Assembly (NCBI GenBank): GCA_000743035.1
Contig: CP008939.1
Coordinates: 90,001 to 122,000, forward strand
Length of the DNA: 32,000 nt
Direction: 5' to 3'
From: Candidatus Paracaedimonas acanthamoebae
Lineage (GTDB): Bacteria > Pseudomonadota > Alphaproteobacteria > Caedimonadales > Caedimonadaceae
Below the pieces are notes generated by a model, which was not told where the DNA came from, ran no database searches, and was given only the letters and a program-made list of their open reading frames with translations. Made by a program: the position numbers and the translations under genes. Positions 1-32,000 of this stretch are shown in pieces. Within the stretch, counting starts at the first letter, position 1. Every line of letters starts with the position of its first letter.

Positions 1-518
1 GAAAGTTCATTCTCTTGGTCATCCAATATCTGAGGAACCCTCAACCGAAGAGAGGTGATCCCTTGAGGAATAACAATACCATACTCCGTTAAAAGCCCTC
101 TTATCTGATTAACAAGAGCTGTTCTTCCCTGGATAAGCCGTTGTCGATAACGATGCAAAGCTTGAATATCTTGCTGCTCGACGCTTTTAATAGAAACAAA
201 CCTCATGGTAGGTCTGCTCACAGCTTCACAAATTGCTTCTGCGTCTGCAGCATCATTCTTATTGGTCTTAATGTAAGGTTTTACATAGTGAGGATTCATC
301 AACCTTACTTCATGTCCATAAGACGTGAACTTTCTCGCCCAATAGTTTGATCCCCCACAGGCTTCCATTCCTATTAAACAGGGCGGTATGTTTGCAATAA
401 AATTAGAGAGCTGCTCTCGACTAATCCGCTTTTTTAATACCACTTTACCAAAGCAGTTAATCCCATGAAGCTGAAATACTCTCTTAGCAATATCAATCCC
501 TAAGATCTTAATTTCCAT
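1..518 (-). CDS. IS110-family (DEDD) transposase, N-terminal part; the gene continues beyond the window start
   Basis: Minus-strand frame is open from ATG 518-516 (AAGGAG at 532-527) to base 1, so it is absent from the ORF track. Translation MEIKILGIDIAKRVFQLHG...LIGMEACGGSNYW...KTNKNDAADAEAICEA shows the D, E, D, D blocks typical of IS110-family enzymes. Confidence 0.85.
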   Translation of the reverse strand, partial: MEIKILGIDIAKRVFQLHGINCFGKVVLKKRISREQLSNFIANIPPCLIGMEACGGSNYWARKFTSYGHEVRLMNPHYVKPYIKTNKNDAADAEAICEAVSRPTMRFVSIKSVEQQDIQALHRYRQRLIQGRTALVNQIRGLLTEYGIVIPQGITSLRLRVPQILDDQENEL

Positions 519-581
519 GATACGGTCTCCTTATTATGGTTAAGCCCTTTAAGCTTGCCTCATTATCAAGGCTAATTAAAG

Positions 582-1919
582 ATGCTCAGGCCATATCATC
601 AGGGCCATTTCTCCTGGGTTGAAGATTTAAAACCAATAACAGATAAAGGTCATATTAATGAGTTCGAATTTGATCTTATAGGAGAACTCCATACTTTACC
701 TTTAGAAAAATGGTCTCTCCTATCTCCTTATCCTGAAGAATCACCAGCGATGTATTATAAATTAAATAAAGCTAAAACCAAGTATCCTTCCTTAGAAGAC
801 GTTCAGCAAGTTTTAGTAGAAAAAATAAAAGAAGGAACTAATCTTAAAAAGATTATAGTTAGACCTTTTGATAGTAGGGATGAATCTTTAAGATCTTGGA
901 ATGCTTATAAAGGACTTTTATATGAGAAGGCAACTAAAGCTGGAACTTACATCTTAGTTGGAGGAACATGGTACTTAGTTGATGTAGGATGTATTAATAC
1001 TCTTGATAGAGACATCAATAAACTATTCCTCACTAATCCTCACCCTCTTCTTGATCGGCTTACCGCCCTCACACCGGGCGAAGCAGCTAAAGGCACAAGA
1101 GACAATCCTAATAAACGGGAACAAAAGTATAACATTAGAATGGCAGAGGAAAATCCTGAGCATTTCCTTTTAATGGATGCCAGGAATGCTTCCCTTGAGA
1201 AGGGAAATAGCAATGATGTAGTTGAAGTATGTGATCTCTTATCTCCTGAACGCTATTTAATCCATGTAAAAAACTGGACTGGATCAGGAACATTTAGCCA
1301 TCTATTAAATCAAGGGCTCAGCTCTGCCAATATGTTGTTGGACCCTTCTTACCGCAGAAAGGCTCAACATCAATTTATGCGCGCTGAGATCTTAGAATAC
1401 CTTCACCCTTCCTTCGAAGATCCTAGCCACAAAGAGGGTTTTGCAAGCAAGCTAAAAGTAATTTTCGACAATTCAGAAACTTCAGAAGAAGAAAAATTAA
1501 GCGCATCAATAAAACTCATTGAGGAGTATTTTGGGGCAGAAGTTATGGGTAGAAAAAAAATTGAAGAATTAAATGATATATTCACCAAAAAGAAGATCCA
1601 ATTTGAGAGAGGCTTGCCGCCTATAGATTTTAATCCCTCTCACCATACTATTGTCTATGCTTTTTTCCATAAAGATAATTACAAAACCCTTAACGAATAT
1701 TTGCCTATCTTTAGTCGCTTGGCCCTGAGAGAGATAAGTCATTGCCTCAAAAGCTTAGGATATACAAATATTCTTGTTAAGAAAATTGATTACCCAGCTT
1801 CTGAAAGCCAGAAAGGCAAAGGGAGGAAGACCAAAACCGCTCCCAAGAAATCAGCATCCTCAAGTAGCTCTACTTCCCAAGCAAGTTCGAGCAGCTCAAG
1901 TGCCAGAAGCCAGGGATAA
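582..1919 (+). CDS. Hypothetical protein with a PD-(D/E)xK-like nuclease motif; resembles the sporadically distributed TIGR04141/DUF6119 family; basic then Ser-rich C-terminal tail
   Basis: 445-codon ORF. The block LLMDARN...VVEVCDLLSPERYLIHVKNWTGSGTFSHLLNQGLSSANMLL (about nt 1176-1340) has D...E-x-C-D...H-V-K spacing. From memory it matches the conserved core of TIGR04141/DUF6119. Coding status is solid; the family call needs an HMM search. Confidence 0.6.
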   Translation: MLRPYHQGHFSWVEDLKPITDKGHINEFEFDLIGELHTLPLEKWSLLSPYPEESPAMYYKLNKAKTKYPSLEDVQQVLVEKIKEGTNLKKIIVRPFDSRDESLRSWNAYKGLLYEKATKAGTYILVGGTWYLVDVGCINTLDRDINKLFLTNPHPLLDRLTALTPGEAAKGTRDNPNKREQKYNIRMAEENPEHFLLMDARNASLEKGNSNDVVEVCDLLSPERYLIHVKNWTGSGTFSHLLNQGLSSANMLLDPSYRRKAQHQFMRAEILEYLHPSFEDPSHKEGFASKLKVIFDNSETSEEEKLSASIKLIEEYFGAEVMGRKKIEELNDIFTKKKIQFERGLPPIDFNPSHHTIVYAFFHKDNYKTLNEYLPIFSRLALREISHCLKSLGYTNILVKKIDYPASESQKGKGRKTKTAPKKSASSSSSTSQASSSSSSARSQG

Positions 1920-2130
1920 AAATATTCACTAGTATGGTGTATTGAACACTTTCTAAATACCGATATAAAGTTTTATAGAGACAGTAAGTTTGTTATAATT
2001 TATCACTTATTTTTTCTTCAAATAGCCTTGTCTTTAGAATTTGCTATTGGCTTTCCGACAAGCTTTCTTTTTTCTTCCTTTATGCCGTCTTTTCTCCCCA
2101 GCATTAAATCGTACCGCATGAGTCTCTAGA

Positions 2131-2274
2131 ATGCATACTTTAAAATCTCTAAAGAAAAGTGATGAAATATCTGTCAAAGAGATCTGTGAAATAGCAGGAA
2201 TAACGAGATCTTTATACTATCGGGCTCTTAAGCAAAGTGAAAACATTGAAAGCAAAGCAACCTTGCCTTTGTAA
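2131..2274 (+). pseudogene. Orphan 47-codon helix-turn-helix fragment (resolvase/transposase-type HTH)
   Basis: MHTLKSLKKSDEISVKEICEIAGITRSLYYRALKQ... resembles the short DNA-binding HTH of recombinases. No catalytic domain is attached. Confidence 0.25.
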
Positions 2275-2332
2275 GTCGCAGAATATAAGGACTTTTGAGG
2301 TATTTTTGTTTGCTTATGTCTTATTGTTACAC

Positions 2333-2428
2333 AGTATCTGGCTTAATACCAAAAAATGGTTTGAGAAGGGTGCTGCGCAAGGTCACACTCATACAAAAAA
2401 AGTTCTACAATTCATAAGAGAGAAATGA
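2333..2428 (+). pseudogene. C-terminal remnant of a Sel1-repeat protein
   Basis: The tail of ORF 2237-2428 reads SIWLNTKKWFEKGAAQGHTHTKKVLQFI, which fits the Sel1 consensus (W-F/Y-x-K-A-A-x-Q-G-H). The upstream part of the ORF is not Sel1-like. Confidence 0.3.
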
Positions 2429-2499
2429 AATTAATAAAAAATGTTATATTTAATGTATTGGCGTAATTTTGATCAATAAGGGGTGGGAAATATATAAAA

Positions 2500-3999
2500 A
2501 TGGGTTTTAATTATGAAAGTATAAAATATCAATGGGACCCGTTTAAAAACAGTGAACCATTTCCTAGTGATCCCCATAAAAATAAGCATATTATTGGAAA
2601 ATGGCGATGTGAAAAAGGGCATTTTTGGTACGAAACTATAGAAGACAGAGCTTATTATCAAATTTGTCATATGTGTCATTCACACAAAAAAGCAACAGAA
2701 ACATACAATCTTTTTTATCTTAGGCCTGATATTACTGCCATTTGGCATCCAACTAAGAATAAAGGGTTAATACCCGAAGATTTTACTCCAGGAAGTGGGG
2801 TAAAGGTGTGGTGGCTTTGTGAAAAGGAACATGAATGGGATGCAATAATTTTTAATATTACTCAAGGGCATGGATGTCCTGAATGTACTAATCGAAGAGT
2901 TGGCAAAGATAATAATCTTGCAGTACTATATCCCGAGCTTGCTAAGCAGCTACATCCAACATTAAATGGGATTTTAACTGCCTATGATCTTCTTCCTGGA
3001 AGCAATAAAAGAGTATGGTGGTTCTGTGAGAAAGAACACGAATGGGAAACAAATGTTAAAAGTAGAGCTTTAATGGGATGCAATTGCCCAAAATGCAACA
3101 ACATAAATATTATCAGGCCACATATTGAAAAGTACAAGAAAAACACATTTAATGAAACTAGAATCGGTCTAGCAAAACATTTGTTAAAAGAATGGCACCC
3201 TACAAAAAATGGTTTGTTAAATCCATTAACTTTAGCTGCAGGAAGTGGGGTAAAGGTGTGGTGGCTTTGTGAAAAGAAACACGAATGGGATGCAAGAGTA
3301 TATATTAGATCTCAAGGTCATGGATGTCCTGAATGCTCTAATCAGAAGATTGGAAAAGATAATAACCTTGCAGCTTTATATCCCGATATTGCTAAGGAAT
3401 TACACCCTACTTTAAACGGAAGCATAACAGCTCACGACATATTACCTGGAAGCAATAAAAAATACATTTGGGAATGTCAATTTAAAAAACATATATGGCA
3501 AGCCCGAGTAATTGTTCGAACACTCAGGGGTCAGGGGTGTCCTGAATGTGGTAATAAAAAAGTAGGTAAAGATAATAATCTTGCCGTACTACATCCTACC
3601 ATAGCTAAGCAACTCCATCCCATTCTAAATGGGAACTTAACAGCTTATGATCTTCTCCCTGGGAGCCATAAAAAAGTATGGTGGTTCTGTGAAAAGAATC
3701 ATGAATGGGAAACTAAAGTATATTTAAGAGTGAAGGGGTCCGGGTGTCATGAATGTTTAAATATGAAGGCTGGTAAAGATAATAACCTTGCAGTTTTAAG
3801 ATCAGATTTACTTATGGAGTGGCATCAAGAAAAAAATGGAAGTCTAACACCACGTGATGTAACACCTGGGAGCCATAAAATAGTTAATTGGAAATGTCAT
3901 AAAGCAGGTCATGAATGGAAAGCAGAAGTGCGACATAGGGCAATAAGAAATTATGGCTGTGCTAAGTGTTATTCAGAAAGAAGAAAAAGAAGAGTATAA
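2500..3999 (+). CDS. Multi-zinc-ribbon protein: seven tandem zinc-ribbon modules (DUF4379/PF14311-like), no enzymatic domain
   Basis: 499-codon ORF with seven units of W-x-C-x-K-x-H-x-W ... G-C-P-E-C. The units are joined by NNLA-x-L-x-P-x-(I/L)A-x-x-(W/L)HPT-x-NG...PGS linkers. Confidence 0.85.
   Translation: MGFNYESIKYQWDPFKNSEPFPSDPHKNKHIIGKWRCEKGHFWYETIEDRAYYQICHMCHSHKKATETYNLFYLRPDITAIWHPTKNKGLIPEDFTPGSGVKVWWLCEKEHEWDAIIFNITQGHGCPECTNRRVGKDNNLAVLYPELAKQLHPTLNGILTAYDLLPGSNKRVWWFCEKEHEWETNVKSRALMGCNCPKCNNINIIRPHIEKYKKNTFNETRIGLAKHLLKEWHPTKNGLLNPLTLAAGSGVKVWWLCEKKHEWDARVYIRSQGHGCPECSNQKIGKDNNLAALYPDIAKELHPTLNGSITAHDILPGSNKKYIWECQFKKHIWQARVIVRTLRGQGCPECGNKKVGKDNNLAVLHPTIAKQLHPILNGNLTAYDLLPGSHKKVWWFCEKNHEWETKVYLRVKGSGCHECLNMKAGKDNNLAVLRSDLLMEWHQEKNGSLTPRDVTPGSHKIVNWKCHKAGHEWKAEVRHRAIRNYGCAKCYSERRKRRV
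2791..3276 (+). repeat. Intragenic direct repeat inside the zinc-ribbon gene
   Basis: GGAAGTGGGGTAAAGGTGTGGTGGCTTTGTGAAAAG at 2791-2826 is repeated exactly at 3241-3276 (450 bp = 150 codons apart). Modules 3 and 6 are also near-identical at the DNA level. Confidence 0.9.
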
Positions 4000-4154
4000 A
4001 GCACTTAAAAAATAATCAGCTCATTAAAATTTTCATACCTATTATGCATTAATAATATTTGATATTTGAACGACAATCATTTATGACTATATGGAAGTGG
4101 GGAGAGACTCAACGAAAAAAAGGATAACAGCCATGTCTCTTCAACTTTTAAAAA

Positions 4155-4559
4155 ATGTACCATCATCTTCTACCTATAAGCCATTATTTTTTTATTGATA
4201 AAATAACTGCAGGCTTTCCGTCGCCAGCATCGGATTATCTGGAGAGTTCTTTAGATTTAAATGAGTATTTGATTACAAACCCAGTCGCCACGTTTTTCTT
4301 AAGAGCAACAACTGATGCCATGAGAGAGTCTGGGATATTTTCAGGTGATATGCTGATTGTTGACCGAAGTCTCAAGCCAAAGTCGAATGATATAGTCGTT
4401 GTCGAGCTCGAAGGTGATCTTTCAGTAAGGCGTTATGAAAGATTGGGTAAGAAAATTACTCTTTCAACAGATAGCCCTTACATTGAACCTATTTATTTAA
4501 GCACTGTTTTTGATTTTACCATTTGGGGAGTGGTTAAGGCTGCAATACATACATTATGA
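4155..4559 (+). CDS. umuD: UmuD-like S24 (LexA-type) fold protein with substituted catalytic dyad; N-terminus possibly frameshifted
   Basis: [57 protein letters not shown]...LSVRRY aligns with E. coli UmuD (VQCGFPSPAADY...[23 protein letters not shown]...FTVKKL). The stop overlaps the umuC start (ATGA at 4556-4559). Confidence 0.8.
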
Positions 4560-5809
4560 GCAAGAAAATAGCTCTTTTAGATTGCAACAATTTTTACGTT
4601 TCTTGTGAGCGTGTGTTTCGCCCTGACCTCAAAGGTAAACCTGTTGTTGTGCTTTCAAATAATGATGGGTGTGCCATTGCACGGTCTAATGAAGCAAAGG
4701 ACCTTGGTATTAAAATGGGCGAGCCTTATTTTAAATTTAAAGCCATTGCTCAAAAATTTGACGTTAAAATATTTTCCTCTAACTTTGCTCTTTATGGGGA
4801 TATATCTAATAGAGTCATGAAGCTTCTTCAAAGGATGGTTCCGCATATTGAGGTTTATTCAATTGATGAAGCGTTTTTAGATTTGACGCTTGTTCCTGAC
4901 AAAGAAATGGAAAAGTTTTGCTTTAAAATAAGGGAAGAAGTCCTACATTGTACGGGGATTCCTACATCAATTGGTATCTCTTATACGAAGACTCTTGCAA
5001 AGGTTGCTAATCATTACTCTAAGAAGAGCAGGGGCGTACTTGCACTTTTAAACCAAGAAGAGATTAGTTCCTTTCTTGCAAGGTTTCCAATTACGGATGT
5101 CTGGGGGATTGGGTACAATTATGCCAAATACCTTCTTTCTCATAATATAGATACGGCACTCAAATTGAAACAAGCCCCTCCTAAATGGATCAGGCAAAAG
5201 ATGGGGGTGGTAGGCGAGAGAATAGTCACAGAACTTAATGGTCATATCTCTTATGAATTAGAAGAAGAGAGTGATGCTAAGAAGATGATTACAGTTTCTC
5301 TTTCCTTTAAAGAGCCTAAAACAGAATATGAAGAGATAGAAAGCACCATCTCAGCTTTCATAGAAAGAGCGGCAGAAAAACTAAGAGGTGAGGGAAGAGT
5401 CACTTCTCAAGTTTTAGTATTTATTAAAACTAATCGTTTTTCAGAAGAAGATTATTATTCCAACTCTCATCTTATCCATTTAGACATTGCAACAGATTAT
5501 ACCCCCGCTCTTTTAAAAGCTGGGAAGAAAGGTTTAAAGAAAATATTTAGGGATGGATTCCATTATAAGAAAGCAGGCGTTTGCTTAATAGGATTGGTGG
5601 ATAAAGAACAAGTCCAATATTCTCTTTTTACGCGTCCATCACCTAAGCATGAGATCCTCATGCAAACGATTGATCACCTTAACAAGAAATACGGCAAGAG
5701 AGCTGTAAGCTATGCAGCTGTCGGACAGAAAGCTTTAACATTAACATCTAGAGAACATCTCTCCTCAAAATATACAACTTCTTGGAATGAGCTTGCGACA
5801 GTAAAATGA
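4556..5809 (+). CDS. umuC: UmuC, Y-family translesion DNA polymerase (Pol V catalytic subunit type)
   Basis: [55 protein letters not shown] and [10 protein letters not shown] match the UmuC N-terminal and catalytic D/E motifs. 417 codons, translationally coupled to umuD. Confidence 0.92.
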
Positions 5810-5964
5810 TCTAAACAGCTTTAATAAATTAGGATCATTGTTCCTAAGCGTATTCACATACTGGCTTACCAGCATAAAGGATATTTTTTCGCCTATGTTT
5901 AATATAAATTGAAAAAATGTGGGTTAAGCCTAGGTAAGTTTTTTAGTAAGGGCAAGAGATAATC

Positions 5965-6048
5965 TTAGGCAATCATTATATCAATATCTTTTTCTGGTAG
6001 CAGTTTATGCCCCTCAAAAACGGTAAGAATAACAATACTACTGTCAAA
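5965..6048 (-). pseudogene. parE: 3' fragment of a ParE/RelE-family toxin gene, separated from its 5' part by the IS3 element
   Basis: The minus strand reads FDSSIVILTVFEGHKLLPEKDIDIMIA-stop, the typical C-terminal strand and tail of ParE/RelE toxins. It abuts the left end of the IS at 6049. Confidence 0.6.
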
Positions 6049-6104
6049 TGACCTTCCCCCCTATAATAGCTCCAGTTTTTAGTTAGTATAGCGAGATTGA
6101 TTGA

Positions 6105-6395
6105 ATGGAGGAGGCTATTATGAAGAAGAGCTATGGAGCGGAGCAAATTATAGGGTTATTACGCCAGAGTGATGTTTTGTTATCTCAAGGCAAGAGTATC
6201 ATTGAGGTGTGTCGTCAATTAGGGATCTCGGATGCAACTTATTATAAATGGCGTAAGGTTTATGGGGGCTTGAAGGTTAATCAAGCAAGAAGGCTTAAGG
6301 AGCTTGAGCGAGAGAATGCTCGGTTAAAAAGAGCTGTTGCCGATCTTACTTTGGATAAGCTTATATTGAAAGAAGCTGCAGAGGGAAACTTTTAA
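6105..6395 (+). CDS. IS3-family transposase OrfA (HTH plus leucine zipper)
   Basis: ...[42 protein letters not shown]...[35 protein letters not shown]-stop. The likely true start is the MKKSYG methionine at 6120. Confidence 0.9.
6383..6389 (+). promoter_or_regulatory. Candidate -1 programmed ribosomal frameshift heptamer G GGA AAC joining OrfA to OrfB
   Basis: In the orfA frame the codons are GAG GGA AAC TTT TAA, an X XXY YYZ pattern. After a -1 slip the reading is [31 protein letters not shown], continuous with OrfB (6428 is in the -1 frame relative to 6105). Confidence 0.55.
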
Positions 6396-6427
6396 GCACC
6401 GAGCGACAGCGGCAATGTGCCATTAAG

Positions 6428-7309
6428 ATGCAACAGAAGTTTGGGATCTCCCAAAGGCGTGTCTGTGAGGTTTTGGAGATTCATCGTTCGGTGCTGAGAT
6501 ATTGCTCTAAACAAGAAGATGATGAGGAAGCGTTAAGAGCAGCTATTATTAGGTTAACAACTCGTTATGGAAGATATGGTTATCGTCGGATTCATGCTCT
6601 GCTTAAAATAGAAGGCTGGCATATCAATCATAAGAGGGTTGAACGTATTTGGCGAGAAGAAGGTCTTAAAGTACCACAAAGACAGTCCAAAAAAGGAAGA
6701 CTCTATCTTAATGATGGTTCTTGTTTGAGGTTAAAACCTTGCTGGCCGAATCATGTTTGGAGTTATGATTTTGTGGCGGAACGCCTTGCAAATGGCAAAA
6801 AGATCCGACTTCTCACAGTCATAGATGAATATACAAGGAAATGTTTAGCTATCAGGGTTGGGTATCACTTAACATCAAATGATATTCTCGATATCTTAAG
6901 TGATTTATTTATTCAAGAAGGGATCCCTGAGCATATTCGCTCCGATAATGGCAGTGAGTTTAAAGCCCAAATTCTTAAAGAGTGGCTCAAGAGCTTAAAT
7001 GTTAAGACAGCTTACATAGAGCCAGGTTCACCTTGGGAGAATGGCTACAATGAAAGCTTTAATGGAAAATTGAGAGATGAACTTCTCAATGGAGAAGTAT
7101 TTTATAGTCTAAAAGAAGCTCAAGTGCTTATAGAAGAATGGCGGCAGCATTATAATCATATAAGACCTCACTCATCATTAGGATATAAACCTCCAGCTCC
7201 TCTTGCCCGCATCCGCTCTTCAAATACACAAACACAAAACCAAAAGATTCATACCTATAATAATGGAGGAAATACTAACCAAAATACAAACTTAAATCTG
7301 GATCTTTAA
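6428..7309 (+). CDS. IS3-family transposase OrfB (DDE/rve integrase core), normally made as an OrfAB fusion
   Basis: [68 protein letters not shown] and [17 protein letters not shown] are classical IS3-family DDE blocks. Confidence 0.9.
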
Positions 7310-7323
7310 TCGGGGGCTGGACA

Positions 7324-7535
7324 ATACGATAATTTCCTTCAATCAACTCTCTTAATTCTATTCTACTCAAATCCGGCACTATCCGCCCCATAGAAGGAAA
7401 ATCTTCTAATGCTTTAGCTCGTTCGATAATAGAACTTATCAAATTTTCTGCAATTAAAGATGAAGATCTTTGAGCTATAAAATCTTGAATCCCTTCAAGT
7501 CTTTCAAGAGCTTGTTTCGTCCATATAAGATTCAT
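7324..7535 (-). pseudogene. parE: 5' part of the ParE/RelE-family toxin gene truncated by the IS3 insertion
   Basis: MNLIWTKQALERLEGIQDFIAQRSSSLIAENLISSIIERAKALEDFPSMGRIVPDLSRIELRELIEGNYRIV. The frame then runs into the IS end ([14 protein letters not shown] is IS-derived). The start overlaps the antitoxin stop (ATGA at 7535-7532). Confidence 0.7.
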
Positions 7536-7813
7536 TTTTTAAGGGCTTTTACCAATTTCTCTTTAACTTGAGTTGTTGTATAAGTTAAGCCTTCTTCAGC
7601 ATCCTTAAGACCTTTTTCAATGGAATGATAAAAGCGTTCTCTATATTGAAGCGCATCATAATCGTGGGGTGATAAAAGAACACCAACTGATTTCCCATTT
7701 TGTGTCAGAACTACAGGGTGCCCAGTATCTTTAACATGGTTAAGCCAGTGTGATACTTGGCTTCTAAATTCAGTAACTGGAACAATATCTTGAGAGAGGT
7801 CTATATTCTTCAT
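7532..7813 (-). CDS. Phd/YefM-family antitoxin
   Basis: MKNIDLSQDIVPVTEFRSQVSHWLNHVKDTGHPVVLTQNGKSVGVLLSPHDYDAL is the Phd/YefM N-terminal fold signature. AAGGAG RBS upstream. The gene lies upstream of, and overlaps, the toxin gene. Confidence 0.85.
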   Translation of the reverse strand: MKNIDLSQDIVPVTEFRSQVSHWLNHVKDTGHPVVLTQNGKSVGVLLSPHDYDALQYRERFYHSIEKGLKDAEEGLTYTTTQVKEKLVKALKK

Positions 7814-7834
7814 TTATAATCTCCTTATAAGATC

Positions 7835-7880
7835 ATTATAGACAATATTACGTACGTTTGAAAGTACAATTTAAGTACAA
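7835..7880 (-). promoter_or_regulatory. Putative promoter/operator of the phd-parE operon
   Basis: On the minus strand there is a TATAAT (7840-7835) about 20 nt upstream of the RBS. It is preceded by a direct repeat TTGTACTT x2 (7880-7873 and 7869-7862, 11-bp period) and a TACGTA palindrome. GTAC-core repeats are known operators for YefM-type antitoxins. Confidence 0.3.
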
Positions 7881-7916
7881 ACATATATATATAAATAAAA
7901 CCTGTTGGCCCCTAAA

Positions 7917-8150
7917 TTATTCTTGAAGCTTTCTTTGTTTTTTAGTCTTTATAAGTTGAGGAGTTTTATCAAGCTTGTCTTGAGCAAAATCTTTTTGCTT
8001 TTGGGTGATTTCTTTAACTTGGTGGCCCTTTAAATTATATCTATGAGTACCATTAATAAGAGTTTTCAGATCATCAAGATTGTTGGTGTAATAGGAGAGA
8101 ACGTCTCGCAAAGACGCTGATGTAAAAACTTTTAAATTTATCCAAATTTT
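7917..8150 (-). pseudogene. C-terminal remnant of a ProQ/FinO-domain protein, paralogue of 22517-23008
   Basis: KIWINLKVFTSASLRDVLSYYTNNLDDLKTLINGTHRYNLKGHQVKEITQKQKDFAQDKL aligns with LKLNINKD...SKIKLRLALKYYTHNLDYLKALINGVYRYDLKGQQVEEITQEQKTFSQGKL of the intact copy. The N-terminal half is missing. Confidence 0.6.
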
Positions 8151-8158
8151 TTAGAAAC

Positions 8159-8312
8159 GAGGAAATGATGTTAGAACGCGTCGTTGAAGTTGAGCATGTA
8201 GCTCCTTATCGCTAGATAGTCAATATGGAACTTAAGAAGAGGATCAGGTGGTATTGGAAGCCAAGACCAGGATATAGCTGGAGAATTGATGAAAATTATG
8301 TGAAGCTATAGA
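8159..8312 (+). pseudogene. Internal remnant of an IS6-family transposase gene
   Basis: EEMMLERVVEVEH...(stop/deletion)...ELKKRIRWYWKPRPGYSWRIDENYVKL matches LEEMMEERGITVDH...EIEKRLRWYWKPGLGYSWRVDETYVKV of the intact IS6 transposase at 21362-22075. Confidence 0.6.
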
Positions 8313-8350
8313 CTTTATTTAAGTACAAATTGTTGCACTTATCTTTAAAA

Positions 8351-8979
8351 ATGGGACGAACATTCTTGCAAGAAAATAATGTGCCTTATGAATTAATAAA
8401 GTCACAATGGGACTTTGATCATAATAAAATACCATTTCCTGAAAAGCCTCACCTCTTAAAAAGGACCCTTTGATCATGAAAATGTAAAAAGGGACATTTT
8501 TGGTATGAGACTATTGAAGATAGGGCATATTATCAAAAATGTCCCATGTGTGAGACATCAAGACGTGCAACTGAAGTTTATAATTTACAGTATCTACGTC
8601 CTGATCTTGCAGCTCAACTCCATCCTACTAAAAATAAGAATATCCTAAGTGACAAGCTAACTCCACGCAGCAGTAAAACCATGTCATGGATCTGTGATAA
8701 AGGTCATGAGTGGGAAGCTAGAGTTTGTCTAAGGACTGAAGGTCAAGGGTGCCCAGAGTGTTGTAATAGAAAGGTTGGAAAAGGTAATAATCTTGCAGTT
8801 TTATATCCCAATGTGGCTGCTGAGTGGGATGATGAGGAAAATGGAGATCTAACACCTTCTCAAGTCGTTCCAGGTAGCCGTAAAAAAGTAGGATGGACGT
8901 GTAGTAAAGGGCATAAGTGGAAAGCAACCATCGCTTCGCGTATAAAAGGAAGGAATTGTCCTAAGTGCTGTAGGAGAGG
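8351..8979 (+). pseudogene. Decayed paralogue of the multi-zinc-ribbon gene: two in-frame TGA codons and a 3' truncation
   Basis: The same frame from ATG 8351 reads MGRTFLQENNVPYELIKSQWDFDHNKIPFPEKPHLLKRTL-TGA-S-TGA-KCKKGHFWYETIEDRAYYQKCPMCETSRRATEVYNLQYLRPDLAAQLHPTKNKN..., colinear with 2500-3999. The stops are at 8471-8473 and 8477-8479. The gene is cut at about 8980 by an IS fragment after three modules. Confidence 0.75.
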
Positions 8980-9108
8980 TGGTGATTATAGGCGCTATTA
9001 TGAGAAAGCTTCTTCATATTTGCTTTGGCGTCCTCAAGTATAAAACAGTTTTTAATCCGAAAATCCTTAAAATTAATCCTTGATCATTAACACAGTATCA
9101 GAACCCTT
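8980..9108 (+). mobile_element. IS110-family 3'-terminal fragment, copy A
   Basis: Encodes VIIGAIMRKLLHICFGVLKYKTVFNPKILKINP-stop, followed by TCATTAACACAGTATCAGAACCCTT. It is near-identical to the reverse complement of 26272-26400. Confidence 0.7.
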
Positions 9109-9448
9109 AAGAGAGCTTATAAAAGGTTTAACGGGGAAGGGGATAGGCATTCGATTTGAGAAAGAGCAATTAGTCTTTACAGGCGAGGACTCCCCCATGG
9201 CCAAGCTTCTTCTCTCCGTGATGGGAGCTTTTGGTGAGTTTGAGCGAGAACTCATCAGAGAGCGGCAGTTAGAAGGCATTTATCTTGCAAAACAGAAGGG
9301 TCTATATAAAGGAAGGAAGAAGAAGCTCAGTGAGGAAGCCATCGTAGAGCTTAAGGAGAAGATTTCTCAAGGACACAACAAATCAGCAATCGCCAAGGAT
9401 CTCAACATTAGTCGTGAGACTTTGTATCAATACTTGAGCGGTAGTTAA
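9107..9448 (+). pseudogene. Serine recombinase (resolvase/invertase) lacking the N-terminal catalytic-Ser region
   Basis: LRELIKGLTGKGIGIRFEKEQLVFTGEDSPMAKLLLSVMGAFGEFERELIRERQLEGIYLAKQKGLYKGRKKKL...SAIAKDLNISRETLYQYL matches resolvases from about residue 70 to the C-terminal HTH. The start is replaced by IS fragment copy A. Confidence 0.8.
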
Positions 9449-9571
9449 CGCGCATATCGTATTTTTAACATCTACATCCTAACTATGTCCAAAATTTAAA
9501 AAGCCTTATATTTTCTGAGCTAAATTACACTCATCATTTAAACTTGGGCACAAGCCTCTAATTAGATTAAC

Positions 9572-10888
9572 TCAAGGACCAGCCCTATGGAGAGTAGAGG
9601 GTGGGTTGTTTTCATCAGCATCATTTTTTAGTCTTTTAAAAAGGGATTTACTTTCATGCCTTATCTTACCCTCTGATTCTGTCTTGTTCTCTAATTCTGT
9701 ATAGCTTCTTTTGGTTCCAACGATTGATGTTATATCATCACTATTTATTTCAGGTGAGGGTTCTGCAAGGACGCCAAAATCTACGAGCCAGCCTTTTATT
9801 AAGTTATAATTCTCATGAGTTATCAAAATACCCCCATTCCATTTATATGATCCGTAAACCCCTGTTGTATGAATACCTATGCAAATGGGAGAATTTTTTT
9901 CTCCTACCCAAATACAGGAACCACTATTTCCATAAGTAGTATCTATATCATAGTAAATTTTATTGAGCTCTAGTTGTTTAATTAAGCCGCTCATAGTATA
10001 CATATAATGTTCCAATTCCCCTGGATAACCTGTAACATTTATTTCTTCATTTAACTTTGGAGAATGAGGGCTAATTGGAATATAGCCAGTTGTAAGTCCT
10101 ATCTTTTTTTCAAAATGAATCATTCCTAAATCGTGATTTGTGCTAGTCGAGGCTATCCATTGAGGATGGACTACATAACAACTAGAACGTGCCTTAAGAT
10201 GATATTTTTCTCCTTTTAAACCAGGATAAAACACAATTTGTGCAACTTTTCTATCTAAGTATGGAAATTTATTGTATTTCTCATCATCAAGATAGAGATT
10301 ATGGCCACATGTTAAGACATTTTGAGGACTAATCACTACTCCAGTACCTATAGCTACTATACTTTTTTGGGAGGGGTCAGTGCTATTAAAGTATAAAAAA
10401 AGCCTTCCATGAATTGATTGAGGAAATTTTTTAGCTTTCTTGACTTTTTTTCTACGATCGCGCCCGTCAGAAGAAATTATGGATTCATACCTAACGGAGG
10501 GTAATCCAAAATTAGCTAGAGCTCCTTCCTCTGGTTTAGGATCTTCTTTCTTTGGACCTTTTGAGATAAGAGAATGTAAATCTTGTTTAATAATATGCTC
10601 GGATATTGTTTCAAAATTAGAATCTTTAGGAGTTTTTACATAAAATCCTTCACCTTTATTGCCTTCTAATAGTGAAGCTGTTTTAATGGCATTATACTCT
10701 ACCTCAATATAAGCAAATTCTCCTTTACTAAAAGAAGCCCTACCTGGTTGGATATTAAAGGTTGGAATATACCCTCTCCCTAAAGAAAACTCGGCTTCTT
10801 TCTCAGGATGAAAATAATCATAAGATGAGAAACATGGATTAATAGCAAAAAAAGAGCTTAAAAAAATTGAAATTATTTTTATTTTCAT
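9572..10888 (-). CDS. Secreted trypsin-fold serine protease (S1B / V8 glutamyl-endopeptidase-like) with an N-terminal domain of about 170 aa and unknown function
   Basis: Signal peptide MKIKIISIFLSSFFAINPCFSS. Catalytic blocks are VLTCGHNLY (His), TNHDLGMIHF (Asp) and TYGNSGSCIW (Ser, GNSGS as in V8-type enzymes). Confidence 0.8.
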   Translation of the reverse strand: MKIKIISIFLSSFFAINPCFSSYDYFHPEKEAEFSLGRGYIPTFNIQPGRASFSKGEFAYIEVEYNAIKTASLLEGNKGEGFYVKTPKDSNFETISEHIIKQDLHSLISKGPKKEDPKPEEGALANFGLPSVRYESIISSDGRDRRKKVKKAKKFPQSIHGRLFLYFNSTDPSQKSIVAIGTGVVISPQNVLTCGHNLYLDDEKYNKFPYLDRKVAQIVFYPGLKGEKYHLKARSSCYVVHPQWIASTSTNHDLGMIHFEKKIGLTTGYIPISPHSPKLNEEINVTGYPGELEHYMYTMSGLIKQLELNKIYYDIDTTYGNSGSCIWVGEKNSPICIGIHTTGVYGSYKWNGGILITHENYNLIKGWLVDFGVLAEPSPEINSDDITSIVGTKRSYTELENKTESEGKIRHESKSLFKRLKNDADENNPPSTLHRAGP

Positions 10889-10907
10889 GAGTATTTCTTC
10901 ATATAGG

Positions 10908-10944
10908 GATTAATGTAATATTTAATTATTTTGATTAATGTAAT
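10908..10944 (-). repeat. Direct repeat GATTAATGTAAT x2 in the protease upstream region
   Basis: GATTAATGTAAT occurs at 10908-10919 and 10933-10944 (25-bp period), 20-56 bp upstream of the protease start codon at 10888. Confidence 0.3.
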
Positions 10945-10988
10945 TTATTCTAAAAGAGGAGTCTCTTCTTTAGATTTAGGATTTTTTT

Positions 10989-12119
10989 CTATTGTTTGTG
11001 GTTCTCTGGTAGGTATATTAACCATAATTGCTCTTTTATTTTCTTTTGAGGGAACAGGCCCCTCGATTTCATAATAAAATTTTCCAGAAAAATCATTTTT
11101 TTCTTAGATGGGAGTCGCAAAGTCTTGGAAGGAGAAGTTTTCATTTTGGGTGGTTGATACCCTTGCCCTAAAGTAAAGTGATGACCAGTTATTTTTTCTG
11201 AAGTTTTAAGAGGCTCATTACTTTTTTCCCTATCCTCAAGATCTTCCATTTGAGGGTGTTCATCTTTTATTATTTTTGATAACCTCTTGCATTTATCTGA
11301 AAAATCTTTTAGCTGAAGTGATGATGTAGAAGATCTGGTAAGAAAAGAAATATCTTGTTGCTTCGCACGGGTCTTTAATTTCTCTTCTGTTGTTTCTGTT
11401 GAACCTTTTTCTTCTTCTTGTTTTGTCAATCTTCTTCTTTTCCCTCTACCAACATATCTCATTGTATCTTTGTCTGAACAATCAAAATCATCAACTAAAA
11501 ATTTTTCTATATCAGCATCATCTTGTAACTCTTGTACCTCAGATAATGATGAAGAGAAAAATTCGTCTTGTTGTTCCTCACGGGCCTTTAATTTCTCTTC
11601 TGTTGTTTCTGTTGAACCTTTTTCTTTAAATCTTTTTGAAGGTCTTGGAGGTTTCATATAAGCAAGAAGAGATAATTGTTTAGAATTAGTAAGAAAAGAA
11701 GGGGTTAGGGTAGGAGACAAATTTGTTGATACTTTGTCAGATAGATCTAAAGATGTATGTTCTGATTTACGCTCTACTTGTTTTGATAATACTTTTCTTG
11801 ATTTGCCTCTCCTTTTCTTTTTTTCACGCCTCATATTATGACTTTTCCCTAGCTTTTCTGGGCTTTCATCATCATGTCGAATCAATAAACTTGTGCCGAG
11901 CGTCATAGGAGGATTAAATTGTATAGTTTCATGATGATCAATTCGAACTGGAACATTCTGTTCCGGTCCGTCCTGCTTTAAAGAATGGATACTACCTTTA
12001 TCCTTAGCCTCAGGCTCATCTTGGGGGCAAGAATATAAGCTTATACTAAATATTATATTAAGAATTGTAATAAGTAGTACACAATTTACCAGAGGGGAAT
12101 ATGCAGGTTTTACTTTCAT
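10989..12119 (-). CDS. Lys/Glu/Ser-rich low-complexity protein with N-terminal hydrophobic segment, internal repeat and basic NLS-like clusters
   Basis: 376-codon ORF. N-terminal VNCVLLITILNIIFSISLYSC. Repeats KEKGSTETTEEKLKAREEQQDE and EEKGSTETTEEKLKTRAKQQD. Basic clusters RREKKKRRGKSRK and GRGKRRRLTKQ. No recognisable family. Confidence 0.6.
   Translation of the reverse strand: MKVKPAYSPLVNCVLLITILNIIFSISLYSCPQDEPEAKDKGSIHSLKQDGPEQNVPVRIDHHETIQFNPPMTLGTSLLIRHDDESPEKLGKSHNMRREKKKRRGKSRKVLSKQVERKSEHTSLDLSDKVSTNLSPTLTPSFLTNSKQLSLLAYMKPPRPSKRFKEKGSTETTEEKLKAREEQQDEFFSSSLSEVQELQDDADIEKFLVDDFDCSDKDTMRYVGRGKRRRLTKQEEEKGSTETTEEKLKTRAKQQDISFLTRSSTSSLQLKDFSDKCKRLSKIIKDEHPQMEDLEDREKSNEPLKTSEKITGHHFTLGQGYQPPKMKTSPSKTLRLPSKKKMIFLENFIMKSRGLFPQKKIKEQLWLIYLPENHKQ
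11373..11626 (-). repeat. 41-bp exact direct repeat inside the 376-codon gene
   Basis: CTTTAATTTCTCTTCTGTTGTTTCTGTTGAACCTTTTTCTT at 11373-11413 is repeated exactly at 11586-11626 (213 bp = 71 codons apart). Flanking bases are also similar. Confidence 0.9.
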
Positions 12120-12259
12120 ATTTAAAACTCATCGAGGTTATACTAGTATTTCAGGTTTTTTAATATTAAAGATTAAAAACTGAGGGCCATTCCTTAAAAA
12201 GGGAGATATAAAATAAATTTTATTACATAATAGTATATAAAATTAAATTTATCAAATAT

Positions 12260-12273
12260 TGTGAAATTTCACA
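12260..12273. promoter_or_regulatory. Perfect 14-bp palindrome TGTGAAATTTCACA between two secreted-protein genes
   Basis: Read directly from the sequence. It lies about 140 bp upstream of the 376-codon gene start and about 50 bp downstream of the 470-codon gene stop. The TGTGA/TCACA half-sites resemble CRP/FNR-family sites but have a 4-nt spacer. Confidence 0.3.
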
Positions 12274-12320
12274 GGCCCTTACTTTTAGGTGATTAAAGGG
12301 TATTATGTTTATTTAACATC

Positions 12321-13733
12321 TCAGTTCCCTTTAAGCTTCTTTTTTACCTTTTTACTTTTATGGTGAGGAACATTAATTCCAATTATTTGCTGATCTTCTC
12401 CATTATTATCTGAAAATATGGGGAGGTAATCTGTCTTTTTTTTCTCTGCTGGGTCAACTAAAGCAAAGCGTGTAAATAGATTTATCTTAAAATAAAATAT
12501 GTCCTTAGTGTGCTCGGTAAGGCCTGAATATAGGCTTTCACTTGCTATTCCATGGTTAACCTTCCAAACCCAACGAAGTATATCAGTCTCAATTGAACCT
12601 TCTGGCAAGAAACCGTGAGTGCTACCTTCATGGTGTAAATTATTCAATATAACTTTCCATTTTATATAATTTTTTGAGCTCATTTCTGGAATAATATCCA
12701 TGTCTTCACTGGTCCTTTTAAAGGAAAAATTTGAAGTATAGCTTGTTGATCCTGATGCCGAAATATTTGCTGAGGGGCCTCCAGTTATTAAGTTAGCTGC
12801 AAGCCCTCCACCCATTGTTGCTGTGCATGTATAACCTTTTGTTAAAGTTACCTCTGTTCGACCAAGTACTCTTTCAGGGTTATAAGTCCAAACCTCAATT
12901 GGGCAGGTATTATGATTGATAAGGTTCCACTCTTCTGTTGCCCAATTATATTGAACAGGTTGCACCTGAAGTATAAATTCTTTAGGTAGAAATTTGTTTT
13001 CTATGAGCTCATCAGGGGTTGTAATTCGAAGATTGAGAGAAATATCATAATAATCATAAAGTTCTTTATCTGCTTCGCTTGTTGCAGAAAAAGCGACAGC
13101 AGACGGAATGATCTTAAATTCAGTTTCAGCTCCAGATGCTCCATCACAACATTTTTTCCAAGAAGAAAATCCTTTCTTATTGAGAGTTTCTTTAGGTATA
13201 CGATAAAGTTTGTTAAGGTTGGGAAGCGCTTTGGGGGTAATATTATTTCGATTAAGCGAAGACTCTTCTAAATCTTTAGCATTAGAAGATAGATCTACTT
13301 TGTGTGGTTTTTGCGGTTCAGATTGAGGGAGGCTAGAAGTGGGTATTTTAAGCTTCTTTGTTGGCTTATGAGAATTAAAAAAGAGTCCTTCGTTAGCCGG
13401 ACTTGCATCTCCTATTGTCTTTCCTTTAATATCGTTGGGGGTAGGTTTAGGTGGGAATGATAATGATCTTGTAGAGTCTAAGTCTTCTACCTCTTCCTCA
13501 TTAGCTCTATTATAGAAGCGAGAAGGATTCTCTTTAATTTCTGTATCGCTATCGCTTGCTAAAGATGATTGAGGGATAAATATTAATGAAATGAAGAGTG
13601 CACTAACCAATGGAAACCTAACAATAACGTTACTTTTCCTATGTAGCGTGTTTTGGATATAATTATTGCTATTAAAAAAACGAACAAAAAAATTAATGTT
13701 CATACTACCCCCCCCTAATAAGTTATTAAGCAA
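12321..13733 (-). CDS. Secreted protein of unknown family: Pro/Lys-rich linker plus a beta-rich C-terminal domain of about 270 aa with a Gly/Ser/Thr-rich amphipathic stretch
   Basis: 470-codon ORF; the likely start is MNINFF at 13703. Hydrophobic signal-like segment FPLVSALFISLIFIPQSSLA. The C-terminal domain contains TEVTLTKGYTCTATMGGGLAANLITGGPSANISASGSTSYTSNFSFKRT. Polybasic tail KSKKVKKKLKGN. Confidence 0.7.
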   Translation of the reverse strand: MLNNLLGGGSMNINFFVRFFNSNNYIQNTLHRKSNVIVRFPLVSALFISLIFIPQSSLASDSDTEIKENPSRFYNRANEEEVEDLDSTRSLSFPPKPTPNDIKGKTIGDASPANEGLFFNSHKPTKKLKIPTSSLPQSEPQKPHKVDLSSNAKDLEESSLNRNNITPKALPNLNKLYRIPKETLNKKGFSSWKKCCDGASGAETEFKIIPSAVAFSATSEADKELYDYYDISLNLRITTPDELIENKFLPKEFILQVQPVQYNWATEEWNLINHNTCPIEVWTYNPERVLGRTEVTLTKGYTCTATMGGGLAANLITGGPSANISASGSTSYTSNFSFKRTSEDMDIIPEMSSKNYIKWKVILNNLHHEGSTHGFLPEGSIETDILRWVWKVNHGIASESLYSGLTEHTKDIFYFKINLFTRFALVDPAEKKKTDYLPIFSDNNGEDQQIIGINVPHHKSKKVKKKLKGN

Positions 13734-14000
13734 GATAATAACCTACAATTTGAAAGTTTCCAAATATTAAACTACAGTTTTTAACCAGCTATATTTTAAA
13801 ACTCAAAAAAAGGAAGAGGCTGCAATAAGATGCCACTATTTAAAAATAAGTAAGATAACATTAATGATTTTTATAGTAATGAAAAGTTCGAATATATTGC
13901 TTATCGGAAGTTTTACAACTTTGAACTAAAGAAGTAGGCTTGAGTATAAATAACCTTGGATGCTTTTTGCAAAGAAGCATGATTTGATCTTTCCAGGATT

Positions 14001-14553
14001 TTACGGACACTCTTTTACCGGACAGCATTTTTTTTCAAACTCATTAGGCGCCATATAGCCTAGATAAGAATGCATCCTTTTATTATTATAAAATATTTCT
14101 ATATATTCAAATATCTCCTCCTTTGCTTGTTGGCGCGTTTCATAATGGTTGTTATAAATAAGCTCAGTTTTGAGGGTATGAAAGAAGCTCTCTACCACTG
14201 CATTATCATAACAGTTTCCTTTTCGACTCATACTACAAAGAACACCATAACGGCTTAAGCATTGTTGAAAAGCTAAGCTTGTATATTGGCTCCCTTGATC
14301 AGAATGATGCACAAGACCCCCCTTAATATCCCTTTTTCCTGCAGCTTGATTAAAAGCATTAATGACAAGCTGCTGCGTCATTCGATCTGCCATAACCATA
14401 CCAATGACTTTTCTTGAGAAAAGATCAAGAACAACAGCAAGATACAGCCATCCTTCTAAGGTTTTAATCTGGCTTATGTCAGATACCCACACTTGATCAG
14501 GAGCCTCAACCTTAAAGTTTCTCTCAAGACGGTTCTCTGCTAATATAGTTCAG
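14001..14553 (-). pseudogene. IS3-family OrfB, C-terminal (DDE core) piece
   Basis: TILAENRLERNFKVEAPDQVWVSDISQIKTLEGWLYLAVVLDLFSRKVIG...HHSDQGSQYTS...GNCYDNAVVESFFHTLKTE...YNNKRMHSYLGYMAPNEFE. Confidence 0.8.
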
Positions 14554-14633
14554 TGTCAACGACGGTTAAAAATTGATACAGCTTTTTAAAAAGCATCGGT
14601 TTAAATTTGATACACCTCTGCTAAAAATTTTAG

Positions 14634-16471
<1,838 letters not shown>

Positions 16472-16566
16472 TGAACCTCAACCTCCTCTCATGAGGAAAT
16501 TGTACCATCAGTGGGTGTATCATTTTTCAGCCGCTGATCTGTATCATTTTACATCCGTCGCTAACA

Positions 16567-16924
16567 CCAGCATTACCCTTGCTTTTAACCTTAAATCTCT
16601 TCTGCATTTTAGCGACAATTCTATGCGCTCGCATCAGTTTTGCCACACGATGACGGCTGCAAGAGATACCTTGCAAAATGAGTGTCGCATGAATGCGAGG
16701 GCTGCCATAAATCCCCCGGCTCTCTTCATAGGCTGTCTTAATAGCTTCAAGCAATTGAGCATTCTCACGGGCTCTCTTGCTTATCTTTCCTTTTGTATAG
16801 GAGTAATAGCCGCTTCTGGATACTTTAAAGACCCTGGACATCCGCTCAATCGTAAAAAGATGAGAATGGTGCTTCATAAAAGCAAACTTCATTTGCGGAC
16901 TGATGAGAATATGCCCAACGCTTT
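16567..16924 (-). pseudogene. IS3-family OrfB, N-terminal piece (HTH_21-type region)
   Basis: SVGHILISPQMKFAFMKHHSHLFTIERMSRVFKVSRSGYYSYTKGKISKRARENAQLLEAIKTAYEESRGIYGSPRIHATLILQGISCSRHRVAKLMRAHRIVAKMQKRFKVKSKGNAG, then the IS21 end. Confidence 0.75.
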
Positions 16925-16925
16925 C

Positions 16926-18290
16926 CTAAGAAACTCCCTGTACCAAGTCCTGCATTTTATTCTCTTGCAATATATAACCTAAAGCAGCAGCTCGCTTTGA
17001 TAAGTTATCAAGAACCCGCTTTTGATATCGTGCCTCATAGTAATTGGCACCTGGATCAACATATTGCATTCCATAACGCAGAGCATTAAAAAATAATACT
17101 GCCATTTTTCTAGCTGTTGCAGTAATTGCCTTTGATTTACCAATGCGAGCCGAGAGTCGTCTATAAAACGCACCAAGAGCCGTATTTGTCTTTCCAATTG
17201 TTACAGCAGCCAATCTTAATGCTGCTGCCGCACGACTTGAGGAACGCCGTGTTCGTGATGATAATACTTTCCCTCCTGATACCTTATTCCCTGGAGAAAG
17301 ACATAGCCAAGAAGTAAAGTGCTTGCTGCTCGGCCAGCGAGACATATCAGTGCCACATTCTGATATTAATTTTAAGGCTAATGAAGGTCCAACACCGTGT
17401 ATTTGTGTTAAGTCCATTCCTAATGCTTGGTAAAGGGATGCTCTTACATCAAAGCTTAAGCTATTAGGTTGTTTAGTGCGATGCCTGGCTTTGGGTAGAG
17501 GTTGATCAGGCAACTTATTATCTTTTCCAAGCAAGCTTAATGTCTCTTCTATTCGACGATCACACTCATTAATTTTTTGTGTGTAATAATCGAATAATTC
17601 AACAGCTTGAGTTAAAGAAAACAAATGCTCTTCTTGATAATTACCCTTTAAGGATTCCTCAATAGTTTTAATGGATTCCTTACAACGTATGTCTCTATGT
17701 TCTGCTAATACAGCAGGGCAACGTTCACCATTCATAATCGCACGAATGATCTTCATGCCTGTGGCTCCCGTTATATCCGATACGACATGATGCAACTGTA
17801 AGTTCATTTGCATTAAAGCTTTTTGCATATGCTGGATATGAGAGGCTCTGAATTCAAGCATACGTTCACGTTGTCTAATATAAGCACGTAGCACAGTAAT
17901 TTGTTTTTCTGGTCTGAAGCTAGCACGTAACAAACCAAATTGATGTAACCGTTGAATCCATTGCGCATCATTGACGTCTGTTTTACGTCCAGGAACATTT
18001 TTAGCTTCTCGTGGATTAACTAAAAATACCTCAAAACCATAATTCTCTAAGATCTCAAAAGCAGGAATCCAATAAATACCTGTGGATTCCATAGCAATGC
18101 TGGTGACCTCACAGCTTTTAAGCCATTTTGCCATAGCATGTAAATCTGTGGTAAAACTTTGAAACGTACGAACTGGTTCTTTTGCTTTATCACTCCCTAC
18201 AGCAACAACGTGAAACTTAGCACCAATATCAATCCCAGCAGCATTTTGATGAATAATTGGCATACTGGATTGTCTGTTAGATTGAGTCAT
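16926..18290 (-). CDS. IS110-family transposase/recombinase (DEDD domain plus C-terminal Ser domain)
   Basis: AAGIDIGAKFHVVAV, SIAMESTGIYWIP, GRKTDVNDAQWIQRLHQFGLL, ...IHGVGPSLALKLISECG..., CLSPGNKVSGGKVLS. ATG at 18290 (the track starts at GTG 18293) is preceded by AAGGAGAAGAGG. Confidence 0.9.
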   Translation of the reverse strand: MTQSNRQSSMPIIHQNAAGIDIGAKFHVVAVGSDKAKEPVRTFQSFTTDLHAMAKWLKSCEVTSIAMESTGIYWIPAFEILENYGFEVFLVNPREAKNVPGRKTDVNDAQWIQRLHQFGLLRASFRPEKQITVLRAYIRQRERMLEFRASHIQHMQKALMQMNLQLHHVVSDITGATGMKIIRAIMNGERCPAVLAEHRDIRCKESIKTIEESLKGNYQEEHLFSLTQAVELFDYYTQKINECDRRIEETLSLLGKDNKLPDQPLPKARHRTKQPNSLSFDVRASLYQALGMDLTQIHGVGPSLALKLISECGTDMSRWPSSKHFTSWLCLSPGNKVSGGKVLSSRTRRSSSRAAAALRLAAVTIGKTNTALGAFYRRLSARIGKSKAITATARKMAVLFFNALRYGMQYVDPGANYYEARYQKRVLDNLSKRAAALGYILQENKMQDLVQGVS

Positions 18291-18293
18291 CAC

Positions 18294-18523
18294 TTACCTC
18301 TTCTCCTTGTTTATCTATAGAATCAAAGAGCAGGGTAACGAATAAATCACTTTCCTAAACGGGGTTTGTACCTCCAATGCCGGGTTCGTTGTACTCCCTG
18401 GACCATGTTTTTTAACGGGGTAATCCACCAATAAGCAGACGGCCGCTCTCTTTGATAGCTCAACTTTAGCAGTTAACGAGCGCGAGTTTCTATTTATTAG
18501 GGAAAGGGGTGCCATTTAGGTGG
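18294..18523 (-). ncRNA. Candidate bridge (guide) RNA in the 5' non-coding arm of the IS110-family element
   Basis: 230 nt without a credible ORF, visibly G+C-richer than the surroundings. ACCCCGTT occurs twice (18421-18414, 18365-18358); each copy runs into a 9-mer identical to one insertion junction. A long-range stem pairs ATCAAAGAG (18456-18448) with CTCTTTGAT (18330-18322). Exact RNA ends are unknown. Confidence 0.45.
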
Positions 18524-18783
18524 TTTTTTAAGATATCTCGCTCCTGGCGTAAAATCTCGTTCTCTCGCTTGAGTTGTCTTATATCCTGGTCTTGAGAAGA
18601 TGAACTCTCACTCTTTATAAATGCTTTATCTTTGTGAGTTCTATATTCTTTCATCCACTCATGAAGAGTTGATTTACTAACTCCTAAATCACGGCTCGCA
18701 GCTGCCAGTGATGTTGTGCCTCCCATGATGAGCTGTACTGTATTTAATTTGAACTCTTGATCGTATCGTTTCCTTAAATTCAT
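18524..18783 (-). pseudogene. IS3-family OrfA, cut at its 3' end by the IS110 insertion
   Basis: MNLRKRYDQEFKLNTVQLIMGGTTSLAAASRDLGVSKSTLHEWMKEYRTH...IRQLKRENEILRQERDILK. The frame then enters the IS110 end (NHLNGTPFPNK is not IS3-derived). Confidence 0.8.
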
Positions 18784-18948
18784 TTTTACCTCTTTTAAAC
18801 AGAAATTTATCATCTCCGTTCGGTAAAAATGTGTCTACAATTTCTTGGAAAGATCAATTAAGAAGTGCTCCAGATAAGCACATTATCAACAAGGAAAAAG
18901 AAAATTTCTTTTTTAGAAAATTTAACATACTTTTATCTTCTAGTTGTC

Positions 18949-21156
18949 TCAGATTACAAGCCATTCTTTTAGTTTCGTATATCTTTTTTTCGTATTCTTA
19001 TCTTTCACAGCCATGGCTAAAGATTTCTTTTGCCCGACTAAGATGACAAGCTTTTTTCCACGCGTAATCCCGGTATACAGAAGGTTTCTTTTCAACATAG
19101 GGTAATGCTGCATCATAAGAGGAATAATAATCACTGGATATTCTGATCCTTGAGATTTATGAATGCTAATGGCATAAGCTAAAACAACTTCATCAAGTTC
19201 TCCAAAGTCATATGTGACAAGCCTTTCTTCAAAATTAATGAGCAGTTCTTGCTCTTCTTGTCGAACTTCTTTGATATAGCCAATATCACCATTGTAGACA
19301 TCCTTGTCATAGTTGTTGGTAATCTGCATAACCTTATCTCCCACACTATAGATTGAGCCAAAGCGTTCAACTCTATTTGGAGTTAAAGGGCTTAAAACTT
19401 TTTGTAATTCAATATTAAGAGATCTTGCGCCGACACCACCTCTATTCATGGGACAAAGGACTTGGATCTCTGTTAAAGCATCAACTTTAAAAGCTCTTGG
19501 AACTCTGTCCTTAACAAGCTCTAGAATTTTGTCTTTACAATCTTCAGGTGATTCACTTTCAATGAAATAAAAATCTGCCACTTCCACTTTTGAAGGGAAG
19601 AGGGGCATTAACCCTTGATTGATTCGGTGTGCATTTGAGATGATCTGACTCTGTGCTGCTTGCCTGAAAATCTCTGTTAACCTTGCAACAGGAAAAGCCT
19701 TTGACTCAATGATGGACTCTAAAACAGAGCCAGGTCCAACTGAAGGAAGCTGATCAATATCACCCACAAGGATAAGGGCTGCATTGAGAGGTAAAGCTTT
19801 TAAAAGAGAATTCATTAATGGAACATCTAACATGGAGGTTTCATCAACAATGAGGAGCTGGCACTCAAGGGGGTTATCTGCATTTCTTTTGAAGTCATGC
19901 TTTTCTGGATCATATTCAAGAAGGCGATGAATTGTTTTAGCTTGTAGCCCTGTTGTTTCTGACATCCTTTTAGCAGCACGTCCTGTAGGAGCTGTTAATA
20001 AGATTTCCATATGTTTTGCTGAAAGTATCGTCAAAACGCTCTTAATGAGAGTTGTCTTTCCAACGCCAGGCCCACCTGTAACAATTGATACTTTAGAGGT
20101 AAGTATAAGCTTAAGAGCTTCTTTTTGACTTTCTGCAAGCTTAATTGAGAGTTGCTCTTCAACCCAAGGAATTGCTTTAACAACTTCAATATCTCTCCAA
20201 GGAGGTCTGCCTGATGAAAGCCTTTTTAAAGATTTAGCGATAAGAGTTTCAGCCAGATAAAGCCCCTTAAGAAAAACATAAGGCTCTTCATTAAGAGTGT
20301 CACCGATTAACTCTCCACCTGTAAGCTCAATCTTAAGAGCGGTCTTAATGATTTCTTCTTCAATTTCTAAAGTTTGGGCTGTTGAGGATATTAAGGTCTT
20401 TACAGGAAGCCCACAATGACCTTCATCAGTCGCCTTAAGAAGAATATAACTGATCCCTGCTAGAGCTCTTAAAGGAGAGTCTTTAGCAATACCCACTTTC
20501 TGAGCAATTTGATCTGCTGATTTAAACCCAATTCCTCTGATTTCTCTTGCAAGGCAATAGGGATCTTTTTGAATCACACCGATCGCATCAGCTCCAAAGG
20601 TCTTATAGATCCTAACAGCTCGTGCCGTGCTAATGCCATGTTGATAGAGAAACACCATAATGTCACGAATGACTTTCTGATCACTCCAAGCACGCGTAAT
20701 CATAGACATACGATGCTGACCTATCCCTTCAATGGTTCTTAACCTCTCGGGAGAAGATTCAATAACATTAAATACGTCCTCTCCAAAAGCTTTAACGAGC
20801 TTTTTGGCATATACAGGACCAATTCCCTTTATCATGCCTGAGCCTAAATACTTCTCAATGCCTTCTTCGGTCGTTGGAGCCATAGTCGTGAAATGATTAG
20901 CTTTAAACTGAGGGCCATAGTTCTTATCATTAATCCAAATACCTGAGACTTGAATAAACTCACCAGCTGAAATCATGCTGGCATGACCTACAACAGTGAT
21001 AATCTCTTTATGTTTTTCAGCTTTAACCCGCAAAACACAATAACCGTTTTCAGTGTTATGATAAGTAACACGCTCTACGAGTCCTGAAAGAAGTTCTGAA
21101 TCTGAAGAAGAAATCATTATAAAAGGATAACTAAAAATTATTATTAGGCAAGTCAA
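18949..21156 (-). CDS. recD2: RecD2-type SF1B ATP-dependent DNA helicase (RecD/TraA family)
   Basis: N-terminal VERVTYHNTENGYCVLRVK...GEFIQVSGIWINDKNYGPQFKA, Walker A GGPGVGKTT, LLIVDETSMLD, LVGDIDQLPSVGPG, AISIHKSQGSEYP and YTGITRGKK. The likely true start is MISSSDSE at 21117. Confidence 0.9.
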   Translation of the reverse strand: MTCLIIIFSYPFIMISSSDSELLSGLVERVTYHNTENGYCVLRVKAEKHKEIITVVGHASMISAGEFIQVSGIWINDKNYGPQFKANHFTTMAPTTEEGIEKYLGSGMIKGIGPVYAKKLVKAFGEDVFNVIESSPERLRTIEGIGQHRMSMITRAWSDQKVIRDIMVFLYQHGISTARAVRIYKTFGADAIGVIQKDPYCLAREIRGIGFKSADQIAQKVGIAKDSPLRALAGISYILLKATDEGHCGLPVKTLISSTAQTLEIEEEIIKTALKIELTGGELIGDTLNEEPYVFLKGLYLAETLIAKSLKRLSSGRPPWRDIEVVKAIPWVEEQLSIKLAESQKEALKLILTSKVSIVTGGPGVGKTTLIKSVLTILSAKHMEILLTAPTGRAAKRMSETTGLQAKTIHRLLEYDPEKHDFKRNADNPLECQLLIVDETSMLDVPLMNSLLKALPLNAALILVGDIDQLPSVGPGSVLESIIESKAFPVARLTEIFRQAAQSQIISNAHRINQGLMPLFPSKVEVADFYFIESESPEDCKDKILELVKDRVPRAFKVDALTEIQVLCPMNRGGVGARSLNIELQKVLSPLTPNRVERFGSIYSVGDKVMQITNNYDKDVYNGDIGYIKEVRQEEQELLINFEERLVTYDFGELDEVVLAYAISIHKSQGSEYPVIIIPLMMQHYPMLKRNLLYTGITRGKKLVILVGQKKSLAMAVKDKNTKKRYTKLKEWLVI

Positions 21157-21306
21157 TGCTTAATGAAAGTATTTCCATTAAAACATTGAAAATAAGCTTA
21201 AAGGAAGCTGAGGAAAAATTTGATCTCTAAATTCTGAATCACAATGGTGTTCTACAACTTTATAATAGGGGCCTGAACCTTTTACAATTTTAAGTCTTTT
21301 ACTAAG

Positions 21307-22135
21307 GGCCCTGTTGCAAAAATATTATTTGAGCAGATTTAGGTCTTTTTGCAGTTTTCAATTAAACAGTATAGACACTGAATTGTCGGTTAACGAGACG
21401 GATTTCTCCCTTGAGTCCTTGGCGATATTTCCAAAGATCCATCTGTCCCTTTTTAAACATCCTCATCACTTCAAACCCTTTAATCGTTGCATAAGCTGTT
21501 TTCAAAGATTTAAACCCTAGAGTTGGTTTAATCAGTCGTTTGAGTTTACCATGATCAGCTTCAATAAGGTTATTGAGATACTTAATCTGTCGATGCTCAA
21601 GGTCTTGAGGACAAAGTCCTTCCTTCTTTAATTCTTTGATCGCTACAGCATAAGTAGGTGCCTTATCTGTATTAATTTTACTTGGTTTTTCCCATTCCTT
21701 AAACTTTCTTAAAGCCTTTGAAAGAAACCGTTTGGCAGCACTGATATTTCTTGTCGATGAAAGATAAAAGTCTATAGTACGCCCTCGCTTATCAAGAGCT
21801 CGATAAAGGTAAGCCCATTTACCCTTAACTTTTACATAAGTTTCATCAACTCTCCAGCTATAGCCAAGCCCTGGTTTCCAATACCACCTGAGCCTTTTCT
21901 CAATCTCTGGAGCATAAGTGATTACCCATCTATTAAGAGTTGTATGATCAACCGTAATGCCTCTTTCTTCCATCATTTCTTCAAGGTCCCGATAGCTGAT
22001 CCCGTATTTACAATACCACCTTACGCATCCAAGAATAATATCCCCTTGAAAATGACGCCACTTAAAATCATTCATCCAATAGTCCTCTAATTTTTAGAAA
22101 CTCTGAACGAAGACAAAACTTTTTGCAACAGGGCC
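21307..22135 (-). mobile_element. Intact IS6-family insertion sequence (829 bp)
   Basis: Perfect 16-bp terminal inverted repeats: GGCCCTGTTGCAAAAA at 21307-21322 and its complement at 22120-22135. They enclose a single 237-codon transposase gene. The flanking 8-mers differ (TTACTAAG vs ATCCTATC). Confidence 0.9.
21362..22075 (-). CDS. IS6-family (IS26/IS257-like) DDE transposase
   Basis: MNDFKWRHFQGDIILGCVRWYCKYGISYRDLEEMMEERGITVDHTTLNRWV...WRVDETYVKVKGKWAYLYRALD...INTDKAPTY...NNLIEADHGKLKR is the canonical IS6 pattern. Confidence 0.92.
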   Translation of the reverse strand: MNDFKWRHFQGDIILGCVRWYCKYGISYRDLEEMMEERGITVDHTTLNRWVITYAPEIEKRLRWYWKPGLGYSWRVDETYVKVKGKWAYLYRALDKRGRTIDFYLSSTRNISAAKRFLSKALRKFKEWEKPSKINTDKAPTYAVAIKELKKEGLCPQDLEHRQIKYLNNLIEADHGKLKRLIKPTLGFKSLKTAYATIKGFEVMRMFKKGQMDLWKYRQGLKGEIRLVNRQFSVYTV

Positions 22136-22398
22136 ATCCTATCTTAGGTATTGCACATAATAAGATTATGATTATTGATAATGATATTGTCTTATCAGGG
22201 TCTTATAATTGGACGAATGCAGCAGAAACAAGAAATGCAGAAAATCTGTTAATTATTAAGGATCAATCAACCGTTCAAATCTACATAATAAACTGGAAAA
22301 AGCGTTATCAAAGAGCAAAAGAGATGAACTTACAAAATGGTATGACTAAAAAACTCATCATGCATAAAAAACCAATTAAACTAAAGTTGACTCCTTAA
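22136..22398 (+). pseudogene. C-terminal half of a phospholipase-D-family (Nuc-like, HKD motif) nuclease, truncated by the IS6 element
   Basis: ILGIAHNKIMIIDNDIVLSGSYNWTNAAETRNAENLLIIKD carries the H-x-K-x4-D...GS-x-N HKD motif. The first codons of the track ORF (MQQG) come from the IS6 inverted repeat. No matching N-terminal half lies left of the IS. Confidence 0.75.
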
Positions 22399-22516
22399 TA
22401 CCAAATGCACAATATTTAATCATATGCCTTTAAAGCCGAGAGTATAACCCTCATATAACCTTTATCCACAATCCTGTCCCCAGAATTTGAGGATAACTTT
22501 TTTAGAAAGCAGATAA

Positions 22517-23008
22517 ATGACAGAAAGATTCAAGCTCACAATTAAGAAACCCTTAAGCTTAGAAAAACAATCTCAGCTCTTTCAAGCTTTGAAACCGCTT
22601 CAAGTAAGTACAGAGAAAGAAAAACACCAACATCTGTATCAGCAGGCACAAAAAGAAAAAGAAGCTAAACAAAAGAAGAAAAAAGAGGTTAAAGCAGCAC
22701 TTACATGGCTTTATAAAAATTTTTCAGATTGCTTTAATCTAGAAATTTTAAAACCTTTAAAGCTTAATATTAATAAAGATATTTATCCTTACCTTGAGCA
22801 AGAAGGAGCTCCCTCAAAAATTAAATTAAGGCTTGCGCTTAAATATTACACCCACAACCTTGATTATCTTAAAGCGCTTATCAATGGTGTTTACCGATAT
22901 GATTTAAAGGGTCAACAAGTAGAAGAAATTACGCAAGAGCAAAAGACGTTTTCACAAGGAAAACTTGAGAAAATTCTTCAATCAATAAAAGCTAAAAAGG
23001 CAACGTAA
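22517..23008 (+). CDS. ProQ/FinO-domain RNA chaperone-like protein
   Basis: ALTWLYKNFSDCFNLEILKPLKLNINKDIYPYLEQEGAPSKIKLRLALKYYTHNLDYLKALINGVYRYDLKGQQVEEITQEQKTFSQGKL aligns block for block with E. coli ProQ (FLAERFPHCF...PLKIGIFQDL...SKTQLRSALRLYTSSWRYL...RVDLDG...HARKQL). Confidence 0.75.
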   Translation: MTERFKLTIKKPLSLEKQSQLFQALKPLQVSTEKEKHQHLYQQAQKEKEAKQKKKKEVKAALTWLYKNFSDCFNLEILKPLKLNINKDIYPYLEQEGAPSKIKLRLALKYYTHNLDYLKALINGVYRYDLKGQQVEEITQEQKTFSQGKLEKILQSIKAKKAT

Positions 23009-23156
23009 AAATAAATCTTTTAGCCAAGATAAAACAGGCAATTCTTAGTAAATTTAGTAAGGTATATCCTATATTTTGATCAATTTTTCACTTTTCAAAA
23101 CTTATTATATGCTTTAATATATATTCAGGTAGTTATATATATTAAGACAGATTAAA

Positions 23157-23438
23157 ATGGAAGCCTTGATAATAGAATTGCGTGAAATTCGTAAGAAAAA
23201 AGGTATGACTCAAATTGAGCTTGCCCGCCAGGTTGGCCTTCCCCAAAGTCATATTTCAGCCATTGAACAAGGAAAGATAGATCTAAGAGTCTCAACCTTG
23301 ATTCAAATAGCGCGTATTCTAGACCACGAAGCCACGCTAATTCCTCGCCAATTAGATTCATTTATTAAAGTGATGATAAAAGAGAAAGTAGGCACCGAAA
23401 TTGAACCTCGATTCCAACCTGATGATGAGATAGATTAA
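23157..23438 (+). CDS. hipB: XRE-family HTH antitoxin (HipB-like)
   Basis: LREIRKKKGMTQIELARQVGLPQSHISAIEQGKIDLRVSTLIQIARIL is an XRE/Cro HTH. It ends 2 nt before the hipA start. Confidence 0.8.
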   Translation: MEALIIELREIRKKKGMTQIELARQVGLPQSHISAIEQGKIDLRVSTLIQIARILDHEATLIPRQLDSFIKVMIKEKVGTEIEPRFQPDDEID

Positions 23439-23440
23439 TT

Positions 23441-24649
23441 ATGGCAAAATTACTTGATGTCTATCTACAGGGTAACTGCATTGGACAAATTAGCTTGTTA
23501 CCAGGAGAGAACACTTTCTTTTCTTTTGAGGAAAGTTACATTAAAAGCCATTCTCATCTTACCTTAAGTCAAAGTTTCATATCTAAGACAGGACAACTCA
23601 TAACAGAAGTTAAACCAACACGTACTCGTCTTCATCCTTTCTTTTCTAACCTTTTACCTGAAGGGCATTTGCGAGATTATCTGGCCGCCAGAAATCAAAT
23701 TAATTCTAAAAGGGAGTTTCCTTTGATTGAAGCTCTCGGCGCTGATCTTCCTGGTGCTGTGATTATTCAACCATCCACAGGAGAAAGGCACAGACTTTTA
23801 GATTCTGAAACCACTTTAAATGAAATTTTTTCTAAAAAATTACCCTATAGATTTTCACTTGCCGGCATACAGCTAAAGTTCTCTGCTATAGCTGAGCGGA
23901 AAGGAGGACTTACTATTCCTGCTTCAGGTGTAGGAGGTACGTGGATTGTAAAACTCCCTTCTGTAAACTTTCTTCAGGTGCCTGAAAATGAATATACCAT
24001 GATGAGTTTAGCTAAAAAGGTAGGCATTAATATTCCTGAGTGCAATCTTATAGAAATGAAAGATATTGAGGGTCTGCCAGATTTAGGTTCTCTTCAAGGA
24101 CATTTAGCCTTAGCTGTAAAACGCTTTGATAGAGAGGCTAACAATACTCGTATTCATATGGAAGACTTTGCTCAAGTGTATGGCCTTTACCCTGAGCAGA
24201 AATATGACAAAGTAAGTTATACTAATATCGCAAATATGATTTGGACTTTGTGTGGAGAAGAAGGTTTAACGGAATATATTCGAAGATTGGTATTTTGTAT
24301 TCTTATTGGAAATGGTGATATGCACCTAAAAAACTGGTCCTTCCTTTATCCTGATGGAAACACTCCTGTGCTAGCACCCGCTTATGATTTACTTTCAACA
24401 ATTCCTTATATTCCAGGAGATAATCTAGCATTAACGCTTGTAAAAACAAAACATATGCATCTTTGCAATAAAGACCTCTTTAACCTATTATCAGAAAAAG
24501 CAAAATTGCCAAAACACCTCGTTCTGAATACTGTAGTTCAAGCTGCCGAAGCTACAAGAGAGAATTGGAATGATGCTAAAAGAGGTTTAAACTTAGATAA
24601 GAAAATAGTCGCTGATATAGATAAACATATGGCATCTATCCCTTTGTAA
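23441..24649 (+). CDS. hipA: HipA-family Ser/Thr kinase toxin
   Basis: N-terminal coupling domain LDVYLQGNCIGQISLLPGENTFFSFEESY, FSLAGIQLKFSA (P-loop-like region) and LIGNGDMHLKNWSFLY (catalytic D-x-H-x-K-N). Confidence 0.9.
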   Translation: MAKLLDVYLQGNCIGQISLLPGENTFFSFEESYIKSHSHLTLSQSFISKTGQLITEVKPTRTRLHPFFSNLLPEGHLRDYLAARNQINSKREFPLIEALGADLPGAVIIQPSTGERHRLLDSETTLNEIFSKKLPYRFSLAGIQLKFSAIAERKGGLTIPASGVGGTWIVKLPSVNFLQVPENEYTMMSLAKKVGINIPECNLIEMKDIEGLPDLGSLQGHLALAVKRFDREANNTRIHMEDFAQVYGLYPEQKYDKVSYTNIANMIWTLCGEEGLTEYIRRLVFCILIGNGDMHLKNWSFLYPDGNTPVLAPAYDLLSTIPYIPGDNLALTLVKTKHMHLCNKDLFNLLSEKAKLPKHLVLNTVVQAAEATRENWNDAKRGLNLDKKIVADIDKHMASIPL

Positions 24650-24736
24650 AAATAAATATATATTTTAGGAGTTTTGCAACATAATCCATTTAGAGACCAT
24701 TAGACGAGGATCACTGAAATATATGAGGATAAGATC

Positions 24737-24862
24737 ATGACACTCGCTGAACAATCGAAACAAGAAGGCCGCATAGAAGTTGCGCGTTCTATGCTGAAAA
24801 AAGGCCTTAATACACAAGTGATTGTAGAAGTTACAAGATTAACTAAAGAACAAATTTCTTAG
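24737..24862 (+). pseudogene. C-terminal tail remnant of an Rpn/YhgA-like recombination-promoting nuclease
   Basis: MTLAEQSKQEGRIEVARSMLKKGLNTQVIVEVTRLTKEQIS resembles the conserved C-terminal tail of Rpn-family proteins. The nuclease domain is absent. Confidence 0.4.
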
Positions 24863-24870
24863 TTTATCCA

Positions 24871-25095
24871 CTAATACTGTTTCCTGAGCTTCATCATCTC
24901 TTCATGCACACTCAAAGAAGAAAAATGAGAATCTTTTTTTAAAGCCGTTGAATATTCTCGAACCCAAGCCGCCAAAGTTGAGGAAGGAACTCCAAGCTCT
25001 TTCCCTAATTTTGGATAAGAGGTCTCCCTACTCATATAAAGACGTACCGCTTGCTCCTTAAATTCTTGGTCATACTGACGTACTTCTCTCTTCAT
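24871..25095 (-). pseudogene. Solo IS3-family orfA (no orfB follows)
   Basis: MKREVRQYDQEFKEQAVRLYMSRETSYPKLGKELGVPSSTLAAWVREY resembles the OrfA at 18783-18524. It stops inside the leucine-zipper region, and no integrase-core gene lies downstream. Confidence 0.7.
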
Positions 25096-25358
25096 AACAC
25101 TTTAAGCATTCTTAATCTAATTAATGCTCCTTGGAAATCTGTGTCCTCAAAAAATGGCCCCGTAGGGCAACCAAGAGATGCTGTTCTTTCCTAAAATCAT
25201 ATAGAGGGATCCTGGCTGAATTAGTTCTTAAGAATCTTTACTATTAATCTATTTCTATTGATGATTAGCTTCAATTCTTGACTGAGTCCCAATAGGTTAT
25301 TAGTGTGTATTGGATTCATAAGCTACTTAATACATACAAATTCTTGGGGGAGTTAGAA

Positions 25359-26207
25359 ATGCTTCATGCTAATAATCAGAAATGGTTTATTTTTGGCCTA
25401 CTTTTTTTAATGAATGGCCCCACCCTTTTTTCTTCGCCCTCCATAGACTCTGATGAACCTGCCGGGAATATTGAGAGAAATTGGTCAGGTCAAGCTACTT
25501 TTCAAAGAATAGCTGAATTAGAAAGTGAAGGAATATTGAATGTGAGATCTAATATAAGAATCCTTGCAAATTTTAGCCGGCTGGCTCAACAAGTAAAAAA
25601 TCTTAAAGAAGAAAATAAGGCTTTAGATGAGTCTCTTTCTGAGGTGTCCTCTTTAAGCATTCCTACTTTAAGAAGATGCATCTTTCAAAACATCACTTTG
25701 AAAAAAACAATTGATACAGAAGGAGGGCACATTAACCATGAATCCAAGCATTATATCAATAATGATAAAATACTCAATGAGTGTCTTAGGGACTATGAAG
25801 GTAGTTTAGCACAGCACCTAAGAGGTAAAATAAAGCGCCGCCTACCTATAAGGAAGGATATGAGCCCTTTAGGCGAACATGCAGGCTGGTATGAGAAAAG
25901 GATTGGACTAAGAGCAACGCATCAAAGAGTAAAGCAACTTGAAGATGAAAATAGCTTAAATGTGAGGTCTCATATTCGGATAAGAGATAATTTAAATAGA
26001 GTGAGAGAACAGATTATTGATTCAGAAGAAGAAAGAAACCGTAAGATTGACCAATTTAATTACCCAAAAGAAATAGCAACATGCGTGAGAGCAGCAGCTG
26101 AGTTTGCACAAATAGTAACCCCTGATATTTCAGTAGTCCACTCTCAGTTTATGCACTGTTTTCATAACCCCCTCTTCAGAAATAACCCTATTCCAAAAGA
26201 AGATTAA
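25359..26207 (+). CDS. Secreted hypothetical protein with two copies of a repeat of about 45 aa
   Basis: The likely start MLHANNQKWFIFGLLFLMNGPTLFS (signal-like) is preceded by GGGGGAG. Repeats are ATFQRIAELESEGILNVRSNIRILANFSRLAQQV and ATHQRVKQLEDENSLNVRSHIRIRDNLNRVREQI. No family recognised. Confidence 0.6.
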   Translation: MLHANNQKWFIFGLLFLMNGPTLFSSPSIDSDEPAGNIERNWSGQATFQRIAELESEGILNVRSNIRILANFSRLAQQVKNLKEENKALDESLSEVSSLSIPTLRRCIFQNITLKKTIDTEGGHINHESKHYINNDKILNECLRDYEGSLAQHLRGKIKRRLPIRKDMSPLGEHAGWYEKRIGLRATHQRVKQLEDENSLNVRSHIRIRDNLNRVREQIIDSEEERNRKIDQFNYPKEIATCVRAAAEFAQIVTPDISVVHSQFMHCFHNPLFRNNPIPKED

Positions 26208-26271
26208 GATATAATTAAATTATATAAGAATAACTTCTTTCATTATTTAATTTAGGCAACAAAGCGATTTA

Positions 26272-26524
26272 AAGGGTTCTGATACTGTGTTAAGGATCAA
26301 GGATTAATTTTAAGAATTTCAGGATTAAAAACTGTTTTATATTTCAGCACCCCGAAGCAAATATGAAGAAGCTTTCTCATAATAGCGCCTATAATCACCA
26401 TAGTATGTTTGCCTTTTTTCTCTAATTTTTGGACAAAGGGTTGAAGAAGCGGATTATGATTTTTAGCTGCGATAGATGGGAAATAAAGGGCTTTCCTTTG
26501 GGAATCCTTATACTTTAGTTGCAA
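26272..26524 (-). mobile_element. IS110-family 3'-terminal fragment, copy B (longest copy)
   Basis: Encodes ...SQRKALYFPSIAAKNHNPLLQPFVQKLEKKGKHTMVIIGAIMRKLLHICFGVLKYKTVFNPEILKINP-stop, the conserved C-terminus of IS110-family enzymes. Followed by TCCTTAACACAGTATCAGAACCCTT. Confidence 0.75.
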
Positions 26525-26778
26525 GTAACGACCCTGAAGAGCAAGAAAAAGCAGTCAAATATGCTGACATCCTTGCTAATTCTGTGATGCTGCAGAACAC
26601 TATAGATATCTCCAATGTTGTTATACAGCTTGTTAAGGAAGGATCTTTCATTGCTCGAGAAGATCTAAAATATATTAGCCCCCTCCTTACTGAGCATATC
26701 AAACGCTTTGGAGATTATGTTGTTGACCTAAGCATTAAACCTCAGGATGCGAACAAATCTTTAAAGCTACCTCTATAG
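26525..26778 (+). pseudogene. C-terminal fragment of about 85 codons from a Tn3-family TnpA transposase
   Basis: NDPEEQEKAVKYADILANSVMLQNTIDISNVVIQLVKEGSFIAREDLKYISPLLTEHIKRFGDYVVDL matches the conserved TnpA C-terminus (EEQ...L-x-N-x-x-x-x-x-N-T...EG...EDL...SP...HI...G-x-Y). Confidence 0.7.
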
Positions 26779-26787
26779 AATCCAACC

Positions 26788-27183
26788 ATGTCCTATTTTA
26801 TCACGTATACCGGCTTGGGGCGTTATTGGCATGACATTAACCGTAAAAATCATATGCAGGTAGCAATACTTTCTTGCCTCATCAAAGCAAGCATAAACAA
26901 ATTAGAAGTCTTCTCTAATGGAGCTGAAATAAGCGAAGGATTACCTGAACAAGAGATAGTTAAGACTGAGGCATATAAGTCAAGAAAAGGTAAAGAAAAA
27001 GAGGAAGAAAATAGAGCTAACCAACAAATTGGAGAAAGTAAAGAACTTAAAATGAGAGCAAAATCTCTTGAAAAGGCCTCTCTCGAAAAGGTACAATTGA
27101 GGTTGAACAGAGGAATTATAAGTAAAGACTTTCCAAGTTTAAACAGTATAGAAGTTTTAATATCCAGTTTAAGAGATGAATAA
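26788..27183 (+). CDS. Hypothetical Lys/Glu-rich protein (weak call)
   Basis: 131-codon ORF in the same direction as the LRR gene that follows. Its composition resembles neighbouring genes. The overlapping minus-strand ORF 26850-27284 has the Leu/Ser/Phe-rich look of an antisense shadow. Confidence 0.3.
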   Translation: MSYFITYTGLGRYWHDINRKNHMQVAILSCLIKASINKLEVFSNGAEISEGLPEQEIVKTEAYKSRKGKEKEEENRANQQIGESKELKMRAKSLEKASLEKVQLRLNRGIISKDFPSLNSIEVLISSLRDE

Positions 27184-27204
27184 TTAGTAGAAAGGTAGAA
27201 AAAA

Positions 27205-27807
27205 ATGAGGTTATCAATATTATCGTACTTAGGGGCATTCTTTATAGTAAGTCTTATAGGTAATGCTTTTGCATCTTCTAGCAATATGCTTAGTTATGAT
27301 GATGCCTGGAATGTAAGTAGATTTAACGGCAAGAATCTTCAAGATATTGTTGAACTTTATCCTATGCCTGGCACTGTTCTTAGTAAAGATCAAAAACAGT
27401 GCCTTTTAGAATCAAAAACGCTCTATAACTTAAAAACACTTGATCTTAGCAATCAAGAAATTGATGATAAATTTATTGAAGCTCTGTGTAATCAGCCAAC
27501 ATTTTCTAGAATTATAAATTTAGATCTATCTGGTAATCCTGATATTACTGACTTATCATTAAAATATCTATTAGAAAGTAATACGCTTGGTAGTGTAAGG
27601 GATCTCCCACAAATCAGTGGGACTTATGGCTCTCCTTCTTCTGAAATTTATATCACTACTAGAGATACAGCTATTAGCCCAGAAGCTATTCAACATTACC
27701 ATAGCAACCCAAGATTTGATTTTGTGATAAACTACCTTCATCCTATAACTCATACATTCACAGCTCCAAGCGCAAAAAGTTCAATAAAATGGTTGCGTTT
27801 CAGCTAA
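27205..27807 (+). CDS. Secreted leucine-rich-repeat (RI/F-box-LRR-like) protein
   Basis: Signal peptide MRLSILSYLGAFFIVSLIGNAFA. LRR units LKTLDLSNQEIDDKFIEALCNQPTFSRIINLDLSGNPDITDLSLKYLLESNTLGSVRDL. Confidence 0.75.
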   Translation: MRLSILSYLGAFFIVSLIGNAFASSSNMLSYDDAWNVSRFNGKNLQDIVELYPMPGTVLSKDQKQCLLESKTLYNLKTLDLSNQEIDDKFIEALCNQPTFSRIINLDLSGNPDITDLSLKYLLESNTLGSVRDLPQISGTYGSPSSEIYITTRDTAISPEAIQHYHSNPRFDFVINYLHPITHTFTAPSAKSSIKWLRFS

Positions 27808-28231
27808 GTTATCCTTATTTCAAATATGATTTCTTAAAGGCTATAAGATGCACTTAGTTTGAAAAAGTTGGTTTGTCGCTTAATTAAAAGAATTAAGATC
27901 TCTTTATCACTCTTTTACCCCTCACTCTCAGACCATAGATTGGCAAGCAATGAAGGGCAAATCTTTTGAGGTTGCAAAAGAGTGCTTAAGAAAAGAATTT
28001 TATGATGAGTATATGCTGCATTTTACAGCCAAAGGCGCTAAAGCTTTACTCTATAGCACAGGCTATCTTGATGAAGAAAGAGCTACTGCACGCCATTAAA
28101 TATATAAATAGGGAAGGTATAACGGTTAAGAGAAAAAAGAAAAGCAGGGATGGTACCTTCTTGCTTAAAGAAAGAACAAATTAAATGGAGAGAAGTGGGT
28201 CGCTTTTAAATCGTTGTTGATTTCATGATTA

Positions 28232-28340
28232 TGATACTGTGTTAAGGATCAAGGATTATGTTTAGAATTTGAGGGTTAAAAGTTGTTTTATGTTTAAGGA
28301 CTCCAAAGCATATGTGAAAAAGCTTTCTCATATTTGGCCT
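28232..28340 (-). mobile_element. IS110-family 3'-terminal fragment, copy C (most diverged)
   Basis: TGATACTGTGTTAAGGATCAAGGATTATGTTTAGAATTTGAGGGTTAAAAGTTGTTTTATGTTTAAGGACTCCAAAGCATATGTGAAAAAGCTTTCTCAT aligns with 26281-26390 with scattered mismatches. Confidence 0.6.
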
Positions 28341-28361
28341 TCAAGTCGACTCCCTTACCTC

Positions 28362-28386
28362 AAAGTTGCAACAGGATTATCAGAAC
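28362..28386 (+). repeat. Possible solo IS6-type terminal inverted repeat
   Basis: AAAGTTGCAACAGGATTATCAGAACC shares TTGCAACAGG with the right IR of the intact IS6 (TTTTTGCAACAGGGCC). Its reverse complement starts GGTTCTGATAATCCTGTTGCAAC, reminiscent of IS257-type IRs. Confidence 0.3.
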
Positions 28387-28509
28387 CGTATGACTTTTTC
28401 TTATGAAAGTTTAATATAATATTTCTTGCTTTTTAAGGATGGCTTAGTGTAAATATAAATAGCCATATTGGCAATGTTGTAAAAATACACTTTATTGGAG
28501 TTTCTCATC

Positions 28510-29757
28510 ATGGTCTCTCTCAACCTTCCTAAAAATGCTCTTCTGATGACATTAAGCCTTTTTTCCTTTACGGCTTCCCAAGCAAGCTACCAAGATTTAT
28601 TCCAAGAAGCAGAGAGTGAGCATGCTCAGTTCAGCACGAGAGCAAGTTCTATTGATTATGAATGGGATACCGCAAAGATTATTATGACAGTAGGAGCTGC
28701 AGGAGTAATCACTTTTGGCATAGGCCCCCGCGTTGCAGATATTACCAACTATCTTGTCCCTAATTTAATTCCATCTTTAAAATGGGCTTATGAACGTTCT
28801 GAAATTGCTCCTCTGAGCAAACTTGCTTATGCTAAAACACAACGGTTAAGAGATAAGCTTCCTGAAGTTCCTCCTCTTTTTGCTCCAACCAGTAGCTTGA
28901 GTATGCCTCTTTCTGAAGTTGTCCCTTCAGATTTAAATAAGTTTCACATGCATGTGCTTGAGAACCTGGATTATCTTCTCACGAGAGGTATGAAAGACGA
29001 TACGACTACAAAGTGGGTTAAAAAGCCTCTTTATGGAAAGTTTAAAAGCGCTCAAAAATCATTCATCGATTACATCAATTTCTGTTGTCATAATGAAGAT
29101 TATTTATTTGGCTATCATTATGAAAATTCTCGTTATGTTGTCGAGATTGAAAAGTTTTTTAATAAAGCTGGCCACAATTATAAACCTAAGAATATTGACT
29201 GTAAGAAAGAATTTTATCGCCTTCATCGCTCTTTTAAAGAAGAAGGCCAAAGTGAAACTCCTCAGTATTATGGCGGGGCTCATGAACACATCCATGTTAA
29301 TGGAGCTTTCAGCAAAGACATCCAGGACCTTGAAGATATAAGCTTTTTCATCCACACTTTTGTCAAAAGCAACAATTTTTCTCGGAAAGCTTTTAAAGCC
29401 TTTTTTGAAGAGTTGTTAAATGCTTGGGATGCAAGTCAACCCATGCCAACACCTCATGGCACAACCTCTAGTTCTTCAAGTTCGGCTCATCAAATACAAA
29501 TAGATCTCAGGGATGAAGCCTCCTCCACTATACTTGCTTACCTTGATAATGAAAGAAAGCATCTGTATTTTCTTTTTCCTACCAAGGCTTCTGAAAATCA
29601 TAATATCTTGCTCCACTTTAAAGATAAAGTAAGCCATCCTTATACCTTCCTTTATGACAAGGGATTGGAAGAAAGCTCTCCAAGTGAAGAAGAACCTAAA
29701 CTTGAGAGACAGAAGAAAAATAAAAAAGGGAAGAAAAAAAATCTTAAGGGTGTATAG
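28510..29757 (+). CDS. Secreted hypothetical protein with a Ser-rich linker and polybasic C-terminal tail
   Basis: ATG at 28510 gives MVSLNLPKNALLMTLSLFSFTASQA (signal peptide); the track start at 28495 is TTG. Tail KLERQKKNKKGKKKNLKGV. No family recognised. Confidence 0.7.
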   Translation: MVSLNLPKNALLMTLSLFSFTASQASYQDLFQEAESEHAQFSTRASSIDYEWDTAKIIMTVGAAGVITFGIGPRVADITNYLVPNLIPSLKWAYERSEIAPLSKLAYAKTQRLRDKLPEVPPLFAPTSSLSMPLSEVVPSDLNKFHMHVLENLDYLLTRGMKDDTTTKWVKKPLYGKFKSAQKSFIDYINFCCHNEDYLFGYHYENSRYVVEIEKFFNKAGHNYKPKNIDCKKEFYRLHRSFKEEGQSETPQYYGGAHEHIHVNGAFSKDIQDLEDISFFIHTFVKSNNFSRKAFKAFFEELLNAWDASQPMPTPHGTTSSSSSSAHQIQIDLRDEASSTILAYLDNERKHLYFLFPTKASENHNILLHFKDKVSHPYTFLYDKGLEESSPSEEEPKLERQKKNKKGKKKNLKGV

Positions 29758-29794
29758 TATATTATAAATACTAACTTATTAGCTAAAAGAGGAT

Positions 29795-30523
29795 ATGAAA
29801 ATGAATAAAGGTTGGATAACTTACTTATTTATAGGGTTGATATTTTCTTGTTTCCCATTACATGCAAGCTTCAATAAAAGTGGCTACCAACCTTTAAGAA
29901 ATGAAGAAGAACCAGATATCAAGCCTAAAGCAAAGAAGGTTACAACTTTAAATGAAGAAAAAAGCCTAACAGAAGAAGTTAAACCCACTATTCCTCCTGC
30001 TTATGAACAGTATCTTTTATACTGTAGGGAGAAGCACATGAATGGGGATATTGAGGACCTTAAAGGGAAGCTTGCTGCAATATATATAAACTTTCCTAAT
30101 GAAAGCAAATTTACAAGTTATCTCACTTCTTATTATTCTTATCCTCATCCTTTAAGTCAAGAGCTTTACCATGCTATTGAGCAAGATTTTGCGTCCCCTA
30201 TTCGATTATTTAAAGCAGTTTCTAAGCTTGATTCTAATAAGAAAAAAGCCCTCAGCAAAAAGCTTGAACGCCGCTATTTACAAGCAGAAAAAAGCATTCA
30301 AAAAACGATGCTTTCTCTTTCTGAGGACTCAACAGATGAGATAAATCTTCAAGCTTATAAGCTTGGGAAGCTTTATTATTCTTATGCGTTGTCCCTGGAT
30401 AGCTCCTCAGAGAAGAGAAATCTTTATCTTAAAAAAGCAAGAAACCAATTTAATCAAGCTCAAGACATTAAAAACGATAAAATTGAAAAGCATCATGAAA
30501 CCATAAGTCATCTTCTTGAATAA
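29795..30523 (+). CDS. Secreted hypothetical helical protein
   Basis: Signal peptide MKMNKGWITYLFIGLIFSCFPLHA; AAGAGGA RBS; 242 codons. The C-terminal part (AYKLGKLYYSYALSLDSSSEKRNLYLKKARNQFNQA) looks TPR/Sel1-like but is weak. Confidence 0.7.
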   Translation: MKMNKGWITYLFIGLIFSCFPLHASFNKSGYQPLRNEEEPDIKPKAKKVTTLNEEKSLTEEVKPTIPPAYEQYLLYCREKHMNGDIEDLKGKLAAIYINFPNESKFTSYLTSYYSYPHPLSQELYHAIEQDFASPIRLFKAVSKLDSNKKKALSKKLERRYLQAEKSIQKTMLSLSEDSTDEINLQAYKLGKLYYSYALSLDSSSEKRNLYLKKARNQFNQAQDIKNDKIEKHHETISHLLE

Positions 30524-30617
30524 AAGAAAACAAGCCTTTAATGCTTAGCTTCCTAAAAAGACGCTAAAGTTTTTTATTTCCTGATCTCTTATCCTATAAT
30601 TAAATGAGAAATTCATC

Positions 30618-32000
30618 ATGTTTCTTTCAAGAATCCTTCATTATATTGTCCTCTTTTTATTGTTCATACAGGTTAGCTTTAACACAACGGCAAGTTCCCT
30701 GGATGATCCAGAGATTGACCTCAACAACCAGAAGTCTACCCCCAAGCTTTTATTTCTTGAGGGCAAAGATATCCTGGAAAATATTAAAGAAGAATCCCAA
30801 GCATCTGTATGTCATATTGTTGAGCTCTTGCCTCTTGAAGTATGCTACTTGATTTTAAGCTTTATCGATACAGCTCCCACCCTTCTGGCCATACAGCAAG
30901 CCGATAAAAAATTCTCATGCCTTGTGGGAGCTTATGTACATAATCGTGAACAAAGCTTAAACCTTATGGACCGTAAAAATAAACCAAAGTATTGGTACGG
31001 ATCCCCAGAAGATCGGTGGCTGATTAAAGCAAGCTTTAACCTCCTTAAAAGAGATGATGCCTTTAGTACGTGGGAAGAAACAGAAGAAGTAATCCATTAC
31101 TTTAAAAGACTTGAAGCTGCTAAAAGACCACAAATTAAAGAGGTTTGTGCCTTAAATTCTAAAGAAAGGCTTAGTCAAGATATCATTTACAATAATGCTT
31201 TATTGTTTATACACACCCAGTTAGAAGAAAATAATCCAACAGATATCATAGAAGGCCTAGATGAGGATCCAAGCTTTCTCAATAATCTCCCAGATTTACA
31301 ACCTGATAAGTCACACCAAGAAGCAGCCTTTTTATCTTTGATGCTTCAGTACCAAGTTTTACGCTTAAACTATTATTATAGCCGCCTTTCTGAACTATTA
31401 GGATACATGGAAGATGCAAGCTTAAAAGCAATTGATATTAAAGACGTCATTGATGAAGCTCAAAATAACCCTTATGTGCTTTATTTTGCTTATAAGCACA
31501 CACTCTTACCCCGTATTAATAAGGAAGAGTTGTTGAAAAGAGCAGCACAATCTTCCCTTAATATTATAAGCCTTAAAGCTCATTATCATTTGGGCAAGCT
31601 TTATGATACAGGAGATCAAAAGATAAAGAAGAATGTTGATGCCGCTCTTGATGGGTATCAAAAGGTAATCGAGCAGGCTGAAAGCTTTTCAAGCATGCAT
31701 GGAAAGTGCCGGGTATTTGAAAGCACTCGGCAAGGAACTGTTGCCCGCCGGATGTATGCTAAAGCCCATCACAGACTGGGAATGTTAGACCTTACAGGAA
31801 GAACTTTAAAAGGCGTTGACTTTGAAAATGCTCTTGATCATTTTTTAGAAGCTTCTTTTTATGGGCATGCTAAAGCTCAAGCCTTCCTTGGCCTTTTACA
31901 TTATTTAGAAGTTCCTGAGGTAACTTTTGGGGCACTTACCTACTATCATACTCAAGTATCCAATCATATTTATCATCCTCATTTAGAAAACTTGAATCGG
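30618..32000 (+). CDS. Secreted F-box-like plus Sel1/TPR-repeat protein; 3' end lies beyond the window
   Basis: The frame is open from ATG 30618 to base 32000 (461 codons, no stop, so absent from the ORF track). Hydrophobic N-terminus MFLSRILHYIVLFLLFIQVSF. F-box-like VELLPLEVCYLILSFIDTAPTLLAIQQADKKF. Sel1-like units AHYHLGKLYDTGD...AALDGYQKVIEQA and AKAHHRLGMLDLTGR...ALDHFLEASFYGHAKAQAFLGLLHY. Confidence 0.8.
   Translation, partial: MFLSRILHYIVLFLLFIQVSFNTTASSLDDPEIDLNNQKSTPKLLFLEGKDILENIKEESQASVCHIVELLPLEVCYLILSFIDTAPTLLAIQQADKKFSCLVGAYVHNREQSLNLMDRKNKPKYWYGSPEDRWLIKASFNLLKRDDAFSTWEETEEVIHYFKRLEAAKRPQIKEVCALNSKERLSQDIIYNNALLFIHTQLEENNPTDIIEGLDEDPSFLNNLPDLQPDKSHQEAAFLSLMLQYQVLRLNYYYSRLSELLGYMEDASLKAIDIKDVIDEAQNNPYVLYFAYKHTLLPRINKEELLKRAAQSSLNIISLKAHYHLGKLYDTGDQKIKKNVDAALDGYQKVIEQAESFSSMHGKCRVFESTRQGTVARRMYAKAHHRLGMLDLTGRTLKGVDFENALDHFLEASFYGHAKAQAFLGLLHYLEVPEVTFGALTYYHTQVSNHIYHPHLENLNR

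Follow-up and report, generated by a model that had tools for sequence, protein, structure and literature searches.

A probable bridge-type RNA with reversed guide order in an IS110-family element inserted at the frameshift motif of an IS3-family transposon

The element, its ends and its insertion site

The 32,000-nucleotide stretch of Candidatus Paracaedimonas acanthamoebae DNA analysed here (the window, to which all coordinates refer) carries an intact IS110-family element of 1.6 kb, inserted in the orfA gene of an IS3-family element at its A7G frameshift motif. The features of the locus, which all read on the minus strand, are the following.

16923-18523, minus strand: complete IS110-family element, delimited by comparison with the empty site, by the ends common to two other copies (L001 and L002) and by a tandem dimer (L005)
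18523, minus strand: first base of the left end of the element, which starts CCACCTAAATGG
16925, minus strand: last base of the right end of the element, which finishes GTTTCTTAGG
16926-18290, minus strand: recombinase gene, 454 aa, with the Pfam domains DEDD_Tnp_IS110 (PF01548) and Transposase_20 (PF02371); its stop codon, TAG, lies within the right end
18291-18523, minus strand: left non-coding arm, about 230 nt, with the probable guide RNA
18524-18783, minus strand: left part of the interrupted IS3-family orfA (Pfam HTH_Tnp_1), which ends ...RQERDILK at the A-run and has uninterrupted homologues (P0122, P0123)
16527-16922, minus strand: right part of the interrupted target, in which orfA runs to its stop at 16891-16889 (...ALGIFSSVRK) and orfB begins in the -1 frame (HTH_21), broken off at 16527

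The recombinase matches the NCBIfam model NF033542, 'IS110 family RNA-guided transposase', with 268 bits (cutoff 140), and its two domains are an N-terminal one of the RuvC-like DEDD type and a C-terminal Tnp domain that holds the catalytic serine. Residues D21, E68, D105, D108 and S338 are invariant in 36 homologues. The databases hold more than 8000 homologues at E <= 0.001, and an identical protein is on record for Candidatus Paracaedibacter symbiosus. The clade of this recombinase has an HFTSWL motif, which is absent from the accessible part of the ISfinder table that accompanies Durrant's paper; the relatives that appear in that part are all distant (ISAfe3, ISAisp4 and ISCARN97, each labelled LE/IS110). 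No named IS could be assigned; the sequence-only reading had not assigned the element to a described IS either.

The right end finishes 1 nt past the stop codon of the recombinase gene, and the left arm extends over about 230 nt. The inverted match at the ends of the window copy is of 5 bp only, between CCTAA (IS bases 4-8) and the terminal TTAGG, and is not kept in L009-type relatives. No other copy of the element was found in the 32-kb window.

The insertion was reconstructed from uninterrupted IS3 relatives, in which the empty site is TTAAAAAAAGCG. Their DNA, GATATC-TTAAAAAAA-GCGTTGGGC, contains seven A residues (A7) and is colinear with the flanks in the window; for uninterrupted orfA relatives it is also given as GATATC-TTAAAAAAA-GCGTTGGGCATATTCTC. 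The empty site thus has 7 A residues, versus 6 + 3 (= 9) at the two junctions in the window, so that exactly two bases, AA, are common to target and element. The sequence of the empty site therefore defines an AA core without duplication: the element inserts by means of a dinucleotide core common to target and donor, and no target-site duplication is formed. One copy of this core lies within the element span, and can be placed either at 16924-16923 or at 18525-18524. The site is accordingly partitioned into LT (...TCTTAAAA), core (AA) and RT (AGCGTT...), with the IS running from CCACC to CTTAGG; the target is GATATCTTAAAAAAAGCAGTTGCC and the donor ...GTTTCTTAGGAACCACCTAAATGG.... The right junction had initially been read as the IS end TTAGG followed by a flank AAAG. 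The IS end and the sequence itself hold, but the A7 of the empty site changes the partition to TTAGG + AA (core) + AG (target).

Two further observations concern the ends. The elements of L001 and L002 have the same ends as the window copy, and L005, a Mycoavidus relative, is a tandem dimer whose internal junction, GTTTCTTAGG-AA-CC... (RE-AA-LE), is the abutted donor junction predicted by this partition.

The natural target, TTAAAAAAAGC, is the slippery motif at which IS3-family elements undergo the -1 frameshift from orfA to orfB; the frames of orfA and orfB fit only with A7, and uninterrupted orfA relatives end ...RDILKKALGIFSSVRK. A second interrupted IS3 OrfA (P0121) was noticed in the same species. 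Two contigs from unrelated samples (L001 and L002) carry an element with an identical recombinase. Its position there is unchanged, but the IS3 variant that it interrupts is another one, with the right flank AAAGCAGTTGCC.... Relatives at 61 to 69% identity also sit after ...ERDILK of an IS3-family OrfA, and insertion at ...ERDILK|K is found in 17 of about 33 loci with an AA core, from Alpha-, Beta- and Gammaproteobacteria, including a copy on an Enterobacterales plasmid (L086).

Those AA-core relatives that lie away from ...ERDILK carry altered guides. In the five for which a target was identified, the insertion is in other A-runs, and these always belong to the N-terminal HTH portion of a different transposase gene. 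Among these alternative targets, some are of IS630 type (...SFKK|K, ...DFKK|V), and some are other IS3-family OrfAs, one group in opposite orientation; the frames of these targets were chosen by hand and checked with Pfam, longest-ORF calls being misleading in high-G+C flanks. Homing of an IS110-type element into another IS is already known from ISEc21, while our literature search returned no report of IS110 elements that target the IS3 frameshift motif.

Structure of the RNA in the left arm

The sequence-only reading had proposed that the left arm is a bridge-RNA-like non-coding region, and a script verified all its strings and coordinates on the minus strand. The arm is richer in G+C (44.3%) than the window (36.6%) and the transposase gene (39.5%). 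The statement that it has no credible ORF requires some qualification: a mechanically called ORF of 66 aa (18315-18515, minus strand) does span the arm, but it overlaps the RNA structure described below, which is supported by covariation.

Rfam contains no family for this RNA, so annotation pipelines miss it: a scan of the arm at a permissive threshold (E up to 10) returned only noise, and the RNA is named in no database. The minimum-energy fold of the single 230-nt sequence is no better than that of shuffled sequences (z = -0.86) and is not the conserved one; we therefore used a comparative structure instead. Its elements are listed below.

18324-18456, minus strand: structured core of the bridge-type RNA, within the outer stem P1, as delimited by a covariance model
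18448-18454, minus strand: 5' strand of P1, CAAAGAG, which pairs with 18330-18324 (CTCTTTG); all 7 pairs have double changes (GGAAGGG/CCCTTCC in relatives)
18440-18444, minus strand: 5' strand of P2, GGCCG, which closes the target-binding loop with UGGUC at 18405-18401; 100% paired
18416-18430, minus strand: P3, distal hairpin of the target loop (UGGUGG-AUUA-CCCCG)
18401-18405, minus strand: 3' strand of P2, UGGUC
18385-18398, minus strand: 5' strands of the closing stems of the donor loop (helices 4 and 5), GGG at 18398-18396 pairing with CCC at 18335-18333, and AACGAA at 18390-18385 with UUCGUU at 18342-18337
18377-18384, minus strand: 5' side of the donor loop, CCCGGCAU
18360-18376, minus strand: P6, distal hairpin of the donor loop (UGGAGG-UACAAA-CCCCG; helix 6), 99% paired, with double changes in 5 pairs
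18333-18342, minus strand: 3' strands of the closing stems of the donor loop (UUCGUU, AC, CCC)
18324-18330, minus strand: 3' strand of P1, CTCTTTG

In an alignment of 34 arms, covariation supports six helices: the outer stem, the closing stem and the distal hairpin of the target loop, and two closing segments and the distal hairpin of the donor loop. Overall, 89.4% of the cells are paired (37 to 49% in slid controls), the covariation score is 0.316 (about 0.09 in the controls) and double changes are found in 107 cells (22 to 39 in the controls). RNAalifold independently recovers three of these helices, P2, P3 and P6. In P2, one pair varies, being GC in 23 cases, UA in 6 and GU in 5. As for the outer stem, ATCAAAGAG (18456-18448) is indeed the reverse complement of CTCTTTGAT (18330-18322), and this pairing, put forward as the closure of a domain, is real and covaries as helix 1. 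The pairs given above for the closing stems of the donor loop are specific to the window, and were read from its sequence and from the alignment to the model.

The structure is conserved, and has two guide-bearing loops. Its two modules are similarly built, each with a loop flanked by a closing stem on one side and a UGG.G...CCCG hairpin on the other, and both lie within the outer stem. A covariance model, a search that had also been suggested from the sequence alone, was built from 33 relatives with the window left out. In the 32-kb window it has a single full-length match, at 18324-18456 on the minus strand (95 bits, E = 1.3e-21), which is in the arm. Of 55 other loci, 52 also have a match to the model, located upstream of their recombinase gene.

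Guide segments and their DNA partners

Three segments of this RNA correspond to the DNA partners of the recombination reaction.

18433-18438, minus strand: RTG (right-target guide), CUGCUU, in the 5' part of the target loop (18439-18431); it is the complement of core position 2 + RT on the top strand
18407-18415, minus strand: LTG (left-target guide), UUAAAAAA, same-sense with LT (TTAAAA) + core (AA) on the top strand; after these comes C, the first IS base
18350-18358, minus strand: LDG (left-donor guide), UUAGGAA, equal to TTAGG of the right end + core AA; after these come AG, the first two RT bases

Two of them had been recognised in the sequence-only reading, as 9-mers identical to the insertion junctions. 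The left junction, TTAAAAAAC at 18531-18523, recurs in the arm at 18415-18407, and the right junction, at 16929-16921, recurs as TTAGGAAAG at 18358-18350. The octamer ACCCCGTT is present twice, at 18421-18414 and 18365-18358, and ACCCCGT precedes both internal copies. Could these matches be due to chance in an A+T-rich genome? Counted on both strands of the whole 32-kb window, neither 9-mer is rare: TTAAAAAAC occurs 5 times versus 1.66 expected, and TTAGGAAAG 4 times versus 0.79 expected, the remaining copies being in unrelated contexts. In one strand of the 230-nt arm, by contrast, about 0.006 and 0.003 occurrences are expected, and jointly about 2e-5, a figure that does not yet count the CCCCGT frame common to both. 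As the relation moreover holds in dozens of independent loci, the probability that we grant to chance is negligible.

The covariation of the guides was analysed in about 40 non-redundant relatives. The scans, on 35, 34 and 41 non-redundant loci, compared every RNA position with every DNA position, at fixed offsets and by alignment columns, and permuted loci served as control. LTG, LDG and RTG each follow the DNA of their own element better than that of permuted loci, with z values of 5 to 9.

For LTG, the scans contain a same-sense diagonal with identities of 0.8 to 1.0 (z = 6 to 9). In 80 related loci, the 10 nt that follow the conserved CCCG match the left junction of the same locus at 9 or 10 of the 10 positions, and these segments differ wholly from one locus to another (ACCCGTAGCA, CTTAGGAGCT, GTGCAAAGCA and ATATATAAC). 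LDG likewise gives a same-sense diagonal (z = 6 to 8): the bases that follow the second CCCG match right end and core and vary with the right end, for instance TCAGG where the end is CTCAGG, TCGATAG with GTCGATAG, and TGGGGAG with GTGGGGAG. The core itself covaries, as AA or AG, in LTG, LDG and the junctions. Both 9-mers are thus bottom-strand guides, which change together with flanks and IS ends across dozens of relatives with different targets, and the comparison of relatives supports the bridge-RNA interpretation first drawn from the window.

The right-target guide, CUGCUU at 18438-18433, lies 5' of LTG and does not figure in the sequence-only reading. It is located directly 5' of a conserved UGG(U/A)GG, and is complementary to core position 2 and RT1 to RT3 or RT4. 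In a register test, it forms 3.66 Watson-Crick pairs versus 2.01 for permuted loci (z = 8.4), and in the scans it appears as a four-column antiparallel diagonal; examples from relatives are ACGAUU/AATCGT, GGCUUU/AAAGCC and GUCUU/AAGAC. For the guide of the window, pairing is perfect with A-AGCAG, as found in L001 and L002; on its own site, A-AGCGT, the pairing is imperfect, with 4 Watson-Crick pairs and one G.U pair. The window also contains two TTAAAAAAAG sites without an insertion, and there the core is followed by AGT or AGA rather than AGC, which is consistent with a requirement for RTG.

A three-way switch is found in two relatives at 79 to 80% (L090 and L091). Whereas the window has A at RT1, GCUU in RTG and AG after LDG, these two have G at RT1, GCCU in RTG and GG after LDG, the latter adjoining an AA|GG site. 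This short-range signal between RTG, RT1 and the bases after LDG is compensatory.

Such data bear on the possibility that the segments act as DNA, the internal copies of the junctions being protein-binding or decoy sites for the recombinase. Two of the guides do have the same sense as junction DNA, and promoter-pattern scans of the arm and of the modelled circle junction revealed no convincing sigma-70 promoter. However, compensatory changes in six helices point to selection on an RNA fold, RTG is complementary and not identical to its DNA partner, and homologous systems work through RNA; we regard a role as DNA sites as highly improbable. The arm might also be only a structured 5' leader that controls translation of the recombinase, with incidental matches to the junctions. 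In favour of this, some 30 nt separate the end of the structure from the start codon, with a ribosome-binding site after the structure, but a leader would have no reason to carry guides that change with flanks and ends across more than 15 specificities, and this explanation is barely credible.

We consider it very probable, instead, that the left arm encodes a structured guide RNA, about 135 nt long and of the kind known as bridge RNA or seekRNA, with which the recombinase would choose both partners by base pairing. By analogy with these systems, the arm would be transcribed and its RNA bound by the recombinase.

A fourth guide, the right-donor guide (RDG), was searched for by exact reverse-complement matches, by the three covariation scans and by inspection by eye, and no diagonal or consistent register was found. 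Patchy RDG-like matches are present just 3' of LDG in some relatives (GAUGGUU in L010; UGACGG in L033, L047 and L048), with no convincing match in the window. The 5' side of the donor loop (CCCGGCAU) did not covary with the donor in the alignment scans. An IS621-style handshake next to RTG is not supported either: the bases 3' of RTG are A and U (18432-18431), positions 6-7 of LD are GG, and the scan gave no robust signal for it.

Another regularity concerns the bases that follow the core in the two bottom-strand guides. The second base after LTG tracks the second IS base, RD2 (z = 4.9 overall, with 16/16 identity in a distant clade), and the first base after LDG tracks RT1 (z = 5.1). In the window, the extension of LTG matches at 1 of 2 bases only. 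By these comparisons, the bases after the guides, C after LTG and AG after LDG, are a conserved feature and not a coincidence, and both bottom-strand guides read 1 to 2 nt across the crossover, in the same sense. Because the post-core bases match partner DNA across the crossover, the segments had come out as identical to whole junctions when the window was first read.

The question arises as to whether the RNA is primarily suited to insertion. It may be that the RNA, though real, has bottom-strand guides suited to the integrated junctions (LT-core-RD and LD-core-RT) rather than to the free target and donor, its main role being in excision or circle formation from the resident site. The protein, or invariant bases of the RNA, would then read the right half of the donor in place of a programmable RDG. 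This would account for the C(N) after LTG that matches the first IS bases, for the agreement of the bases after LDG with RT1-2, and for the failure to find an RDG diagonal; also, in published work, excision substrates bind across both loops and recognition of the donor arm can suffice. Against this, the extensions are of 1 to 2 nt only, and incompletely matched for LTG of the window, the bulk of each guide is LT + core or LD + core, as in the insertion model, and an RDG made of invariant bases would escape covariation analysis. We hold a main role in excision to be unlikely, though less so than the explanations by DNA sites, leader or chance.

Under the guide-RNA model that we favour, the 454-aa DEDD/Ser recombinase would select both recombination partners by RNA base pairing, and strand exchange at the AA core would insert the element without duplication. 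The published biochemistry of the family suggests that recombination proceeds via a circle. More speculatively, the extra bases after the bottom-strand guides may stabilise the exchanged product, or help in reading the integrated junctions during excision.

Significance and comparison with known systems

Bridge RNAs and seekRNAs underlie a new class of programmable recombinases. To our knowledge, the orthologues that are structurally understood are few, and all IS621-like. A well-populated lineage with a different loop layout, an AA core and an apparently different reading of the donor would widen the design space for such tools, and it is a natural test of which features of IS621 are essential: the order of the guides, the position of the handshake and RDG. 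On the biological side, each insertion disables another IS while riding on a site that is multicopy, mobile and non-essential, a parasitism of transposon on transposon, in the genome of an endosymbiont crowded with insertion sequences.

The observation in the window is real, and its reading as a bridge-type RNA, a kind already known from IS110-family elements, is supported. The lineage that carries it has no name; it differs in an architectural feature that was tested here, and its target is distinctive. A wider proposal can be made, to which we subscribe only tentatively: there may exist a large unnamed IS110 lineage, with recombinases of 450 aa, an AA or AG core, a bridge RNA that is encoded in the left end and is the mirror image of that of IS621, no programmable RDG, and bottom-strand guides that read across the crossover. 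If this is true, a different order or geometry of strand exchange is implied, and the lineage is a specialist parasite of the A-runs of programmed frameshifts, in transposase genes of the IS3 and IS630 families.

The mechanism of the bridge RNA has been described for IS621 (Durrant et al. 2024, PMC11208160; Hiraizumi et al. 2024, PMC11208158). Like the element of the window, IS621 has a DEDD/Ser recombinase, a guide RNA in a long left non-coding end upstream of the gene, a target loop and a donor loop, bottom-strand guides of 8 to 9 nt with a dinucleotide core in them, a right-target guide of 4 to 6 nt for the top strand, and insertion without duplication. The two recombinases are only remotely similar (E = 6.7e-8 with the IS621 structure 8wt6, both domains being aligned), and that of the window is about 125 aa longer (454 aa versus 328 residues in the solved chain). 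The core is CT in IS621, and AA here. The order of the guides is opposite: in the window, the bottom-strand guide is 3' in both loops, with RTG (18438-18433) before LTG (18415-18408) and LDG on the 3' side of its loop, while in the IS621 RNA given in Durrant's supplement AUCGGGCCU precedes UUGCGUAG (PMC11208160). IS621 has an RDG, whereas three scans detected none in the window element. Its handshake adjoins RTG and RDG, and is complementary to positions 6-7 of the non-cognate DNA; in the window, it is instead LTG and LDG that extend by 1 to 2 nt into partner DNA. Finally, the two modules of the window RNA sit in one outer stem, unlike those of IS621. Given that the guide order is reversed relative to the solved IS110-type systems, details of synapsis are not simply transferable.

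The seekRNA of ISEc21 (Siddiquee et al. 2024, PMC11187229) offers a second comparison. In both elements, the upstream non-coding region encodes the guide, the target is a conserved sequence within IS3-family transposase genes, and relatives show natural reprogramming. For ISEc21, that target is at the DDE codons of the IS3-family genes (PMC11187229), whereas the target here is the A7G frameshift motif at the boundary of orfA and orfB; and in ISEc21 the complement of the bottom strand comes before that of the top strand, an order that is reversed in the window.

That reversed order is the one found in elements of the IS1111 type (ISEc11, ISKpn4 and ISPa11), in which, as in the window, the complement of the top strand is 5' of that of the bottom strand. 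In these elements, however, the RNA is encoded in a long right end that lies downstream of the gene for the recombinase, while the right end of the window element is essentially the stop codon and its RNA lies upstream. They also have subterminal inverted repeats of 7 to 17 bp, compared with the 5-bp CCTAA/TTAGG only. The element described here thus combines the guide order of the IS1111 type with an RNA located upstream, as in the IS110 type, and if the wider proposal made above is true, its lineage is an evolutionary link between the guide RNAs of the two types.

The non-coding arm and the interrupted IS3 copy

Four open reading frames are considered in and beside the IS110-family element:

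18315-18515 (-), 66-aa ORF (MAPLSLINRN...), spanning the non-coding arm and overlapping the conserved RNA structure

16527-16892 (-), IS3 orfB fragment, ending after 121 codons

15437-16471 (-), IS21-family istA with an rve domain, starting about 55 nt beyond the orfB fragment

14634-15497 (-), ORF overlapping istA and lying downstream of it

The first of these, the 66-aa ORF, is probably spurious. Because orfB is broken off and the IS21-family gene follows so closely, the IS3 copy of the window seems, judging from the sequence, to have taken two insertions, one of the IS110 element and one of an IS21-family element. Insertion sequences thereby appear nested in this endosymbiont genome at 14634-16471 (-) and 16527-16892 (-).

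Another OrfA protein of the same IS3 and the same species, P0121 from Ca. Paracaedibacter symbiosus, is 100% identical as far as ...RDILKN, after which it reads FLKKSSFPS*. This tail resembles the left end of a related element, L089 (CTTCCTAAAGA...), for which the expected translation is N-F-L-K. From the protein sequence, the codon interrupted in the window seems to have been interrupted a second time in P0121, with a left end that differs from that of the window element but is related to it.

Target sites and orientation

Two TTAAAAAAAG sites without insertion are present in the window, at 25410 and 24942 (minus strand). The bases following their cores are AGT and AGA, whereas AGC is required by the right target guide (RTG), and their upstream context is different as well.

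A subgroup of four related loci (L009, L024, L028 and L032) has UCAAAAAAC as left target guide (LTG) and ACGAUU as RTG, with TCTAAAAAA at the left junction and AATCGTTCTCCAG at the right. They are inserted in the opposite orientation into an HTH_Tnp_1 OrfA, within its leucine-zipper end (between …ELTLEN and DFLEGAL); the A-run reads as a T-run on the coding strand, and the site is therefore not a frameshift site.

Repeated copies and plasmid-borne relatives

In Mycoavidus cysteinexigens, a related element forms a natural head-to-tail tandem dimer (L005:1160-3050), with 1613 nt between its two RNA hits and an internal junction of GTTTCTTAGG-AA-CCTCTTAAGG. The dimer, which has CTTATATAA as its left flank, carries an LTG reprogrammed to AUAUAUAAC. 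Two other loci carry double arms, identical, 2720 nt apart and with identical upstream flanks in L076 (1246 and 3966), differing and spaced 1871 nt in L077 (1142 and 3013); these may represent repeated targets or neighbouring insertions.

On Citrobacter farmeri plasmid NZ_CP022697.1 (Enterobacterales), a relative with 69% identity (L086:3835-3860) occupies the ...DERDILK position in an IS3-family OrfA; the right end of this relative is cut between GTTTCTCAG and TAAGCGTGC, where an IS66-family element adjoins. Relatives at 60 to 80% identity were found in 222 plasmid records, their sole annotation being 'IS110 family transposase'.
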